This document shows, piece after piece, positions 1 to 64,000 of a stretch of 64,000 nt of DNA. Both the position numbers and the translations under genes were made by a program. Where the stretch lies: the NCBI GenBank assembly GCA_964347415.1, contig CAYFYJ010000009.1, positions 7,940 to 71,939 on the forward strand, in the 5' to 3' direction. Each line of letters opens with the position of its first letter. Positions within the stretch are counted from its first letter, which is position 1. The notes beneath the pieces were generated by a model that did not search any database, was not told where the DNA came from, and saw only the letters and a program-made list of their open reading frames with translations. The DNA is from an uncultured archaeon. Lineage in GTDB: Archaea > Aenigmatarchaeota > Aenigmatarchaeia > CG10238-14.

Positions 1-3000
1 TGTCCAGCTTTCAGCATCTTGAGTCATCCAAACATTGATTGTTCCCTCACTACAACCGAACTTATACTCTCCATTGTTTTCACCGGGCTTACAGTATAGT
101 ATTTGATAACAACTACAGCCGTATGTTTCTGTTAAGTCCATATTTGAACTGTCGTAGTGGTTTGGTTTTAATTCAGTTTCAGTATACCAAGGAACTGTAT
201 CGAGACATTTATCCTCATAATCAAGAACTCCATCTTCATCTAAATCTTCCCAAAATGTGCTTATTCCAGTGAAAATAGTGAAATGCGTGATGTTTGCCCA
301 CACGTAATTCTCGATAGTATTGACACCGGAGTTTTGTATCAGGACCCAATCTGGAATCGTAGGATCCCAATAGTACATCATTAGTGTAGATTCATCCACG
401 ACTACTTTGCTCTCGTCGTAATAAATCTGTATGTAAGCCCAATCGATTGAACATTTGGGAGTTATGTTAACGAAAGAGGCTATTGTCAAGTTAGTTGCAA
501 TTGTAGAGGGATTTGATACATTTGATATGAATAATGTAATTGCTGTTGTTGTTTGAAGAGTAACATTTACAGCTAGAGTTGCGTTTGTGAAGTTTAATAT
601 TCGAGGAGCTGTGTAATTCAAAATAACTGTTCTGTTCGGCCCTCTTGTAGCCCAGCCAGCAGTATCCACACACTCAATAGTCCATATGAATGACCTGTTG
701 GTCAAATTAGTCATTTGGAAATTAACTGTTTGTGACAATCCTGACATATAAACTGTTTGAGTATAATCTGCCTGCCATGTTCCAGTATAATTGGTATACA
801 AATCAGCATAATTCAATCCGATATCATCTGTACAATTTGCTGTAAAGTTTAATGTGACATTCTGATTTGTATCGTCGTAGTAATTGTCCACTGGGCTAAT
901 CAACGTAATATTCGGGGAATTATCAGCCACAACAACACAAGGATAAGTACAACCTAGTGGAAGACCAGTGTCATTCCAACCGGAAGTTGGGCCACATGTA
1001 TTATCATCACCAGTGTTTGCATCAGCATCAAAAATATCCCAGATTGAATTAGAACAGAATCTGTTATTATACACAGTATTACCCGAGCTTCCACCATCGA
1101 AAAAGTACAGACCATCCCAAGCGTTGAAATCTGCAGTATTGTTAGTTATTAGGTTACCCGTCGAACTAACCCTGAGATAAATACCATCTTGCATGTTATT
1201 GTTTAGGGTGTTGTTTCTAAGCGTGTTACTGGATGAAGTGTATAGTTCTGTTCCAATCAAACATGAGGATACGGTATTATTCTCAACCAAGTTATTGTTT
1301 GAATATGTATCAAAACCAATACCCCACTTACACGAGGATATAGTGTTATTGGTTACATTATTCCATGATGATGTTTCCAACCATATACCAGTACCACTCG
1401 TTGTTCCTGTTCCCAATACGATGTTATTGTCTATTATGTTATTAAACGCTACTTGTAGATGGATTCCGCTTTCGAACTTCGAGATATTACAATTCTGTAT
1501 TGTAACGTTGTTAAAGGCTGGGTTTCTGATACCGGCTGATCCTGCTGTTCCGCTTCCAATTAGCATTCTTCCATTACAATCTAAAGTAATACCTGCTGCT
1601 CCTATATCCAACCCATCGCCTGTGCATGCTCCTGCGTTGAAATCAGAACTGTTTAGAGTACGACTTTGTGTGATAACATCTCCACATTGACATGGAGTTG
1701 AACCACCACAGAGTATTCTTGGGTAATTATTCAGTAGATTATTCAATCCATTTATACATACTGGTCCAAAGTAGAGGAATGTTAAATTCCTCATCAAATC
1801 TCCCCCAGTATCATCCCCCCTATACCAGTCGTTATAACTACAACCAAGATTACATACTGATCCACTTATACTGGTAAACCTGGGGCAACCTACATTATTA
1901 TCACAATTAGGACCATCTGGTGTAGCACCTCCTGAATTACCATAAACTTGATTATCAGTATATTCATCATGTAGATTTCCAAATGAGTGACCAAATTCAT
2001 GGACTGTTACTCTATCGCCACTACAATTTGATGAACAGCTTGTGTCGTCATCTGAGTAGGATATAGCAAATGAAGTTAAACCACCAGTCGCTCTTGTTCC
2101 GCTTCCTCCATAGTTATTGCTGTTTACGAGTACGATTATCTCATCTACTGGGCATTGTGTAGCTGTGAATAAAACAGCAGTGTTGTTACAAGTGATTAAT
2201 CTTGATACACCTCCAAAGTTATAGGAACATCCTAAGTTTCGTGATTCATTGACCCAATGAATGTTTATGTTACTCGAGCGGTTAATGAATGGTTGAAATG
2301 CCATGAGCGTGGCTTCATGCGTAGCGACATCTGCCGAAAATTTAGTTAGTTGAGCAGCCGTATAGTTATCTCCCACAAAGACTATGTCGAATGAAGTAGT
2401 AGATGGTCCACTGTTGCGTAATGCTTGACAGTTACTCCCTCCTTTATCAGAAAGGCTCGATACGTTTACGCTTAATGCTAAAGTATCATCTGGGTAATAT
2501 ATGTTAACCCAAGCTACGTTTTCAAAGTAGGGAGTGACTAATGTGAAATCGGTTTCATCCAATTCAATAAAACCACCAGAAAGAATACCGTCAACACCTG
2601 GTATATCGTATTGCAAGATGTTAGGAACATCAAAAGTAAATGCGTATAAGGTTTTTTCTGTTTCACTGACAACTTTGGCCTTATAGCCTTCTTCTGGCTG
2701 TATTCTCCTGTCTGGAGCAAATCCTGATTTCTTATATTTATCTAGCACAGAGAAAGAGCCAGTATCATAGTTTAACTCTAACATGATTATCTTGTCTTCA
2801 ACAACGACTGTCATAGTATCGCTATCTTTTTCTCCTGCATCATCAGTCACAGTTAAAGTAACAACGTATAAATCAGAGTGAGAGTAAGTGTGGCTTGGAT
2901 TTACTTCAGTTCCAGATGTTGGGTTATAATGATCGCCAAAGTCCCATTCGTATGAAACTATAGTTCCATCCAAATCATAGGATCCACTCCCATCAAAAAT

Positions 3001-3348
3001 TACAGTTTCTCCAAGAAGGATGGTTTGATCGGAACCAGCTTCAGCAATAGGTGGCTTATTATCACAAGCATCACCGATTCCATCACCGTCAGAATCTTCC
3101 TGATCTGGGTTATAATCGTAAGGGCAGTTGTCACATGCATCACCACAATGTGGATCTTCCATATAAGGTGGGATGAAGAAAGAACAATCACCATCTCCAT
3201 CCAATTGATCGAAATTAGAGGCGTTCCAGCAATTGTCAAGTTCATCGTCTATAGTATCTCCGTCAGAATCTATAGCACTGATAATATTAACAGTGGTTAA
3301 ACTGAACAAAGTTATCAAGAATAAGAAAATACTTATTTTTTTATTAAT
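1..3348 (-). CDS. Secreted multidomain surface protein, 3' end cut by window edge (at least 1116 codons): signal peptide, thrombospondin-type-3-like Ca-binding Asp repeats, PKD domain, M64-like zinc metallopeptidase, parallel beta-helix repeats, sequon-rich C-terminal region
   Basis: My own minus-strand translation gives one open frame from 3348 to 1. It is absent from the ORF track because it has no in-window stop and no ATG/GTG/TTG at its 5' end. N-terminus KKISIFLFLITLFSLTTVNIISA looks like a signal peptide. DSDGDTIDDELDNC and DQEDSDGDGIGDACD repeats (~3058-3270). PKD-like YEWDFGD..HTYSHSDLYVVTLTVTDDAGE (~2791-3054). HEFGHSFGNLHDEY at 1960-2001 within an M64-like region (~1790-2400). NNxIxxN beta-helix repeats (~1045-1600). 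Dense N-x-S/T sequons at ~300-1000. The 5' boundary is uncertain (ATT at 3348-3346 proposed). Confidence 0.8.
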   Translation of the reverse strand, partial: MNKKISIFLFLITLFSLTTVNIISAIDSDGDTIDDELDNCWNASNFDQLDGDGDCSFFIPPYMEDPHCGDACDNCPYDYNPDQEDSDGDGIGDACDNKPPIAEAGSDQTILLGETVIFDGSGSYDLDGTIVSYEWDFGDHYNPTSGTEVNPSHTYSHSDLYVVTLTVTDDAGEKDSDTMTVVVEDKIIMLELNYDTGSFSVLDKYKKSGFAPDRRIQPEEGYKAKVVSETEKTLYAFTFDVPNILQYDIPGVDGILSGGFIELDETDFTLVTPYFENVAWVNIYYPDDTLALSVNVSSLSDKGGSNCQALRNSGPSTTSFDIVFVGDNYTAAQLTKFSADVATHEATLMAFQPFINRSSNINIHWVNESRNLGCSYNFGGVSRLITCNNTAVLFTATQCPVDEIIVLVNSNNYGGSGTRATGGLTSFAISYSDDDTSCSSNCSGDRVTVHEFGHSFGNLHDEYTDNQVYGNSGGATPDGPNCDNNVGCPRFTSISGSVCNLGCSYNDWYRGDDTGGDLMRNLTFLYFGPVCINGLNNLLNNYPRILCGGSTPCQCGDVITQSRTLNSSDFNAGACTGDGLDIGAAGITLDCNGRMLIGSGTAGSAGIRNPAFNNVTIQNCNISKFESGIHLQVAFNNIIDNNIVLGTGTTSGTGIWLETSSWNNVTNNTISSCKWGIGFDTYSNNNLVENNTVSSCLIGTELYTSSSNTLRNNTLNNNMQDGIYLRVSSTGNLITNNTADFNAWDGLYFFDGGSSGNTVYNNRFCSNSIWDIFDADANTGDDNTCGPTSGWNDTGLPLGCTYPCVVVADNSPNITLISPVDNYYDDTNQNVTLNFTANCTDDIGLNYADLYTNYTGTWQADYTQTVYMSGLSQTVNFQMTNLTNRSFIWTIECVDTAGWATRGPNRTVILNYTAPRILNFTNATLAVNVTLQTTTAITLFISNVSNPSTIATNLTIASFVNITPKCSIDWAYIQIYYDESKVVVDESTLMMYYWDPTIPDWVLIQNSGVNTIENYVWANITHFTIFTGISTFWEDLDEDGVLDYEDKCLDTVPWYTETELKPNHYDSSNMDLTETYGCSCYQILYCKPGENNGEYKFGCSEGTINVWMTQDAESWT

Positions 3349-3467
3349 ATCAACTACCCCCTCAAAGGCCTGTATTATCTTTCAAATATTCAATTATTTA
3401 TTAATGTCCGCCTTCTATCAGATAGAAAAAGAGTTAATAATCCTTGATAGATAGAATAATCGAATTA

Positions 3468-6335
3468 TTATCCCCAGAACCTCTTCGTCCTTATGAACTG
3501 TCTCTCAGCATCCAACAAAGCCTTAACAAAATCTTTTTTTGTTCTGTACATCCCTCTCAAGATTCTAATCGCAGTCTTCGGCCCAATCCCACGAACAGCC
3601 AAAGCTTTCACAGCTCTTGGTCCATAAACAATAACTAAATCAGAAGTTTTCTCAATCCTATCAAACTTTCTCATCTCTTCAGTCGTTAATCCTTTCTCAT
3701 CAAGTTTCTTTTTTATTATGTGTTGATATTCGGTCTGGGTCGGTCCAACAACTCCAATCAATTTCGCCTTACACTTTCCACATCTTATTTCCTTTGGCAA
3801 GTCTTTAACACGAAAAGTCCTAGTCCAATCCCCACAATTCAAACAAATCAATCTCACTCTTTTCTCGTTCAACCTTTTTTCGAAAATATCCAACACTTGT
3901 AAGTCAGGCTTCTCAGGCCCGATCAACTCAACTCTCTTCTTGATACCCAACTTTCCTATGGGCGATAATCCTTCTTTAAAAATGACAGCAATCTCTTTCT
4001 TCTGTATCTTTTTCAAGAACCCCTTAACAACTTCAACATCCAACTTATCAGTCTTTATCTCTCTCAATGTCTCTTCCCATACAGGTGTTTTTCGATACAG
4101 ATCAATTATCCTGCTCAACCACCTCTGTCCGTATTCGGCATTCTTCCTTATAACACCAAACCTTTTAGCGACGTGAATAAACCTCCACTGGAACAAACGA
4201 GAATTAGACAAATTCAATTCGAGTAATCCTTCAACATGTTCAGGTTTAGTTTTAAACAACGCATCCTCAATCAAATCATTATTCATTATCTGTAATTGTA
4301 AGATGATACGATAAGGATCAGTCTTTAAACCAACAGAACCTATTTTAGCAGCAAGGGTAGTCGACAACATCCGACCAAGTGTCTCGTTTCCTTTTGTTCC
4401 GAGACAAGTGTGTATAACCATAAGATTGTCCTGAGTTTCTATCAAAACTTTCTTATCTGTCGGAACGATACCATACTTAATTTGTTTCTTTACTACATCA
4501 ACCATTTTCTTAGCAGAATTCTGATCAACAGGATATTTTTTCTTGATTTCTTCTATCACTTCTGGTTTACTGGACTTGAATATATTGTCAGAGACAAACC
4601 TTCTGATAGAACCAACTTCCTGAGCAACTTCAAAAGGAACAGGCATCAAATCCCCTTCCCATCCTGGTACTGCTGCGTCAATATCTCCAGATGGTTCAAC
4701 GAATATCCTCCTTCCATCTATCGTAACAATTCGCCAAGGCTCTCCTTTGATGATAAACGTTACTCCTTCATGGGCATGTAGAGCTACAAACTCTTCGTCT
4801 AATCTTCCAACTTTTTGGTCGGCAATAGTGTTGATAACAAAATAACTTTTGGTATCAGGAATCGTACTCAAATTCTCAAAATAATACAACAAACCATTCC
4901 TGGAAGATTTTATTGTATCGTCTTCGTTCAAGAAAATGAAATGTAAGTTGTTCAATTGCCTACAAACTGATATGAATTCCTTTTTAGTCAAATTCTTGTA
5001 AGGATATGCCCTTTTAATTATTTTGTAGACTTCATTGTAATCGATTCTGTACTTATCCCTTGTTATTCCAACGATTTGATGAGCTAGAACATCGAATGCG
5101 TTCAGATGCATCTTCATGGGTTCTAAATTATCAGAGATTCCTTGTCTGGCTATGACTGCTGATTCGAACGTATCGTCAACATCCGTGGAAATTATAATCC
5201 CGTCCGATACCCTTCCCAATTCATGACCTGATCTACCAACTCTTTGTATGGCTTTAGAAGTTTGTCTCGGGCTCATGTATTGTATTATAAAATCTATGGA
5301 ACCGATGTCTATTCCCAATTCCAGAGAAGACGTGCAAACAATACTCTTCAATTTTTGATCCTTGAAATTATTCTCTGCTTTAATCCTAACCTCTTTACTT
5401 AAACTAGAATGATGATTCTCGACAGGGAATTTTGGATAGGCCTGTTTCAATCTTGAAGTCAAAATTTCTGCAAAGTCTCTGGTGTTAGTAAAAGTTAGAG
5501 TTGAAGTATGATTCTTGATTAAATCGTGAACCGTTCTCAGCCTGGCTGCTGTCAATCTGTTAGTAAAAACTGTTTCAGCCAAACTCACATCAGAAGGAAT
5601 AGGTTTAGGGTTGATAACTTCGATCTTTATCTCTTTTGTCTCGATAGCTTTAACTATTTCCATTGGTTTCCCGCCAGAAATAAAATTAACGACTTTTTCA
5701 GGAGACCCAATGGTTGCGGATAAAGAAATGATCTGAAAGTCACCACACAACTCTCTCAATCTTTCCAATCCTATAGTTAACTGTGTTCCACGTTTTGAAG
5801 ATGCCAATTCATGAACTTCATCGACAATAACAAACTTAACGTTCTTCAGATGTTGTCCCATTTTTTTAGCAGGTAATATCGCTTGTAGTGTTTCTGGAGT
5901 CGTTATCAAACAATCAGGAGGAACTTCGGCCTGCATCTTTCTCGCGTATTGAGATGTGTCGCCATGTCTGACAGAAATATCTATATCCAATTTATTGCCC
6001 CACCACAACAAACGCTTTAACATATCTCGATTAAGACTCTTGAGAGGTGTTATGTACAGAATACTTATCGGTTTAGGTTTTTTCTTTATCCATTCATCGA
6101 ATATCGGGAGCATGGCACTCTCTGTCTTTCCCACACCTGTCGGGGCAATCAACAGAACGTTCTTACCAGAAATGATCGGTGGTATCCCTAATTTTTGGAC
6201 TAATGTAGGCTCTTTAAAACCCCTCTTCTTGACAACTTCTTGTAATTTTTCGCTCAGAAGTTTAAAAACCATAGAATTACCTCTAAACACGGCAGGAGTA
6301 TAGTGATATGTCGTTGAGACATAAACGTAAGACAA
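3468..6335 (-). CDS. lhr: Lhr-type superfamily-2 ATP-dependent helicase
   Basis: 955-aa ORF. Walker A APTGVGKT, DEVHE box, SAT (LSATIG), motif VI QRVGRSGH. Long DEAD-associated C-terminal region ending in a Zn ribbon (CLNCG..CGKCK) and an HhH-like tail. Confidence 0.85.
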   Translation of the reverse strand: MSYVYVSTTYHYTPAVFRGNSMVFKLLSEKLQEVVKKRGFKEPTLVQKLGIPPIISGKNVLLIAPTGVGKTESAMLPIFDEWIKKKPKPISILYITPLKSLNRDMLKRLLWWGNKLDIDISVRHGDTSQYARKMQAEVPPDCLITTPETLQAILPAKKMGQHLKNVKFVIVDEVHELASSKRGTQLTIGLERLRELCGDFQIISLSATIGSPEKVVNFISGGKPMEIVKAIETKEIKIEVINPKPIPSDVSLAETVFTNRLTAARLRTVHDLIKNHTSTLTFTNTRDFAEILTSRLKQAYPKFPVENHHSSLSKEVRIKAENNFKDQKLKSIVCTSSLELGIDIGSIDFIIQYMSPRQTSKAIQRVGRSGHELGRVSDGIIISTDVDDTFESAVIARQGISDNLEPMKMHLNAFDVLAHQIVGITRDKYRIDYNEVYKIIKRAYPYKNLTKKEFISVCRQLNNLHFIFLNEDDTIKSSRNGLLYYFENLSTIPDTKSYFVINTIADQKVGRLDEEFVALHAHEGVTFIIKGEPWRIVTIDGRRIFVEPSGDIDAAVPGWEGDLMPVPFEVAQEVGSIRRFVSDNIFKSSKPEVIEEIKKKYPVDQNSAKKMVDVVKKQIKYGIVPTDKKVLIETQDNLMVIHTCLGTKGNETLGRMLSTTLAAKIGSVGLKTDPYRIILQLQIMNNDLIEDALFKTKPEHVEGLLELNLSNSRLFQWRFIHVAKRFGVIRKNAEYGQRWLSRIIDLYRKTPVWEETLREIKTDKLDVEVVKGFLKKIQKKEIAVIFKEGLSPIGKLGIKKRVELIGPEKPDLQVLDIFEKRLNEKRVRLICLNCGDWTRTFRVKDLPKEIRCGKCKAKLIGVVGPTQTEYQHIIKKKLDEKGLTTEEMRKFDRIEKTSDLVIVYGPRAVKALAVRGIGPKTAIRILRGMYRTKKDFVKALLDAERQFIRTKRFWG

Positions 6336-6368
6336 TGGAAAAATGTTAGAACAACTTAATAAAGTTTA

Positions 6369-7763
6369 CTATCTTCGATCAGCGATTGCACTTACGGTTT
6401 TTTTGACCTTGAAAAACGTTTGTCTAGGATATCTAATTAATTGATAAGGATTCACGTTCAGAGATATTACTGCCAATTTGTGTAAAATTTCTATTTGTCT
6501 TTTACTCATTCTATTATCTTCGGTTATGCAAGTCGTTAAGGTATAATCGCTCCAATTTTTACTCAATTTTTCACCTCTACGTAATCGTTCTTCAAAATCA
6601 ATCGTATCAGGTAATGGTTGATATATTGTAACCTGAACACCCATCGATTTAAAGCAACGAGCCATAGTCTTGATTACAGTAAATGGATCATCATAAGGAC
6701 CTATTATAAAACTCGTGAGGACAGGTACATCTAGTTTATGACACAATTTAAGGGCTTTGTCAATTTGTTCAGATGTTTCTTGTTTGTTGTATCTCTTCAA
6801 TATCCAATCTTCTCTGTTTTCAACACCCATATAAAGCATCCTGAGTCCAGCGTCAATAAGTTTTCTAAGAAAATTTTCACCACCCCTACAGATAGCATCT
6901 GCTCTTCCTCCACAATATAGACCTATATCAATTCTTCTTTCCTTTATTTCATCACAGATCCTTTCCACTCTCTTTATGTTTGCTAATGCATTGTCATCCG
7001 CAATAAACATTTCATTCACTCCGAAGTTTTCTATTTGCCACTCCATTTCATCCACAACATTACCTGGAGATCTTTCTCTGTATGGTCTATATTTTCTTTT
7101 TCTCTCTCGTTCAGGTTGACAAAAACGACAATTATTTGGACAGTGTCTTGTAGTTATCATGGATCCACGACCTTCTGAGAAAAGATAAAACTCTGTTGGG
7201 CATGGTTCCCAATCGGGAAAGGGTATACTATCTAAATTTTCAACTGGTCTTTGCCATTCGTTATGTACGATTTCCCCATTATTTCTATAACTGATACCCC
7301 GTATTCCTGATAAATTCCTGCCTGTAGTGTAAGCATCGATTAGAGCAGTGAATTGAATTTCCGATTCACCTCTTGTTACTATATCAAAACCATTTTCTAA
7401 TCCTTCCTCAGGAAATCTAGTTAGGTGGTAGTTTCCACCTATGACAGTCGCATCTAGATTTTTTTTAAGTAATTTAGCAAAACGATAACAATCTTCCGCA
7501 ATCCCGGTTAATAACCCCATGCCGACGATATCGGGATCAAACCTTTCTATTCTTCTAAGGGTCTGTCGAGGAGTTAAACCTTCTAATCTAGCTTCTATTA
7601 CTTTGTAATCAACACTTGTATCTCCATAGGCCTTTTGATATGACATCAGATATCCTAATGGGAAGTTTGGCACGCCCTTGCCACGTTCCGTCGTAAACCT
7701 TTCTGCAAAAGTTACTCCACCATAAGTAGGGGGTGTTGTTAAAACAACCTTTAAATCTGACAT
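6369..7763 (-). CDS. B12-binding-domain radical SAM enzyme
   Basis: 464-aa ORF. N-terminal cobalamin-binding-like Rossmann region (DIVGMGLLTG). CPNNCRFCQP is the CxxxCxxC radical SAM cluster motif. Confidence 0.8.
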   Translation of the reverse strand: MSDLKVVLTTPPTYGGVTFAERFTTERGKGVPNFPLGYLMSYQKAYGDTSVDYKVIEARLEGLTPRQTLRRIERFDPDIVGMGLLTGIAEDCYRFAKLLKKNLDATVIGGNYHLTRFPEEGLENGFDIVTRGESEIQFTALIDAYTTGRNLSGIRGISYRNNGEIVHNEWQRPVENLDSIPFPDWEPCPTEFYLFSEGRGSMITTRHCPNNCRFCQPERERKRKYRPYRERSPGNVVDEMEWQIENFGVNEMFIADDNALANIKRVERICDEIKERRIDIGLYCGGRADAICRGGENFLRKLIDAGLRMLYMGVENREDWILKRYNKQETSEQIDKALKLCHKLDVPVLTSFIIGPYDDPFTVIKTMARCFKSMGVQVTIYQPLPDTIDFEERLRRGEKLSKNWSDYTLTTCITEDNRMSKRQIEILHKLAVISLNVNPYQLIRYPRQTFFKVKKTVSAIADRR

Positions 7764-7838
7764 ACCATTATCTAAAGATAGTAAATTTTAAATAGGGAAT
7801 GATAAGCCCGAAGTTAATAATTTTATCTTTAAGACTAT

Positions 7839-8489
7839 ATGAATATCATGAAGCGGGTCATTGATAGACTGATTGAATTCTTGAAAGAAAGATACGGAAA
7901 AAGAATTCGAAAGGTTGCCAAGAATAATCGAGAAGTCTTTAGAGTTCTGATAACAACTATACTTTCTCAAAGAACTAGGGATGAGAACACTGAGAGAGTC
8001 GCTTCTGCTTTATTTTCAAAGGCTAACACTCCTGAGAAAATATTGAAATTATCCACAAAACAATTGCAAAAATTAATAAAACCTTCAGGTCCATTCAGGC
8101 AGAAAGCCAAAAGAATAAAAGCAGTCAGTAAAATCATCTTAGAAAAATACAAAGGAAAAGTCCCTAAAACCAGAGAAGAACTAATAGAATTACCTGGGGT
8201 TGGTTTCAAGACTGCTGATGTTGTTCTAATGTACGGGCATGGTATTCCTAGCATAGCAATAGATACTCATTGTAATAGAGTTCCTAAGAGGATTGGTTTA
8301 GTTGAACAAAATGCAAATGTTGAAGGAGTGAAATCCATGTTAGAGAATCTAATTCCGAAAAAAGATTGGTACATCGTTAATATGGGTCTGGTTCAGTTTG
8401 GAAAAGAGATTTGCCGGCCAATTAACCCAAAGTGTGATGCCTGTCCAATATCAAAATATTGTAGATATTATCAGAAATTTAAGAAATAA
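7839..8489 (+). CDS. nth: Endonuclease III (HhH-GPD DNA glycosylase/AP lyase)
   Basis: LITTILSQRTRD, helix-hairpin-helix ELPGVGFKTADVVL, C-terminal 4Fe-4S motif CRPINPKCDACPISKYC. Confidence 0.9.
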   Translation: MNIMKRVIDRLIEFLKERYGKRIRKVAKNNREVFRVLITTILSQRTRDENTERVASALFSKANTPEKILKLSTKQLQKLIKPSGPFRQKAKRIKAVSKIILEKYKGKVPKTREELIELPGVGFKTADVVLMYGHGIPSIAIDTHCNRVPKRIGLVEQNANVEGVKSMLENLIPKKDWYIVNMGLVQFGKEICRPINPKCDACPISKYCRYYQKFKK

Positions 8490-9150
8490 CAGTTCCATGG
8501 TGCTTTCCTTCTACTGCTCTTATTATTTCTTCAGGATCATTACCATCAATAAAAATAGTCTTAATCTTAATTTTGTTAATCAGTTTTGTCGCTTTTAAAT
8601 CAAACAATCTATATTCTCCTGGTGTTTGGGGGTTTTGTAAGATGATTTTTAAGAATGCATCATGAGTTAATTTATCATATTTCTTGGCATTTGAATCTAT
8701 ATCAGGATCGGTCGAATAAACCCCGTCTATGTCCGAGGCTTTGATGAGTAAATCGGCCTTGACCGCCTCAGCAAAAAGAGCAGCATCATATCCTGTAGAA
8801 CAACCAGGCAAGTTACCACCACAAACTATTATCTTATCATTAAAGTTCTTCTTGACTTGTCCTGCGGTCCTTAAACTCAGCTGATGGGCATCTTTACCTA
8901 AGGCAGCGATCAAAGTGAAAGCATTCAGATGACTTGATTCTATACCGACCCAATCTTGTACGATAATATCTCCACCTACTCTTTTAACAACGTCTCTGTA
9001 TTGTCTACAAACTCTTCCACCGCCACAAACTACTACTAATTTATGACCTTTCTTCTTCAACTTCTTCAAGACATCAGCATACTTCTTGAAGTTTTCAGGA
9101 GTCAATTCTCTCGTCAGCAATGAGCCGCCCAATGAAATTACAATTTTCAT
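8479..9150 (-). CDS. pyrH: UMP kinase, archaeal type
   Basis: MKIVISLGGS.., VVCGGG, amino-acid-kinase fold of ~223 aa. The 3' end overlaps nth convergently by 11 nt. Confidence 0.9.
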   Translation of the reverse strand: MKIVISLGGSLLTRELTPENFKKYADVLKKLKKKGHKLVVVCGGGRVCRQYRDVVKRVGGDIIVQDWVGIESSHLNAFTLIAALGKDAHQLSLRTAGQVKKNFNDKIIVCGGNLPGCSTGYDAALFAEAVKADLLIKASDIDGVYSTDPDIDSNAKKYDKLTHDAFLKIILQNPQTPGEYRLFDLKATKLINKIKIKTIFIDGNDPEEIIRAVEGKHHGTVIS

Positions 9151-10796
9151 TCTATCATCTTTCCTTTACCGTATGGTATAATTTTTGTTATTCTTTCTAA
9201 TTGAACTTTAGTTTTTAATTTCTTTTGTATTTTTTTGGCTATTTCATTGGCTGGTAAATCTCCTGGGACTACGATAGCATATCTTTTGACTTCGCTTTTA
9301 ACCATATCTTCAGGACCGAAAATAACTTCATTATCTTTAACCCCGACAACAACTTTAACAGGAATTCTTCTGATCCAATTCCTTTTGTCGTATATCATGA
9401 ACGAACCTGTAGGTAAGCCACCCTCTTTTTTGACTTGATCAGGTTTAACATAATAAACATCCACTGCAGCAATCCCAACCTTCCATGCCTTTGAATAACT
9501 CCCACAGAATTCAGCTGCTTCTTTAATGCTTTGTTTAGGAACTTGTTTCTTCTTTAGATTTTTTATTAACACAAAGGGGGAGCCAGTGATATCAGTATGG
9601 AATACTAAATCTGAATCTTTCATGTGTTTTCTTATCAATTGTTCGTTTGTCTGGGCATCCTTCCCGCCAACGAGTAGAAATCCATCAGAAGACTTTATCC
9701 ATCTAAACTTATCGTACCATTCCTTTTTCCTTTCTTTAGGCTTTGTTTTTTTGACCTTTACTAATTTCTCTTTTTCTAACTCTTTCATGGCTTTGAGCAA
9801 ACCTTCAATTTTTCTCTTAGCTTTCTTGGCCTTTTCAAAATAAATTTCTGCATTCTTTTGGACTGTTTTTTTAGGTTCAACATCTATCGTTAAACCACGA
9901 ATAGTAATTTTTTTCACGTAGGAATCGAGTTTTTTCTTGACTTCTTCATAATTTTCATACAGTAATTTTCCAATCTTCCTGTACTCTATTTCTTTTTGTC
10001 GCCATTTCTTCAAGGCCTCATCTTGATGTTTTTTAATCTTTTCTAACTTCTCTTTAACTTTACCAACTTCCTTTCCGGTTTTAAACTCCTTTTCAAATTC
10101 TTTTATTAAACATTCATTGACATCTCTTAATTCCTTGAATTCTAAGTGGATGTGGTCGATGAAAGAGTATAATCTTGATGTACCAATCTTTTTAGATTTT
10201 TTATCGATCTTGAGTTTCTTACAGATTTTCTCGGCCATTTCTCCGCCGAAACCGAAATCTACTGCTAAGACTCTAACTGCCTCCTTACTCCTAAAATATT
10301 TTTTGAATTCTAGTTGGTTTAATAGAAAGGGATTAACTCTAGGAGGTGGGTACTTGTATACAATCTTTGGTTTTATTGTTCTGTCTTTCCATGATCTCAT
10401 TCTCAAGGCTATGATGATTCTCTTATTTGGCATTTCAGCGAGTATTATATTGCCGTTACCGAATAACTCTAAGATCAACAAGTGATTTTCAGTCTCTATC
10501 TCAACAATTCTGTCAAAGCTGTGCTGCCTTATATCTTGGATGTTTTGACCAGTCAAATATTTTCTAAGGATTTGTCCTAGGTTTGTTAACAATCCGGCCT
10601 CATAACTTTTGTCTGAAATGAAGAACGTTTCATTCGATAAAATGAGATAATTACGTTTTTTTTGTTTGTAAATTTCAAAACAAAATACATTCTTAGAAAT
10701 CTGCTTAACTTTCTGAATCTTTGAACTGATCAAATCTTTTTTTAATTTTTCTACTTGAAATAAGATCTTCAAACTGTTTATTTCTTTCATATTCAT
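9147..10796 (-). CDS. NFACT-family protein (Rqc2/RqcH/FbpA homolog, ribosome quality control)
   Basis: 549 aa. NFACT-N-like N-terminus, long K/E coiled coil, NFACT-R/DUF814-like block (WIKSSDGFLLVGGKDAQTNEQL, HTDITGSPFVLIK). Its stop overlaps the pyrH start (ATGA). Confidence 0.8.
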   Translation of the reverse strand: MNMKEINSLKILFQVEKLKKDLISSKIQKVKQISKNVFCFEIYKQKKRNYLILSNETFFISDKSYEAGLLTNLGQILRKYLTGQNIQDIRQHSFDRIVEIETENHLLILELFGNGNIILAEMPNKRIIIALRMRSWKDRTIKPKIVYKYPPPRVNPFLLNQLEFKKYFRSKEAVRVLAVDFGFGGEMAEKICKKLKIDKKSKKIGTSRLYSFIDHIHLEFKELRDVNECLIKEFEKEFKTGKEVGKVKEKLEKIKKHQDEALKKWRQKEIEYRKIGKLLYENYEEVKKKLDSYVKKITIRGLTIDVEPKKTVQKNAEIYFEKAKKAKRKIEGLLKAMKELEKEKLVKVKKTKPKERKKEWYDKFRWIKSSDGFLLVGGKDAQTNEQLIRKHMKDSDLVFHTDITGSPFVLIKNLKKKQVPKQSIKEAAEFCGSYSKAWKVGIAAVDVYYVKPDQVKKEGGLPTGSFMIYDKRNWIRRIPVKVVVGVKDNEVIFGPEDMVKSEVKRYAIVVPGDLPANEIAKKIQKKLKTKVQLERITKIIPYGKGKMIE

Positions 10797-10840
10797 CTTT
10801 TTGAAATAGAAGTAATATAAAAGCTTAATTTACTTTTGAT

Positions 10841-11500
10841 TTAAGTCCGCTGCTCTAGACAACCTATATCGAACAAAGTCTCATACATATCTTTGACTCT
10901 TGAAGCTAAGCTTTTTTCATATTTACAGCCAGTGGAAACGAATTTAGCTGAAGTGAATAACAGGAATACACTTCCTTTTTCCAAAGGGCCTCTTCCCTTA
11001 GGTAAATATTCCTCTGTATCTCTAGCAATGAGTCCAGGAAACTGTTCAGGTTCATACATGCGTCCATATCTAGGGGGTAGATTATAATGAGCCTTTTCAA
11101 GATCAATAATACCATAGAAATCGCCAGAAGCAACTATGTTCTGGATGGTGACCTCACGAACTCTAAATTTTCTCCTCTCAATATTTTCTAATTCTCTGAT
11201 AATTCTCCTTATTGCTTTTTTAGCCCCCTCCTCGGATTTAGTACCAGTACAGACCATTTTACCTGAGTTAAATATTAATGTGGTGGATCTTGGTGCTATT
11301 AAGCGAAATGGTAATCCTGGAAAAATCTCTGGTCTATATCTCAAACCTCTATGATATTGTGCAATTTTTCTTAAATCTAATCTACTACCGGCTGAAGCTG
11401 TAGCCACTACATTTTCTATATTGTATCTGTATGGTCTTTCTAACATAGAATCTATAAAAATGGTTAAAAATTTAAATACATTTTTTGTGATTTCTCTCAT
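10841..11500 (-). CDS. tbp: TATA-box binding protein
   Basis: Two TBP repeats: [30 protein letters not shown] and [31 protein letters not shown]. The true start may be the internal Met (MLERPY..); the long form overlaps the scpB stop by ATGA. Confidence 0.9.
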   Translation of the reverse strand: [219 protein letters not shown]

Positions 11501-12003
11501 TGATTAAGATCAGGGCCTTCAGTTTTTAATCTATCTTGTATCTCTTGCAAACTCTTACCAAAATATCTCTCAAACTCTTTAGTAATGTTGATTTTCTTGG
11601 TTCTGCCAGCCTTCTCAGTCTTTATCAACTTTTTCTTTTCTAAACTTTTGATGTAGTTGTAAGCCTTATTTCCTTGGATCTTTATTATCTCGGACTGTAG
11701 GACCGGCTGACGCAAAGCCACAATGCTCAAAGTTCTTAATGCTCCCTTAGAAATATCGGCATAAGTAGTTAAACCAGCAACGCTCTCCAGGAATTGGTCC
11801 TTGACTTGGAATTGGTAGCCTTCTGGAGTTAAAGCCAAAATTATTCCTCGAGAAGCTGCATCAAACTCTTTTTTTATTTCGTCCAATATTTTCTTTATTT
11901 CTTTTGTTGAAGTTATCCCAGAAATCTTCGAGAGTGCACTCACCTTAACAGGATTCTCTGAGACGAACAATGCCGCTTCTATCAGAGCTTTCTTGTCTTT
12001 CAA
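11497..12003 (-). CDS. scpB: Segregation and condensation protein B
   Basis: 168 aa. KALIEAALFVSENPVKVSALSKISG N-terminus and tandem winged-helix layout typical of ScpB. Confidence 0.8.
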   Translation of the reverse strand: MKDKKALIEAALFVSENPVKVSALSKISGITSTKEIKKILDEIKKEFDAASRGIILALTPEGYQFQVKDQFLESVAGLTTYADISKGALRTLSIVALRQPVLQSEIIKIQGNKAYNYIKSLEKKKLIKTEKAGRTKKINITKEFERYFGKSLQEIQDRLKTEGPDLNQ

Positions 12004-12092
12004 TTGAACACCTTTAATATATTATTGACATTCATTTTTATAAGGTGTTACTAAATTTAAACTCACAAGATAAAAATTATTAAGATGGTAGA

Positions 12093-13373
12093 ATGCTCGA
12101 CATAAAACTCATTAGGGAACATCCAGAAACCGTAAAGAAAAACTTGAAGAAGAGAAAAGAAGATGATAAAATAAAATGGGTAGAAGACCTTCTAAAACAT
12201 GATAAAAGATGGCGAGAATTAATCCAAAAAACCAATGACCTCAGAAGAAAGAGAAACGTAATAACTCAAGAAATAGCACAACTCATGAAAAAGAAGAAAG
12301 ACGTTAAAACTAAGATGAAAGAAGTTAAAGCGATACCAGGACAGATAAAGAAACTAGAAGCTCAAGCTAACGATTACGGGAAAAAAGCTAAGACGATTCT
12401 GATGAAGCTTCCCAACATTTTACATGAATCAGTTCCTTACGGAAAAGATGAGAACGATAATGTTGTTATAAGAACTTGGGGTAAACCTCCGAAGTTTTAT
12501 TTCAAACCAAAAAACCATATGGAAATAGCTCTTGACTTGGGATTAATAGATGCTGAAAGGGCTGCTAAAATAGCTGGAGCAGGATTCTATTACTTTAAAA
12601 AGGAGTTGGTTCTTCTAGATCTAGCCATACAAAGGTTTGCTATCAAACACTTGATGAAAAAGGGTTATACTTTGATAGAACCTCCTTTCATGATCAGAAA
12701 GAAACCTTATGAAGGTGTAACAGACTTATCCGATTTCGAATTAGTAACATACAGAGTCGAAGGTGAAGATCTTTTCTTAATAGCCACATCAGAACATCCT
12801 ATGGCTGCTATGTTTATGGACGAAATTTTAAACAAACAAGATTTACCGATAAAATTCGTTGGAGTCAGTCCTTGTTTTAGGAAAGAAATAGGAACTCATG
12901 GGAAATACACTAAAGGATTGTTCAGGATGCATCAATTCAATAAGGTTGAGCAATTCATTTTCTGTCTACCCGAACAATCCTGGAAATTACATGAAGAACT
13001 GCAAAAAAATTGTGAAGAACTCTATCAAGCTTTAGGTCTACATTACAGAGTCGTTAATGTCTGTACTGGTGACATAGGAACTATAGCTGCGAAGAAATTC
13101 GATACTGAAGTTTGGATGGCAGATGAAAAATTTAGAGAAGTTGGTTCTAATTCTAATTGTACAGACTATCAGGCGAGGAGGTTGAATACAAGATTCAGGG
13201 AAAAGGAAGGTCAAGCGCCTATAGAATTTGTCCACACTTTGAACAATACTGCTTTGGCTACGAGTAGGACTATGATGGCTATCTTAGAGCAATTCCAACA
13301 AAAGGACGGTTCTGTTATTATTCCGGAAGTCTTGAAACCGTTCATGAATGGAGTTGAAAAATTAGAGAAATAG
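12093..13373 (+). CDS. serS: Seryl-tRNA synthetase
   Basis: 426 aa. N-terminal coiled-coil arm, class II motifs (FRKEIGTHGKYTKGLFRMHQFNKVE, GSNSNCTDYQARRL, NNTALATSRTMMAILE). Confidence 0.95.
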   Translation: MLDIKLIREHPETVKKNLKKRKEDDKIKWVEDLLKHDKRWRELIQKTNDLRRKRNVITQEIAQLMKKKKDVKTKMKEVKAIPGQIKKLEAQANDYGKKAKTILMKLPNILHESVPYGKDENDNVVIRTWGKPPKFYFKPKNHMEIALDLGLIDAERAAKIAGAGFYYFKKELVLLDLAIQRFAIKHLMKKGYTLIEPPFMIRKKPYEGVTDLSDFELVTYRVEGEDLFLIATSEHPMAAMFMDEILNKQDLPIKFVGVSPCFRKEIGTHGKYTKGLFRMHQFNKVEQFIFCLPEQSWKLHEELQKNCEELYQALGLHYRVVNVCTGDIGTIAAKKFDTEVWMADEKFREVGSNSNCTDYQARRLNTRFREKEGQAPIEFVHTLNNTALATSRTMMAILEQFQQKDGSVIIPEVLKPFMNGVEKLEK

Positions 13374-13379
13374 AATTTC

Positions 13380-14234
13380 TTAAACAAAAAGATCCATCAA
13401 AAACATAATTCCATCCCCGAAAACCAGGGTAAATATTAATGCTATAGGAAATGCAGGGGCAAACCGAACCCCTTCTTTAATCCAAATGTATTTTTTACCA
13501 GATTTCTTTATTTTTCTTATTTCTTTTTCAGTTATTCCTTCCCATACCTTGTAATAGTCAGGTACGTCCCCTACTTTCAGTTTAGAGACAGGAATCTTCT
13601 TCTTAAAACCAATATTCTCAACGGCTTTAACAAACTTCCAAAGAATGTAAAGTCCAGCACTCGCTAATCCAATAGTTACCACTAGAATCGTGAATTCCTT
13701 TAAAGGCAAGAACTCAAAATATCTTGCGGATAACAGACCCATTAATATAACAGACGCAATCAAAGCAGAATTGTATACCAAAATCATCCTGGCGTTGGCT
13801 TTCAAATCTTTGAAAAAAGAACTCCATATTCTTTTATTGGTGACGGATAGTGCAAACGCGTAAACTATCATGTAGATTGCTCCGATTAAAAACACGTTGA
13901 AGAATAAACCGATTGAGAACGGGAGGATTAATTTTGCTGATTGGTATGTCGGAACTAAAAAACCAAGAGCAGATAATATTTTTGCGTCACCACCTCCCCA
14001 CTGCCCGAGATAGTACATTACAAAACCAAAGCCAAGAAATCCTAGTCCAGCAATCATAGAATAAACAAAAGGCCAATAACTCCAAGTAAGATAGGATGCA
14101 ATGATATTTCCTATGATACCGATAGCGATCATGACGTAAGGAATTTTGTCAGGAATTTCAGTTGTTTTCAAATCAAAAAACCCAGCAGCAGCAGAACCAA
14201 TGAATGCTACAAGAAAAAGTAATATCTCAAGCAT
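13380..14234 (-). CDS. A24-family prepilin/preflagellin (archaellin) signal peptidase
   Basis: Polytopic membrane protein with the two catalytic-Asp motifs (FFDLKTTEIPD and GGGDAKILSALG). Confidence 0.8.
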   Translation of the reverse strand: MLEILLFLVAFIGSAAAGFFDLKTTEIPDKIPYVMIAIGIIGNIIASYLTWSYWPFVYSMIAGLGFLGFGFVMYYLGQWGGGDAKILSALGFLVPTYQSAKLILPFSIGLFFNVFLIGAIYMIVYAFALSVTNKRIWSSFFKDLKANARMILVYNSALIASVILMGLLSARYFEFLPLKEFTILVVTIGLASAGLYILWKFVKAVENIGFKKKIPVSKLKVGDVPDYYKVWEGITEKEIRKIKKSGKKYIWIKEGVRFAPAFPIALIFTLVFGDGIMFLMDLFV

Positions 14235-14263
14235 AATATATTCTTGAATTAAAAGAATATTAA

Positions 14264-14407
14264 TTAGCTGTATTTTTTAAATCCCATCTTTTTAGCTGTT
14301 TCTCTCCAACACTGCCTGCAATAGTTCAATCCATATTTTCTTATAACACCACCATGTCTGCCGCATTTCCTGCATTTCAGTGCTCCTTTACCGAATTTTC
14401 TCTTCAT
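14264..14407 (-). CDS. rps14: Ribosomal protein uS14 (zinc-binding type Z)
   Basis: Below the ORF-track size cutoff; my own translation is [47 protein letters not shown] (47 aa). CxxC..CxxC plus the expected position after uL5. Confidence 0.85.
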
Positions 14408-14589
14408 CCCCCAACATCACCAAATATTTCTAGAATATGAACATCATCTTCGAAAACTTTGGTTGCCATTTCTCTAAAAACTTTCCCATAGACTTTTTTC
14501 ATATTGTTCTCTAACAGAGATTTCTTAAAAATCACACCAGTCAACTTAGTCGTCATCTCGTAAACCCAAAGTTCATCATCCAACCACAT
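14404..14589 (-). CDS. Hypothetical 61-aa protein inserted between uL5 and uS14
   Basis: The ATG lies 14 nt inside the uL5 3' end, and its TGA overlaps the uS14 ATG (ATGA). No recognisable motif; support is positional and coupling-based only. Confidence 0.4.
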
Positions 14590-15085
14590 TCACCCCAAAT
14601 CTATTTTTTAACCATTCGATAGTTTCGGTTTTTGTTATTAAATGTTTTTTACTGATTTTTGACTTTTTATTCTTTCGCTTTTTTACTCTATAACCAGGTC
14701 TCTCTAAAGTAACACAAACATCCATACCTATAATTCCGACATCAGGATCATAATTGGCTTTTGGAAGGTCTATGTATTCTTTTATGCCGATAGAGAAATT
14801 ATCACCGCTGATCTGTTTCTCTTTTAACTCATTATCCGCGGCCTGTAAGGCATCTTTCAAGAAGTTAATGGCTTTATCCTTTCTTAAGGTGACTTTAACG
14901 CCTATCGCTTTTTTCTGTGCCATTCCAAAAGTGGTTCTTCTTTTTGTTCGAGTTATTAATGGTTTTTGACCAGTAAGACTTTGTAAAAGTTTTTGAGCTC
15001 TTTTTAATTTATCCTGATCACTACCACAACCTATATTCAACGTAACTTTTTCAATTCTTATTTCCCGCATAGGATTCTCCTTCAT
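14576..15085 (-). CDS. rpl5: Ribosomal protein uL5
   Basis: NPMREIRIEKVTLNIGCG.. and the conserved operon position. Confidence 0.95.
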   Translation of the reverse strand: MKENPMREIRIEKVTLNIGCGSDQDKLKRAQKLLQSLTGQKPLITRTKRRTTFGMAQKKAIGVKVTLRKDKAINFLKDALQAADNELKEKQISGDNFSIGIKEYIDLPKANYDPDVGIIGMDVCVTLERPGYRVKKRKNKKSKISKKHLITKTETIEWLKNRFGVNVVG

Positions 15086-15786
15086 GCACTCACTTTAATC
15101 TCAGGTTTGTTTTTCCCTACGACAAAAACATAATCCATTATAGCTTCAAATTCTTTTTCTTTTGTTGTGCAGATAATCTTGTTCGGTTCTCTTGTTCTCT
15201 TTATTATGATCTCTTTTATTTTTGCTACCGTTCCTCTGTTCTGGCCACCTACTATGATAGACAACATGTCTTTATCCATTTTCAGATGATCGACGATCTT
15301 CTGTGATGGTAATTCTATTAAAACAGTGTCACCAGTTTTGAAGACCTTTTTATCAGAAAGGATATTCTTTCCGTCATGCAAGTTCAATTGAAGCTTTCCA
15401 CCCTTAACCACGGATTTTCCATTTATTCTACAGGGCTTGAGTTTAGATTCTTGTTTGCTCGTTTCTATCAAATCAAACCCTGCTTTAGAAGGAACAAGCC
15501 TATACTGTTTATCTAACTTGGGAATATCTATTATATCAAATAATCCGACAGGATATTTATGATCTCTTCTCGGTTTTCCATCAACGAATATTTCTTTTGT
15601 TTTAATTATCTTTTTAGCATCAGAAGCAGTATCCACTAATTTTATGATATCTCTAACGATGATCAGGAGTGGAATAGATTCGAATTTTTTATGAGGACCT
15701 GGTCTTGGTGCCACTACCCATTTTCTTTTTTTTGGTGGCATTCTCCAAAACTTTGGAACTAGCAGTCTTTTCAGATGTTTTTTCAT
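15082..15786 (-). CDS. rps4e: Ribosomal protein eS4
   Basis: MKKHLKRLLVPKFWRMPPKKRKWVVAPRPGPH.. is a canonical S4e N-terminus. AAGGAGG lies 6 nt upstream of the ATG. Confidence 0.95.
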   Translation of the reverse strand: MKKHLKRLLVPKFWRMPPKKRKWVVAPRPGPHKKFESIPLLIIVRDIIKLVDTASDAKKIIKTKEIFVDGKPRRDHKYPVGLFDIIDIPKLDKQYRLVPSKAGFDLIETSKQESKLKPCRINGKSVVKGGKLQLNLHDGKNILSDKKVFKTGDTVLIELPSQKIVDHLKMDKDMLSIIVGGQNRGTVAKIKEIIIKRTREPNKIICTTKEKEFEAIMDYVFVVGKNKPEIKVSA

Positions 15787-16180
15787 GTTTTTCCTCCTTC
15801 TTTACACTACGAGTTAAAGCTTTTATTCTTTTTTTATCCTCGAGGTTTAAATTGATAATTTTTAAGTTACTGGGATGTATTGGGACTTGGATTTCTGAAC
15901 CATCGACTTTCTTTCTAGTTATTCCGTCTATGTAAATTTTTATTTTATTCAGATCGACCCTCGATATTTTTCCAGTTTTTTTCTTGAATTTGCCTTTCAT
16001 GATTTGGATTTCATCCCCCTTCCTCACAGGAAATGCTCTTTTCTTATATTTTTCTCTCAATTCTTTCGATAGATGGGCGGAAAGAAACTTGTGTCTGACG
16101 TGTAGTGGAGCGTGATAAACGTACTTTCTTTGTTTTCTTGGTTTTTTTGAAGATTTCCAATGTTTTGACCAGAATTTCAT
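15689..16180 (-). CDS. rpl24: Ribosomal protein uL24 with a ~32-aa C-terminal extension overlapping eS4
   Basis: KKPRKQRKYVYHAPLHVRHKFLSAHLSKELREKY..KGDEIQIMKGKFKKKTGKISRV (KOW). The frame stays open 98 nt past the eS4 ATG. Confidence 0.9.
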   Translation of the reverse strand: MKFWSKHWKSSKKPRKQRKYVYHAPLHVRHKFLSAHLSKELREKYKKRAFPVRKGDEIQIMKGKFKKKTGKISRVDLNKIKIYIDGITRKKVDGSEIQVPIHPSNLKIINLNLEDKKRIKALTRSVKKEEKHEKTSEKTASSKVLENATKKKKMGSGTKTRSS

Positions 16181-16689
16181 TCTACCACTCTCACTAATTT
16201 TAGGTCGTTTCCAGATTCCTTCATCACGAATTCTTTGTAGGCTGGTTGATCTGAATTGAAATTGTTGAGCATTATCACGTCGGACGGTATCATGGTTTTC
16301 TTATCTTCCTCATTTATTGGAAAACTGAACCATCTGAATTTTTCGACATCAGTATCCTCAACTTTTTCGAGTCTTTCTTTAGTTTCATCCAAATCAACTT
16401 TGACAACTATGAAGAGTAAATGATGTTTTATATTATCTTTCTCATCTAAGATCATTTCAGAATACATTCCATTGATTTTTGGGTTCTTTACAGCAAAGCC
16501 AGTTTCTTCCATAACTTCTTGAATCGCCACATCCCTTATTTCTTTTCCGAACGTCTGTCTGCCTCCTATGAGTCCCCAATGACCCGATAATGGTTCTCGC
16601 TTTCTCTTCACTAACAAAACCTTATTTTCGTTCAAAACTCCAATCAAACAGACTGTTAAAGGATTTTTTTCTTTGTACATATCTAACAT
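16177..16689 (-). CDS. Nudix hydrolase
   Basis: Nudix box GGRQTFGKEIRDVAIQEVMEETGF (Gx5Ex7REUxEExGU). The start abuts the uL14 stop, and the stop overlaps the uL24 ATG (ATGA). Confidence 0.85.
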   Translation of the reverse strand: MLDMYKEKNPLTVCLIGVLNENKVLLVKRKREPLSGHWGLIGGRQTFGKEIRDVAIQEVMEETGFAVKNPKINGMYSEMILDEKDNIKHHLLFIVVKVDLDETKERLEKVEDTDVEKFRWFSFPINEEDKKTMIPSDVIMLNNFNSDQPAYKEFVMKESGNDLKLVRVVE

Positions 16690-17088
16690 TTAAACCACCA
16701 CGCTAGCGATCTTACCGATTGAAAGAAACCTATCGACGACTTCTTTTGCCATCGGTCCTTTTACCTGGGAACCTACTGGCTCATTTTTTTCATTGATCAT
16801 AATGGCAGCATTATCCTCAAATTTAATCCTTAGACCGTTAGTTCTCCTGTATTCTTTTTTCTGCCTTATTATAACAGCTCTGACCACTTGTTTTCTCCAC
16901 TTCACTGTCCCTTCTTTAACAGTACATTTAACTACATCTGCCACACCAGCAGAAGGTTTTCTCCTTCTTACACCTTTGTAACCAAAAACTGAAATTAATT
17001 GCATTTTCTTGGCTCCAGTATTGTCTGCACAAACGATGTATGCCCCGACCGGAATGGCTTTAGTAATTCTTGCTTTTATCGCTTTCAT
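16690..17088 (-). CDS. rpl14: Ribosomal protein uL14
   Basis: 132 aa; ..CADNTGAKKMQLISV..IRQKKEYRRTNG.. is typical of L14. Confidence 0.95.
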   Translation of the reverse strand: MKAIKARITKAIPVGAYIVCADNTGAKKMQLISVFGYKGVRRRKPSAGVADVVKCTVKEGTVKWRKQVVRAVIIRQKKEYRRTNGLRIKFEDNAAIMINEKNEPVGSQVKGPMAKEVVDRFLSIGKIASVVV

Positions 17089-17421
17089 CTAACTCATCTT
17101 CTCTATAACTACAAAATGTTTCGTCTTACTCAAGGGTCTACATTCGGCTATCTTAACCTTATCGCCTTTTTTAGCATTAATACAGACAGGATTATGGGCA
17201 GGTGTTCGGCTTCTCCTTCTCTCATACCTGTCGTACTTAGGAACAAAATGAAGATAGTCTCTTTCGACTACAACAGTATCAGACATTTTGCTGGAAACAA
17301 CATTACCTTCAATAATCTTACCCCTAACTGGAAGTTTTCCATGGAACGGACAGTTTGGATCATCACATTCCTTTTCAGGTTGTTTAACATCATAACCTAT
17401 GTCCTTGACTTTTTTTTTCAT
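17089..17421 (-). CDS. rps17: Ribosomal protein uS17
   Basis: 110 aa; [47 protein letters not shown]. Confidence 0.95.
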
Positions 17422-17422
17422 T

Positions 17423-17704
17423 TCACCATCTCGGCAATTTCTTCTTAATCCTATCTTCAGGTCGGCCTATTAATACGTTTCCGTCGACCTGAACTTTTGT
17501 TCCATTTGGCAATGTAAATATAAATATGGTTATGTCCTTGGGTATATTCCTTTCGCCCTTGTTAGTTTCTATTTTCAGCATTTTATAAGTTTCGTCTATT
17601 ACCCTTCCTCTTAAACCTATTTGAGACTTGTTCTTGCTTTGTTTAATCTTTGCTTCCAGGCCTATCAGTTCGTGTCTAACTAGATTCTGAGGTGTTATCG
17701 GCAT
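17423..17704 (-). CDS. rnp1: RNase P protein component 1 (Rpp29/Pop4)
   Basis: [46 protein letters not shown], with the usual archaeal position directly upstream of S17. Confidence 0.8.
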
Positions 17705-17782
17705 ATACGCAATTTTACTTTGTGAAACTTTAAATTTTGCTAAAAACAGAAAATTTTAAAAATTTAGTCTTTCCCTTCTTAA

Positions 17783-18241
17783 GTGATGATAATGTTAAGT
17801 TTAAGAACTAAATTTGATGATTTTGTGAATGAGAAGCTGGTGAAGCCCGCAATCGGACGCAATGTACAATTTTATTTGAACCATCCTAGAAGATTGATCG
17901 AGGAAACATTTGAAAGTAGATTAATATGGCTTGGAAGGTTATTCGAGTTTAGCGATTATCATCACACCACTAATGAAAAAAATCTAGCACCAGAAGTAAG
18001 ATGTTCCGCGGGAAAATGGATAAAAGATTCCTCTGTATTTTATGTATGCGGAGGACCTAACTCTGTATTTTATGTACGCGGAGGACCCAATTATCCAACC
18101 CTACTAATATCTACCAATCATCCAGATGCTCAGAAAGATAGTTATCTGGAACCATACATGTGCACCAAACTAAGAGATAGTAATTTTGGTGCTGTTCACG
18201 AATTAGAAGTTTTTAGACTGTACAATGAAGGTCTGCTTTAG
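17783..18241 (+). CDS. Hypothetical protein containing an in-frame 10-aa tandem duplication
   Basis: 152-aa GTG-initiated ORF with no recognisable domain. It contains SVFYVCGGPN/SVFYVRGGPN, encoded by the 30-bp tandem repeat. Confidence 0.4.
   Translation: MMIMLSLRTKFDDFVNEKLVKPAIGRNVQFYLNHPRRLIEETFESRLIWLGRLFEFSDYHHTTNEKNLAPEVRCSAGKWIKDSSVFYVCGGPNSVFYVRGGPNYPTLLISTNHPDAQKDSYLEPYMCTKLRDSNFGAVHELEVFRLYNEGLL
18031..18090 (+). repeat. Perfectly adjacent 30-bp tandem duplication (2 copies, 28/30 identical)
   Basis: ctctgtattttatgtatgcggaggacctaa (18031-18060) versus ctctgtattttatgtacgcggaggacccaa (18061-18090). Confidence 0.95.
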
Positions 18242-18274
18242 AATAGCTTTATCTCTTTAAAAACCTAATTATAA

Positions 18275-18763
18275 TTGATACTCATGAAAATACCAACAAA
18301 ATTCGAGGTAAACACTGAGGACTTTAAGATATCGTTCGATAACAAAAAAAAGACCCATATATGTGAGAGTCTGGATACGGGTGAAAGGACTAACATCGGT
18401 GTCCTCGGGATATTGATGCAGATGGGAATATTGAAACCAGTCGAAGATGGCGTGGAAGAGAAGATAAAAACACTGTCTGAAAGGTTGAACGAGCTGGAGA
18501 TAAAAATCAACGACATAATTAAAAAAGTCAATAATGTTTCAACTGAAATGGAAGAAGCGGAAGAAACTCCTGAAGAGGCAATAGTCGAAGAGTTTGAGCC
18601 AAAATCAGAAATAAACGAACGTATCATGAAGAATGTCTTAGAAAACAATGAACCAAAAACTGAGAGCGAACCTGAGGAGGAAGTAGAGATAGAAGATATA
18701 GAAGCGAAATCAGATGTGAGATTAGAAAGTCAAGAAGAGATCGACAACTGGATGGACGTTTAA
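18275..18763 (+). CDS. Hypothetical acidic coiled-coil protein
   Basis: 162-aa ORF with a Glu-rich C-terminal half (EEAEETPEEAIVEEFEP..EPEEEVEIEDIE). The antisense ORF 18265-18648 looks like a low-complexity shadow. Confidence 0.5.
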   Translation: MILMKIPTKFEVNTEDFKISFDNKKKTHICESLDTGERTNIGVLGILMQMGILKPVEDGVEEKIKTLSERLNELEIKINDIIKKVNNVSTEMEEAEETPEEAIVEEFEPKSEINERIMKNVLENNEPKTESEPEEEVEIEDIEAKSDVRLESQEEIDNWMDV

Positions 18764-19380
18764 CTCATCGTTTGCACTATACCCCATATTTCATCGCTCA
18801 CTACTTCGACAGGTCTAGTTCCATCGATTATGTGCCATTTTCTTTCGTAGGGTGGGTTTTTCGATAACTCCAAAAATTCTTTCCTAACCTTTTCTCTGAA
18901 AGTTTCTTCTGGTTTAACTTCTTCCATGTCTAGAAAAGAAGAAAGATTTTCTTGTTTTAAACCTCTTGTCGATGCCTCCTTTTCTGGAATGTCCAAGAGG
19001 AAAATAACATCAGGCTTAATTATCGGCCTTTCTATATCGGTCAACCATTGTTTTGAAAGTCCTAGAACGGACTGGTAAGCAATGTTAGAGTAGCAATACC
19101 TATCAGTTATCACGATCCATCCTTTTCTCAACCACTCTTTGATTCTTTCTTGATATTGCATTCTATCTGCTGCATAAAGCATCGAAGCCGCCTCAGGACT
19201 TATCTTTAAACTTCTTGAAATCCAGCCTTTGATCAGTTTACCTATTTCTGTTTCATAAGAAGGGAAGTTTATTAGAGCTACTTCTTTATTCATTTCTCTT
19301 AATCTTTCTGCCAAACGTCTAGAATGAGTTTTTTTCCCTGCTGAGTCCACTCCTTCGAAAGCTATGAACAGGCCTGGCAT
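18760..19380 (-). CDS. tmk: Thymidylate (dTMP) kinase
   Basis: P-loop FIAFEGVDSAGKKT, DRY motif (ITDRYCYSNIAYQ), ~206 aa. Confidence 0.9.
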   Translation of the reverse strand: MPGLFIAFEGVDSAGKKTHSRRLAERLREMNKEVALINFPSYETEIGKLIKGWISRSLKISPEAASMLYAADRMQYQERIKEWLRKGWIVITDRYCYSNIAYQSVLGLSKQWLTDIERPIIKPDVIFLLDIPEKEASTRGLKQENLSSFLDMEEVKPEETFREKVRKEFLELSKNPPYERKWHIIDGTRPVEVVSDEIWGIVQTMS

Positions 19381-19421
19381 GTCTATTGATACTACTTTAT
19401 ATTATAAATATTTATTACAAA

Positions 19422-19493
19422 TGGACCGGATGGGATTTGAACCCATAGCCTCCTGCGTGCGAGGCAGGCTATCTACCATTGATATACCGGCCC
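19422..19493 (-). tRNA. tRNA-Ala (anticodon CGC)
   Basis: Hand-folded cloverleaf. Acceptor GGGCCGG/CCGGTCC with G3:U70, D stem TATC/GATA, anticodon stem CCTGC/GCAGG with loop CU-CGC-AC, T arm ATGGG-TTCAAAT-CCCAT, A73. CCA is not encoded. Confidence 0.9.
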
Positions 19494-19543
19494 GATACAA
19501 ATATTAAATCCTTTAGGAAAATATAAGTTAATATCGTGATCGA

Positions 19544-20071
19544 ATGGAATTCTTTAGTGTTATTAAAAACAGAAGAAGTATCAGAAAATATAAACCCGAT
19601 CCCGTCTCTGACGAAGATATTGAATACATTTTGAACGCTGCTCGTTTTGCTCCTTCTTGGAAGAATAGACAATGCTGGAGATATGTTGTTGTTAAGGATA
19701 AAGAAAAAATAGAAAAAATAGCCAGCGCAAGGCAAAAATCTCAAGAATGGTTGAGAGAAGCACCCGTGATGATAGTTGCTTGTGCAGATCCTGATGAATC
19801 TGGTCATAGAGAAGGAAAAGATTATTATTTGGTTGATGTTGGTATTTCCTTTGAACATCTATTTTTAGCAGCAAGAGATCGTGGATTGGGGACATGCTGG
19901 ATTGGAGGTTTTGATGAAAAGACTGTTAAGGATGCTATAGGAGCTCCAGATAATATTCGTGTTGTTGCTTATACTCCTTTAGGATATCCAGCCGAAGAAA
20001 AGGGTGAGGTAAAAGATAGAAAATCTCCTGAAGAAACCATTTTCTACGAAAAATATGGGCAGAAAAGTTAA
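19544..20071 (+). CDS. Nitroreductase-family FMN oxidoreductase
   Basis: N-terminus FFSVIKNRRSIRKYKPDPVSDEDIEYILNAARFAPSWKNRQCWRYVVV; 175 aa. Confidence 0.85.
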   Translation: MEFFSVIKNRRSIRKYKPDPVSDEDIEYILNAARFAPSWKNRQCWRYVVVKDKEKIEKIASARQKSQEWLREAPVMIVACADPDESGHREGKDYYLVDVGISFEHLFLAARDRGLGTCWIGGFDEKTVKDAIGAPDNIRVVAYTPLGYPAEEKGEVKDRKSPEETIFYEKYGQKS

Positions 20072-20122
20072 ACTTCTAAAAATCAAATTTATAAGGATGA
20101 AATAATTCAATAAAATCTAAAA

Positions 20123-20196
20123 GGACCGGTAGCTTAGTCAGGTGGAGCGCTCGGCTGATAACCGAGAGGTCGTGAGTTCAAATCTCACTCGGTCCA
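20123..20196 (+). tRNA. tRNA-Ile (anticodon GAT)
   Basis: Hand-folded. Acceptor GGACCGG/TCGGTCC, anticodon stem CTCGG/CCGAG with loop CU-GAU-AA, T arm GTGAG-TTCAAAT-CTCAC, A73. Confidence 0.9.
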
Positions 20197-20216
20197 TGAG
20201 TGTTTGAGGTGAGAAA

Positions 20217-20366
20217 ATGGTGGAAAAGAGGTTTTGGAGATGTAATGTTTGCAATGATATACATCATGGTGTGGCAGGTCCAGAAATTTGTCCAACATGT
20301 CAGACAAAAAATGCATATGTCGAAATAGACGAGAATGAAGCAAAAAAAGTAATGGGTGTAATATGA
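20217..20366 (+). CDS. Rubredoxin-like zinc-ribbon protein (49 aa)
   Basis: Below the track cutoff; my own translation is MVEKRFWRCNVCNDIHHGVAGPEICPTCQTKNAYVEIDENEAKKVMGVI. GAGGTGA Shine-Dalgarno-like sequence 4 nt upstream. The stop overlaps the next gene's ATG (ATGA). Confidence 0.65.
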   Translation: MVEKRFWRCNVCNDIHHGVAGPEICPTCQTKNAYVEIDENEAKKVMGVI

Positions 20367-20632
20367 ATAAAGAAGAAGTAAGAAATGTGTTTGAAAGATT
20401 CACAGAAAACAACGATTTTACACTGAACCCTGACAAAGAATTTGTAGACAAAATAATAGATGGAATTCTTGAAAACGAAAATAAATATGGGTTTAAACTT
20501 TGTCCTTGTAGGTTAAGAGACGGGACAAAAGAGCGTGATTTAGAGTTGATCTGCCCTTGCAACTTTAAAGTTCAAGAAACATGGGTAAAACAGGGAAGAT
20601 GCTGGTGTGGATTATTCATTAAGAGAGAATAA
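20363..20632 (+). CDS. Ferredoxin:thioredoxin reductase catalytic-subunit-like protein
   Basis: Cys pattern LCPCRLRD..LICPCNF..GRCWCGLF (CPC/CPC/CWC) characteristic of FTR catalytic subunits. Confidence 0.8.
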   Translation: MNKEEVRNVFERFTENNDFTLNPDKEFVDKIIDGILENENKYGFKLCPCRLRDGTKERDLELICPCNFKVQETWVKQGRCWCGLFIKRE

Positions 20633-20879
20633 ATTAAACCAACTTTAACCTCTCCTCAAGAACAAGAATCTATTTGAAAAATGATTCGAGAGTTTTTGCA
20701 TTCTTTGCTTTATTGTTTCTCCAGATGAATTTTTCCACTTCTTTATAGAACGCTTCCTTGTTTTTTAAAACCCTTTTCTTATCTTTCATAAAAAGATTGG
20801 AGGGATGTGAAACTTAAAAATCTATCTGATTCGATTACAAAAAACGCATATTAATTTACCAGTCAAACAAATATTAATC

Positions 20880-21287
20880 ATGAAAAATTTTCTATACTAC
20901 TGGTTGCCCGTTTACGTTTATGCTGGATTGATATTTTATTTCTCATCTTTACCAACGATACCACCAATCATAATCAAAATTATGCCAAAAACTTTTGTAC
21001 TGCATATGATTGAATACGCCATCTTCAGCATACTTTTATTCAGGGCGTTTATCAACTCTAAAAATAATGTTTTTAGAGGAAATGCAATTCATTTAGCAAT
21101 CATAATAGCCATACTGTACGGCATCAGTGATGAAATACATCAATATTTTGTGCCGGGGCGCATTTTTGATCGTTTTGATATCATAGCTAATTCTATCGGG
21201 AGTGCTGTCATTTTAACTAAGAACATTCTTGTTAGAGGTAAATTATACTTCAAACGCCAGTTGAAAATTCGCTTCTCACGTCAATGA
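20880..21287 (+). CDS. VanZ-like membrane protein
   Basis: Four predicted TM helices; GISDEIHQYFVPGRIFDRFDIIANSIGS motif. Confidence 0.7.
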   Translation: MKNFLYYWLPVYVYAGLIFYFSSLPTIPPIIIKIMPKTFVLHMIEYAIFSILLFRAFINSKNNVFRGNAIHLAIIIAILYGISDEIHQYFVPGRIFDRFDIIANSIGSAVILTKNILVRGKLYFKRQLKIRFSRQ

Positions 21288-21300
21288 AGATATAAACTTG

Positions 21301-22770
21301 TCATGAAGCTTGATTCAAAACGCAGTTTGTATCAGCCTGTAGTAAGCTTTGAGGTAATCCCAGATGTTTGTGATTGGCATGAGAAACAGCCCTACAGCCA
21401 CCACAAATTTTATTATAATCGCACTTTCCACATCCTTCTATATTCTCCCTAGGGGTTCTAAGAGCTTTCAACATTGGTGAATTTTCCCAGATATGGCTAA
21501 TTTTGTCAGTTCTCGTATTACCCAATACAACATCCGGCATGAATACACATGGTATGATGTTCCCATTATAATCTATATCTAATTTTTTATGACCTGCCCC
21601 ACAGCCTTCAATGAACTCCAGTAACTCTTTCATAGTGTTTTTATCTAATTTCGGCAAAAGTCCATAAACATGAGCAGATACCATATCGAATTTTTCCCTT
21701 CCTTCTTTTATTTGTATCTCCCAAAGTTTTCTTGCATATTGTGGATCTGTACATACAATGCCTAAGGGCTCTCTTTTTTCTTTTTCTGCTTGTTTAACCT
21801 CTTGTAAGAACCATTTAACCAACTTCCCATACAACTGATCTTTGAACTGCGGGGAAACATCAAGTTCTTTAGTGGCTCTACCAGTAACAACAAGCTTGTA
21901 AAGATTAAAACCGCAAACGCCTTTTTTCTTTGCTAAATCAATCATATCAAAGATCTGATCTTTATTGTATTTGGTCAAAGTAGTGGCGATAGAAGCGGTT
22001 ACATCAGCATCTAGAAGGTTATCTATTCCTTCCATGGTCCTATCGTAACAATTGCTGCCTCTAAAGTGATTGTGCGTTTTTTTATCACCGTCCACACTCA
22101 CCTGCACGTAAGCATATCCCAGATTCTTTATCCTCTGAACAGTGTCTTTGGATAAAAAAGTACCATTTGTTGCAAGAGAGTGATATATACTTGTCTTGTT
22201 AACATATTCGGATATGGAAAAAAAATCTGGACAAATTGTAGGTTCACCGCCCGAGAAAGCTAAGGCTGCGACTTTCATTTCATCCAACTGATCGACAACA
22301 TCTTTTTTTTCTTCAAGGTTCAATTCACCATCATGTTCTTTCTTCCACTCGTAACAATGCTTACATTTCAAGTTGCATTTATTGGTTAAATTCCATACAA
22401 CTAAAAAGGGGGCAGAAGGCGTGAAGGGTTTTTTAATTCCATATTTTTCCATTCCTCTTAATGTAGTCAGCAAACCTCTTTTTATTGCTTCGCCAAAGTA
22501 TGGGTCTCCTAGAGATCTCTGTATGCCTTCTATACTAGCTCTGTTATATGCGGAGAACATCTTATGAACTATTTTAGAAATAATCTTGGCTTTTATCATA
22601 TCGCTGGGACTCAGTTCTACATGTCCTTTTTCTAGCAAGTCCAAAGATTTCAGAAGAAGATTCTCCCCATCTTTTGTTTCGGTTTCAGTAATTCTAGGGA
22701 GTATCCTCTTCCTGAAAAAGGGTTTGTCTAATAAATTAAGGAGCAATTCGAAATTTGTCATAACCGCCAA
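21301..22770 (-). CDS. Radical SAM / SPASM-domain enzyme with ~125-aa N-terminal extension
   Basis: NLTNKCNLKCKHCY (CxxxCxxC). C-terminal auxiliary-cluster Cys motifs CGAGHKK..PCVFMP..CGKCDYNKICGGCRA. Confidence 0.85.
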   Translation of the reverse strand: MAVMTNFELLLNLLDKPFFRKRILPRITETETKDGENLLLKSLDLLEKGHVELSPSDMIKAKIISKIVHKMFSAYNRASIEGIQRSLGDPYFGEAIKRGLLTTLRGMEKYGIKKPFTPSAPFLVVWNLTNKCNLKCKHCYEWKKEHDGELNLEEKKDVVDQLDEMKVAALAFSGGEPTICPDFFSISEYVNKTSIYHSLATNGTFLSKDTVQRIKNLGYAYVQVSVDGDKKTHNHFRGSNCYDRTMEGIDNLLDADVTASIATTLTKYNKDQIFDMIDLAKKKGVCGFNLYKLVVTGRATKELDVSPQFKDQLYGKLVKWFLQEVKQAEKEKREPLGIVCTDPQYARKLWEIQIKEGREKFDMVSAHVYGLLPKLDKNTMKELLEFIEGCGAGHKKLDIDYNGNIIPCVFMPDVVLGNTRTDKISHIWENSPMLKALRTPRENIEGCGKCDYNKICGGCRAVSHANHKHLGLPQSLLQADTNCVLNQAS

Positions 22771-22819
22771 TCTATTGGAGAAGTTTAGACATTTAAATCT
22801 TTTGAAAAGAAGAGAAAGA

Positions 22820-23722
22820 CTAAATACCAGTCGTGAATTTACTTTTTATTTTAACAATGAAATAAGCTCCAATCAGGATTAGTGCTGACCCAAGAAGTTG
22901 TAAGTTTGGAACTGGTTCATTGAAGATAATGACACCGAGGATCAAAGAGATTACTGGAGCTAACAGCAGGAGTGTTGAGGCTTTAGATACGTTAATCAAT
23001 TTTATACTCCAGTACCAACCCAATACGTAACCGAACAGAATTGCAATTGAAACAGTAAGATTGATTATCTGTTGCGTGGTCAAAGCCAATAACAAACCTA
23101 TTTTATCCTGAAGTATTACGATAGCAAACAATATTATTCCCCCGATAAACATTCTTGCAAAGGATACGACAAAATTAGATTCTCCCTTTGTCATGATTTT
23201 TCTTGCGATCGTACTCTCTACCGCCCAGAGGACAGTCGCTCCCACAACCAATAAATCGCCTAGAGATGGGTCTGACCAGAACCCAGATGGACTTATTTTA
23301 GAATAGTAGATGAATGTACACCCTATGAGCATGACAACTAAAGCTAAAGCTTGTCTTTGATTGATTTTTTCTTTCAGGAACAAAAAAGCGAAGATCGTGA
23401 TATAAAATGGTAGAGTCTTGTGGAAGAAAGCTGCCCTACCAGTTGTCGTTAACTTTAACCCGGTGAAGAACATTAAAAACGCGAAAGAACCACCTATTAT
23501 GGCGATAGCCAGGAGATAACCCCAAGGAACTTTTTTAAATTTTTTACGTTTGGACTGAAGAGAAGCAAAAATAAAGAATACAATACCTATAACCAAAGCT
23601 CTGATAGCAGTAAAGACAGTCGGGTCCAAGTCAACAACGAATAGTTTGTTGGCTGGTATGGCAAGACCACTTATAAATGCAGTCAGCAATGCAAGGATTG
23701 TCCCAGCAGTTTCTTTTTTCAT
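22820..23722 (-). CDS. EamA/DMT-superfamily transporter
   Basis: 300 aa, ~10 TM helices in two EamA-like halves. Confidence 0.8.
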   Translation of the reverse strand: MKKETAGTILALLTAFISGLAIPANKLFVVDLDPTVFTAIRALVIGIVFFIFASLQSKRKKFKKVPWGYLLAIAIIGGSFAFLMFFTGLKLTTTGRAAFFHKTLPFYITIFAFLFLKEKINQRQALALVVMLIGCTFIYYSKISPSGFWSDPSLGDLLVVGATVLWAVESTIARKIMTKGESNFVVSFARMFIGGIILFAIVILQDKIGLLLALTTQQIINLTVSIAILFGYVLGWYWSIKLINVSKASTLLLLAPVISLILGVIIFNEPVPNLQLLGSALILIGAYFIVKIKSKFTTGI

Positions 23723-23781
23723 TAATTGTTTTTGGGTTTTGGTTACTATAAAAATTTATTAGTAGAATCCTTAAGTTATTC

Positions 23782-24408
23782 ATGGGTTTTAAGGAATGGA
23801 TTATTCCCCAAGACAAAGTCTTCTATTCTTTGATAGAAAAGGAAGCTCAATTGGTTCTTGAAGGTGCTAAAACCTTTAACGATTTTATGAACAATAATAG
23901 TGGCATTGGAAAAGCGAGAAAAAAAATTAAGAAAATCGAGAGTAGAGGTGACGATGTAGTACATGATGTTTTTCAAAAGTTGAATAGTACTTTCATTACC
24001 CCAATTGACCATGAGGACATTTCCGCGTTAATTTCTCTCTATGATAATGTTCTTGATCATATCTGGTCCACTATTAACAAAATGTACTTGTTCAGAGTCA
24101 AGAAAATCACTAAGCCAATGAAAGAATTAGCAGAAATTATTCTCCAATCCGTCCAGGAAATAAATTATGCATTAAAAGATATGAGAAAGATGAATCAGAA
24201 AGAGATGGAAAAAAAATTCATCGAAGTGCACAGACTCGAGAACAAGGCGGATGAAATATTAAACAAAGCTTATACAGAATTGTTCAAACAAAAAGATCCC
24301 ATAAAAATTATCGTATTAAAAGAAATCTACGAATTCTTGGAGGAAATCACAGACGAGTGTGAAGATGTCTGTCTCACCATACAGAATATAGTAATAAAGA
24401 ATGCTTGA
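23782..24408 (+). CDS. DUF47/PhoU-like phosphate-transport accessory protein
   Basis: 208-aa helical protein immediately upstream of, and overlapping, the PiT gene, which is the usual pairing. Confidence 0.75.
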   Translation: MGFKEWIIPQDKVFYSLIEKEAQLVLEGAKTFNDFMNNNSGIGKARKKIKKIESRGDDVVHDVFQKLNSTFITPIDHEDISALISLYDNVLDHIWSTINKMYLFRVKKITKPMKELAEIILQSVQEINYALKDMRKMNQKEMEKKFIEVHRLENKADEILNKAYTELFKQKDPIKIIVLKEIYEFLEEITDECEDVCLTIQNIVIKNA

Positions 24409-25405
24409 TCGAATGTTTGGTTTAATTTTAATTTTTGCAATAATACTTGCACTTTTTTTCTCATTCTGGACTGGTTTTACAGACGCGGCTTATGCCATCT
24501 CAACGATAGTCGGAACAAGGACTTTGAAACCATATCAAGCTGTCATGTTATCAGTTATCGGGAATTTTATAGGTATGATGTTTGGATCTGCCGTAGCTGC
24601 AACGATAGGTAGGGGTATAATTTCAGAGGGCATAGCGTCCGGTGAGGTAATTATTGCAACTCTATTCGGAGCTTTAATCTTTGATATAATCGCATCCTGG
24701 ATATTTTCTCTTCCTATCTCAGAAACACATGTACTAATCGGTGGGCTAGTAGGTGCTGGAGTTGCTGCTGGTGGATGGGAAGTCGTGAAATTTGAAGGCA
24801 TAATAAATAAAGTCATCGTACCGATGCTCACTTCTCCATTCATTGCGATAATCATTACTTTTCTGATAGGTTGTACTATAATAAGGGTATTTAGGAATGT
24901 TCGTGCCGGTAAAATTAATAAGTATTTCAAAAAATTAGAGATAATAGCTGGCTTGTCATTCTCAATAACAGATGGCACGAATGATGCACAAAAAGTCATG
25001 GGAATTATAACAGTTTTATTGATCTATTATGGTCACCTAACAGAGTTTGCTGTACCTTTCTGGGTTATGCTTGCTTCATACATTACAATGTCTTTGGGAA
25101 CTTTTATGGGCGGATGGAGAATAGTCAAGACCATGGCGACTAAGATAACTCGTATGAAACCATATCAAGGATTCTCTGCTTCTGTAGGAAGTTCTTTGAT
25201 GCTTGCAACTGCAGCATTATGGGGTATGCCAGTGAGTTCCACTCATGTTGCTAACGGTTCGATTATGGGAGTTGGATTATGCCAGAGAGTAAAAGCAGTT
25301 AAATGGGGTATGACAAGAAAAATTGTGGGGGCTTGGATAGTTTCAATGCCTGTGGCAGCAATTTTTTCGTTTATAATTTTTCATGTTATTAAGCTTGTAA
25401 TCTAG
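24401..25405 (+). CDS. pit: Inorganic phosphate transporter, PiT/PHO4 family
   Basis: 334 aa, polytopic; GFTDAAYAIS and ITDGTNDAQKVMG signature regions. Confidence 0.9.
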   Translation: MLDRMFGLILIFAIILALFFSFWTGFTDAAYAISTIVGTRTLKPYQAVMLSVIGNFIGMMFGSAVAATIGRGIISEGIASGEVIIATLFGALIFDIIASWIFSLPISETHVLIGGLVGAGVAAGGWEVVKFEGIINKVIVPMLTSPFIAIIITFLIGCTIIRVFRNVRAGKINKYFKKLEIIAGLSFSITDGTNDAQKVMGIITVLLIYYGHLTEFAVPFWVMLASYITMSLGTFMGGWRIVKTMATKITRMKPYQGFSASVGSSLMLATAALWGMPVSSTHVANGSIMGVGLCQRVKAVKWGMTRKIVGAWIVSMPVAAIFSFIIFHVIKLVI

Positions 25406-26684
25406 GTGTTGGAACAGTAGATGCCCCTTCAGGAATAATTAAAACATCTTTTAGGAAATCAGGATTAACTGTTGATAAAGCGTCGTCTAAATTCCTGAAA
25501 AATGGTATGTTTTTCTCTTTTACTAAATGCTCAACTTTTTTTGATGCTTTATCTGAAACAACGATGAAATTTATTTTAGGTACGAACATAATCAATCTGT
25601 TTATTTTTTGCAACGTCTCGTTAAAGGTTCCTTCTTTCACTCTTCTCTTCAAATCTTGAACAACTTTTCTCGGTTCCATGTCCATATAAGTCTCGAATTC
25701 TTTCTTGAAAACATCTGTTCCGATACCATCCTGCATTCTTCCGATGAAAATTAAAGTTGGTTTTGGATGAGTTTTATACCTGACAACATTAGAAGCATGA
25801 ACAGCTGCTTTCAGAGATTGGTAGAAGTTTCTTCCTAGAGATTCTTCTGCTATAGTTATTATCAGAGAGGATGGTTTTATCTTGACTTGATAGATTTTCT
25901 TGCCAAATTCAGCCAATTGTGTATGTGTCTTAACAGGTTCTCCATATTTTACTTCTACTGGTTCATCATCTTTATTCGGTACGAAATCTAGAATTCTGTG
26001 CCTGATTCCTGTTTTTTTCTCGAGGACTCTTGGCACATCGTTCATGTCCTCTCTTACTTTGTTACCGTGAATGAAAATCTCTCTGGATTCAGGGTCCCCA
26101 ATCACATAAGAGTGATTAGTTCCGATGGTTTTTTTACTAGAAACTCCTGGCAACAAAGCCTTAGCTCCACCCTCCCAACCAGCAAAATAGTGAGGACGAA
26201 CGCATAACGTGGATAAAATAAAATCACAAATCAGTACTTCTTTATTCAGTTCTATTTCAGTGCCTCTTTTTGTCGTACCAATATATTCATACTTACTTTT
26301 AGGATTTTTAGTCGATGAGATTATGATATTCTTTTTATAAACTTTAAATAATTCTTTGCCTAAAACCCTCTTTGGATGTTCTAGAGTTGGTGGGGGATGG
26401 GTACCACAAGCAATTACGATTTTTATATCATCAGTTTTTTTCTCGAGCATTTTAACCAATGAAGGAGCATAAGGTGAAGATAATCTTGTATTGTCAGCTA
26501 TAAGAAGTGCAGGGTTCTCAAATCTTTCTTCTTCAAGTTTCTTAGAATCTATCGGATGTTTTAATGCTTTTTTTAAGTAGTCTAATTTTTTTGGTTTGAT
26601 GTTTTTTGGCAGAGCCCATCGAATGTTTTTTGGTTTGAGAATTTTAGAAACGATTTTTCTCCCATCATATGGTATCGAAAACAT
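25389..26684 (-). CDS. LarA-family (nickel-pincer-dependent 2-hydroxyacid racemase/epimerase-like) protein
   Basis: 431 aa; IACGTHPPP and RPHYFAGWEGGAKALLPG (H..aG..GG.K..PG) motifs of the LarA/DUF2088 N-domain. Confidence 0.7.
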   Translation of the reverse strand: MFSIPYDGRKIVSKILKPKNIRWALPKNIKPKKLDYLKKALKHPIDSKKLEEERFENPALLIADNTRLSSPYAPSLVKMLEKKTDDIKIVIACGTHPPPTLEHPKRVLGKELFKVYKKNIIISSTKNPKSKYEYIGTTKRGTEIELNKEVLICDFILSTLCVRPHYFAGWEGGAKALLPGVSSKKTIGTNHSYVIGDPESREIFIHGNKVREDMNDVPRVLEKKTGIRHRILDFVPNKDDEPVEVKYGEPVKTHTQLAEFGKKIYQVKIKPSSLIITIAEESLGRNFYQSLKAAVHASNVVRYKTHPKPTLIFIGRMQDGIGTDVFKKEFETYMDMEPRKVVQDLKRRVKEGTFNETLQKINRLIMFVPKINFIVVSDKASKKVEHLVKEKNIPFFRNLDDALSTVNPDFLKDVLIIPEGASTVPTPRLQA

Positions 26685-26688
26685 GTGA

Positions 26689-28020
26689 TCATCTTGGCGG
26701 TTTTTTAATAAAACCCTTTTTCATCATTGTTTTTGTCAATTCTCTGGATCTTTTTATTATCGTTGATGATGTCTCGTATAGTTTCTGTTTACTCATCTTT
26801 TTCCTAGCTATGCCTTGTTTTATTGCTTTCATACCAACAACAACAGCTTCTCTAGGAAAGATTTCCCATTCTTCCATCGTCGGAACTATGTATTCTTCGT
26901 GTATTCCTTTTTCTTCGGCGCATTTTGCCAGTTCATAGGCAGCCGCAATACACATCTCATCGGTTATCGTTTTGGCTCTCACATCTAAAGTTCCCCTGAA
27001 AATTCCAGGAAATCCTAATGAGTTATTGACTTGATTTGGAAAATCGGAACGGCCTGTCGCGACTATTCTTGCTCCGGCTTTTTTAGCTTCCAGTGGCCAT
27101 ATCTCTGGGGTTGGGTTGGCACAAGTAAAAACGATTGAATCATTCGACATGTTGGATATCCATTCCTTCTTTATCGTTCCTGGTCCAGGTTTAGACATGG
27201 CAATACAAACATCAGCATCTTTCAAGGCTTCAGGCGCTTTACCAATCCTACCTTCGGCGTTAGTAGTTAAACACATTCCCCATTTGTAAGGATTTTGTTT
27301 CTTTTTTTCTTCAAGGTCTTTTCTATTTTGATTGAGTATGCCTTTACTGTCGACCATGATTATGTTCTTTGGTTTTACACCAGCTGAGATTATGACTTTC
27401 GCTGTTCTTATGTTCGCAGAACCAGCACCTATCATAGCAATCGAGACTTGACTCATCTTTTTACCGACAACTTTTAATGCGTTTATTAAACCAGAACAGA
27501 CTACAGCTGCTGTGCCTTGCTGATCGTCATGCCAGACTGGTATTTTTAATTCCTTTCTTAAAGTTTCAAGGATGAAGAAACACTTTGGTTTTGAGATATC
27601 TTCTAAGTTTATTCCACCGAATGAAGGTTGGATCCATTTCACAGCTTTGATTATCTCATCTGGGTTTTTTGTGTCAAGACAAATTGGGAAAGCATCAACA
27701 CCACCCAGATATTTGAACAGTAAGGCTTTACCTTCCATTACAGGCATGCTCGCTTCAGGACCGATATCACCTAATCCTAAAACTCTCGAACCATCGCTGA
27801 CAACAGCCACATTGTTCCATTTGTTCGTGTGATCGTATATTGTCTGCTTGTTCTTTTGGATGACTTTACATGGTTGAGCAACTCCAGAAGTGTACCAAAC
27901 ACTGAAATCAGAAAGAGACCTTATAGGGACCTTAGAGTTAACCTCGATTTTACCCTTATAAAAAGGATGATATTTTAATGCCAATTTCCCAAAATAATCG
28001 ATTTTTTTCTTCTTCGTCAT
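26689..28020 (-). CDS. NAD(P)-dependent malic enzyme (short prokaryotic type)
   Basis: 443 aa; LSDFSVWYTSGVAQPC, FGGINLEDISKPKCF, IGAGSANI dinucleotide fold. Confidence 0.9.
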   Translation of the reverse strand: MTKKKKIDYFGKLALKYHPFYKGKIEVNSKVPIRSLSDFSVWYTSGVAQPCKVIQKNKQTIYDHTNKWNNVAVVSDGSRVLGLGDIGPEASMPVMEGKALLFKYLGGVDAFPICLDTKNPDEIIKAVKWIQPSFGGINLEDISKPKCFFILETLRKELKIPVWHDDQQGTAAVVCSGLINALKVVGKKMSQVSIAMIGAGSANIRTAKVIISAGVKPKNIIMVDSKGILNQNRKDLEEKKKQNPYKWGMCLTTNAEGRIGKAPEALKDADVCIAMSKPGPGTIKKEWISNMSNDSIVFTCANPTPEIWPLEAKKAGARIVATGRSDFPNQVNNSLGFPGIFRGTLDVRAKTITDEMCIAAAYELAKCAEEKGIHEEYIVPTMEEWEIFPREAVVVGMKAIKQGIARKKMSKQKLYETSSTIIKRSRELTKTMMKKGFIKKPPR

Positions 28021-28300
28021 GTTTTATATTTTGAAAATATCTACTATAAATCTAAAAATTCACTAAATACTTTCCCAATTTCTTATTTCTTCTTCAGTTT
28101 CTATCCAAATTTTATCATCAGTCTTTCTTTTCATGTCCATCACAAAAAAATATGGCGTCATCGCTCCTGCTCAGCCGAGTGGAAACCGAAAACCCCAAGA
28201 ATTACTCTATATTATAAGAATATGACACTTTCGAAGGAGTAGAGTTGTGATGAAAAGTATATAACTCTTAATTCTTACATTTAAAAAATAGGTTAGACCC

Positions 28301-29017
28301 ATGTTAATAGCCGCTATAGGCGACATACATTCTCCTCGATTTTTTGATTTTTACGTAAAGGCAGTGGAAAGTTTACACGAAAAACCAGATTTATTCTTTC
28401 TACTCGGAGATATTATCTACCGTGGAAAGGTTGAAGAATACCCAAAAGTTTACAACGTATTGTTCGGGAAAATAACCTGTCCAATCATAGCTTGTTTCGG
28501 TAATGAAGAATTTGGACCAGAGACAAGAGTAGTCATAGAAAATCAGAACCCCGACATAAAATTCTTGGATGACGAGAGTTTAGTCCTTGAAATGGATGGT
28601 AAATCGGTTGGTATAGTTGGCAGCAAAGGGGGACTGGATAGACCGACTTTCTGGCAGAGGAACAACATCCCTGACATCTATGATATTTATAAGAAGAGGG
28701 TTGGAACAGTTGAAAAGTTATTATCGGAATTGGATACAGACTTGAAAATTTTATTAATCCACTATGCCCCGACTTACAAAGTATTGGAGGGTGAGAATCC
28801 GAAGACACACCCAGAAATGGGCTCTAAAGCTTATGAGAGGATTATCATTGAACAGAAGCCAGATTTAGTGATAACTGGACATTCACACAAAGGGAGGAAA
28901 CAGGCCTGGATCGATACTATTCCTGTATTCAATGCGGCGTTTCCGTTGAACAAAGAAATCGTTTTAATAGATACTGAGAAGGATTTGAAACCTGGCTTAG
29001 AGAAATTTCTTGAATAA
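28301..29017 (+). CDS. Calcineurin-like metallophosphoesterase
   Basis: Motif series GDIHSP / LGDIIYRG / GNEEF / HYAP / GHSH. Confidence 0.8.
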   Translation: MLIAAIGDIHSPRFFDFYVKAVESLHEKPDLFFLLGDIIYRGKVEEYPKVYNVLFGKITCPIIACFGNEEFGPETRVVIENQNPDIKFLDDESLVLEMDGKSVGIVGSKGGLDRPTFWQRNNIPDIYDIYKKRVGTVEKLLSELDTDLKILLIHYAPTYKVLEGENPKTHPEMGSKAYERIIIEQKPDLVITGHSHKGRKQAWIDTIPVFNAAFPLNKEIVLIDTEKDLKPGLEKFLE

Positions 29018-29053
29018 TCTTAAAGTTTTTATTTCCGAATTGAAAATAATATT

Positions 29054-29851
29054 ATGAAGTTGGCAGGAAGAACAGAACTATGGTTTTCTTTCATCTTCGT
29101 ATTTTTGTTTTTATTCGCTGAGTCACTCTCGGCTGATTTAATGGATTATCCGAGTTTTTTATTTACCGACATGTATGCAGTCGTCGGCGCAGATGCTTCA
29201 ATATTAGACCTTGCTGCGGCTACTGATATCGTGGCCAACATTAAAAGTGAATATCCAACAACAAACATAGAAACAAAACTGGACACAGAACTAGTTAATC
29301 CGTACAGTGTTTATAGAAATCTAATATTAGTTGGAAATGCTTGTGAAAATAAATTTGTTGCTACGCTCATGGTGAAGGCTTTCCCCTCTTGTGATTTGGC
29401 ATCAGGAATACCAGAAAATTCAGCCATAATAAAGATCTATGAAGATGGTTTTATGCATGGATATAATGTTTTACTCGTTGCAGGTTGGAACGGGACCTAC
29501 ACAAGGATTGCTGCTTCTGTATTGCAAAAACATGACCAATTATTATCTGGTGTTTCGGAAGATGCAGTGAAAGTTACGTCTGCAACTTCATCTGGCATAG
29601 AAGCATTTTCTGACGAAGAATTTGTAACAACAGTCCTGACTACATCTACCACAACTACTACTTCAACGACTGTACCTCATATGACGTCTATATCTTCGAC
29701 ATCTACCAGTACCACAACTATTCCTAGCGATACAACAACAGGCATCCCAGAATCATTTCTCATTTACTCTTTAATTGTCATCGTTGTCATAGTAGGACTT
29801 TCATTGATTTTTGTAATAATTTCTAGAAAAAAAACCACGGAAAAGGTTTAA
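29054..29851 (+). CDS. Secreted, C-terminally anchored protein with Thr/Ser-rich linker
   Basis: N-terminal hydrophobic signal-like segment, TTSTTTTTSTTVPHMTSISSTSTSTTTIPSDTTTG linker, C-terminal TM helix then RKKTTEKV. Confidence 0.6.
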   Translation: MKLAGRTELWFSFIFVFLFLFAESLSADLMDYPSFLFTDMYAVVGADASILDLAAATDIVANIKSEYPTTNIETKLDTELVNPYSVYRNLILVGNACENKFVATLMVKAFPSCDLASGIPENSAIIKIYEDGFMHGYNVLLVAGWNGTYTRIAASVLQKHDQLLSGVSEDAVKVTSATSSGIEAFSDEEFVTTVLTTSTTTTTSTTVPHMTSISSTSTSTTTIPSDTTTGIPESFLIYSLIVIVVIVGLSLIFVIISRKKTTEKV

Positions 29852-29977
29852 ATATAAGAGACTGTATAAATTGCGTAGGTGTAGAAAGTGCACGGTGAAT
29901 ATCGGGTACACTGATTCTAGAATTTTGTTTAGTCATAATTTTAAGTCTTGGATTTCCCATTCTATAAATAATTTAAG

Positions 29978-32317
29978 GTGGTTTTGGTGAATTTTAGTCC
30001 GAAGATTAAAGAGAAGAGATGGAACCCAGAACTAGAAAAGAGGATAAGAAAGAGATGGGATAAGGAGAAAATTTACGCTTTCAACAAAAACAGTAAGAAA
30101 AAAATATTCACGATCGATACACCACCACCTTATCCTTCCGGAAGGCCTTGGCACATTGGTGCAGCAGCACATTATTCCCAGATAGATATGATTGCTAGAA
30201 CAGCTAGAATGATGGGATTTGAAGTCTTCTTTCCAATCGGCATAGACAGAAACGGATTACCTGTCGAATGCTACACAGAAAAAAAATATAGAATTTCTAT
30301 ACATGAAACTCCCAGAAAAAAATTCATAGAATTTTGTACCCATGCTTTGGACGATTTAGAGGCAGAGATGATACAGATAATGAAAATGATGGGCCTCAGT
30401 GGAGATTTTAACAATCATTATCGGACAGATTCAAAGGAATACAGAACTTTAACACAATCAACTTTCATCAATCTCTGGAACCGAGGTTTAATCTATGAAG
30501 CAACGAGACCGAACAACTACTGTATAGATTGTGGTACGACTATTGCTGATGCAGAAGTTGAATATGAGGAATTACCGACGGAATTAATCTACATCAAATT
30601 CAAGATCAAAGAAACTGGTAAACATTTCATAATAGCGACGGGTAGACCTGAATTTCTTTGTTCCTGTCAGGCCATACTCTTCAACCCGAAAGATGAAAGA
30701 TATAAGGATTTAGAAGGAAAGCATGCAATCATCCCAATTTTTGGTAGAGAAGTTCCAATAATTCCTCATCCCTATGTCAACCCCGAGTTCGGGACTGGGA
30801 TAGAAATGGTCTGTTCTTATGGGGACTACGCAGATGTCAGGTTGTTCAGAGAATTGAAATTAAAGGAAATCATAGCAATAACTCCTGGAGGTAAGATGAG
30901 CAAGAATACAGGAAAATATACTGGTTTGTCTATGGAAGAGGCGAGGAAGAGGATAATAGAAGATATTGAAAGGATGGGATTAATAGAAAAGAGGGAGAAA
31001 GCTACACATAGGACTCCGATGTGTCCTAGGAGTAAAACCCCGATTGAAATCATACCGATGAAAGAGTATTATCTGAAGCAGTTGGATTTTATACCTGAAC
31101 TCAAGAAGATTGCAAAGAAGATGAAATTCTTCCCTGACAGACACAGACAAATCTTACTCGATTGGATAAACTCTCTTAGTATCGATTGGCCGATATCGAG
31201 AAGAAGATATTATGGAACCGAGATACCGATTTGGTATTGTAAGGAGTGTGGAAAAGCATGTCTACCAAAACCAGGGAAATACTACAAACCGTGGAAAGAT
31301 AAACCACCGTTCAAGGAATGTCCATATTGTAAATCAGATAAAGGTTTTGAAGGTGAGACCAGAACTTTTGACACATGGATGGATTCGAGCATCTCACCAC
31401 TTTTTATCTCCCATTATCAGAAAGATGATAATTTCTTCAAGAAGACCTACCCGTCTGGAATCAGACCTCAAGCTAAAGATATCATAAGAACTTGGTTGCA
31501 CTATACGATTTTAAGATGTTATCAGTTGACGAAGAAACCTGCGTTTGAAAGAGCATGGATAATGGGGTATGGAGTTGACGAAGAAGGAAAAAGGATGAGT
31601 AAATCTAAAGGAAATGTTGTCGACCCCATTCCAATCCTTGAAAAATATGGTGGGGATATTTTCAGGTTTTGGAATGCTGCTGAAGCCGGGTTAGGTTCGG
31701 ATTTCAGATATTCGCACGATAGGATAGAGGGTTCATCAAAATTCTTAACAAAGTTATGGAATATCTCTAGATTCATCTCTATGTTTCCAGAACCGAAAAA
31801 GGCAGAATTAACAGCAACAGACAAATGGATATTATCTGAATTGAATGAACTCATCAAGAAATGTAAGAAAGGTTATGATAACTTTGATTTCTTCATACCT
31901 GCTAATGCGATAAGAGAATTTACTTGGAATCTGTTCGCTCCACATTACATTGAGATGATCAAGTCTAGGGCGTACGGTGAGGGATTTAGTAAAAATGAGC
32001 AGAAGGCGGCTTGGTATGCTCTTCATCTTGTTTTAAAGAACCTACTCAGGTTGTTTGCGCCCATTGCTCCTTATATGACCGACTATATCTGGAGAGAATT
32101 GTACGGAAAAAAAAGCATACACAAAGAGTTATTCCCAAGACCAGAATGGAAATTTAGGTTGGAAAAACTGACAGAAGCGGTAATAGACTTCAACATGAAG
32201 ATATGGAAATCAAAAAAAGACAAGGGGTTAAGTTTAAAATCTGAGATAAAAGTTAAAATCCCCAATAATTTGAAGCCATTTAGGAAAGATTTGAAGAAAA
32301 TGCATAATTTATGCTAG
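29978..32317 (+). CDS. valS: Valyl-tRNA synthetase
   Basis: 779 aa, class Ia. IDTPPPYPSGRPWHIGA (HIGH-like), DWPISRRRYYGTEIPIWYC, RMSKSKGNVV (KMSKS). The exact start is uncertain (GTG 29978 or the downstream GTG at 29987). Confidence 0.85.
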   Translation: MVLVNFSPKIKEKRWNPELEKRIRKRWDKEKIYAFNKNSKKKIFTIDTPPPYPSGRPWHIGAAAHYSQIDMIARTARMMGFEVFFPIGIDRNGLPVECYTEKKYRISIHETPRKKFIEFCTHALDDLEAEMIQIMKMMGLSGDFNNHYRTDSKEYRTLTQSTFINLWNRGLIYEATRPNNYCIDCGTTIADAEVEYEELPTELIYIKFKIKETGKHFIIATGRPEFLCSCQAILFNPKDERYKDLEGKHAIIPIFGREVPIIPHPYVNPEFGTGIEMVCSYGDYADVRLFRELKLKEIIAITPGGKMSKNTGKYTGLSMEEARKRIIEDIERMGLIEKREKATHRTPMCPRSKTPIEIIPMKEYYLKQLDFIPELKKIAKKMKFFPDRHRQILLDWINSLSIDWPISRRRYYGTEIPIWYCKECGKACLPKPGKYYKPWKDKPPFKECPYCKSDKGFEGETRTFDTWMDSSISPLFISHYQKDDNFFKKTYPSGIRPQAKDIIRTWLHYTILRCYQLTKKPAFERAWIMGYGVDEEGKRMSKSKGNVVDPIPILEKYGGDIFRFWNAAEAGLGSDFRYSHDRIEGSSKFLTKLWNISRFISMFPEPKKAELTATDKWILSELNELIKKCKKGYDNFDFFIPANAIREFTWNLFAPHYIEMIKSRAYGEGFSKNEQKAAWYALHLVLKNLLRLFAPIAPYMTDYIWRELYGKKSIHKELFPRPEWKFRLEKLTEAVIDFNMKIWKSKKDKGLSLKSEIKVKIPNNLKPFRKDLKKMHNLC

Positions 32318-32371
32318 GATTGAAGTTTTAAATAAGTCAGACTTAAATCTTTTTAACTCCTTATTGGTCTT

Positions 32372-33088
32372 TTGGTGCTCATGCCAGCGAAAACACAGTT
32401 AAGAAAACCAAAGAGGAGGATATTGGTAAGGGATGTAATAAGGGATATAGAACGGAAGGAATCAAAACAGAAAAAATCCAGAAAACGAAGGGATAAATTA
32501 TTTATAACTCTAGGAATCCTAGAAGAAGCTAAGTCTGGTATACTAAAATCAAATCTCATGCGTAAAGCAGATTTGAGTTTTGAACAAGTTAATAGATACT
32601 TAGATATTCTCGTTAATCCGGGTACTGATTTACAAATGTTTTTAGAACGAGGATTTACTGAGGGGACTAAAAGAAGAAGTAGAACTTATATAGCATTTAA
32701 CATCCTAGAAGAAGCTAAAGAATCTTTGTTAAAGACACAAATCATGTACAAGGCAAACCTGAGTTATGCACAACTTAACGATTATTTGAAATATCTACTT
32801 GGGGCGGGATTTCTAAGAAGTTGGTATGATAAAGAGAAGAAGAAAACTTTTTTCAAAACAACCCCTGACGGTGAAAAATATATCCAAGCATATAAGAATC
32901 TAAAACATTTGCTATCAGCAAGGAGTGGCGAAGGATTAGTAACACGAAAAACATATGGAAGAAACGAAGAGATTACGACGACTGAAAAGGGTCTTGAATT
33001 CCTAGACTATGCTAATACTTTTAAGGCATTTCTAACACCTGGGAATACAACTGGTGGGGGTGATTATATTGCCGCTTTATATTCATGA
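32372..33088 (+). CDS. Tandem winged-helix (HTH_45-like) DNA-binding protein
   Basis: Two copies of the ILEEAK..(I/L)M(R/Y)KA(D/N)LS(F/Y)xQ(V/L)NxYL module. A basic N-terminus precedes them. Confidence 0.6.
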   Translation: MVLMPAKTQLRKPKRRILVRDVIRDIERKESKQKKSRKRRDKLFITLGILEEAKSGILKSNLMRKADLSFEQVNRYLDILVNPGTDLQMFLERGFTEGTKRRSRTYIAFNILEEAKESLLKTQIMYKANLSYAQLNDYLKYLLGAGFLRSWYDKEKKKTFFKTTPDGEKYIQAYKNLKHLLSARSGEGLVTRKTYGRNEEITTTEKGLEFLDYANTFKAFLTPGNTTGGGDYIAALYS

Positions 33089-33118
33089 CTATTTCTTGAA
33101 AAAAACCTTAAACCATAT

Positions 33119-33223
33119 CAATGATACAAAATCGTAGAATAAATATTAATTTTACATAAATGATGCAAGAAAAGAGGTAAATTAAGATATATAAGAAAAA
33201 TTGATGAATATTTGATGCAAAAT
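33119..33223 (+). promoter_or_regulatory. Four TGAT(A/G)(C/A)A-type boxes upstream of the Lrp/AsnC-like gene (candidate operator array), followed by a TATA-like AATTATAAATAAA
   Basis: TGATACAAAA at 33122, TGATGCAAGA at 33161, TGATGAATAT at 33202, TGATGCAAAA at 33213 (spacings 39, 41 and 11 nt). The ATG is at 33254. Confidence 0.35.
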
Positions 33224-33253
33224 TATAAATAAATTAAGCGAATAATATATATC

Positions 33254-33808
33254 ATGAAAAAACGTGAAAGAGAAGTATTGATTCATTTAGTAAGGAATAG
33301 TAAATTAAGTGATAGAGAGGTAGCTAAAAAACTCAAAACCTCTCAGTCCACAGTAACCAGAACCAGACATAAGCTAGAAAAAAGATTTATTAATTCGTAC
33401 ACGATCGTTCCAGATCTATCGAACCTGGGTGTAAAATTGATAGCATTTACCTTTGCTAGTTGTTCAACACCAACCCCTGAATTAATGAAAAAAATTCAAA
33501 AATTTATAGAAGATGAACCAAACGTGGTGTTTGCTGGGCATGGAGAAGGGATAGGAAAAACAGGGTTTATTGCATCCTTTCATAACGATTTTTCGGATTA
33601 CACAGATTTCGTGAGAAGGGCCCGGTTACACTGCACGGGCTTCGGAGAAACTGTTGAATCATTCATAGTTTCAACGGATAAACTTCTAAAAACGTTAGAC
33701 ATGGCCAATGCTGTTGAAGCCTTAATTAACGAAAGATTAAAAAATGGTGGAACCAAGGGTAATGGCAAATATTCAAAATATTATAAACAAAAAGTAGTCG
33801 ATTCCTGA
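33254..33808 (+). CDS. Lrp/AsnC-like transcriptional regulator
   Basis: N-terminal HTH (REVLIHLVRNSKLSDREVAKKLKTSQSTVTRTRHKLEKR) followed by an alpha/beta effector-like domain. Confidence 0.65.
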   Translation: MKKREREVLIHLVRNSKLSDREVAKKLKTSQSTVTRTRHKLEKRFINSYTIVPDLSNLGVKLIAFTFASCSTPTPELMKKIQKFIEDEPNVVFAGHGEGIGKTGFIASFHNDFSDYTDFVRRARLHCTGFGETVESFIVSTDKLLKTLDMANAVEALINERLKNGGTKGNGKYSKYYKQKVVDS

Positions 33809-33927
33809 CAGGGTTCAAAGGACTTCAAACAGAAACGCTTAAATAAACGTAGTTATTAGTACAAAAAAAGAAATTATAATTAGGGTGAATAGTATTTAAC
33901 ACAGAATCTTCGGTTAAACTTAGGAAA

Positions 33928-35100
33928 TTGTTAAAGCTATTAGGAACTTTCAAAGGAAGACACACTGAACTTATCTCTTTGTACATTCCTTCTGGTCACA
34001 ACATTCAAGACATCATGAACATGCTTAAACAGGAGTATGCATTGACGCAGAATGTTAAATCGAGGGCAACAAGACACAATGTTCTCGACGCTCTTGAAAA
34101 GACAATGAACCATTTACGTTTATTCAAGAAAACACCGCCAAACGGTTTAGTGATATTCTGCGGCAATATCTCAAAAAAAGAAGGTCAACCTGACATCAAA
34201 CTCTGGTCTGTAGAACCACCACAGCCTTTGGCTCAGAAAATTTATTGGTGCGATCAAAAATTCGTTCTAGATCCATTGAAAGAGATGGTAAGAGAGAAAG
34301 AAGTTTATGGTCTGATTGTAATAGATACTGGCGGTTCTGATGTTGGTTTCTTGAAGGGAAAGAAAGTATTGATAGAAAAACACATAGATTCTCTAGTACC
34401 AGGAAAAACGAGTAAAGGTGGTTGGAGCCAGCAACGTTATGCCAGAATACGTGAAGAAGCCAAGAATGAGCATCTGAAGAAGACAGGTGAGATTGCAACA
34501 AAAATATTCAAAGGGGAGAAATATTTGAAAGGTGTGATAATCGGTGGTCCTGGCCCTTTAAAGGAAAAATTTAAAGGGGGCGAATACTTAGATTACCAGT
34601 TGAGGAAGAAGGTTTTGGGGGTTGTTGATACAAGTTATACTGGTATTCAAGGACTACAAGAAATCGTTCAAAGAGGGGAATCGTTAATACAAGAGGCGTC
34701 AGCAGTTAGGGAGAGGGCTATAATGCAAGGGTTCTTCGAACATCTAAAGAAAGATGACGGTTTATCCATCTATGGTCTGGAAGAAGTTAAATCTGCTCTG
34801 GATTATGGTGCTGTTAAGACTTTGTTGATATCGGAAGAGTATGACTGGGTTAGGACTGAGCTAACTTGTCAATGTGGTAATAAAATCGAGAAAGACATTA
34901 AACCTGGTTCTGTCCAAAAATGTCCGAAATGCAAGAGCGAGATGAAAATCGAGGGAGAAAAGGAATTAATCGATGTATTATCAGAGCAGGCGAAAGGCCT
35001 TGGGTCTGAGGTGGAAATAATATCAGTAGACTCCAGAGAAGGCGAGCAATTTAAAGAAATTGGCGGGATTGGAGCTGTTTTAAGATATAAATTAAGCTAA
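33928..35100 (+). CDS. prf1: Peptide chain release factor aRF1 (atypical: GGW instead of GGQ, NVKS instead of NIKS)
   Basis: GRHTELISLYIP, TQNVKSRATR, YWCDQKF (YxCxxxF), KGGWSQQRYARIRE, Zn-ribbon insert CQCG..CPKC, C-terminal GGIGAVLRYKL. The frame is open from 33889, so the true start may lie upstream of the TTG at 33928. Confidence 0.85.
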   Translation: MLKLLGTFKGRHTELISLYIPSGHNIQDIMNMLKQEYALTQNVKSRATRHNVLDALEKTMNHLRLFKKTPPNGLVIFCGNISKKEGQPDIKLWSVEPPQPLAQKIYWCDQKFVLDPLKEMVREKEVYGLIVIDTGGSDVGFLKGKKVLIEKHIDSLVPGKTSKGGWSQQRYARIREEAKNEHLKKTGEIATKIFKGEKYLKGVIIGGPGPLKEKFKGGEYLDYQLRKKVLGVVDTSYTGIQGLQEIVQRGESLIQEASAVRERAIMQGFFEHLKKDDGLSIYGLEEVKSALDYGAVKTLLISEEYDWVRTELTCQCGNKIEKDIKPGSVQKCPKCKSEMKIEGEKELIDVLSEQAKGLGSEVEIISVDSREGEQFKEIGGIGAVLRYKLS

Positions 35101-35439
35101 AAATCTTGCTTCATCAATCATTTTTATTTGTTTATCTAACCATTCTAGGTACTTGTATTTATTGATAGACGAGAAGTCTCTTTTATTAACCTTAGAATCG
35201 TAAATTGCTGATCGGAAATACGCACCTTTCAATTCTTGAAGTATTTCTAATGGGTGTTTATTTGTTATTGTTCCATAAATTCTTGCAAATTTTCCATAGA
35301 ACTCAGGTGTTATTGGTGGTAATCCACATTCTAGATTATACTGAAGAAGCTTGAGGTCGATAGATTCTTCTATGGGGATTTCTACCCCTTCATCAACAAT
35401 TTCCAGATAAAGTTCGGATTCCTCTGGTAATTGCATCAT
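35092..35439 (-). CDS. Hypothetical protein (115 aa)
   Basis: Clean ORF with an acidic N-terminus and no recognisable motif. Overlaps the aRF1 3' end convergently by 9 nt. Confidence 0.45.
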   Translation of the reverse strand: MMQLPEESELYLEIVDEGVEIPIEESIDLKLLQYNLECGLPPITPEFYGKFARIYGTITNKHPLEILQELKGAYFRSAIYDSKVNKRDFSSINKYKYLEWLDKQIKMIDEARFLA

Positions 35440-35600
35440 ATTTCTCGACCATTAAACTGGCTTATTATTACTATGAAGTGGTATATAAAGCTTTCTGCCG
35501 TTTTCTCCTAAAAAATGAATCTTTTAGACGTTTTTGAAAAAAATATCGACATATTGACTCCAGCATAGAAATGTTTAAATACTACTAAACAGTAACGAAT

Positions 35601-36575
35601 TTGAGCAAAATGCAAGAAAAGAGTCTATATATAATACTTTTCAAAGAAACCCATCCTTCCTTTCTAGAGAGTATGGGGATGTTAGAAGGGGAAGAAGGAT
35701 TTTATTCGATAACAAAAAAAGAAATTGCTGATGAGATTAGAAGAAGAAAAATAAATCGTATGGACAGATATGTATCAACCGTTTTTAAAGAAGGTAACCC
35801 TCCATCTTATCTTTTGAAGTTATGCTCACCAGAAGCTGCAGAAAGAAAGATAGAAGAAGATTTAGTTGCTAGACAGGCAGAAAAACTTGGGATTAATGTA
35901 GTCTATCTTGATGATGGGTTTGAGAATGTTAATCCCTATGCAAAAATTGTCAAGAAATTAAGTGATCAAATATCTTTGTACAGAGAAATGATACAGCAAA
36001 TTCAAGAAAAACGGGGATACCTGAGAGGCAAATTAAAAGAATGTCAGAAGGAAATAAGGGAATTGCCTCAAAACTCTGAGGAACAAAAGAAATTATCAAA
36101 GAAGATTGGTCATATCGCTAATAAAATTATTGCAACTTACGCTTACAACGATCCCACAATAGATTCATGTTATTATCCTCTCGATGTTTTCTCACAAAAA
36201 TATCGTGTAGCTATACCAGGAGAAGAAATGTTAGTCGCAGAATCCGCAAGAAAGTTCAATTCTGCTATAGAAATTATAATGAGTGCTAGATACCAGAAAG
36301 GGAGAGAGGATTTTTGGATGGATAAGTTTGAAAAGAAAGTAGAAAATTTACCACTAGGGTCAAAAGTAAACGTTTTTGTGGGGGCAGGACATATAGATGG
36401 TTTAACTGTAAAGGGATTTGATTTCAATTGGTTTGATTTACAAAGGAATCGGGAATTGAATGAAGTTATGGGGCATTTTGGGAAAAAACTGGAAGAAAAA
36501 TTCGGAAAATTCGATGAGATCGATTTGACAAAAGAAACGATTAAAGAAGAATTATTGAAGAAAAGATTGAAATAG
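35601..36575 (+). CDS. Hypothetical protein, possibly a distant TraB/PrgY/GumN-like fold
   Basis: 324 aa. C-terminal SKVNVFVGAGHIDGL resembles the VVGAGHxxG motif of the TraB family, and the middle is coiled coil. The assignment is weak. Confidence 0.45.
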   Translation: MSKMQEKSLYIILFKETHPSFLESMGMLEGEEGFYSITKKEIADEIRRRKINRMDRYVSTVFKEGNPPSYLLKLCSPEAAERKIEEDLVARQAEKLGINVVYLDDGFENVNPYAKIVKKLSDQISLYREMIQQIQEKRGYLRGKLKECQKEIRELPQNSEEQKKLSKKIGHIANKIIATYAYNDPTIDSCYYPLDVFSQKYRVAIPGEEMLVAESARKFNSAIEIIMSARYQKGREDFWMDKFEKKVENLPLGSKVNVFVGAGHIDGLTVKGFDFNWFDLQRNRELNEVMGHFGKKLEEKFGKFDEIDLTKETIKEELLKKRLK

Positions 36576-36664
36576 TTTTTTTCTCTGCCGGATATCTTAC
36601 TTATTAAATTTTCTATTAAAGGATAAAGAAACTCTTAAATTCTTAATTCTCCTTTTATCTTTTA

Positions 36665-37459
36665 GTGAGTCTTTTGAAAGTAAGAGAAGTTCTTGCCCAT
36701 AAACCCGGATCTGAAATAAACCTTGTTCATAAACCTGAGAGATGGTTGTTTAATGGATTCCCAAAACTCATAACCATGACCAGAGAACATGAGGAAATTA
36801 CTAGGTTTCTTCATAGTGAAGGCGTGAAAGTACATTCTCTATTAACTTCGATGACGAGTAAACCTAAATTATATTTGATGAGGGATAATGCTGTGGTGGT
36901 AGATAGAAAAGCCATTACTTGTCATTTCATAACTGGTATAAGGAGGGGCGAAGAACAGATAGTCAAGAAAAAACTGAAAGAACTCGGGATTAAAATAACT
37001 GGCCATACATTCCCTCCAGGGTTCTTGCATGGTAGTGACCTTTTCTTCACCAAGAAAAATCATGCTTTTGCTATAATCGGAGAAAGAACTAATGTTGAAG
37101 GAATAAAACACTTGATGGATTTGATGGAAATAGACGTGACACCTATAAAGATGGATAATCTTTCAAGTCTACAGTTCAACATAATCAATGACATAGTAGT
37201 AATGAGTGAAGAAGTCATCCATAAACCAATCTACAAAGTCATGAAAGAGAATGAATTGGATATCATTTTAGCCAGTAAAAAAGATGCTGATAATATGGGG
37301 TTGAATTTTCTACAGATTGACGATAATAAGATAGTGAATGTTAGAGCTGACATCAACAAAAAACTGAAGATGGTTGGCTTTGACGTGATAGAAATAGATA
37401 TTAGAGAGTTGCTGAAAGGGAACACTGGCCTCAGGAATATGTTCTTACCTTTCTATTAA
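36665..37459 (+). CDS. Guanidino-group-modifying-enzyme superfamily protein (DDAH/arginine deiminase/amidinotransferase fold), apparently lacking the nucleophilic Cys
   Basis: 264 aa, DDAH-like size and blocks (LMRDNAVVVD, IIGERTNVEG, FDVIEIDIRELLKGNTGLRNMFLPFY). In my by-eye alignment to the DDAH C-terminus (..IDGGVSCMSLRF), Asn258 sits at the Cys position. Confidence 0.6.
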   Translation: MSLLKVREVLAHKPGSEINLVHKPERWLFNGFPKLITMTREHEEITRFLHSEGVKVHSLLTSMTSKPKLYLMRDNAVVVDRKAITCHFITGIRRGEEQIVKKKLKELGIKITGHTFPPGFLHGSDLFFTKKNHAFAIIGERTNVEGIKHLMDLMEIDVTPIKMDNLSSLQFNIINDIVVMSEEVIHKPIYKVMKENELDIILASKKDADNMGLNFLQIDDNKIVNVRADINKKLKMVGFDVIEIDIRELLKGNTGLRNMFLPFY

Positions 37460-38535
37460 CCTGCCATTGTTTCTCCACAAGCATTAGATCTTGCTGTTTT
37501 GCGGACTAAAGAAATTTCTGCACCCGGTGGTACCATGTATTTATCAGCTGTAACAGGTATGTAATGTCCATTAACTTTAATCTCCCAATAAGTACCATCA
37601 CGTTCACCTGAACCATTTACAGTCATGATATATTCTCCTCCAAATCTCCTGCTATACCTCGATGAAATCCTTAAACCAGAATCTAACATCGCTTGATAGG
37701 CTGTAGTCAGTCTCTTAGATGCGAATCTATATTCTTCGTGGAATAATTCACCATCTCTTTCAATGGGGTTTTTGTATACATTATGTATTACACCACCTAA
37801 CTGCCCAACATTTTGTTTTTGGGTCTGTAAAGTTGAAACTTGACCATATTCTTGAACTAAATTTTCAGGTCTTAGGTCTTCACGCCTTACTTTTTCAGGT
37901 CCTAACCGATAACTGCCTGTGTCTAACACAGTATTTGTTTCTAAATAATTATCGCCATTAGTTAATGGTCTGAATTTTTCTTCATACGCTATGTTAGATA
38001 ATTCCTGCAATAGATTGTCAGTATATTCAGGAAGGGGTAAAACTATAGTTATATCATTCATGTTATCGACTAAAATTTGTGGTTTTATCGGGAGTTTAAG
38101 GGCTTCTGGCATCATAGTCTTGGGTTGAGCCACTTCCAAAGGTTTGACTAAATTCATCGTGGGTTCTATCGGTATTATCGGTTGTAATTCATTCTGTGTT
38201 TCATAATCAGGCCGGTAATTGTAAACCAGAGTTAAACTAGTCATTTTCAATTCGTTTCTTAGAGCATAAGTCTGACCTCTTTTTGCCAAAGATTTAGATT
38301 TGGTTTTTTTCTTAAACTTCAGTATGAGTTTTTTTTCTTCTTCATCCAAGGCTATATCCAACGATTTGGTCTCTTCTTTGAGTTCCAACAAAAATGATGA
38401 TGTGAAGAGGTTCGACAATAAATCTCTCAGTTCTGTAGATTGCCCGAAACTTTCGTTTGTAGGATCTAAACCGAATAAATCTTCTGTTAAAACTGCATCT
38501 TGTGGTTTTGTTTTTAGTTGGAGTAGCTGTCGCAT
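37456..38535 (-). CDS. Hypothetical protein with DUF4430-like C-terminal domain
   Basis: 359 aa. The C-terminus GGEYIMTVNGSGERDGTYWEIKVNGHYIPVTADKYMVPPGAEISLV resembles the DUF4430 pattern (IxxING..g.yW.y.vNG..y.l..GD.i). No signal peptide seen. Confidence 0.5.
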   Translation of the reverse strand: MRQLLQLKTKPQDAVLTEDLFGLDPTNESFGQSTELRDLLSNLFTSSFLLELKEETKSLDIALDEEEKKLILKFKKKTKSKSLAKRGQTYALRNELKMTSLTLVYNYRPDYETQNELQPIIPIEPTMNLVKPLEVAQPKTMMPEALKLPIKPQILVDNMNDITIVLPLPEYTDNLLQELSNIAYEEKFRPLTNGDNYLETNTVLDTGSYRLGPEKVRREDLRPENLVQEYGQVSTLQTQKQNVGQLGGVIHNVYKNPIERDGELFHEEYRFASKRLTTAYQAMLDSGLRISSRYSRRFGGEYIMTVNGSGERDGTYWEIKVNGHYIPVTADKYMVPPGAEISLVRKTARSNACGETMAG

Positions 38536-38633
38536 AGGAATTACTAAAAAAATTATGTTTCTAAATATTTATATTTTGGCTGAAAAAGACCTCAGTTAAA
38601 CTAATAAGAGTTCATTCAGATATTATTTCTTAG

Positions 38634-38990
38634 ATGCCATACTACTTGACACGACAGGAAAGATGGAATCATGCATTCTCAGGTTTAGTGGGGGTTTTGG
38701 ATATAATTATAGGTCTACTCGTTTATTTGAGCAGAAATTATGATTTCGCCTCAAACCCTGCTATAATTTTATTATCTTTATTCTACTTTTGTCTGGGAAT
38801 TTGGACTTTGGGGATCAACATAAAGAAAAAGAATTATTTAGAGTGGAAAGGGATCATCGATATAGTCAGTGCTGTGTGTTTGTTCTTGGTGTTTTCTGGA
38901 AGTATTTATGAGTTTTTTGGGGCGATAGGAATAGTTATCGTGATTAAAGGTATTCTTAGTTTGTTCCTGATAACGACAAGTCAAGATTGA
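38634..38990 (+). CDS. Small integral membrane protein (about 4 TM)
   Basis: 118-aa hydrophobic ORF. Confidence 0.5.
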   Translation: MPYYLTRQERWNHAFSGLVGVLDIIIGLLVYLSRNYDFASNPAIILLSLFYFCLGIWTLGINIKKKNYLEWKGIIDIVSAVCLFLVFSGSIYEFFGAIGIVIVIKGILSLFLITTSQD

Positions 38991-39037
38991 CCCAAAGGGG
39001 AAAAGTTAAAAAAGTAAAGGGGTAAAGATTAAATAAT

Positions 39038-39655
39038 ATGTTCGAATCAAAAAGATGTAGAAAATGTGGTAAAGGTTTAAAAAAGGAATGGGAATTCTGC
39101 CCTTACTGTGGGGAAGGAGTTGAGTATAAACGGCCCTACGGGGATGTTTTTGAGGATATAGAAAAAGAATTCGAAAGAATAGCTAAGATGCCTACCCCCA
39201 TGTTTATTAGATTTCCAAAACTCGATATGGAATCACCGTTTAAAAGAGGCAACATCAGCATAGTTATTAAAACTGGAACCGGTATGAAACCTAAAATCGA
39301 TGTAAAAACTTCTGGACATTACAAAAAACTCGAACCCCAGATAAAAAGAAGGTTGGGTGTGGAAGGAGAAGTCGAGCAGGTAAAGGAAGAAAAACGAGAA
39401 ATTAGGATACCCAAAACAACCGAAGAACCAGAAACGAGAATTGAATCACGGGGTAATGAAGAAACGATCACGATTAAATTACCAGATGTTAAAAAATTGG
39501 ACGATATCGAAATCAGAAAATTGGGACAATCCATCGAGATAAAGGCCTTTGCTGGGGATAAAGCATACTTTAAGTTAATTCCGATTAGATCTAATGCTCA
39601 AATTTCTGATAGAAGTTTCAAGAATGGTGTTCTGAAGATTCAAATAGTGAAATAA
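39038..39655 (+). CDS. Zinc-ribbon plus Hsp20/alpha-crystallin-domain protein
   Basis: N-terminal CRKCG..CPYCG. C-terminal ACD-like ETITIKLPDVKKLDDIEIRKLGQSIEIKAF..FKNGVLKIQIVK. Confidence 0.7.
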   Translation: MFESKRCRKCGKGLKKEWEFCPYCGEGVEYKRPYGDVFEDIEKEFERIAKMPTPMFIRFPKLDMESPFKRGNISIVIKTGTGMKPKIDVKTSGHYKKLEPQIKRRLGVEGEVEQVKEEKREIRIPKTTEEPETRIESRGNEETITIKLPDVKKLDDIEIRKLGQSIEIKAFAGDKAYFKLIPIRSNAQISDRSFKNGVLKIQIVK

Positions 39656-39718
39656 CAATAAGTTACTTCTTCTGAGGTCAATTTAAATTTAACTGAAAAT
39701 AGTATATTCATTGATTTC

Positions 39719-40408
39719 ATGGTGAAATATAAACTACCTTATGTATGGGAATTGTATCCAAAAGATAAACCAGAAATGACCTCAGTATTGATAGGAACAA
39801 TCCATGTACTATTGAAATCTAGTAAAGTAATGAGAGATTTTGCTTACAATCTACATCTTGAACCTTATTTTCATAACAAAGAATATCTTCTTACAGAATC
39901 AGAAGTGGAAACTGATATAGGATGGTATAGACAACTCAATGCTTCACAAAAAAGAACCTTGCATTTTACTTTTCTTGATGGTAATACAATCGTTATAGAT
40001 GCTATTTTGGAAGATTTTGCGAAAAAAAATAATATACCCCATAAAGGAATAGAGTCATTTAATGAACGTAAAAAGGCTGCGTTTGCTGTGACTGCTAAAA
40101 CTGCTGAAGAGTATGCGGGATTAGAGGAAAGTGAAAGAACTTATAGAACTTTTTTGCCTTTTGTTATGTTTCAGAAACTTTTGTACACGTGGGAATTGTA
40201 TAAGTATGGTTATGTTTACATGTTAGGGAGGTTTAAATTCGATTATTCCGAATTTACCCCAGACCGTATAGATAAGAGAGATAAAAAAATGGCAGAAAAA
40301 CTTAGGGATGAATTCTATGAGAACCGATGTGTGGCGGGAGTTGGATTGTATCATTGTCCATGGATATGCAATCAACTAATGTCAGAGTTCGTAATCAGAA
40401 GGATTTGA
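39719..40408 (+). CDS. TraB/GumN-family protein
   Basis: VLIGTIHVLLKSS (GTxHV motif), KRDKKMAEKL, C-terminal CVAGVGLYHCPWI (GxxH). Confidence 0.5.
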   Translation: MVKYKLPYVWELYPKDKPEMTSVLIGTIHVLLKSSKVMRDFAYNLHLEPYFHNKEYLLTESEVETDIGWYRQLNASQKRTLHFTFLDGNTIVIDAILEDFAKKNNIPHKGIESFNERKKAAFAVTAKTAEEYAGLEESERTYRTFLPFVMFQKLLYTWELYKYGYVYMLGRFKFDYSEFTPDRIDKRDKKMAEKLRDEFYENRCVAGVGLYHCPWICNQLMSEFVIRRI

Positions 40409-40451
40409 GCATATATTTTAATTTAATTTGAATAAAAACTAATTATTCTAT

Positions 40452-41684
40452 ATGGAAATAAAAAAGAACCCTCCTGGATCGAAAGTAAAAAAAATCGTAA
40501 AACAAACCAAGAAATTCTGCATCGAAACCACCTTTGCCTATCCTCTCGTCATAAAAACTGGTAACGGTTGTTTACTAGAGGATGTTGACGGAACTATTTA
40601 TTTGGATTTTAATTCTAACGTTGCTAGTTGCAGTGTAGGTTATAATCATCCAGAGATAATGAAAGTCCTAGAAAAATTCTCCAAACTCGGTACTCATAAG
40701 ATTGCAGGACAGGATTTCTATACTGAAGAACAGGTAAAACTAGCCAGAAAACTCGTAAAAATTACGCCTAGGGATTTATCGAGAATTCTTCTCATTAACA
40801 GCGGGGCAGAAGCAGTTGAGAATGCGATAAAGTTTTGTTACAGAAAACATGGACCTTTAGCGGGTGTATCATGTATTAGAGGTTTCCATGGGAGAACTAT
40901 AGGTGCTTTATCTTTTACAGATAGTAAGGCTGTGCAAAAAAGAAATTATCCTGAAGTTAATAACGAGTTAATAAAATTCTGCACGAACGATAATGATCCA
41001 GATATCAACCAGTTAGAAGAATTGATACAGAGAGAGGCTGAGCCTGCTTTTGTTATCGTAGAATGCGTACAGGGTGAAGGTGGTTATAGGCCAGCAAGTA
41101 AAAAATTCATTCAAACATTGAGAAAAGTAACCAAGAAGCATCATGTACCATTGATCATCGACGATATACAAGCAGGGATGGGCAGAACAGGAAAATGGTG
41201 GTCTTTCGAACACTATAAAGTCAAACCAGATTTAATGACTGCTGGGAAATCGTTACAAGTTGGAGCTGTAGTTTCTTCCAGATATTATGATCCTCATGAA
41301 CCTGGTTCAGTCTCCTCAACCTGGGGTGGTGGGCACAGGATTGACATGGCTGTTGGGCTGAAGACTATCGAGATAATCGAGAAGGAGAGATTGTTGAAGA
41401 ATGCTCGAGTAACGGGAGGATATTTCCTGAAGAGATTCAAAGAGATGCAAGAAAAATATCCAGATAAAATCGTGGATGTTCGTGGCTTAGGTTTAATGTT
41501 AGGTATTGAGTTCAAAGACGAGAAACGCAGAAATTTTGTTGTCCAAGAAGCCTTCAAAAAAAGGTTGTTACTGTTGGGTTGCGGTTACAAGAGTGTTAGA
41601 ATTGCGCCACCGTTGATAATAACAAAAGATATTGCAGATCATGGATTGTACATTTTTGAAAATACAATGAAGGATCTCAGATGA
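40452..41684 (+). CDS. Class-III PLP aminotransferase (ornithine/acetylornithine/GABA aminotransferase type)
   Basis: 410 aa; NSGAEAVENAIK, GFHGRTIGALS, IIDDIQAGMGRTGKWW, TAGKSL (PLP Lys). Confidence 0.9.
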   Translation: MEIKKNPPGSKVKKIVKQTKKFCIETTFAYPLVIKTGNGCLLEDVDGTIYLDFNSNVASCSVGYNHPEIMKVLEKFSKLGTHKIAGQDFYTEEQVKLARKLVKITPRDLSRILLINSGAEAVENAIKFCYRKHGPLAGVSCIRGFHGRTIGALSFTDSKAVQKRNYPEVNNELIKFCTNDNDPDINQLEELIQREAEPAFVIVECVQGEGGYRPASKKFIQTLRKVTKKHHVPLIIDDIQAGMGRTGKWWSFEHYKVKPDLMTAGKSLQVGAVVSSRYYDPHEPGSVSSTWGGGHRIDMAVGLKTIEIIEKERLLKNARVTGGYFLKRFKEMQEKYPDKIVDVRGLGLMLGIEFKDEKRRNFVVQEAFKKRLLLLGCGYKSVRIAPPLIITKDIADHGLYIFENTMKDLR

Positions 41685-42103
41685 CGAAGAAGAAAAAATT
41701 CCGAAAGAAAAGGTTCACCAGATATTTAATCAAGAGTTTGATGAGAGAAAAAGTAAAGAATATTAAAATAAAGAATGATCGAATTTCTCTTGAATATGAT
41801 GGAGAGAAGATAAGAAATAAAATAGTTATAAAAAAACATGAATGGTTTGTAGGTAGTTGGGCTAAGACAAGGGGAAAAGTCTACATCGATAATGACCTCA
41901 AAGGCAAGAAAGATAGAGATGCTGTTGCTGTTCATGAAGCGATCGAAAAATTCGTGGCTCAGAAGTATGGTTTGGATGAGGAAATTGATGCTCACAGGAT
42001 TGCGACCAAGAAGGAAAGAGAGTATTTTGAAAAAATCGGTGGTAATTGGAGAAGACATCAGATGAAAGTAACAAAGGTTTGGATGCGTGAAGGCAAGAAA
42101 TGA
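41681..42103 (+). CDS. Hypothetical basic protein (140 aa)
   Basis: The start overlaps the aminotransferase stop (ATGA). Contains VAVHEAIEKFV..DAHRI (possible metal-ligand His/Glu), with no confident family. Confidence 0.45.
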   Translation: MTKKKKFRKKRFTRYLIKSLMREKVKNIKIKNDRISLEYDGEKIRNKIVIKKHEWFVGSWAKTRGKVYIDNDLKGKKDRDAVAVHEAIEKFVAQKYGLDEEIDAHRIATKKEREYFEKIGGNWRRHQMKVTKVWMREGKK

Positions 42104-42138
42104 TAACCTTTATCATATGAAAAATAAAACATTATTCA

Positions 42139-43044
42139 ATGTTGGAAGATTTTATAGACATACTGCTTAGACCGAAAGAATTTTTTGAAGATGCTGGTCC
42201 ACAAGACTATTTTCTCCTCTGCAGGTTTTGGGTAATAATGTCCTTTGTTCCGGCCGTAGAATTCGCTATAATCGCTTTCTTCTCTAAAATTCCGATAAAC
42301 ATTCCTTTTGCGACAACTGGTATTGTCTTGGCAATTATAATTTTCATCACTTCATTTCTGTCCTTAGCTAGTGGAGGATTGGTTCTCAGCTTCATTTATG
42401 CAGGGATAATTCATATGGTTTGTCGTTTGTTTGGATGTAGAGGATTCAAGAAAACGCTAACACCAGTAATAATCTCTAGCTTACCGAATCTTCTAGCGGG
42501 ATTTTGTCAACAGATGCTCTTCACTCTAGGAATTTCTTTCTTTTCCTCTCTCTTCGCTGATTATATGATTTTCATAATATTTTTACTGTCTGTTACAGCT
42601 GTCTTATGGTTCTGGTCTCTGATAATAAACATAATCGGGATAGCCACGTTACATAACATTTCTGCGGTTAAAGCGACAGTATCTGTTTTTATCATTCCTT
42701 TGATAATTGTTTTGAGCATCGGGGCTTTCTTGACTGACATGTCTCTGACGTATGTTAAAGAAATCTTAACTTCTAGAGCATCTGCAATTTCTATCAATGC
42801 GTATTGTATGAACGGGGATATAGTGATAAATCTATTTAATGGTAGAAATGATGCCATGAGTGGTGACTCAATAAAAGTTTTTATTGACGATGTTGATGAT
42901 AGTGTATACTTCAATTTCGGTACTATCGCACCTGAGACATCGAAAGAAGCCATAGATTTTAAACTCGATATGTATTCTGCAGGAAAGCATAAGGTAGAAG
43001 TTAAATATCGTAGTAGTATTGCTGGTGCGATTGTTGAGTGCTAA
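42139..43044 (+). CDS. Yip1-domain membrane protein with C-terminal extracytoplasmic beta-rich domain
   Basis: N-terminal FIDILLRPKEFFED, then 5 TM helices, then a ~90-aa soluble tail. Confidence 0.6.
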   Translation: MLEDFIDILLRPKEFFEDAGPQDYFLLCRFWVIMSFVPAVEFAIIAFFSKIPINIPFATTGIVLAIIIFITSFLSLASGGLVLSFIYAGIIHMVCRLFGCRGFKKTLTPVIISSLPNLLAGFCQQMLFTLGISFFSSLFADYMIFIIFLLSVTAVLWFWSLIINIIGIATLHNISAVKATVSVFIIPLIIVLSIGAFLTDMSLTYVKEILTSRASAISINAYCMNGDIVINLFNGRNDAMSGDSIKVFIDDVDDSVYFNFGTIAPETSKEAIDFKLDMYSAGKHKVEVKYRSSIAGAIVEC

Positions 43045-43973
43045 TATAAAACCCTAATTTTGGGGCCCAGCATTTTATCTAATAATGCTTTCTGAGTATG
43101 TAATCTATTCTCAGCCTGGTCAAACACAATGGATTTTGGTCCATCGATGACTTCAGGCGTTACTTCCTCTCCTCTATGAGCAGGTAAACAATGCATATAA
43201 ATAGCATCATTTGCAGCCAGTTTAAAAAGTTTGTTAGTAACTTGATACTTTGGTATGAACACTTTTAGTCTCTTTGATTTTTCTTTCTCGTCACCCATAC
43301 TGATGAAGGTGTCGTTGTAGATTATATTTGCATTTTTTACTGCTGTTTTGGGTTCTGTCGTGATAACAACTTTTGATTTTGTAATTTTGGAATAATCTTT
43401 TGCCATTCTGACTATTTGTTTATTCGGTTCATATCCTTTAGGCGAAGCAACAGAAATATCCATGCCAACTTTAGCACAGCCTAGGAGTAAAGAGTTACAG
43501 ACGTTATTACCATCCCCGACATAAGCCAATTTTAAGCCTTTAAAATCCCCAAACTTTTCTTTGATAGTGAAAAGGTCTGACAAGATTTGGCAAGGATGGG
43601 TTAAATCACTTAGAGCATTGACAACATTTTTATTCATAGATTTTGACATTATCTCCAACGTTTTGTGGGAAAAAACTCTTGCGACGACAGCATCAACATA
43701 TCTATCCAACACTTTCGCAGTATCTTCTATGGTTTCTCCTCTGGCCAATTGACTCGTTGATTTATCCATGTAGATACTCCCCCCGCCCATCTGTTGAATC
43801 CCAGTCTCAAAAGAAAGCCTAGTTCTGGTCGATGATTTTTCGAACAATAAACAAAATACTTTACCCTTTAAAAGATTGTTAATAGGATTTTTCTTTAATT
43901 TTTCAGACAATTCAAGGATTTCAAGGATTTCCCCTCTTTTAAGATCATCAAGAGTCAATAGATCTTTCTTCAT
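43041..43973 (-). CDS. argF: Ornithine carbamoyltransferase
   Basis: SSTRTRLSFE, HPCQILSD, DGNNVCNS, HCLPAHRGEEV. Confidence 0.95.
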   Translation of the reverse strand: MKKDLLTLDDLKRGEILEILELSEKLKKNPINNLLKGKVFCLLFEKSSTRTRLSFETGIQQMGGGSIYMDKSTSQLARGETIEDTAKVLDRYVDAVVARVFSHKTLEIMSKSMNKNVVNALSDLTHPCQILSDLFTIKEKFGDFKGLKLAYVGDGNNVCNSLLLGCAKVGMDISVASPKGYEPNKQIVRMAKDYSKITKSKVVITTEPKTAVKNANIIYNDTFISMGDEKEKSKRLKVFIPKYQVTNKLFKLAANDAIYMHCLPAHRGEEVTPEVIDGPKSIVFDQAENRLHTQKALLDKMLGPKIRVLY

Positions 43974-44045
43974 TTTACCCCCTCCATTTTTTAATTCTTT
44001 GAATAATTTTTTTTAATAAGAATTCGTTTGTCCAAAATATGTTTT

Positions 44046-44939
44046 TCAATAACGAGTTATTATAGTACCTGCTTTATTCTTCAACGCCTTCTCTAACGAT
44101 AGTAATTCTGTGATGATGACTCTCTTTCCACCTTTTTTTAAGAATTCTATACTAGCTTCAATCTTGGGTTTCATCGATCCCTCTTTGAAATGCCCCTGTT
44201 TAAGGTATTTCATCGCTTCCTCGACTATAATTTTTTTAAGAGGTTTTTGATTCTTTTTTCCATAATTCAAGTAAACAGAATTAACATTAGTCAAAAGAAT
44301 GAGAGTTTCGGCTTTAAGCTCGGTAGCAAGTTTTTGAGACGCATAATCTTTATCTATTACCGCTTCGATTCCAATTAACTTTCTTTTTTTCAGAACTACT
44401 GGTATTCCTCCTCCACCACAAGCTATCACGATTATACCTTTTTTAACCAAATTCTTAATCCCTCCCAATTCTATTATTTTCCTTGGTTTGGGTGATGGAA
44501 CAACTTTCCTCCAACCCTCTTCTTGTTTAGTCATGTTCTTAAAGATTTTCCTAGGATAATAAGGACCAATAGGTTTTGTAGGTTTTTTGAAAGCTGGGTC
44601 TTTTCTATTCACTAATACTTGAGTCATTACTGTGGTAACCGGTTTTTTCAATTCATTCCTTAAGTTTATCTGCAGAAAATAGCCAATCTGACCTTGAGTC
44701 ATGGCATCACAAACATCCAAGGGCATTGAAGGAATTTTTTGTTTAGATCTTTCTTGTTGTAAGAGTAAATTACCAACTTGAGGACCATTTCCGTGTGTTA
44801 TTACAATTCGATATTTTTTAAGAAGAACTCTTAATTGTTTTACAGTCTTGTTTATATTTTTCAGTTGTTGTTGAAAAGTTCCTTTTTCGTTTGACTTGAG
44901 AATGGCATTCCCCCCAAGAGCAATAACCGCAATCCTCAT
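44046..44939 (-). CDS. arcC: Carbamate kinase
   Basis: MRIAVIALGGNAI, ITHGNGPQVG, ACGGGGIPV; amino-acid-kinase fold, 297 aa. Confidence 0.9.
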   Translation of the reverse strand: MRIAVIALGGNAILKSNEKGTFQQQLKNINKTVKQLRVLLKKYRIVITHGNGPQVGNLLLQQERSKQKIPSMPLDVCDAMTQGQIGYFLQINLRNELKKPVTTVMTQVLVNRKDPAFKKPTKPIGPYYPRKIFKNMTKQEEGWRKVVPSPKPRKIIELGGIKNLVKKGIIVIACGGGGIPVVLKKRKLIGIEAVIDKDYASQKLATELKAETLILLTNVNSVYLNYGKKNQKPLKKIIVEEAMKYLKQGHFKEGSMKPKIEASIEFLKKGGKRVIITELLSLEKALKNKAGTIITRY

Positions 44940-45009
44940 AAAATAGTTTTGTCTTTGTCAAATAAATTATTTAGTTCTTTAACGCAAATTAGAATTAGGG
45001 GGTGTTTGA

Positions 45010-45447
45010 TTGGCTAAAGCTTGGAAGATAATTGCAGCAGCTATAGTTTATGTGATAATATCGCAAGTGGTTCGTACTGTAGAATCTATGATGACTATGG
45101 ACTATTACATAGATGAGACATATTTTTCAGTGTGGAGTAAAATAATGATGCCGGGACCTGGAGCGCCACCTACTGAGTTTTACATAATCTCTATAATTTT
45201 TGCTTTTATTGGGGGCTTAATCTTTGCAGGTGCCTACACTATTATCACCAAAGGTATTCCAGGTAAGACTGTCGTTAAGAAGGGTATCAACTACGGATTA
45301 CTGATATGGCTCGTTGCAGGCATTCCATTTGGTTTAGGTTTGATTTTACTGATAAACTTACCTTACGACTTGATAGCAATATGGACAGTGACATCATTGA
45401 TAGTATATTTGCTAGCCGGAGCTGCTACTGCTAAAATTGTCAAGTAA
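45010..45447 (+). CDS. Integral membrane protein (4 TM)
   Basis: 145-aa hydrophobic ORF with a TTG start. Confidence 0.5.
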   Translation: MAKAWKIIAAAIVYVIISQVVRTVESMMTMDYYIDETYFSVWSKIMMPGPGAPPTEFYIISIIFAFIGGLIFAGAYTIITKGIPGKTVVKKGINYGLLIWLVAGIPFGLGLILLINLPYDLIAIWTVTSLIVYLLAGAATAKIVK

Positions 45448-45640
45448 TTTTTTTCTTTTTTTCTTCAGGCCTAATACTCTGTAACAGAAGTGGAAGTCCA
45501 CATAGTGTTATTACTAACCCAAAACCGATTCCTCTTGGTCTCGGCCCGATAAAACTTCCTGTTATCGATGGGTATCCTCCCTCCAAAAATATTCCTAAGA
45601 AGATTAAAATCATGCCCAGAGTAAAATATCTCATCTTCAT
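45440..45640 (-). CDS. Small membrane protein (66 aa; 3' part of track ORF 45440-45931)
   Basis: MKMRYFTLGMILIFLGIF..LCGLPLLLQSIRPEEKKKK has two TM helices. The start lies 6 nt after the SpoIIM-like stop. The longer track ORF overlaps the SpoIIM-like gene out of frame. Confidence 0.4.
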   Translation of the reverse strand: MKMRYFTLGMILIFLGIFLEGGYPSITGSFIGPRPRGIGFGLVITLCGLPLLLQSIRPEEKKKKIT

Positions 45641-45645
45641 ATTAT

Positions 45646-46428
45646 CTAAATCATGATTATCGTTGTTTCTATTATTCCGCCAATTATTAAGAAAATGAAA
45701 GCAATGGCCAATAATTTCATAGAATCTTGAATTATATCCCAAAATTTCACAGATTTTCTTCTTGTCACTGCAGCAGATACGAGCCCACCAGCTATAGCCC
45801 CTATAAAATATGCGCCTATTTCGAATGTTCCATGAGGTATGAACATGAGAACTGCGGATGGTAGAGCTATGAGTCCACCTGAAGATTTGGCTATTAGACC
45901 TATCGCAGACGAGAGGACAGAAGCATTCCAAGCCAGTATGAAAATGGCTCCGGAACCGAACAGGAAAGAGAATAAGAATGAGAGTGTTAAAACACTGGAG
46001 TTGTTGGCGAATATTTCTACGAACTTGTTACCAAAATCAAACCTTCCTCTTATCAAGTTGACTTCATTTATCTGATCGGAAAAAACTTTTTCAACGACCG
46101 TATCAGGTAGAATAACAAAACTCAAAGACATCGCAATAATCATTCCTGAGAATAAGGCGACATAAGCAAAAATTATATCCCCGTAACGTTGAAAAAAAGT
46201 ATGGGTGTCCATCATCTTTTCGTCTTCATGTGCCTCATACCTTAACAAACGGTTTATGAATGGTAATGATGACAGAGTTATTATTATGACCGTAAACAAA
46301 CCAGTAGACTGTGGGAAGATGCTATAAGCAACGAACAGAGATATTAAAGAAATAACGATACCGAGACCAAAAGCTTTGAGCGGGTCTTTCAATATTTCTT
46401 TAGTTCCTGCTATCCTGTCTAAAACCAT
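45646..46428 (-). CDS. SpoIIM-family (DUF95) membrane protein
   Basis: 260 aa, 6 TM, FIPHGTFEIGAYFIGAIAGG motif. Confidence 0.7.
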   Translation of the reverse strand: MVLDRIAGTKEILKDPLKAFGLGIVISLISLFVAYSIFPQSTGLFTVIIITLSSLPFINRLLRYEAHEDEKMMDTHTFFQRYGDIIFAYVALFSGMIIAMSLSFVILPDTVVEKVFSDQINEVNLIRGRFDFGNKFVEIFANNSSVLTLSFLFSFLFGSGAIFILAWNASVLSSAIGLIAKSSGGLIALPSAVLMFIPHGTFEIGAYFIGAIAGGLVSAAVTRRKSVKFWDIIQDSMKLLAIAFIFLIIGGIIETTIIMI

Positions 46429-46456
46429 CCTATCTAAATAAATTAGGGAAAAAGAG

Positions 46457-46465
46457 TATAAATTA
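46457..46465 (+). promoter_or_regulatory. TATA-box-like element for the tRNA-Ser/tRNA-Gly unit
   Basis: TATAAATTA is centred ~29 nt upstream of the tRNA-Ser 5' end. AT-rich background lowers specificity. Confidence 0.4.
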
Positions 46466-46489
46466 CTTAACTAGATTATTTATTTAAGT

Positions 46490-46631
46490 GCCGGGATGGC
46501 AGAATCTGGTTAATGCGCTCGGCTCGAGCGCTCGATGATGAACCCTGAGGTATCTGATAAGTGATGATACAATGGAGATCAGAGAAACCGAGTGCCCTTT
46601 GGGCTTGTGAGTTCAAATCTCACTCCCGGCG
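46490..46631 (+). tRNA. tRNA-Ser (anticodon CGA) with a 58-nt intron at the canonical 37/38 site
   Basis: Hand-folded. Acceptor GCCGGGA/TCCCGGC, G73, 3-bp D stem GCA/TGC, anticodon stem CTCGG/CCGAG, loop CU-CGA-G[intron 46529-46586]A, long variable arm GCCC-TTT-GGGC, T arm GTGAG-TTCAAAT-CTCAC. The mature length is 84 nt. Confidence 0.85.
46529..46586 (+). ncRNA. Box C/D sRNA-like element embedded in the tRNA-Ser intron
   Basis: C AUGAUGA (46535-41), 12 nt, D' CUGA (46554-57), UAA, C' GUGAUGA (46561-67), 12 nt, D-like CAGA (46580-83). Confidence 0.6.
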
Positions 46632-46645
46632 TCATTAATGGATGA

Positions 46646-46719
46646 GCGTCAATGGTCCAGCCTGGTTAAGACTCGAGCTTCCCAAGCTTGCAACGCGGGT
46701 TCGAATCCCGCTTGGCGCA
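46646..46719 (+). tRNA. tRNA-Gly (anticodon CCC)
   Basis: Hand-folded. Acceptor GCGTCAA/TTGGCGC (one G:U), anticodon stem CGAGC/GCTTG with loop UU-CCC-AA, T arm GCGGG-TTCGAAT-CCCGC, A73. Confidence 0.9.
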
Positions 46720-46770
46720 TTAAAAATCTTTATAAATCTATACTCTGATTATTTACGAGAGGTGTAGCGA

Positions 46771-47136
46771 ATGACTAAGCGCACCGGACCAACAAATCCG
46801 TTACTAAAAGCGTTAATAGAAGATTTGAAGAAAAAATCGATAGAAAAACAAAACAATTTTCTAAAAGACATAGCTGAAAAACTCAACAAACCTAGAAGAC
46901 AGAGGGTAGAAGTCAACATTGCTCACATCGAAAGATACGCAAAGAAGAACGAAACGATAATCGTTCCTGGAGTTGTCTTAGGCTACGGAGAGTTAACCAA
47001 GCCTTTAACAATCAGTGCATGGAAATTTTCTAAACCTGCAAAACAAAAAATAGAAAATATTAAAGGTAAAGCCATATCGATCGAAGAGTTGGTTAGTAAA
47101 AATCCAAGAGGAACTAAAATAAAAATATTGTGTTGA
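46771..47136 (+). CDS. rpl18e: Ribosomal protein eL18 (L18e)
   Basis: MTKRTGPTNPLLKALIEDLKKKS.. plus the conserved L18e-L13-S9-RpoN order. Confidence 0.9.
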   Translation: MTKRTGPTNPLLKALIEDLKKKSIEKQNNFLKDIAEKLNKPRRQRVEVNIAHIERYAKKNETIIVPGVVLGYGELTKPLTISAWKFSKPAKQKIENIKGKAISIEELVSKNPRGTKIKILC

Positions 47137-47561
47137 ACATGAAAATTTACGATGCGACAGGTCAAATAATGGGAAGGTTTGCGACAAGAATCGCAAAAGA
47201 ATTGCTTACAGGTGAGAACATAGGAATAGTTAATTGTGAAAAAGCTGTGATTTCTGGTAATCCTAAAACGACTGAAAAACATTACTTTGAAAGAAGGCAA
47301 AGAGGTGATCCAATCCATGGTCCTTTTTATCCAAGAACGCCCGATGGGATAGTGAGAAGAACTATAAGAGGTATGCTTCCATCCCATAAGCCAAAGGGTA
47401 GAGAAGCCTTCAGAAGATTAAAGGTTCATATCGGAATTCCTGAAGAATTCAAAAAAGAAAAATTCATAAAAATCAAAGAGTTTGATGTTAATAAACTTAA
47501 GTGTAAAAGTATTAGTGTTGGAGATTTATCAATAGCTTTAGGAGCCAAGAAAAGATGGTAA
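47130..47561 (+). CDS. rpl13: Ribosomal protein uL13
   Basis: IYDATGQIMGRFATRIAKELLTGENIGIVNCEKAVISG. The true start is possibly the ATG at 47139. Confidence 0.95.
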   Translation: MLNMKIYDATGQIMGRFATRIAKELLTGENIGIVNCEKAVISGNPKTTEKHYFERRQRGDPIHGPFYPRTPDGIVRRTIRGMLPSHKPKGREAFRRLKVHIGIPEEFKKEKFIKIKEFDVNKLKCKSISVGDLSIALGAKKRW

Positions 47562-47986
47562 ATAAAGAAACGCCAAAAAAGGATAGGGTTGTAATAACGA
47601 CAGGGAAGAGAAAAACTGCCGTAGCAAGAGCTAGAATAAAACCTGGTTTGGGTAAAGTTACGATTAATAATATCCCTTTGGATTTGTGGCAACCAGAATA
47701 TGCAAGAATTAAAATTAGAGAACCGTTACTACTTGCAAACGAACTTAGTCAGAAAGTGGACATCAAAATTAATGTCAGGAGTGGCGGGGTATCGTCACAG
47801 CCTGATGCTATCAGACAAGCAATAGCAAAGGGTATAGTAGAGTTTTTTAACGATGAAAAACTAAAAAAGATATACCTGAATCATGATAGAAATTTATTGG
47901 TTTATGATTCGAGAAGGACTGAACCACATAAACCTTCGAGGAGTAAGAAAGGAGCAAGAAGACATAAACAAAGGAGTAAGAGATAA
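47555..47986 (+). CDS. rps9: Ribosomal protein uS9
   Basis: GKRKTAVARARIKPGLGKVTIN.., C-terminal ..GARRHKQRSKR. Confidence 0.95.
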   Translation: MVNKETPKKDRVVITTGKRKTAVARARIKPGLGKVTINNIPLDLWQPEYARIKIREPLLLANELSQKVDIKINVRSGGVSSQPDAIRQAIAKGIVEFFNDEKLKKIYLNHDRNLLVYDSRRTEPHKPSRSKKGARRHKQRSKR

Positions 47987-48181
47987 ATGATAATCCCGGT
48001 AAGATGTTTTTCATGCGGTAAGGTCATAGGTCATTTGTATGAAGATTTTATGAGACGAGTCAAGACAGGGAAAGACCCGGCAAAGGTCTTGGATGATTTA
48101 GGCGTGGAAAGATACTGTTGTAGGGCTGTACTCTTAGGACATGTTGATTTGGTAAAGAAAATATCTCAGTTCAAAGTCTGA
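47987..48181 (+). CDS. rpoN: DNA-directed RNA polymerase subunit N (Rpo10)
   Basis: [33 protein letters not shown]. Confidence 0.95.
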
Positions 48182-48368
48182 TGATAATAATCCATAACAG
48201 ATGGGAAGATGAAGAAATAAAAGCCATTTGAGGACTACTGAGGTTACTTATTTTGTAAATAAATTGATCAGAATTAATTAACTTTCGTCAAATTGAAATA
48301 CAATTAAGAAACGAAATGTAAGAAATTTAATAAAGAACTATATCCTTTGTCACATACCTATAATCATC

Positions 48369-48545
48369 ATGGGGTTTGAGATGGAAAATGGATTTTTAAG
48401 GAGGGGGAGATGTTATAGCTGCAGTGGTAAGTTATGTTTGAATTGTCAGATACATATTGATCGCGAGCCAGGTTACGCATGTAGAGATTGTGGATTATTA
48501 GTAAAAAAAATAGAATTACCTGAGGATAGTTTGGGAGTTGAGTGA
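48369..48545 (+). CDS. Small zinc-ribbon protein (58 aa)
   Basis: Below the track cutoff; my own translation is MGFEMENGFLRRGRCYSCSGKLCLNCQIHIDREPGYACRDCGLLVKKIELPEDSLGVE (CxxC..CxxC..CxxC). Confidence 0.4.
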   Translation: MGFEMENGFLRRGRCYSCSGKLCLNCQIHIDREPGYACRDCGLLVKKIELPEDSLGVE

Positions 48546-48603
48546 AAGTTCAAGGGTTCCAGATTAGTAAGAACTAAATATTTAGTAGAGATAATACGGT
48601 ATA

Positions 48604-48801
48604 ATGAAGAAAAAAGTTAAAGTTTGTCCCGTATGTGACAGTCGGGATATTAATTCAATGTACACTGCATCCAAGTGGCATCAATCATGGGCATTCTTTA
48701 GAAACAAATGTAACAATTGTGGTTATATTGGTCCTATGACTGTTATGGTAAAGGAGGATGCGGATAAATTAAAAGTTTTAAAACCCAGAAAATCAAAATA
48801 A
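48604..48801 (+). CDS. Small zinc-ribbon protein (65 aa)
   Basis: CPVCDS...CNNCG four-Cys ribbon. Confidence 0.5.
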   Translation: MKKKVKVCPVCDSRDINSMYTASKWHQSWAFFRNKCNNCGYIGPMTVMVKEDADKLKVLKPRKSK

Positions 48802-48802
48802 C

Positions 48803-49150
48803 TTATTTCTTGAATTTCTCAAAAACAGAAGGTAGATGGATTAAATAGGCTTTGCCCTTCTCGTGTATGATCAGAGGCCTACCGTTCATCAAAGCATTTA
48901 CGTTAATCGTATAAACTCCCTCTTTCAATGTTGTCACTGTTGCGATCTCAGGTATCTTAATCCTCTTCCTTATCTCTCTCTCGAGTGTAGTCTTCTTTTC
49001 CTTAAGCTTCTTATTCATCTCCTCGAATCTTTCCAAATCTTCAAAGGAACGAAAGTACATGAAGAAAACTGAACCACAATTACAGCCTTTCAGGATTGAT
49101 GGCTCATTATCCTCGTAAACAGCCCCACATCTCAAACATTTGTGCGCCAT
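48803..49150 (-). CDS. Zn-ribbon protein of the archaeal GTPase/DUF2073/Zn-ribbon module
   Basis: MAHKCLRCGAVYEDNEPSILKGCNCGSVFF N-terminus. It is the last gene of a three-gene same-strand unit. The family assignment is from memory of COG3364/DUF2072-type proteins. Confidence 0.55.
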   Translation of the reverse strand: MAHKCLRCGAVYEDNEPSILKGCNCGSVFFMYFRSFEDLERFEEMNKKLKEKKTTLEREIRKRIKIPEIATVTTLKEGVYTINVNALMNGRPLIIHEKGKAYLIHLPSVFEKFKK

Positions 49151-49193
49151 GTTCTCACGTTTGCATATATTTGGGTATAAGAATAAATATCAA

Positions 49194-49622
49194 TTACATC
49201 TCAGTTAAGACAGAGAATGAATCGGGGTTTTTCCTTATGTTTTTAATGACTTTAGCCGGCCCTATGAGTGTTATCCCAGTTTTGAGTTTTGTTTTTGGTT
49301 GTTCACCAGTTATTCCAGACCATATGGATTTTGAGAGTTTTTCTCTGCCGTTCGATAAACTCTCGAAGAATTGTCCCCACCCTTTAACCTGTTTCTTCAA
49401 ACTACAAACCTCTATCCCAGGAAAACCGTCGTCAACTCGTCGCATCGTCTCTCTTATCAGATTCATCTCTTCGTCCGCAGTTAACACACCATTAACGACC
49501 AGGATGGAACCATCTTTAACCTTATTAAGAATGAAATTTATTCTTTTCTCATCTGTTTTATTGTCAAGAGTAACAGAAGAAACAAAATCTATCTTCAGTT
49601 TCATCTTAGATTTTTTTTTCAT
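49194..49622 (-). CDS. DUF2073-like small protein
   Basis: 142 aa. Its start overlaps the GTPase stop (ATGA). LTADEEMNLIRETMRRV pattern. Family assignment is from memory. Confidence 0.55.
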   Translation of the reverse strand: MKKKSKMKLKIDFVSSVTLDNKTDEKRINFILNKVKDGSILVVNGVLTADEEMNLIRETMRRVDDGFPGIEVCSLKKQVKGWGQFFESLSNGREKLSKSIWSGITGEQPKTKLKTGITLIGPAKVIKNIRKNPDSFSVLTEM

Positions 49623-50284
49623 CCTGCCTTCCTCGAATGTTTAATTATCATTTCATACAGATTATTGATATTTTTCCCTTTCAGAGCCGATATCTCTACG
49701 AGTGGATATTGTGGGAATGCTTCCTTAATGTCTTGCGGCTTTGCTCGTTTCTTGTCAATTTTGTTCGCTACCAGTATAACTGGGATTCCTTTCGCTTCCA
49801 AGTTTCCGAGCAGAGTTATGTTAACTTGTGTTAAAGGATCTCTTGTTGCATCCATTACAGCCAGAACAGTGTCGACATGGTTAAGCCATTTTATCGCCTC
49901 TACAACGCCCTTAGTGGCTTCCTTTGCCCTTTGTTTGGCGGCCTTTTTCTTGATTTTATACTTCAGGAATTTTCTATAATCGACTTTGGTTGCTATCCCA
50001 GGCATGTCTAATATATTTATGTTGAGTTTCTTCCCGTTTGATTCGATCAATACTTTCTCTTTTTTTTGTACTAACCTTGTCTCATGCGGGATCCGGGATG
50101 CCTTTCCCATTTCTTCTCCTGCCCAATCCATACAGATTTTATTGGCCAGAGTAGTTTTTCCAACGTTCGTACAACCGTATATACCTAAACTGATGTCTTG
50201 TCTCAATCTGAAGAAGTTGCGTATCCAGTTGACAAATCTACCGAAAACCATTGTATTCACTTTTATAAAAAATAGATGTTTCAA
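49619..50284 (-). CDS. Small GTP-binding protein (TRAFAC-class GTPase)
   Basis: G1 GCTNVGKTT, G3 DMPG, G4 NKID. The true start is perhaps the internal MVFGRF. Confidence 0.85.
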   Translation of the reverse strand: MKHLFFIKVNTMVFGRFVNWIRNFFRLRQDISLGIYGCTNVGKTTLANKICMDWAGEEMGKASRIPHETRLVQKKEKVLIESNGKKLNINILDMPGIATKVDYRKFLKYKIKKKAAKQRAKEATKGVVEAIKWLNHVDTVLAVMDATRDPLTQVNITLLGNLEAKGIPVILVANKIDKKRAKPQDIKEAFPQYPLVEISALKGKNINNLYEMIIKHSRKAG

Positions 50285-50318
50285 ATATTTAAGAGTTAGA
50301 AGGTCTCAAAGGATGTAG

Positions 50319-50759
50319 TTATTGTAAGGTTGCTGTGTCCGAGTGGGTGAGATTCAAAAACAAATCAACATAGTTTATTTTTACACTGCATGGGAATTGT
50401 ATACAACCATGTAAAACAGTTATTTCTTTATACTGAGTGTAAATTACATCGTTTATAGAAATCCTACTTTCTCCATTCTTTACTACTAAAGACGTATCAT
50501 CGTGCTGAACGTAAGCGAAATAATCAAAACAGGGTTCACATTTACCCGTAGAGACGGTGGTAACTAGTACAATTGGAGTCGTGGTTGTTGTAGATGTCGT
50601 AGTTGTGAACAGTGTTGTTGTTTCTGGAGGGGTTGTTGTGGTTAAGCATAAAGATGGTTCTGAAACAATGGTTCCATCAGAACAAACGTATTCCTTTTGA
50701 TCCACACAACCAGAAATCAGGAGGATTACCAATAATACCAATAAAACTATCATTTTCAT
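50319..50759 (-). CDS. Putative lipoprotein with poly-Thr linker
   Basis: Signal plus lipobox-like LLISGC, TTTTPPETTTLFTTTTSTTTTTP linker, Cys-containing beta-rich C-domain. Confidence 0.6.
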   Translation of the reverse strand: MKMIVLLVLLVILLISGCVDQKEYVCSDGTIVSEPSLCLTTTTPPETTTLFTTTTSTTTTTPIVLVTTVSTGKCEPCFDYFAYVQHDDTSLVVKNGESRISINDVIYTQYKEITVLHGCIQFPCSVKINYVDLFLNLTHSDTATLQ

Positions 50760-50879
50760 ATTTCAGATATATTTTTTGTTCTTAAATAATTTTATAGATT
50801 ACTCAGATTCGGTTAAACGAAAGGTTTAAAAACTTTTAAACTTGTATTTCTATAATTTTAATCTATACGATTTCATGGT

Positions 50880-51167
50880 ATGTTAGTTCCTGAGGTTATG
50901 CTCGTGCTTTGGCCCAAAGATAAGCTCACTAGGTTTGAAGTCGCAAGAATTATCGGTGCGAGAGCTCTGCAAATTGCTCTAGGGGCCCCGATCTTGGTTA
51001 AAAAGAAGGAAGATAGATTCGACTCGACTGAACTAGCGGTGCGAGAGTTTAAGGCATGTAAAATACCGATGACTATTAGAAGGGTTTTACCGAATGGAGA
51101 AGTTGTTATCGTTGATATAAAACCAGCGATAAAAAACTGGTTGGATGATCATCACGGGAAAATTTAA
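50880..51167 (+). CDS. rpoK: DNA-directed RNA polymerase subunit K (Rpo6)
   Basis: LTRFEVARIIGARALQIALGAPILV core. The exact start is uncertain. Confidence 0.85.
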   Translation: MLVPEVMLVLWPKDKLTRFEVARIIGARALQIALGAPILVKKKEDRFDSTELAVREFKACKIPMTIRRVLPNGEVVIVDIKPAIKNWLDDHHGKI

Positions 51168-51175
51168 AGAAATAA

Positions 51176-52264
51176 TCATCTTGTTACATCTGCTGACTTG
51201 ACTAATTTAAATAGTTTATTCGCTTTTTTATTCTTCTCAAAATGCTTTCTAATTGGTTTTATTAATTTATCCACTGCTTCAGCTACCCCATTCTTCAGGT
51301 CCAAAGGATGAATTTTTCCTTGTCTGTAAAGTTTCTCCAATTCTTCATAACTTTCTATTTCAAGGTTTCCACCATAATTTGCAGGTCTGGCTATCTCAAG
51401 GATTTTTAACTTCCTGAAAATCATATACTTCGCATACTCTAGAACAGGATTATTGTCAACAACCTTGACAGGACAAAAAGCATTGTTTATCTTTCGTTTG
51501 ATTTCTTCCTTTGAATCATGAACGAGTATACATGTCTCTGGTTGACTCTTACTCATTTTCGAACTGATTTCTATGTCTATCTGTTTGTTAGTATCAAACC
51601 CATCTGGTTGTTTAACGCCTTGTAAACCCATTAGCATATGATGGCTGACTATGACGGGTTTCCACCAACCCAACTTAGGACCAACCTCTCTCGCGAGCAT
51701 GTTCGCTCTCCTCTGGTCTAGTCCCAACTGGCAGATATCGGCCTTTAAATGAAAGATATCAGCAGTCTGCATCATAGGATAGAAGAGTAAAGCAGTTTCT
51801 TTTAATTCAGTTTCTTTCCTGCCCATGATAGATAAACATCTTATCGTTCTGTTGACTGTAGTATTCTTTGCTATCAATACCACTTTTTTCCAATACTCTG
51901 GGTCGGATATAGCATCACTGGTCCAGAGGAATTCAACTTTTTTTGTCGGGATTCCAGCAGCTTTCCATACTTCTATGAAATATTTGCCGACTTGCTTGAT
52001 TTTCTCTAGATCTCCACCCATTTTGTTATTAAGCCAACCAAACCAATCTGCTATCCACAATTTAAAGTGTATCCCAGCCTTGAGTAAATCTTCTATATTT
52101 ATTGCCCTGTAGACACCAAAAGCTATGTGAGCCAATCCAGAAGGTTCAAAACCATCGTAAGCAATAGGATGAGTTTTGGTTTCTAACAACTCCCTCAGTT
52201 CTGGCACTGTGATTATCTCTTCCCCAACTCTGCCTATCAATTCAAGTTTTTTCTCCGTGTCCAT
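51176..52264 (-). CDS. tyrS: Tyrosyl-tRNA synthetase (archaeal/eukaryote-like)
   Basis: YDGFEPSGLAHIAFG (HIGH-like region), LWIADWFGWLNNK, KMSKS, and a C-terminal region collinear with archaeal TyrRS (..GNLEIESYEELEKLYRQGKIHPLDLKNGVAE..). Confidence 0.85.
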   Translation of the reverse strand: MDTEKKLELIGRVGEEIITVPELRELLETKTHPIAYDGFEPSGLAHIAFGVYRAINIEDLLKAGIHFKLWIADWFGWLNNKMGGDLEKIKQVGKYFIEVWKAAGIPTKKVEFLWTSDAISDPEYWKKVVLIAKNTTVNRTIRCLSIMGRKETELKETALLFYPMMQTADIFHLKADICQLGLDQRRANMLAREVGPKLGWWKPVIVSHHMLMGLQGVKQPDGFDTNKQIDIEISSKMSKSQPETCILVHDSKEEIKRKINNAFCPVKVVDNNPVLEYAKYMIFRKLKILEIARPANYGGNLEIESYEELEKLYRQGKIHPLDLKNGVAEAVDKLIKPIRKHFEKNKKANKLFKLVKSADVTR

Positions 52265-52361
52265 GTTATCTCACTATAATAGTAATTTTCGCATCCATGC
52301 ATTTTAAGATATCTCTTGATATAGTCAAATCTTATTATCATCTCTTAAAATCTTCGATTAA

Positions 52362-52772
52362 TTAGATTTGATCCAGGATGTACAATTCGTTTATCTTGCT
52401 TGAAGCGTATCTTTCGATTAAATCCTTGCTCAAGTAAAAGAGGGCCGCTGAAAGTAAGCCGCCTCTCAAAGGATCTACTTTTCCGAAAAATGTCAAGGCC
52501 AACGGCATAGTAAACCCTGGTAAAGCTGCAGGTAACCAGCGAAACGTGTAGATGTCTTTAAGTGCAGATTTAAGTGTACTGCTAAGGTCTTTCTCTTTTC
52601 TCACTACTAATTTCCTTTTAAATAACTCGAAATAATTTTTGTCAATGTCTTTCTCTAATTCTATCTTAAATTTCAAACCATACCATGTTTTAATTGTTTT
52701 TGTATCTGGGTTGTAATCATTTTCGATCGATTGAAGTTTTTCTTCAAATTCTTTCGGTGTAAAAATCTTCAC
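52362..52772 (-). CDS. Hypothetical protein (136 aa)
   Basis: GTG start overlapping the stop of the upstream wHTH ORF (GTGA). Hydrophobic C-terminal half. Confidence 0.5.
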   Translation of the reverse strand: MKIFTPKEFEEKLQSIENDYNPDTKTIKTWYGLKFKIELEKDIDKNYFELFKRKLVVRKEKDLSSTLKSALKDIYTFRWLPAALPGFTMPLALTFFGKVDPLRGGLLSAALFYLSKDLIERYASSKINELYILDQI

Positions 52773-53104
52773 CCATCTTCATCACCTTCGATTAATCCAA
52801 TAACAAACTTTCCAAAATCAGTCAACTTAACCATTTGAAAATGAGAGTTATTTCCAAACCTAATGAGATTCAAATTCTTCAGAATTTTAGCGTTCAACTT
52901 AAGTGTGGACAAAGGAATATCATGAGAAAAAGAAATCCTGTTCAATATCCTTGTGACAGTTTCATTCTTAATATTTTTTATCTGAGAAAGAATGAGAACT
53001 TGATTTTTGTTTAGAGCCCTGACTAAAAGAAGTCTTAAATCCTCTTTATGCTCTCGAGATCTTTCGCCCCGAGCTTTACATATTGGCTTTTCATCACACT
53101 CACT
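52769..53104 (-). CDS. Winged-helix-like small protein, frame open for 111 codons but with no canonical start (possible frameshift or pseudogene)
   Basis: My own translation: ..HKEDLRLLLVRALNKNQVLILSQIKNIKNETVTRILNRISFSHDIPLSTLKLNAKILKNLNLIRFGNNSHFQMVKLTDFGKFVIGLIEGDEDG. The first ATG/GTG/TTG in frame leaves only 58 aa. An ATG at 53115 is in the +1-offset frame. Confidence 0.4.
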   Translation of the reverse strand, partial: SECDEKPICKARGERSREHKEDLRLLLVRALNKNQVLILSQIKNIKNETVTRILNRISFSHDIPLSTLKLNAKILKNLNLIRFGNNSHFQMVKLTDFGKFVIGLIEGDEDG

Positions 53105-53148
53105 TTACAATTCATGACGAAAGTAGATATATAAAGTTTTTGGACAGG

Positions 53149-54087
53149 TTAGGTTGCCCATTTTCCATCCTTAATAAGAACTTTTCCATCAACTTCCAAA
53201 GTCGGTTTTAGTATTACCCCATCTATGTGTAAAGGTACGTCAACCTTTCCGTGCATAGATAGACTGTTTCCTATGGCTATGTGAACTGTCCCGAATACTT
53301 TTTCATCCTCTAAGATGTTGCCGATTATCTTTGCTTTGGGGTTGGTCCCGATACCGATTTCTGCAATATTTCTTGCCAATCTCCCGGTTTCATTTATTTC
53401 CCTCTCAAGCCTTTCTGAGCCTTTTATCTCCTCGACAAAGCCATTCTTCACCATATATCTTATCCCTTCTCCGTAAAAGGCCATTTTATCTATGACTATG
53501 GTTCCTTGAGAGGTTCCTTCTACTGGTGCGGTCGCGGCTTCTCCTGCGGGCAAGTTGCAAAAATTGCCTTTTTCATGGATCATACCATCGTCCTTAACCC
53601 ACTCCCTGCCTTCAACACTCGCAGTAAAGTCTGTTCCGTTATCAGAAGTTATCCTGATTTTTTTGGCGTTTTCTAGCTTTTTAACCATGTTTCCAGTTAA
53701 CTTTTTTACTTCCTGATAATCCGCTGTTAATCCTCCCTCTGTGAAAGAGAACTTTGTTACTTTTGGCATTGAAGCTATCCTCACTCCTGCCTCAGATGCG
53801 TTTCTTCTCGCGGCTGTATGAGATATCGACCAAGAAGTTAGGATAAACAGGGCATCAGGAGTCTTCATCAATTCAGCTATTTCTTTAGATGGTTCTGTCC
53901 CGTTAACCTCTCTTGGTGGTATTAATTGAATCATACACTCGGCTCCCGTTTCTTTGACAGCTTTTGCTAATGCTTCGGAAAGTTCTATGGGCATCTTTTT
54001 GTCAGTGATGATGATTACTTTCTCGTCTGGTTTGATGTTCATGCATTGGTTTACAGCTATTCTTGCTCCTTCCATTAAATCGCTCAT
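53149..54087 (-). CDS. M29/AmpS-like aminopeptidase family protein
   Basis: 312 aa; N-terminus GARIAVNQCMNIKPDEKVIIITD, C-terminus EIGIGTNP..GTVHIAIG..HIDGV pattern of COG2309-type proteins. Confidence 0.65.
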   Translation of the reverse strand: MSDLMEGARIAVNQCMNIKPDEKVIIITDKKMPIELSEALAKAVKETGAECMIQLIPPREVNGTEPSKEIAELMKTPDALFILTSWSISHTAARRNASEAGVRIASMPKVTKFSFTEGGLTADYQEVKKLTGNMVKKLENAKKIRITSDNGTDFTASVEGREWVKDDGMIHEKGNFCNLPAGEAATAPVEGTSQGTIVIDKMAFYGEGIRYMVKNGFVEEIKGSERLEREINETGRLARNIAEIGIGTNPKAKIIGNILEDEKVFGTVHIAIGNSLSMHGKVDVPLHIDGVILKPTLEVDGKVLIKDGKWAT

Positions 54088-54138
54088 AATTAATTGTTTG
54101 AATAGAACTTTAAAAATTAACTGGGGGATATGACTTCC

Positions 54139-54459
54139 TTAGATCAGTTTATATTGATGTAACCAATATTTCCGGGTTTCAATGTCAAGTCCATTGAATC
54201 TTTCTTGTACTCTTCTCCATTGGTCGTGATTCAAAGGCGTTTTACCAGTCAATAAATTTCCTACGATCTTTTTTAATATACCATTACGCCTCGGACCATC
54301 TCCTAACTTATAATCAACTTCAAATCCAAGATGTTCACAGAATCCCAATTTATCTGCAAAACTATAAGCAGTTGCGTTGAGCATACATTCTCTGACAGCT
54401 CGAAAACGTTTGACGTCTAGAGAACGGATTGTTGCTCCAACTAAATTCATATAACTCAT
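54139..54459 (-). CDS. Hypothetical protein (106 aa)
   Basis: Clean ORF with no motif recognised. Confidence 0.4.
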   Translation of the reverse strand: MSYMNLVGATIRSLDVKRFRAVRECMLNATAYSFADKLGFCEHLGFEVDYKLGDGPRRNGILKKIVGNLLTGKTPLNHDQWRRVQERFNGLDIETRKYWLHQYKLI

Positions 54460-54553
54460 AATTAAAAAAACAATAGTTGAACATTTAAATTTAACTTTTT
54501 CAATCCCAAAGAATAAAAGTTACAAAACGAATAATCTTCTAGGACGTGAACAT

Positions 54554-55828
54554 GTGATTCGTTTATCTTTTTTAGGAGGCACTAGGGAGGTTGGACGTTC
54601 CGCTGTCCTAGTCGATACTGGTTCAGAAAAGATAATATTAGATTATGGTGTTAAAATAAACGTTAAACCAACTCAATACCCTCAAGAAGTTAAAACAAAA
54701 CTAAATGCCATCTTATTATCTCATGCACACCTTGACCATTCAGGTGCTATACCAATACTATACCATCAGGGCCAGAAATGCACTTTTTATGGATTGGATA
54801 TAGACAAGCCATTATCAAGGATGCTTATGTTAGATTCTTGGAAGATATCTAGATATGAGGGGGAAGAGGAAAGGTACACAAAAAAAGATGTAAGAACTGC
54901 TATGAGACGTTTCAGACCTGTAAAATATAATAGATCGTTTAGAATTGGCAAGACAAGAGTGACATTTCTCAACGCTGGTCATATTCCAGGTTCTGCCATG
55001 ATTCTGTTGGAGAAGAATAAAAAGAGGATACTCTATACAGGCGATTTTAACCTATCGGATACCAGACTGACAACCGGGGCAGATTTTAACATGCCGAATG
55101 TCGATATATTGATAACCGAAAGTACTTATTCTGACAGAGAACATCCTGATCGGTCTAAAGAAGAGAGGAATATGGTTGAAGCTATAGAAGGGGCTATAGC
55201 CAATGAGGGCGTTGCCTTAATATCATGCTTTGCTATTGCCAGAACTCAAGAAATACTCTTAATACTAGATGAGTATGAATTAAAAGAAACGATTTACATT
55301 GATGGTATGAGTAAAAAAACTACGAGAATAATCGATTCCTATCCAGAACTACAAAAAGATCATGATCAAGTTAAGCGAGCTTTAAATAGGCTAAACGTGA
55401 AATTCATCACTAACCCTTCCATACGAAGAAAGGCAATAAAGAAACCTTCCATCATCGTTACAACTTCTGGCATGTTGACAGGGGGGCCAGTTGCTCATTA
55501 TATAGAAAAACTACATGATAGAACTGATTGTACACTCATACTCACTGGCTTCCAAGTACCAGGAACTGAAGGATCTTTGCTCTTAAAGACCGGAAGATAC
55601 ATCCATGAGGATCTCGATTTAAAGATGAAGATGTCGGTTAGACAATTCCATTTTAGTTCACATGCTTCTAGGACTGATTTGTTTAAGTTTGCAAGGCAGC
55701 TAAACCCAGAAAAGATATTCTGTGTCCATGGTGATAATACTATCAGGTTTGCCAAAGAATTGAAACATGATTATGGATTCGATGCAATCTCACCCAAAGA
55801 TAATAGAGTCTTTTTAATAGACGGTTGA
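54554..55828 (+). CDS. Metallo-beta-lactamase/beta-CASP ribonuclease (aCPSF2-like, no KH domains)
   Basis: FLGGTREVGRS, LLSHAHLDHSGAIP, beta-CASP region, C-terminal CVHGD. Confidence 0.85.
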   Translation: MIRLSFLGGTREVGRSAVLVDTGSEKIILDYGVKINVKPTQYPQEVKTKLNAILLSHAHLDHSGAIPILYHQGQKCTFYGLDIDKPLSRMLMLDSWKISRYEGEEERYTKKDVRTAMRRFRPVKYNRSFRIGKTRVTFLNAGHIPGSAMILLEKNKKRILYTGDFNLSDTRLTTGADFNMPNVDILITESTYSDREHPDRSKEERNMVEAIEGAIANEGVALISCFAIARTQEILLILDEYELKETIYIDGMSKKTTRIIDSYPELQKDHDQVKRALNRLNVKFITNPSIRRKAIKKPSIIVTTSGMLTGGPVAHYIEKLHDRTDCTLILTGFQVPGTEGSLLLKTGRYIHEDLDLKMKMSVRQFHFSSHASRTDLFKFARQLNPEKIFCVHGDNTIRFAKELKHDYGFDAISPKDNRVFLIDG

Positions 55829-56116
55829 ATAGAATACGTACAACACGAGTATCAGAATAAAAATGAATGCAGCATAGATCAGTATCAACTTTACTAGTGA
55901 TATAGCGGTTTTGAACAAATATTTCCATAGGAAAACAACAAAAAGACCCCCGACAATTACAGCTACTACAAGGCCTGTTATACCCATTCGTGATGTCCAC
56001 ATTAAAGATGCGAACAATTCCACTAAAAGTTTATACAGATTTAACAGAGTGTTAACAGAACTCATTATTAATAAGAGGGCTATTTCGATGATTATGTCTA
56101 ACGGTGTTTTAACCAT
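55814..56116 (-). CDS. Small membrane protein (3 TM)
   Basis: 100-aa hydrophobic ORF. Confidence 0.45.
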   Translation of the reverse strand: MVKTPLDIIIEIALLLIMSSVNTLLNLYKLLVELFASLMWTSRMGITGLVVAVIVGGLFVVFLWKYLFKTAISLVKLILIYAAFIFILILVLYVFYSTVY

Positions 56117-56204
56117 AATTATTCTATAGATTTTTGATAATAAATTCTATTAGCTAGAAGATTTTGAAAAAAAGAAAAATAAAAAATCGAGGCTGTTATT
56201 CAAC

Positions 56205-56570
56205 CTACTTTTTTTTGTACACCATTTCGTACACGGCTTTCAAAGCTACTAGTATAGCTGCTGGAGCAACGAATACAGCGATTTGTGTTAGTATTCCGCC
56301 GATGTATGATCCTATTACTGGTAAAGTTTCCAACCCTGCTCCACCTACTGCGAGTAATGCTATTGCCGCTATCAAGAAGTTTACAGCTTCCTTCTGTCCG
56401 ATGTTGTAGAAACCAACGACCAATCCCAGTATTATCATTATGTATGTTATTATTTCTTGGTACTCTGTTGCTACGAAACCACTGAACAATCCTAAGATTA
56501 TTGCTAGCACTACTCCAATTATGAAAGCCCAGTTTCCATATTCGGATTTCACCATTATTTCACCTACCAT
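56205..56570 (-). CDS. Small membrane protein (4 TM)
   Basis: 121-aa hydrophobic ORF; NWAFIIGVVLAIILG.. Confidence 0.55.
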   Translation of the reverse strand: MVGEIMVKSEYGNWAFIIGVVLAIILGLFSGFVATEYQEIITYIMIILGLVVGFYNIGQKEAVNFLIAAIALLAVGGAGLETLPVIGSYIGGILTQIAVFVAPAAILVALKAVYEMVYKKK

Positions 56571-56710
56571 ATCTTTTCACGGGTCATGTTTTAAAGGTTT
56601 CAGTTTTTCTTAAAGTATAAATACTTTCCAGTGATAACGAAAGATTTATAAGTATTTCGATACTTTACAGTAGTAACATTTATATACTAGTACTACTAAG
56701 TAGTGACATT

Positions 56711-56989
56711 ATGAAAATGCAACCGAGAGAAATCATAAAGACATGCTCAACGCATTATCAGACATGGAAGAATGAGGCGTTGAGAGCTCAGACTAGAGAA
56801 GAGATGAAAAGATTCTTGGACAAGGCTTTCTTCTGGTTAGAGCTCCAGAGTAATCTTTTGATGCTGTGGACGATTGAAAACACGATGGGGAACGATCCGA
56901 ACATCAAGAAAAAAATAGAAAAGGCGCAGACGAACGTCAACAAGAAAATAACTCAGTATGCCTCTGAAGTTTTGAAGAATTTAAGTTAA
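56711..56989 (+). CDS. Hypothetical helical protein (92 aa)
   Basis: ORF only. Confidence 0.4.
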   Translation: MKMQPREIIKTCSTHYQTWKNEALRAQTREEMKRFLDKAFFWLELQSNLLMLWTIENTMGNDPNIKKKIEKAQTNVNKKITQYASEVLKNLS

Positions 56990-57041
56990 TTCTTATCCCC
57001 TCCCTTTTTTCTTTTTAAATTCCAATTTCTCAATTAATTTT

Positions 57042-58076
57042 ATGATTGAGATTGATGGTTCGATAGGTGGGGGGCAACTCTTAAGAACCGCTATAAGTCT
57101 CTCTGCTCTGACTGAAAAACCAGTAAAAATAACCAACATAAGGAAAGGCAAGACGACTGGAAAACCTGGTCTACGTCCTCAACATATGATGGGAATAAAG
57201 GCTACTGGCGAGTTTTGCCAGGCAGAAGTAAAGGGGTTGAAAGAATCATCTTTAGAGTTAGAGTTTACACCAAAAAAACTGAATATCTATGATAAAGAAA
57301 TCGATATAGGAACGGCAGGTAGTATAGGACTCTTACTCCAAACCATAACTCCTGAACTTATCTTCAACGATAAACCAGTCACTCTTCAGATTCATGGTGG
57401 AACAGAGACTCGTTGGGCCCCTACAATCCAATACACAAGGGATGTTACGTTTCCTATCCTGAATATGATGGGCACTACCTTAAGTTTAGAATTGATAAAA
57501 CACGGATACTATCCTAAGGGTGGGGGGCATATCGAAGTTAAATCAAGACCTGTTAAAAAACTGGATCCTTTCGTTTATCTAGAGAGAGGTCAAATAAAGA
57601 ATATCCATGTTTCTTCTGTGTGTGGTAGTTTGCCTCTACATGTGGCAGAGAGACAGGGTAAGTCAGCCTTAAGAACAATTCAGTATCATTGCCCTGATGC
57701 TAAAGTTTCGATGGATTATAAATCCGTTGACTCGCTCAGCCCTGGGAGTAGTGTCAATTGCTATGCTGTTTGTGAGAACTCTATCATCGGTTCTAGTTGT
57801 TTAGGTGAAAGGGGCATGAGGGCAGAAGTTGTTGGGGAAAGGGCAGCAGATGATCTAGTAAAAGCATTAAAATCGAACGCAGCCTTGGACAAATACATGG
57901 CTGATCAGATTCTAGTCTTTCTAGCTCTCGCTAAAGGAAAGTCAAGAGTAAGAGTTGAGGAAATTACTGAACACTGTAGGACTAACATCAGCGTTATCGA
58001 AGAAATCCTACCAGTCGAGTTCAAAACGAATGAAAAAATAATCGAAATTGAAGGAATAGGTTTTGAAAAACCTTAG
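57042..58076 (+). CDS. rtcA: RNA 3'-terminal phosphate cyclase
   Basis: MIEIDGSIGGGQLLRTAISLSALTEKPVKITNIR, ..YMADQILVFLALA..; 344 aa. Confidence 0.9.
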   Translation: MIEIDGSIGGGQLLRTAISLSALTEKPVKITNIRKGKTTGKPGLRPQHMMGIKATGEFCQAEVKGLKESSLELEFTPKKLNIYDKEIDIGTAGSIGLLLQTITPELIFNDKPVTLQIHGGTETRWAPTIQYTRDVTFPILNMMGTTLSLELIKHGYYPKGGGHIEVKSRPVKKLDPFVYLERGQIKNIHVSSVCGSLPLHVAERQGKSALRTIQYHCPDAKVSMDYKSVDSLSPGSSVNCYAVCENSIIGSSCLGERGMRAEVVGERAADDLVKALKSNAALDKYMADQILVFLALAKGKSRVRVEEITEHCRTNISVIEEILPVEFKTNEKIIEIEGIGFEKP

Positions 58077-58252
58077 TTCTCCTTCTCGTGTTCAACATCG
58101 AACCCCATTCTCATGAGACCAAGTTTTACTCTAGGATGGAGTTTCTTCTTAAGTCTAACCTTTTTCAACTCCTTTTCTTTTCTTAATTTCTCCATTTCTT
58201 CTGTTCTTAACCTATGTAGTTTAGTTATCATACCATCAACCCCAAAAATCAT
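58073..58252 (-). CDS. Possible small basic coiled-coil protein (59 aa)
   Basis: My own translation: MIFGVDGMITKLHRLRTEEMEKLRKEKELKKVRLKKKLHPRVKLGLMRMGFDVEHEKEN. One residue below the track cutoff, with no homology evidence. Confidence 0.3.
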   Translation of the reverse strand: MIFGVDGMITKLHRLRTEEMEKLRKEKELKKVRLKKKLHPRVKLGLMRMGFDVEHEKEN

Positions 58253-58327
58253 TCCTAGGAGGAAATGACGGATTCCAATAATATAGGGGCGCTTCCTTAT
58301 ATGTTTTTCGGTTATTTAGAGGCAAAA

Positions 58328-58846
58328 TCAGCCGAAATAATTCAAATTGTCCTTTTCAAAGTCTTCAACTATCTCAATATCCCTGATCTTCTTTGGTTCA
58401 TGATGTTCTAATCTACTGATATTAGAGAAAACAGAACCAATACCATATCGAGCGATTTGGGTGGCTGGATGATCTGATCCCAAGACTTTTTCAGAGATTG
58501 CATGCGTCAATATTTGAACTTCTTGTTCGTTCATGTAACCCAAGGAATGAATGTATTCATGGAGTAAGATGTGAAAGATGTATGCGTTTATTAGTTTCCT
58601 GTTACCTGACTTGATAACTTCTTTGAGTAGTTTCTTATTCATTATGATAAAGTTTGAGCCAATCTGATGTAATGCACCGACATAGTTTGGTAAATCGGTT
58701 AGACCAAGGATTAATCCTACTCTTCTTTTGTCGATGGCGGTTTCGACTGCTCCCTTGACCAATTGAAAAATAGAAGAGAAATCAGAGCATTCATTCAATT
58801 TATTCACAAAATCCATAACAATCCCTTTAGTGTTTATATACACCAT
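58328..58846 (-). CDS. Putative zinc metallopeptidase (HExxH)
   Basis: 172 aa with ILLHEYIHSLGY. Confidence 0.55.
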   Translation of the reverse strand: MVYINTKGIVMDFVNKLNECSDFSSIFQLVKGAVETAIDKRRVGLILGLTDLPNYVGALHQIGSNFIIMNKKLLKEVIKSGNRKLINAYIFHILLHEYIHSLGYMNEQEVQILTHAISEKVLGSDHPATQIARYGIGSVFSNISRLEHHEPKKIRDIEIVEDFEKDNLNYFG

Positions 58847-58952
58847 AACTACTATTTAAAAGTTTGCATCATTGGTGTTAAAAATTCGGGCTCAAAGGAC
58901 AACTTCTCATCTAAAATTGAGTTATTTATAACTAAAACTCCAAAAATAAATT

Positions 58953-59771
58953 ATGATTTCAAAAAGTATAAGAGAAGGCTTTAAATTCGCTCTTTCCGTG
59001 AAAAGAGTAATCCCGTACATAATAGTGGATTTGATTGTTTTCTACATACTAATCAGTTTTTTTAGCGGTTTACTCAAAATGATCGGATCCGAGGGATTTA
59101 ACGTACTAGGATTTTTGTTATCTTTAGGTATTTTCATTCCTGCTTTTATAATCATCGGTTTGGCCCAGATATGGATCAACGGGGCGATTATAGACCAAGC
59201 AAAATATTTTCCTAGACAAAAATCTTTGACAAAGAGTTTTGAATATTCTACTTCTAGATATTTGTCGATGTTATGTGCTTTAGTTATCTATACCATCATA
59301 AATTGGGTTCTTTCTATGCCTAAATATATAGGAACACTACTCGTTTTTGTTTTCAGTTTGATCGTGTACTACCTGTATCCTGCCATAATAATTGGGAAGG
59401 GAGGATGTGTGGATGGTTTCAAGAAGAGTTATAAGACTTTCAGAAAATATCCTTTGGAAACATTCGTAACAATGCTTCTGCAAGGAATAATAAGTTTCAT
59501 AATCATTGGAGTCTTTGCTTTGCCATTAATATTCTTATTCATAGGAAACATAGTCAGTATTTTTACAGCAATGATACCCACTACTATTGGTGCTGATGTC
59601 GGACCAGAGACTTTGATTCAATCAATTATGCCGGGGGTATTAGAGGCAGTTCGTTCACCGTTTTTTGTCCCATATCTTTTCATTCTAATCGTGGCTTTAT
59701 CCTTTAGTAAAGTTTTTAATCTGGGTGTACAGACGAGACTTTACATAAACGCTAGAAAAAAAGAATTGTAG
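58953..59771 (+). CDS. Polytopic membrane protein (about 6 TM)
   Basis: 272-aa hydrophobic ORF. Confidence 0.55.
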   Translation: MISKSIREGFKFALSVKRVIPYIIVDLIVFYILISFFSGLLKMIGSEGFNVLGFLLSLGIFIPAFIIIGLAQIWINGAIIDQAKYFPRQKSLTKSFEYSTSRYLSMLCALVIYTIINWVLSMPKYIGTLLVFVFSLIVYYLYPAIIIGKGGCVDGFKKSYKTFRKYPLETFVTMLLQGIISFIIIGVFALPLIFLFIGNIVSIFTAMIPTTIGADVGPETLIQSIMPGVLEAVRSPFFVPYLFILIVALSFSKVFNLGVQTRLYINARKKEL

Positions 59772-59779
59772 TTGATATA

Positions 59780-60220
59780 ATGGTTTTCGGTTTTGGGAAA
59801 GGAAAAATTGAAGTATCTCTTGAAAAATATAATTTCTCTCCTGGGGAGATCATAAAAGGGAAAATTTCACTAAAACTCAAAAAACCTACTCGGGCGAAAG
59901 CATTAAAAGTTGGTTTGGTGGGAGAGAAGAAAACGACGCAATATAGAACGAGTAGTAGTAGTCAAAGCAAAACACATTTTTTTGATTTTGAGATGCCATT
60001 GGATGGGGAAAAGGAATATCTTGAAGGGGATTATAATTTTGAAATAAAAATTCCTGCGAATGTTTTACAGGTACAGCCCGGAGGCGCTGTTGGAGACATT
60101 GTAAAGGGTATACAACTTCTTTCTGGAAAAGATGTAAAGATATCGTGGCATGTTATAGCAAAACTAGATATCCCATCTGGGATTGATGTCTCTAAAAAAG
60201 TTCAAGTCAATATTGGATGA
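59780..60220 (+). CDS. Spo0M/arrestin-like beta-sandwich protein
   Basis: GKIEVSLEKYNFSPGEIIKGKISLKL resembles the Spo0M N-terminus (AKVDTKLDKSSFMPGEVLKGEVHIQG, recalled from memory). Confidence 0.5.
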   Translation: MVFGFGKGKIEVSLEKYNFSPGEIIKGKISLKLKKPTRAKALKVGLVGEKKTTQYRTSSSSQSKTHFFDFEMPLDGEKEYLEGDYNFEIKIPANVLQVQPGGAVGDIVKGIQLLSGKDVKISWHVIAKLDIPSGIDVSKKVQVNIG

Positions 60221-60228
60221 GCCAAAAA

Positions 60229-60435
60229 TCAACGGCGTCTTCTTATCTTAGCAGCCCTGTAATCTAGATAATACTGAAACAGGAAAAAGACAACCGCAAA
60301 AAACAGCGCAATCATGAGAGCATAACCATACTCTACTGGCTTTCCCATCAGTACGTCCATGATCAGAGATATAAAGAAGATTATTATACCGGCGATTACT
60401 GGTTTGACAAAAGGATATTTTCTGGGTCTTGACAT
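60229..60435 (-). CDS. Small membrane protein (2 TM)
   Basis: 68-aa ORF with basic ends. Confidence 0.45.
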   Translation of the reverse strand: MSRPRKYPFVKPVIAGIIIFFISLIMDVLMGKPVEYGYALMIALFFAVVFFLFQYYLDYRAAKIRRRR

Positions 60436-60456
60436 ACTATAATAATTTGGTCAAGG

Positions 60457-61239
60457 TTAGATAAACTTTGCTACTGCTCCTATCGCTGTAGCTATTTCTG
60501 CGTTTTCAGGAACTATCAAGTTAAACTCACCTATAAACCCTATCCTCAGTTTGATAATTGATTGAATTAATTTCATGTTTATCACTTTTCCAGTAAAAAC
60601 TATGTTCTCATGTTTTTCTGCTTTTGCAGCAAACCCAACTGTGGCTCCAATGTCCTGAGCGACTAAGTTGAACAATGCCAAAGCCAAGTCTGATTTTTCC
60701 GGATTCTTTAAATGTCCAAAATGGGCAGCTGTACATTTAGGATCTAGAAGACCGATGCCGTTGGGATAGATGTCTTCTAATGTTAGATCGACCTTAGATA
60801 AATCACCCTTTTCAGCCAATCTTTCAATCTCATTCAAGTTATCAGTGTTTAAAATTAATTTTGACAGGCCGATGAGAGTCCTACCACCAACAGCAGTTCC
60901 CCCGATGTGTCTGATATCTTCATCCACAGAGACCATACACGTCCCTGAACCAAGACTCGCGACCAAAAGCCTATCTTTATTAGAAACAAACTTTCCACCT
61001 AAACCGATAGCTTGGATTTCATCGACTTTTTTTACAGGAATTTCCTTTAACTTAGTTTCTAATTTTCTTGCCCCGCAACCAGTCGCGGCAATTAGTTCTA
61101 TTTTTTTCAAAGGAAACTTTTCTAGAACTTTGTTTAAGTCAAGTTTATCAGACATGAAACTGCAAGATTCGATCAACTCCTTATTTTCCATTAAAACAAA
61201 ATCTGTGGTCGAACTTCCAAGATCGATTCCTAAAATCAT
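60457..61239 (-). CDS. coaW: Type II pantothenate kinase (ASKHA fold)
   Basis: MILGIDLGSSTTDFV, LGSGTCMVSV..IGGTAVGGRTLIGL, DLTLEDIY..CTAAHFGHL and ENAEIATAIGAV are collinear with the staphylococcal type II PanK as I recall it. Confidence 0.7.
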   Translation of the reverse strand: MILGIDLGSSTTDFVLMENKELIESCSFMSDKLDLNKVLEKFPLKKIELIAATGCGARKLETKLKEIPVKKVDEIQAIGLGGKFVSNKDRLLVASLGSGTCMVSVDEDIRHIGGTAVGGRTLIGLSKLILNTDNLNEIERLAEKGDLSKVDLTLEDIYPNGIGLLDPKCTAAHFGHLKNPEKSDLALALFNLVAQDIGATVGFAAKAEKHENIVFTGKVINMKLIQSIIKLRIGFIGEFNLIVPENAEIATAIGAVAKFI

Positions 61240-61252
61240 TCTAACACCATTT

Positions 61253-63016
61253 TCATTTTACCAGTTTAATCCTTTTGACAATTAGTGCAATAATTGTTAT
61301 AACACTGAAAGACCCGATGAGTAGAATAGCTGATACTGTAGTAGGAATGCCAAAAACAAACATAGCTTTATGTGTAAGGCCGGCAATCCCCTCACCTCCC
61401 ATGATTCCTGCAGCAAGAATAACTCCGATCTGATATACTTTAGGTTTTTTCCTGTCAGTGAATAATCTTATCAAACCTCCAAGCGCTAAAAGGATACCGA
61501 GTGTTAGGCCAAGGAAAAGACCGATACCGAATATCATTGGGAGTATGGGGGCTCTCTTCTTCAAGGCATTTTCTAGAACTATCCAAACAAAGGCGATCGA
61601 GAAACCTAAAACAAATGCAAGAGGATGTGCGAAGCCAAAAATAGAACCTGCAACCATCTGAGCTTGAGGAGCCGGCATGGATGGAGTGAAGAGCTCGTCC
61701 TGATATGAAGTTATAATGAAGTTAATTACTAACGGTGCAAGAAGACCAGCCACAATAACAGTAATCAGATCGACCTTGATTATGTCTTTTACTTTTGTCC
61801 CAAGAATCTGTGCAGATTTATAGTCATGTCCAATATCACCAGCGATTGCGCTCGCTATGGAAACAAAACAAACAATCAAAAACACAGAAAGGTAGTCAAA
61901 GTTCAAACCTATTGCAGCAAAGATACCAATAGCAAGGAGACCGATTATGATGCCAAATTGCTCGAGCGGATCAATATCAGTTTCACCTGTCATTTTAGCC
62001 GCCACACTTACCATGATCCAAACTCCAAAGACTGCGATTAGTGAAGCTAGAGGATTAACTCCTGCAAACCAGAGAATGAAGAATGCGATTACTGAGAAAA
62101 AAGGCGTAAACCTCATGTACCATGGAGTATTTTTCCATCTGAATAATGGAGAAAAAATTTTCTTTGCCCTTGGAATCACAAAAGAAACAAAGAAACCTAT
62201 TCCCCCGCCAATGACCATACCCATCCCTACATTCTGCATTACACCCGCCCCAATGGATGGCTCAAATATTTGATAGGATGCTAAGAGCGGTATCAATACA
62301 AGCCAACCTATTGCTGATCCAAGGAACCATGAGTTTATGGATGCTTTGTGACCTAGAAGATATCCAATACCAATCGCAAGAGGCATTGGGTAAAATGCAA
62401 GTGTTAAACCTATCTCTGGGGAAATGCTGAGAGCCCAGCCTGCAGGAAAATATAATTCTCTCAGAATTACAAAGATTCCTGTAATGGCCAAAGCGATTAT
62501 AATATAGAAAGTATTCTTAGTTAGTTGTGCACTGGCTTTTATAACCTCAGCGCCTGCAGTGCCACTTGGATAAGGGAGTTTCTCTTTTTCAACAAACATT
62601 CTTCTCAATGGGACAGAAAGCAAAACGCCAAGAACACCAGCAGTAACACAAACAGAAGCAAGAGATATTACTGAAGGCAACGGGACTATAACACCTTGGG
62701 ATTGAAGATACAGAATACCTGGGATTGTAAAGACGACGCCCGAAGCGAGCAACCCACCTATCGTTCCTCCTGACTGTGCAACGTTGATTTCATGAACGTT
62801 CGTCTTTCTTGAAATCCTTGAAACAAGTTGCAAAGATGCAGCAGCAATAACAACACTAAAAATTATTGGCCAGGGCAATGCACCCATTTTTAACGCGATG
62901 TAACTCGATGTGATCATGAGAAAAATTGTTAGCAGCACAGCGATAACACAGGACCTTAAGGTAAAACCCGGTTCTCCTTTGTCTTCAATGAATTTTTTCT
63001 TGGGGCTGGTTTTCAT
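61253..63016 (-). CDS. OPT-family oligopeptide transporter
   Basis: 587 aa, about 16 TM; N-terminus GFTLRSCVIAVLLTIFLMITSSYIALKMGALPWPIIFSVV is typical of the OPT family. Confidence 0.8.
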   Translation of the reverse strand: MKTSPKKKFIEDKGEPGFTLRSCVIAVLLTIFLMITSSYIALKMGALPWPIIFSVVIAAASLQLVSRISRKTNVHEINVAQSGGTIGGLLASGVVFTIPGILYLQSQGVIVPLPSVISLASVCVTAGVLGVLLSVPLRRMFVEKEKLPYPSGTAGAEVIKASAQLTKNTFYIIIALAITGIFVILRELYFPAGWALSISPEIGLTLAFYPMPLAIGIGYLLGHKASINSWFLGSAIGWLVLIPLLASYQIFEPSIGAGVMQNVGMGMVIGGGIGFFVSFVIPRAKKIFSPLFRWKNTPWYMRFTPFFSVIAFFILWFAGVNPLASLIAVFGVWIMVSVAAKMTGETDIDPLEQFGIIIGLLAIGIFAAIGLNFDYLSVFLIVCFVSIASAIAGDIGHDYKSAQILGTKVKDIIKVDLITVIVAGLLAPLVINFIITSYQDELFTPSMPAPQAQMVAGSIFGFAHPLAFVLGFSIAFVWIVLENALKKRAPILPMIFGIGLFLGLTLGILLALGGLIRLFTDRKKPKVYQIGVILAAGIMGGEGIAGLTHKAMFVFGIPTTVSAILLIGSFSVITIIALIVKRIKLVK

Positions 63017-63192
63017 GTAATCTTATTAACAACTTAGTCTTAAATAAATTGGGAATCATTAATCCAAATTCTTAAAACCACTCAAAACCATTCCCAAAAT
63101 ACCAAAGAAATTACGACTTTTCCTCGTTAGACCTTGATTAAACGAAAAGAAAACTTTAAAAGAATACGATTCATAGGAATTTTGGGATAAAT

Positions 63193-63831
63193 ATGAATAA
63201 AAAACTCTTAATTATATTTTCACTGATTTTATGTTTACCTATTGTTGTTTCTGCCGATCAAGAAAAAGCATCATACTCATTGGTAATGTTACCTGAGAAA
63301 ATTACAATTAACCCCGGTGAAAACATTACTATTCGAGTTTATTTTTCAGGTGACGGTGATGTAAAGAGTTCAAAACTCGGTTTATATGTTGGGGGAGATT
63401 TTGATATTTACGGATATATTCTGGCTAATGAAAAGCCAAACATTTCAAAATCTTGGATTATTCTCACCCCACTGGATTTCCTAATCAATGAAAGGTTAGA
63501 AATGTTCCCATCAGTTTATTTAAGATGTTCTGAAATTGGTTCTCCTTTCATAGAAAAATGTTATGATGCAACTAAGGAAAGACCAGAGTTTAAAAATCCC
63601 ATAACAATTAAGTTAGGCAATACTCGATTTGAAGGCGATCATGAAATTGTCGGTGTCCTCTCATATCAAGATATGGATGGTGACTGGCATACTTCTCAAT
63701 TTACAGTAAAATTTCATGTTTATACCTGGTGGGAAAGAATTTATTATTCCTCAGCGTTAATTATAGCAATTTCTGCTCTAGCAATATCCTTTACATCATT
63801 AATGGTTTCATTATTTAGAAAATCAAAATAA
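63193..63831 (+). CDS. Secreted protein with C-terminal membrane anchor
   Basis: Signal-like N-terminus MNKKLLIIFSLILCLPIVVSA, beta-rich body, C-terminal TM plus RKSK. Confidence 0.5.
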   Translation: MNKKLLIIFSLILCLPIVVSADQEKASYSLVMLPEKITINPGENITIRVYFSGDGDVKSSKLGLYVGGDFDIYGYILANEKPNISKSWIILTPLDFLINERLEMFPSVYLRCSEIGSPFIEKCYDATKERPEFKNPITIKLGNTRFEGDHEIVGVLSYQDMDGDWHTSQFTVKFHVYTWWERIYYSSALIIAISALAISFTSLMVSLFRKSK

Positions 63832-63935
63832 TTCTTAACATTCACTCACGGCGATAATTACGATAGTCCTAATACATGTATTAATAATATTATAATGGAG
63901 ATAGATTTTTGTTCTTAAGGAAGATAATTAGATTA

Positions 63936-64000
63936 TGAAGAAGCTCAAGAATGCTTTCTACAAGATACTGCCGAATTATACTGAAGAGAGCTTGTTTGTT
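63936..64000 (+). CDS. 5' fragment of an ORF running off the right edge
   Basis: ATG AAG AAG CTC.. stays open to the window end. Only 21 codons are visible. Confidence 0.25.

Follow-up and report, generated by a model that had tools for sequence, protein, structure and literature searches.

A GGWSQ loop in place of GGQ in the archaeal release factor aRF1 of an Aenigmatarchaeota genome and its recurrence in other archaea

The aRF1 gene found in the window, by which we mean the whole 64-kb stretch of DNA analysed, lacks the canonical GGQ tripeptide of class I release factors; the two glycines are kept and a tryptophan stands at the position of the catalytic glutamine. We consider that the encoded protein is probably an orthologous, working class I release factor whose remodelled catalytic loop reads GGWSQ instead of GGQS(A/S). 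This reading of the sequences is based on the retention of the other aRF1 hallmarks (both glycines, Ser at +1, Arg at +4 and +7, a variant NIKS-type loop, the YxCxxxF motif and the C-terminal GILRY-type motif), on strong purifying selection, on the ancestral position of the locus and on normal stop-codon use in the window. GGQ is described as universal among the class I release factors of Bacteria, Archaea and Eukarya, and it is the example usually given of convergence between the bacterial factors and the unrelated archaeo-eukaryotic ones. Laboratory mutants have fed a debate of over 20 years on what its Gln side chain and the conserved methylation do. Searches for GGW or other non-GGQ forms of aRF1, for DPANN or Aenigmatarchaeota in combination with GGQ, and for inteins in aRF1 retrieved no relevant report in the searchable literature.

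Table 1. Positions in the window of the aRF1 gene, its motifs and its upstream neighbour.
Feature	Position	Strand	Remarks
valS (valine-tRNA ligase), upstream neighbour and positional-orthology marker	29978..32317	+	NF009687, 937 bits
aRF1 gene	33889..35100	+	ORF finder start TTG 33928 (390 aa); stop TAA 35098-35100
LTQNVKS, variant of the TASNIKS stop-codon recognition loop	34042..34062	+	NVKS at 34051-34062; N42 and K44 invariant (A1, A2)
YWCDQKF, YxCxxxF stop-codon recognition motif, intact	34243..34263	+	Y106, C108 and F112 invariant (alignments A1, A2)
G164 G165 W166 (GGT GGT TGG), column of the GGQ tripeptide	34417..34425	+	both Gly invariant in A1 and A2
S167 Q168 (AGC CAG); Q168 is the Gln displaced to +2 in the GGWSQ motif	34426..34431	+	codon reading
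R170-Y171-A172-R173, conserved Arg of the post-loop helix; Y replaces the usual F	34435..34446	+	R170 and R173 invariant (A1, A2)
Four-Cys insertion in the C domain, C314-x-C316 ... C332-x-x-C335	34867..34932	+	all four invariant in A1
GGIGAVLRYKL, C-terminal GILRY-type motif (partner GTPase binding)	35062..35094	+	G380, L385 and R386 invariant (A1, A2)

The assignment of the ORF to aRF1, made earlier from its motifs, was upheld by the NCBIfam equivalog model TIGR03676, which scored 455 bits against a cutoff of 235, by the three Pfam domains eRF1_1, eRF1_2 and eRF1_3 (PF03463, PF03464 and PF03465, all above gathering) and by the presence of YWCDQKF and GGIGAVLRYKL. An AlphaFold2 model of the protein (mean pLDDT 85.7) was submitted to Foldseek, and the top match was the aRF1 structure 4AF1; 4AF1, 5LZV and 3JAG were matched at TM 0.70-0.74, with both accommodated eRF1 structures, 5LZV and 3JAG, at 0.74. 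The three-domain eRF1 architecture and fold are hence present, as evidenced by Pfam, TIGR03676 and the model. Pelota (TIGR00111) was rejected as an identity: the score was 84.5 bits against a cutoff of 177.65, the match covered only the M and C domains, and the window protein possesses a NIKS-type loop, YxCxxxF and the GG pair. Within the C domain, the four-cysteine insertion is likely a zinc ribbon; three of its residues (C314, C316 and C332) do not vary in alignment A2, where C335 is nearly invariant. The true start of the gene probably lies upstream of the TTG, at one of two near-cognate codons, ATA 33889 or GTA 33892, which are the only in-frame start candidates 3' of the TGA at 33886. Codons 33895-33927 (FNTESSVKLRK) look coding, because the differences between the window and two relatives fall mainly at third positions.

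Re-reading of positions 34417-34425 confirmed the codons GGT GGT TGG, and thus the G-G-W that had been reported in place of GGQ. They are followed by AGC CAG CAA CGT TAT, and the translation in the ORF at 33928..35100 (+) reads KTSKGGWSQQRYARIRE. When aligned by phmmer to the aRF1 structures 4AF1 and 3AGK (KGGQSAQRFAR and MGGQSQRRYER, respectively), the tryptophan occupied the column of the catalytic Gln with no gap in the loop. The Tyr found at +5 is shared by 19 of the 23 non-Q representatives, as compared to 25 of 114 GGQ representatives. In the AlphaFold model a helix begins at W166, and residues i and i+2 of a helix point in different directions; from the model, therefore, Q168 would not be expected simply to fill the old Gln pocket unless the loop were re-registered, a point against the explanation that we favour.

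The NIKS-type loop of the window protein is in register, with Ile changed to Val and TAS to LTQ, and positions 34051-34062 indeed encode N-V-K-S within LTQNVKS, as the earlier note had stated. The connection that might be drawn between NVKS and GGW did not survive comparison: LTQNVKS and LTENVKS occur also with GGQ, GGW occurs also with TAQNIKS, and a coupling was rejected since the two motifs assort independently among aRF1 sequences. When identities were compared domain by domain, no clear indication emerged that the N domain is recombinant. The proposal that standard termination is still in use was likewise borne out, with all three stop codons ending conserved full-length genes in the window. 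Among 65 non-overlapping ORFs, TAA is used 28 times, TGA 25 times and TAG 12 times, and profile matches reach the end of the profile a few residues before the stop in RqcH, TyrRS and acetylornithine aminotransferase (TGA), in SerRS and RtcA (TAG) and in thymidylate kinase (TAA). No suppressor tRNA was detected in the window, the tRNAs there being Ala(CGC), Ile(GAT), Gly(CCC) and Leu(CAG), the last an intron-containing class II tRNA called by ARAGORN -i.

Comparison with the closest relatives showed that the absence of GGQ is clade-wide. Among the 120 closest protein clusters, which derive from independent assemblies and are mostly labelled Aenigmatarchaeota, GGQ was found in none; GGW was present in 88, GGA in 15, GGM in 13, and GGF and GGY in one each. 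After clustering at 50%, the nearest representatives carried GGW, GGM or GGF, and GGQ first appeared at approximately 50% identity or below. Of the 40 Aenigmatarchaeota-labelled species genomes among the matches listed, 18 have W, eight have M and 14 have Q. In a tree of aRF1, a single large clade of non-Q sequences was seen, in which GGA, GGF and GGY branch from within GGW, and two GGQ sequences (L056 and L065) also nested among the GGW sequences; for L056, with GGQSA, the only sequences at 60-64% identity carry GGWSQ, a further sign of convergence. All trees are neighbour-joining only, and any number or direction of Q-W transitions read from them within Aenigmatarchaeota is provisional. Among the genome loci listed, the codon at position 166 was TGG in 27 and ATG in 14, with GCT in one further sequence (L088). 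The suggestion in the earlier note of a lineage-specific tolerated substitution is supported by the large non-Q clade and its later changes from W to M, A, F or Y, though the pattern is broader than proposed, since GGW is also found in unrelated archaea.

In the sequences collected, GGW arose on separate occasions outside this clade, in no fewer than two multi-member archaeal clades and also in several singletons. One clade (P0171) comprises eight clusters with GGWSQ and has its nearest relatives, which carry GGQSS, at about 50% identity; a second (P0409) comprises three GGWSQ clusters, and the nearest relatives, labelled Thermoplasmata and 63-68% identical, carry GGQSQ. The nearest relatives of the singletons P0267, P0202 and P0217 carry GGQSA, GGQSH and GGQSA, respectively. 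Every independent GGW origin that we found has Gln at +2, the change being from GGQS[A/S] to GGWSQ, and over the whole protein residue 168 is the only column that converged in both non-Q clades away from their GGQ relatives. The Gln at +2, on which the earlier note is silent, is the most informative feature. It is present in 20 of 23 non-Q representatives versus 24 of 114 GGQ representatives (21%), and in 132 of 136 non-Q aRF1 versus 128 of 309 GGQ aRF1 when all sequences collected are counted. Since the change of Q(0) to W and the Gln at +2 co-occur in every independent origin found, the distribution suggests that GGQSQ may have been a permissive intermediate.

Whether the displaced glutamine has a part in catalysis is the point on which the first alternative turns. 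By this account, the Gln side chain is dispensable, the backbone amide suffices, and the Gln at +2 is a coincidence or a permissive background with no catalytic role. We regard such a plain tolerated substitution as rather unlikely, even though several observations speak for it: position 166 drifts after the first change, through W, M, A, F and Y; the Gln at +2 already exists in about a fifth of GGQ representatives; published work assigns catalysis to the backbone NH; and a few non-Q sequences (GGASH, GGWSA and GGMSS) have no Gln at +2, which means that the displaced Gln is not strictly required. However, all of the independent origins combine W with Gln at +2 even where the nearest GGQ relatives have Ser or Ala, the convergence is confined to that one column, and the recurrence of a Gln-to-Trp change, which needs at least two nucleotide substitutions, speaks for selection and against drift.

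Under our preferred reading of a rebuilt loop in a working factor, the GG turn would still place the residue-166 backbone NH at the ester bond that is cleaved in the peptidyl-transferase centre. The packing role of the Gln side chain would pass to a large hydrophobic residue, initially W, with M, F, Y or A arising later, and the amide function may be supplied, or buffered, by the Gln two residues downstream. Work on bacterial release factors identified the Gln backbone amide as the group that catalyses hydrolysis, because a Gln-to-Pro RF2 is dead, and assigned to the side chain the functions of packing and of selecting water (PMC6742477, PMC4691834, PMC5799190). A yeast allele with Glu for the Gln of GGQ could not be stably propagated even beside wild-type eRF1 (PMC12440015); the side chain therefore matters in other systems, and this result counts against our explanation. 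As a corollary, non-Q lineages may no longer need the Mtq2-Trm112 methylation of the GGQ glutamine. A gene of the Mtq2/HemK2 family was observed 6 kb from the GGQ-type aRF1 in three loci (L001, L002 and L060), a statement of local context only, and no Mtq2-family gene was detected within the 64-kb window, to which this negative result is limited; the methyltransferase adjoining one GGW locus (L020) scored below the Mtq2 cutoff and is RsmC-like. With regard to compensatory 23S rRNA changes around the peptidyl-transferase centre, no 23S rRNA was found in the window, and a PTC-like motif was absent from both the window and the 84 loci fetched.

A second alternative holds that the protein reads stop codons without hydrolysing peptidyl-tRNA and is followed by a Pelota-like hand-over to ABCE1 for ribosome splitting, the peptide being freed later by Pth2, by a VLRF1-type enzyme or by an RqcH-linked route. 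The catalytic Gln is indeed absent, an archaeal RqcH is encoded in the window, and eRF1-superfamily families that have no such Gln are considered inactive (PMC6514570). We nevertheless judge non-hydrolytic termination improbable, as the two glycines, Ser at +1 and the Arg residues at +4 and +7 do not vary and the loop is ungapped relative to solved aRF1, whereas the inactive Dom34 and baeRF families are reported to show neither conservation nor length constraint in the loop (PMC6514570, PMC2613156). Moreover, rescue routing for every protein would be costly, and the data examined gave no sign of an extra hydrolase.

The earlier note had also considered a catalytically impaired paralogue accompanied by a canonical copy elsewhere in the genome; in this form a GGQ aRF1 would carry out termination and the GGW protein would be a specialised duplicate. 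Our view of the source genome extends to 64 kb, and the two GGQ sequences nested among GGW in the neighbour-joining tree could be taken in favour of a second copy. The evidence on selection and locus speaks against it and makes it very improbable. The aRF1 gene is under strong purifying selection, with dN/dS values of 0.042 (dS 0.80) and 0.058-0.069, and the product scores as an aRF1 equivalog. The gene order valS-aRF1-tatD, with tatD downstream, is common to the window gene and to the GGQ-type aRF1 of sister lineages, and valS precedes aRF1 in GGQ and non-Q loci alike (42 loci in all). The genome scan covered at least 80 loci in species representatives by means of two peptide patterns, from which a divergent second release factor could escape, and it gave one aRF1 locus per genome among the 80 species-genome loci listed. 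These all came from different assemblies, and therefore none of the 41 non-Q genomes among them also gave a GGQ locus; likewise, the two nested GGQ sequences had no GGW partner among the loci listed. Within the 64-kb window, searches with phmmer and with an HMM built from 50%-identity representatives detected no second eRF1-like or Pelota ORF. The idea of an impaired paralogue was hence not supported.

A sequence error, the last explanation offered in the earlier note, or an assembly or genetic-code artefact at codon 166 was refuted and has a negligible probability, because over 100 independent clusters, drawn from four separate data sources (NCBI, JGI, ENA and Logan), carry a non-Q residue, as do the TGG, ATG and GCT loci given above, the same gene has another Trp in YWCDQKF, and a recoded TGG or alternative genetic code was rejected on the grounds that M, A, F and Y variants exist and all three stops end full-length genes.

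Beyond the working state of the protein, we put forward tentatively that GGWSQ might represent a second, repeatedly evolved solution to peptide release, in which the Gln is displaced by two residues, as in the VLRF1-type GGxSQ, and an aromatic residue fills the pocket in the peptidyl-transferase centre. If so, termination would be independent of the Gln(0) side chain and of its N5-methylation by Mtq2-Trm112, and positive selection would follow from the recurrent two-nucleotide origin of the same endpoint in unrelated archaea; it might be driven by disappearance of the methyltransferase from reduced genomes or by evasion of an agent directed at the GGQ glutamine. Nature has, in effect, run the Gln-replacement experiment several times, and the non-Q aRF1 proteins offer naturally occurring variants that are ready for use in release assays and cryo-EM. 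The Gln at +2 provides a specific, testable second-site hypothesis together with a prediction on the loss of Mtq2-Trm112. There is also a warning for annotation, in that absence of the Gln is currently taken as catalytic inactivity in proteins of the eRF1 superfamily.

Among known systems, canonical aRF1/eRF1 (TIGR03676; 4AF1, 3AGK and 5LZV) share with the window protein the three domains, the fold, the NIKS-type loop, YxCxxxF, the Gly-Gly turn, the Arg-rich post-loop helix and the GILRY-type motif, and the locus is the one occupied by GGQ aRF1 in sister lineages. The window protein differs in having Trp at the Gln position (M, A, F or Y in relatives), Gln at +2, Tyr for Phe at +5 and NVKS for NIKS; in a/eRF1, GGQ has been described as universally conserved and N-I-K as invariant outside the ciliates (PMC2613156). 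Pelota/Dom34 belongs to the same superfamily and likewise has no catalytic Gln, but it is devoid of NIKS, YxCxxxF and the GG loop, all three of which the window protein keeps, and the M domain of Pelota has a shortened tip of low conservation (PMC2613156). The catalytic loop of aVLRF1/acVLRF1, the Vms1-like proteins, was given as GGxSQ by Burroughs and Aravind (PMC6514570), a pattern that GGWSQ fits; the likeness is one of loop pattern and not of family membership. PF18859 matches the M domain of the window protein at 57 bits, beneath a much stronger eRF1_2 match, and membership in acVLRF1 was rejected, as NF041024 scored 58.8 against a cutoff of 125 and the score as aRF1 is far higher. Unlike the window protein, which has eRF1_1 with a NIKS-type loop, the VLRF1 proteins are rescue factors with no aRF1 stop-codon recognition domain. 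Finally, mutants of RF1, RF2 and eRF1 engineered at the Gln (Shaw and Green 2007; Santos 2013; Seit-Nebi 2000/2001, as cited in other papers) show that the backbone amide is what release depends on, whereas packing and selection of the nucleophile fall to the side chain. Those mutants were made in the laboratory and are generally deleterious in vivo, whereas the state in the window is natural, selected, clade-wide and accompanied by a second-site change.

The codons GGT GGT TGG at window positions 34417-34425, followed by AGC CAG CAA CGT TAT, place a Trp in the tripeptide of the aRF1 product. This GGW, reported in the earlier note, was borne out by several lines of evidence: (i) Pfam eRF1 domains 1, 2 and 3 are all present, (ii) the ORF scored 455 bits against the NCBIfam aRF1 equivalog TIGR03676 (cutoff 235) and just 84.5 bits against the pelota model (cutoff 177.65), and (iii) phmmer placed the Trp, gap-free, in the column of the catalytic Gln of aRF1 proteins with solved structures (4AF1 and 3AGK). 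An AlphaFold2 model (mean pLDDT 85.7), whose best structural matches were aRF1 4AF1 and ribosome-accommodated eRF1 5LZV and 3JAG (TM 0.70-0.74), localized GG to the loop and the beginning of the long helix after it to W166. The window protein remains an aRF1 orthologue without one defining family feature; its annotation as a canonical GGQ factor is to be avoided.

Features of the window, with the evidence for each
Feature	Position	Strand	Evidence and remarks
RqcH/NFACT, archaeal ribosome-rescue protein	9147-10796	-	NF041120, 430 bits (cutoff 400); ends at TGA
valS, class I aaRS			NF009687, 937 bits; upstream of aRF1
aRF1 ORF	33928..35100	+	product with KTSKGGWSQQRYARIRE, LTQNVKS, YWCDQKF and C-terminal GGIGAVLRYKL
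NVKS codons	34051-34062	+	within LTQNVKS of aRF1
ORF beside aRF1, 115 aa	35092-35439	-	no Pfam or NCBIfam match
ORF beside aRF1, 324 aa	35601-36575	+	no Pfam or NCBIfam match
Intron-containing class II tRNA	46489-46633	+	Rfam, 43 bits; ARAGORN -i: tRNA-Leu(CAG), 50-nt intron; missed by default ARAGORN
tRNA-Gly(CCC)	46646-46719		directly after the class II tRNA

Conservation of the aRF1 frame extends upstream beyond the TTG chosen by the ORF finder (window 33886-33930), and the FNTESSVKLRK codons differ from those of related loci L085 and L087 chiefly at third codon positions. Downstream of the TGA that lies in frame at 33886, start candidates are limited to ATA 33889 or GTA 33892 (CTG in L085), immediately preceded by a Shine-Dalgarno-like GGTGA; translation of aRF1 probably begins at a near-cognate codon. 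The tRNA-Leu(CAG) intron contains C/D-box-like motifs (GATGATGA ... CTGA ... GTGATGA ... TCAGA).

Alignment to the closest relatives, as the earlier note had proposed, revealed that the non-GGQ state is clade-wide: GGQ occurred in none of the 120 closest protein clusters from NCBI, JGI, ENA and Logan (51-100% identity), which comprised 88 GGW, 15 GGA, 13 GGM, one GGY, one GGF, one with the tripeptide region deleted and one with a variant downstream context. Their named members are Candidatus Aenigmarchaeota/Aenigmatarchaeota, and in two GGM sequences an intein directly follows the tripeptide. A close homologue of 328 aa (P0086) is intact except for the GGX-loop segment (~window residues 128-190), the gap being an assembly artefact or, alternatively, a natural allele in which the M-domain tip is deleted. 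When 1.84 billion 50%-identity representatives were searched, the nearest had GGW, GGM or GGF, and GGQ first appeared at ~50% identity or below. A scan of GTDB species genomes with two peptide patterns yielded at least 80 loci, each from a different assembly (at least 27 GGW, 14 GGM and 39 GGQ); the 40 labelled Aenigmatarchaeota among the matches listed had 18 W, 8 M and 14 Q. Closed chromosomes were represented by CP070804.1 (GGW) and CP066684.1 (GGQ), and GGM was also found on a 791-kb contig. The NJ tree displayed a single large non-Q clade within the phylum, in which GGW is widespread, GGM forms a subclade, and GGA, GGF and GGY are nested within the window's own LTQNVKS subclade. Aenigmatarchaeota with GGQ were sister or basal, and two GGQSA sequences (L056 and L065) were placed among GGWSQ sequences. 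Three MAG records look like binning or labelling problems: L036 (CAZPZA010000026.1), titled 'uncultured Gammaproteobacteria bacterium', has an archaeal GGM aRF1; the aRF1 of L009 (MFRS01000001.1, 'Micrarchaeota') is 68% identical to the window protein; and that of L081 (JBHLQZ010000122.1, 'Thorarchaeota') groups with Aenigmatarchaeota-labelled sequences in the NJ tree.

Non-Q sequences nearly always have Gln at +2 from the third tripeptide residue (GG[WMAFY]-S-Q): 20 of 23 non-Q versus 24 of 114 GGQ among the 50% representatives, and 132/136 versus 128/309 among all aRF1 sequences collected. GGASH, GGWSA and GGMSS are exceptions; secondary loss of the +2 Gln is possible. GGW with Q at +2 also arose outside Aenigmatarchaeota, in an eight-cluster clade (P0171, P0284-P0290; TKGGWSQ[KR]RFER) with nearest relatives at ~50% identity bearing RAGGQSSVRFER, one labelled Diapherotrites; in a three-cluster clade (P0409, P0423, P0454) whose nearest relatives, some labelled Thermoplasmata, have G[RM]GGQSQRRFER at 63-68% identity; and in singletons P0267, P0202 and P0217, nearest to GGQSA, GGQSH and GGQSA, respectively. 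Positions 0 and +2 likewise switch together at L056, which is 60-64% identical to GGWSQ sequences only. Plain tolerance of the substitution with a coincidental +2 Gln, rather improbable in our view, is opposed by two observations. Column-by-column comparison of the whole protein between both multi-member non-Q groups and their respective GGQ relatives identified window residue 168, the +2 Gln, as the sole convergently different column; and because the same endpoint was reached repeatedly, each change from Gln (CAA or CAG) to Trp (TGG) needing at least two nucleotide changes, the pattern argues for selection rather than drift.

In ribosome-bound release factors the Gln backbone amide is positioned to catalyze ester hydrolysis, both glycines adopt glycine-only conformations, the Gln side chain serves pocket packing and water selection, with methylation improving packing, and RF2 Gln-to-Pro is inactive with an undistorted loop (PMC6742477, PMC4691834, PMC5799190). 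We consider it reasonably probable that the GGWSQ factor still hydrolyzes peptidyl-tRNA, in which case the backbone NH at position 166 would remain the catalytic group, packing would come from a hydrophobic side chain there, and the +2 Gln would supply or buffer the amide function, GGQSQ being the likely permissive intermediate; of these steps, the one assigned to Q168 is the least secure. Non-hydrolytic, Pelota-like termination with peptide release elsewhere afterwards is unlikely; the window does encode RqcH, which bears on such post-splitting release, but GG, S+1, R+4, R+7 and a gap-free loop are kept, on which the hydrolytic reading is based. A HemK2/MTQ2-family methyltransferase (TIGR00537, 195 bits; active-site motif NTPY, not NPPY) is encoded ~6 kb upstream of GGQ-type aRF1 in one lineage (L001 3183-3785, L002 3182-3784, L060 1469-2107; records labelled Aenigmarchaeota, Aenigmatarchaeota or Nanohaloarchaea); no homologue was found within the 64-kb window.

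A canonical second aRF1 copy elsewhere in the genome, with the window gene as an impaired paralog, is unlikely. When the genes flanking aRF1 were clustered for 85 loci, 20 GGQ and 22 non-Q loci had a class I aaRS upstream, and 17 and 12, respectively, a TatD-family gene downstream; because these neighbors are shared, the non-Q gene occupies the ancestral aRF1 locus. The window gene is under strong purifying selection, as evidenced by dN/dS values against relatives of 0.042 (dS 0.80) and 0.058-0.069. No genome had two aRF1 loci among the matches listed (at least 80 assemblies, two peptide patterns), and no second eRF1 or Pelota-like ORF was found within the 64-kb window; a divergent second release factor in non-Q genomes is unlikely. 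The gene after aRF1 in close relatives L085 and L086 encodes 231 aa and lacks Pfam annotation. A ~170-aa PAP2-like phosphatase with weak undecaprenyl-diphosphatase matches lies downstream on the opposite strand, within ~1.7 kb, in a GGW/TAxNIKS subgroup (L011, L014, L016, L019, L024, L028-L031, L042) and in no GGQ locus, probably reflecting lineage synteny, not function.

Sequence error has a negligible chance of explaining GGW, given the absence of GGQ from the 120 clusters of four sources and the third codons at genome loci (TGG in at least 27, ATG in at least 14, GCT in a GGA relative). The normal stop usage previously noted was borne out (TAA 28, TGA 25 and TAG 12 of 65 ORFs). Gene and profile ends coincided for RqcH, TyrRS and an aminotransferase, which stop at TGA, for SerRS and RtcA, which stop at TAG, and for thymidylate kinase, which stops at TAA. 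A recoded codon at the GGW site was ruled out, since all three stops end profile-matched genes and the window tRNA search found no suppressor tRNA.

The NVKS flagged alongside GGW is real, as is its LTQ prefix; its linkage to GGW did not hold. LTQNVKS/LTENVKS occurs with GGQ (L041, L044, L047, L049, L051, P0132, P0134) and TAxNIKS with GGW and GGM; the two changes assort independently, and per-domain identities gave no clear signal of recombination. Because all three stops are in use, we treat NVKS as a probable conservative variant.

Inteins of ~130-580 aa were observed in ~55 of 150 50%-identity archaeal aRF1 representatives (P0121-P0270) and in clusters P0095 and P0113, inserted exactly between the third tripeptide residue and Ser (GGX|C...HN|S; window 34425|34426), irrespective of whether the allele was GGQ, GGW, GGM or GGF; the literature searched yielded no paper on inteins in aRF1.

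GGQ has been called universal in a/eRF1, and Mtq2 has been described from all archaeal phyla, consistent with GGQ conservation (PMC2613156, PMC5372719). Full-text searches on GGW release factors and on GGQ/aRF1 in Aenigm(at)archaeota, DPANN or metagenomes returned nothing relevant, and the literature searched appears to contain no description of a natural primary release factor without the GGQ glutamine or of the recurrent GGWSQ motif. Unlike non-catalytic relatives, which are reported not to keep the loop residues and gap-free loop, the GGWSQ factor retains both; the loop of aVLRF1/acVLRF1 has been described as GGxSQ, in which Ser precedes the catalytic Gln (PMC6514570).

Follow-up and report, generated by a model that had tools for sequence, protein, structure and literature searches.

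According to reviews up to 2024, functionally established intron-borne box C/D guide RNAs of archaea are confined to tRNA-Trp, where they modify the host tRNA itself, and no intron other than that of tRNA-Trp is named as host of a C/D sRNA in the reviews of 2011, 2021 and 2024. In euryarchaeal pre-tRNA-Trp (Haloferax volcanii; sR50 of Pyrococcus) the intron at the 37/38 position is a complete C/D guide that targets C34 and U39 of its own host; the machinery for tRNA splicing sets it free, and it is able to work in trans (PMC7994747, PMC11408192). [quoted passage not shown] The biogenesis of C/D sRNAs is also coupled to that of tRNAs in dicistronic transcripts (tRNA-Ser of I. hospitalis, tRNA-Pro of T. 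tenax, tRNA-Val of N. equitans, and plants), in which the sRNA lies downstream of the tRNA and is freed by 3' end processing (PMC7994747).

Here we analysed a tRNA-Ser(CGA) gene in a 64-kb stretch of archaeal DNA, called the window in its entirety from here on, which is assigned by the L18e and SpoIIM proteins encoded near the gene (with named matches in NCBI metagenome-assembled genomes) to Candidatus Aenigmarchaeota, a DPANN lineage. As in euryarchaeal pre-tRNA-Trp, a complete C/D guide occupies the intron at 37/38, but it shows no complementarity to its host and its conserved guide matches 23S rRNA. As in N. equitans tRNA-Met, a short intron of a non-Trp tRNA in a DPANN archaeon carries C/D-like boxes; in comparison with the published passages on that intron, the tRNA-Ser intron has all four boxes, both 12-nt spacers, conservation across lineages and a predicted rRNA target. 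The route of release would be intron excision, unlike the 3' end processing of the dicistronic sRNAs. The preliminary description of this locus was right in citing the pre-tRNA-Trp guides as a known precedent and incomplete in overlooking the N. equitans proposal, to the extent that the passages cited above describe it. We consider it rather probable (roughly 0.6) that the gene is a functional Aenigmarchaeota tRNA-Ser(CGA) and that its intron is a C/D sRNA guiding methylation of 23S rRNA at the equivalent of E. coli residue 2441. The features on which this reading is built are the following.

46457..46464, + strand: putative archaeal TATA box TATAAATT, at -33 to -26, recognised by position and consensus only
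46490..46528, + strand: 5' exon of tRNA-Ser(CGA), positions 1-37, with anticodon CGA at 46525-46527 (Rfam tRNA model; covariation of exon stems in seven orthologs)
46523..46525, + strand: C32, U33 and C34, 5' strand of the 3-bp central helix of the splice motif (RNAalifold consensus, paired in 7/7)
46529..46586, + strand: 58-nt intron at the canonical 37/38 position, a predicted box C/D sRNA (sequence, Rfam, layout scan and orthologs)
46535..46541, + strand: C box AUGAUGA, invariant in 7/7 lineages
46542..46553, + strand: D' guide ACCCUGAGGUAU, 10 of 13 alignment columns invariant, positions 2-11 complementary to 23S helix 74
46554..46557, + strand: D' box CUGA, invariant in 7/7 lineages
46561..46567, + strand: C' box GUGAUGA, RUGAUGA in 7/7 lineages
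46568..46579, + strand: D guide UACAAUGGAGAU, variable among lineages
46580..46583, + strand: D box variant CAGA, invariant in 7/7 lineages and non-consensus
46587..46631, + strand: 3' exon with A38, anticodon stem, long variable arm, T arm, acceptor stem and G73 (Rfam, RNAalifold)

The Rfam tRNA model matched 46490-46631 (+) over its full length with 43 bits, against a gathering score of 29, and its alignment placed a 62-nt insertion inside the anticodon loop. The exons form a class II tRNA with acceptor stem GCCGGGA/UCCCGGC, G73, a D stem of 3 bp, an anticodon stem CUCGG/CCGAG with loop CU-CGA-G, a long variable arm and a T arm, and the preliminary identification of a class II tRNA-Ser(CGA) with a 58-nt intron at the canonical site is upheld by the Rfam match. 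ARAGORN made no call at this gene in the window and called the ortholog of lineage L142 as tRNA-Ser(cga) with an intron. A purine-rich stretch precedes the putative TATA box, which would be the promoter of the tRNA-Ser transcript and perhaps also of tRNA-Gly(CCC) (46646-46719, +), the latter beginning 14 nt after tRNA-Ser, a spacing that makes co-transcription of the two probable. The tRNA-Gly(CCC) gene is found on the contigs of L142 and L141 too, and that of L018 (8987-9071) has an 11-nt intron according to ARAGORN. On the other side, a gene for a SpoIIM-family membrane protein (45646-46428, -) is divergent from tRNA-Ser(CGA) at 46490 (+), a pairing found in 7/7 lineages, with a MazG gene lying between the two in L142. 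Towards the L18e-L13-S9-rpoN cluster, by contrast, synteny is interrupted by various insertions (Na/Ca exchanger, PPDK, ParA). Two adjacent genes at 43041-44939 (-) encode ornithine carbamoyltransferase and carbamate kinase, components of a pathway of the arginine deiminase type, and this pair is syntenic in L001.

Within the intron, the C box close to the 5' end has the form RUGAUGA, the internal D' and C' boxes (CUGA and GUGAUGA) are separated by a linker of 3 nt (UAA), both spacers measure 12 nt, and the box close to the 3' end reads CAGA, off the CUGA consensus. The C/12/D'/3/C'/12/D guide architecture reported at the outset proved exact in all its coordinates, and the layout is kept in seven lineages. 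A regular expression for the whole C/D'/C'/D layout, applied to both strands of the 64-kb window, found a single site, the tRNA-Ser intron, and had 0 occurrences in 200 shuffles. Covariance models of C/D RNAs, to which the preliminary description had looked for confirmation, gave a divided answer: about 15 archaeal C/D sRNA families of Rfam match the intron (among them snoPyro_CD with 24.9 bits and sR3 with 24.1 bits; E 4e-4 to 5e-3), but every match falls below the gathering score, as expected because those family models are guide-specific. The terminal stem that closes the C/D kink-turn can have no more than 1-2 bp (UC/GA) while the intron is linear, and this short stem and the CAGA box are among the points that count against the whole reading. 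The expressed sR14 of N. equitans ends in a CAGA D box just as the window intron does (PMC4644070), and the ends of C/D sRNAs in N. equitans are likewise unpaired, some of these RNAs being circular according to the passages of PMC3491384 on this point. Overall, the interpretation of the intron as a C/D guide is well supported by its boxes, spacing and conservation.

Orthologs were taken to be the tRNA-Ser(CGA) genes on contigs encoding L18e and SpoIIM, and seven lineages were aligned: the window, L001, L139, L005 (GCA_030018415.1), L014, L008 and L142, the most diverged of them, whose SpoIIM is only 60% identical to that of the window. All seven genes (7/7) contain the intron. At six base pairs of the exons, located in the anticodon, variable and T stems, both partners have changed in a compensatory way (RNAalifold, seven orthologs), and in this comparison the exons behave as a working tRNA. 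In the intron the mean pairwise identity among the seven lineages is 1.00 for the C, D' and D boxes, 0.92 for the C' box (which varies at its first purine only), 0.91 for the D' guide and 0.69 for the D guide, and it drops to 0.52 in the 5' leader and 0.46 in the D'-C' linker; the spacers deviate from 12 nt only in L014 (13 nt for D') and L008 (13 nt for D). Boxes and D' guide being conserved while leader and linker have diverged to about 50%, selection appears to act on the boxes and one guide, unlike what a decaying insertion would show. The comparison of tRNA-Ser(CGA) introns in related genomes, proposed earlier as a check, thus came out in favour of conserved boxes and spacer lengths. In the more distant lineages L017, L018, L141 and L145 the synteny between SpoIIM/L18e and tRNA-Ser is lost, and these lineages are hence uninformative on the intron.

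The D' guide reads ACCC[U/A]GAGGUAU across lineages. The 3' strand of 23S helix 74, directly 5' of GGGAUAAC, was scanned in genome contigs with the pattern AAAGNTACCTCNGGGATAAC, which gave at least 120 matches including 23S genes; among the matches listed most are bacterial and none is an Aenigmarchaeota 23S. Six archaeal rRNA loci retrieved with the target pattern were compared (L048, L108, L043, L068, L130 and L080), so that the helix 74 site is present in each of them by construction. The two closest of these, L048 and L108, are Nanoarchaeota-like by their GAPDH and not Aenigmarchaeota; their 23S reads CUACCUCAGGGA and forms 10 contiguous Watson-Crick pairs with positions 2-11 of the window guide, at the site of E. 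coli 2438-2447 in helix 74. Three Methanobacteria and Ca. Aramenus (Sulfolobales) (L043, L068, L130, L080) read UACCUCGGGGA, giving 9 Watson-Crick pairs and 1 G-U with the same guide. Archaeal C/D guides are expected to have at least about 9 bp of complementarity to rRNA or tRNA, with the target at the fifth nucleotide from D/D'; the D' guide offers 10 contiguous pairs with the 23S of other archaea. The helix 74 site is the best match of the guide in 6/6 of the archaeal loci, tied on run length in L068. With the 23S of L048, ten Watson-Crick pairs are also attained by 43 of 5000 shuffled guides.

The fifth target nucleotide of this duplex corresponds to E. coli 2441. The same is true of I. hospitalis sR425 and of sR16 of M. 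kandleri (MKAsR16; D guide CCCCUGGGGUAC), whose D guides pair with UACCCCGGGG (PMC4644070); when their pairing with the 23S was recomputed from the published sequences, both fell in the same register, by which the predicted methylated residue would be C2441. These two RNAs are listed as separate sRNA genes with the helix 74 guide at D, whereas here the RNA is a tRNA intron with the guide at D'. In the supplement of Dennis et al. (2015) the block 2428-2527 of 23S is dense with predicted C/D targets, and many sRNAs are listed twice within it (PMC4644070); N. equitans sR14 and M. maripaludis sR106, similarly recomputed, target U2438, three residues from 2441. Turning to the individual positions of the guide, its invariant CCC faces the universal G2445-G2447, and position 8 (U, A or AA) lies opposite residue 2444, which itself varies and takes part in a base pair of helix 74; with A in three lineages and AA in one, position 8 would mispair with A or G at 2444 unless the rRNA covaries. 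Residue 2442 is C in the seven reference species of Dennis et al. and would mispair with position 6 of the window guide, so that the prediction depends on U2442, as found in some archaea including DPANN relatives. The preliminary description had treated both 12-nt guides as complements of full target 12-mers, and here it needs narrowing, because the D' duplex uses positions 2-11 only and position 12, A or C among lineages, faces A2448. Its suggestion of a trans target such as rRNA gains support for the D' guide from the match to helix 74 of other archaea. The most likely role of the D' guide, as judged from these pairings, is to direct 23S methylation near the peptidyl-transferase centre at the residue equivalent to E. 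coli 2441, and we regard this rRNA target as moderately supported.

The best surviving alternative, to which we give a minor share of the probability, is that the intron is a genuine C/D guide whose D' guide acts elsewhere, on the strand CUACCUCGAUGU (E. coli 2495-2506, by Cm2498), on a tRNA or on another RNA. In its favour, the helix 74 match is known from the 23S of other archaea, the tRNAs compared were the host and its neighbours in the window, and in most reference archaea UACCUCG at 2496-2502 offers the D' guide 7 contiguous pairs plus 2. However, pairing at the peptidyl-transferase strand leaves the invariant CCC of the guide unpaired, whereas the helix 74 site accounts for which guide positions are conserved and which vary, and the window and related loci yielded no target for the D' guide. 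Searches of the window and orthologous loci for guide targets returned only the antisense of the guides themselves, scans of viral contigs returned nothing, and E. coli rRNA used as a proxy gave weak matches only. Several arrangements of targets were tried and discarded: both 12-mer targets adjacent in one RNA (0 matches in the genome-contig scan), targets past the sarcin-ricin loop, in helix 96 of 23S (0 matches in metagenomes), and targets in helices 71-74 upstream of AAGACCC (2 matches, neither in rRNA).

The rRNA loci of the two DPANN relatives show some features of their own. L048:2092-5112 and L108:2113-6041 are 23S genes of Nanoarchaeota-like DPANN metagenome-assembled genomes; their peptidyl-transferase strand, otherwise near-universal, reads UACAUCGUUGUCGG, with U in place of E. 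coli A2503, and CGG comes directly after GGGAUAAC. In both, RNase P RNA lies just downstream of the 23S, and the 23S of L108 spans 3.9 kb against a model of 2987 positions, which suggests an intron or insertion. A tRNA at L108:7009-7121 (+) has an intron of about 40 nt with a short hairpin (GAAATAAGAATTTCG / CGTTTCGTAACGAAACAG) and no C/D boxes.

The D guide is evolutionarily labile among the lineages compared. Five of them share the form UACAAYGGAGAU, that of L008 is unrelated to it, and that of L142, UACGUCGAUGUU, is identical to it at 7 of 12 positions. The L142 guide forms ten contiguous pairs (one of them G-U) with UACAUCGAUGUC, the Sulfolobales peptidyl-transferase strand at 2496-2507; the pairing covers 23S 2497-2506, 59 nt downstream of the D' site, with U2500 as the fifth target nucleotide. 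Both L142 guides match the Sulfolobales 23S within this distance, and of 20000 shuffled guide pairs only 6 have matches no more than 100 nt apart in an 8-kb rRNA locus. By its pairing the L142 ortholog looks like a classical dual guide for domain V, similar to MKAsR16, a dual guide whose second arm lies on C2498 of the peptidyl-transferase strand (PMC4644070). For the window D guide nothing convincing was found in the window, related loci, E. coli rRNA, archaeal rRNA loci or reference archaea; its best match consists of seven contiguous pairs with an unusual CGUUGU variant of the peptidyl-transferase strand in L048. An apparent match at L048:3746 was rejected, its site being part of a variable hairpin that other archaea do not conserve.

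The splice motif of the intron was obtained as an RNAalifold consensus, in which the anticodon stem is followed by three bulged nucleotides of the 3' strand (AA|A38 or AU|A38) and a 3-bp helix. This recovers the relaxed bulge-helix-bulge, with its AAA bulge and 3-bp CUC/GAG helix, that had previously been built on the window sequence. The helix pairs C32 with G, U33 with A and C34 with G, in 7/7 sequences (alignment columns 34-36 / 95-97), and in the window the 3' bulge is 46585-46587 (AA|A38). The 5' splice site lies in a loop of 8-10 nt, in place of the 3-nt bulge of the full motif, and the motif at this 37/38 intron is hence the relaxed hBH form. The preliminary description had also pointed to a duplicated GCUCGA and to two alternative folds arising from it. 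The duplication is present in the window but absent in 6/6 orthologs, the introns of which start with UACUCA, UACG, CAUUCG, UAUUCA, UACU or UGUUCG, and the alternative fold, in which CCGAG of the 3' exon pairs next to the C box, was rejected because it is not conserved among them. A palindrome, GCGCUCG / CGAGCGC at window 46515-46531, spans the 5' exon and the first intron bases and occurs in no ortholog; it dominates the single-sequence fold of the window pre-tRNA, and since the duplication is specific to the window this hairpin is taken to be incidental.

The 3' strand of the splice helix is made of G and A of the CAGA D box (46582-83) and the next G (46584). Since G and A of the D box are held in this helix, the splice-competent fold and the C/D kink-turn would not be able to coexist. 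This mutual exclusion of kink-turn and endonuclease recognition is also what one would expect if the C/D motifs were mainly L7Ae-binding elements that chaperone the folding of pre-tRNA-Ser or time its splicing, guiding no methylation, and the D guide having no identified target in the window lineage fits such a role as well. Protein binding alone, however, leaves unexplained a 12-nt guide with 91% conservation between a variable leader and a variable linker, the exact 12-nt spacers, and the complementarity to a hot spot of rRNA methylation, and we therefore hold this explanation to be unlikely. Still less probable is a chance resemblance, or a relic, now decaying, of a mobile C/D element that inserted into the intron: the non-canonical D box, the D guide differing among lineages and the Rfam matches all below threshold could be read in this way, but shuffles produced 0 such architectures, and the C, D' and D boxes are invariant and the D' guide conserved while neutral intron positions diverged to about 50%. 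Methylation of its own host tRNA, although no other function of an archaeal C/D RNA carried by an intron has been established by experiment (PMC11408192), is contradicted by the sequence and very improbable, as neither guide is complementary to the host anticodon arm in the manner of pre-tRNA-Trp, the longest run against the tRNA-Ser exons and precursor being 7 including G-U for the D' guide, which does no better with the neighbouring tRNAs, and 5 for the D guide. The host and neighbouring tRNAs were rejected as guide targets on these figures, in agreement with the earlier observation that neither guide is complementary to them.

We return to the reading of the intron as a C/D sRNA for 23S. 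A search by tblastn for fibrillarin, Nop5 and L7Ae gave no match across about 250 kb of Aenigmarchaeota sequence, which amounts to only a small fraction of a genome; the C/D proteins are assumed to be present only because fibrillarin and Nop5 are used as near-universal single-copy marker genes of archaea (PMC9258230). Immediately 3' of rpoN, at window 48173-48236 (+), the sequence holds a second box C/D sRNA, a stand-alone one, which is found also at L139:11430-11479, L008 ~11415-11478 and L001 ~11399-11461. Besides a C' box, this RNA carries (C)UGAUGA as its C box and UUGA or CUGA as its D box; its D guide, AAUAAAAGCC(A/C)U, is conserved, and its ends pair in a terminal stem of 4-5 bp (AGUC/GACU in the window). 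No target for it was found in the archaeal 23S rRNAs compared. The conservation of this second sRNA suggests that these organisms use the C/D system.

We infer the excision route, circularisation, RNP assembly and the methylation itself as follows. The pre-tRNA-Ser would be transcribed from its own promoter, and the splicing endonuclease would cut at the relaxed hBH motif, formed by the anticodon stem, the AAA bulge and the 3-bp helix between C32-C34 and the GAG that begins inside the D box and ends just after it. Exon ligation would yield mature tRNA-Ser, and the released intron, probably circularised by the tRNA ligase, would be free to form the C/D and C'/D' kink-turn or kink-loop motifs and to assemble with L7Ae, Nop5 and fibrillarin. 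An active guide would be reached most economically by excision and subsequent circularisation, and the latter step would close the C/D motif despite a stem of 1-2 bp. Positions 2-11 of the D' guide would then pair with helix 74 on its 3' strand, which adjoins the 5' side of GGGAUAAC in the peptidyl-transferase centre, and direct 2'-O-methylation at the 2441 equivalent, and in L142 the D guide would target 2497-2506 (U2500), as in a typical dual guide. A more far-reaching version, which we put forward tentatively and consider doubtful, is that in this DPANN clade tRNA splicing is obligatory for producing a guide to the peptidyl-transferase region of 23S, the D box doubling as a strand of the splice helix and the second guide arm being swapped freely while the first stays fixed. 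The double use of the D box would in that case imply that the precursor is cut, and the intron probably circularised, before the guide RNP forms, and modification of the ribosome would be tied to the production of tRNA-Ser(CGA).

If the proposed reading is true, the arrangement known from pre-tRNA-Trp would be extended to a new host, tRNA-Ser(CGA), and to a new class of target, 23S rRNA, and would be a prokaryotic parallel to the intron-hosted snoRNAs of eukaryotes. It would bear on the proposed link between mobile C/D sRNAs and tRNA introns, and it would provide a concrete system in which to study, in an organism with a reduced genome, whether splicing or RNP assembly comes first. Annotation pipelines for tRNAs and sRNAs overlook such a gene, ARAGORN having skipped it and the C/D families of Rfam remaining below threshold.
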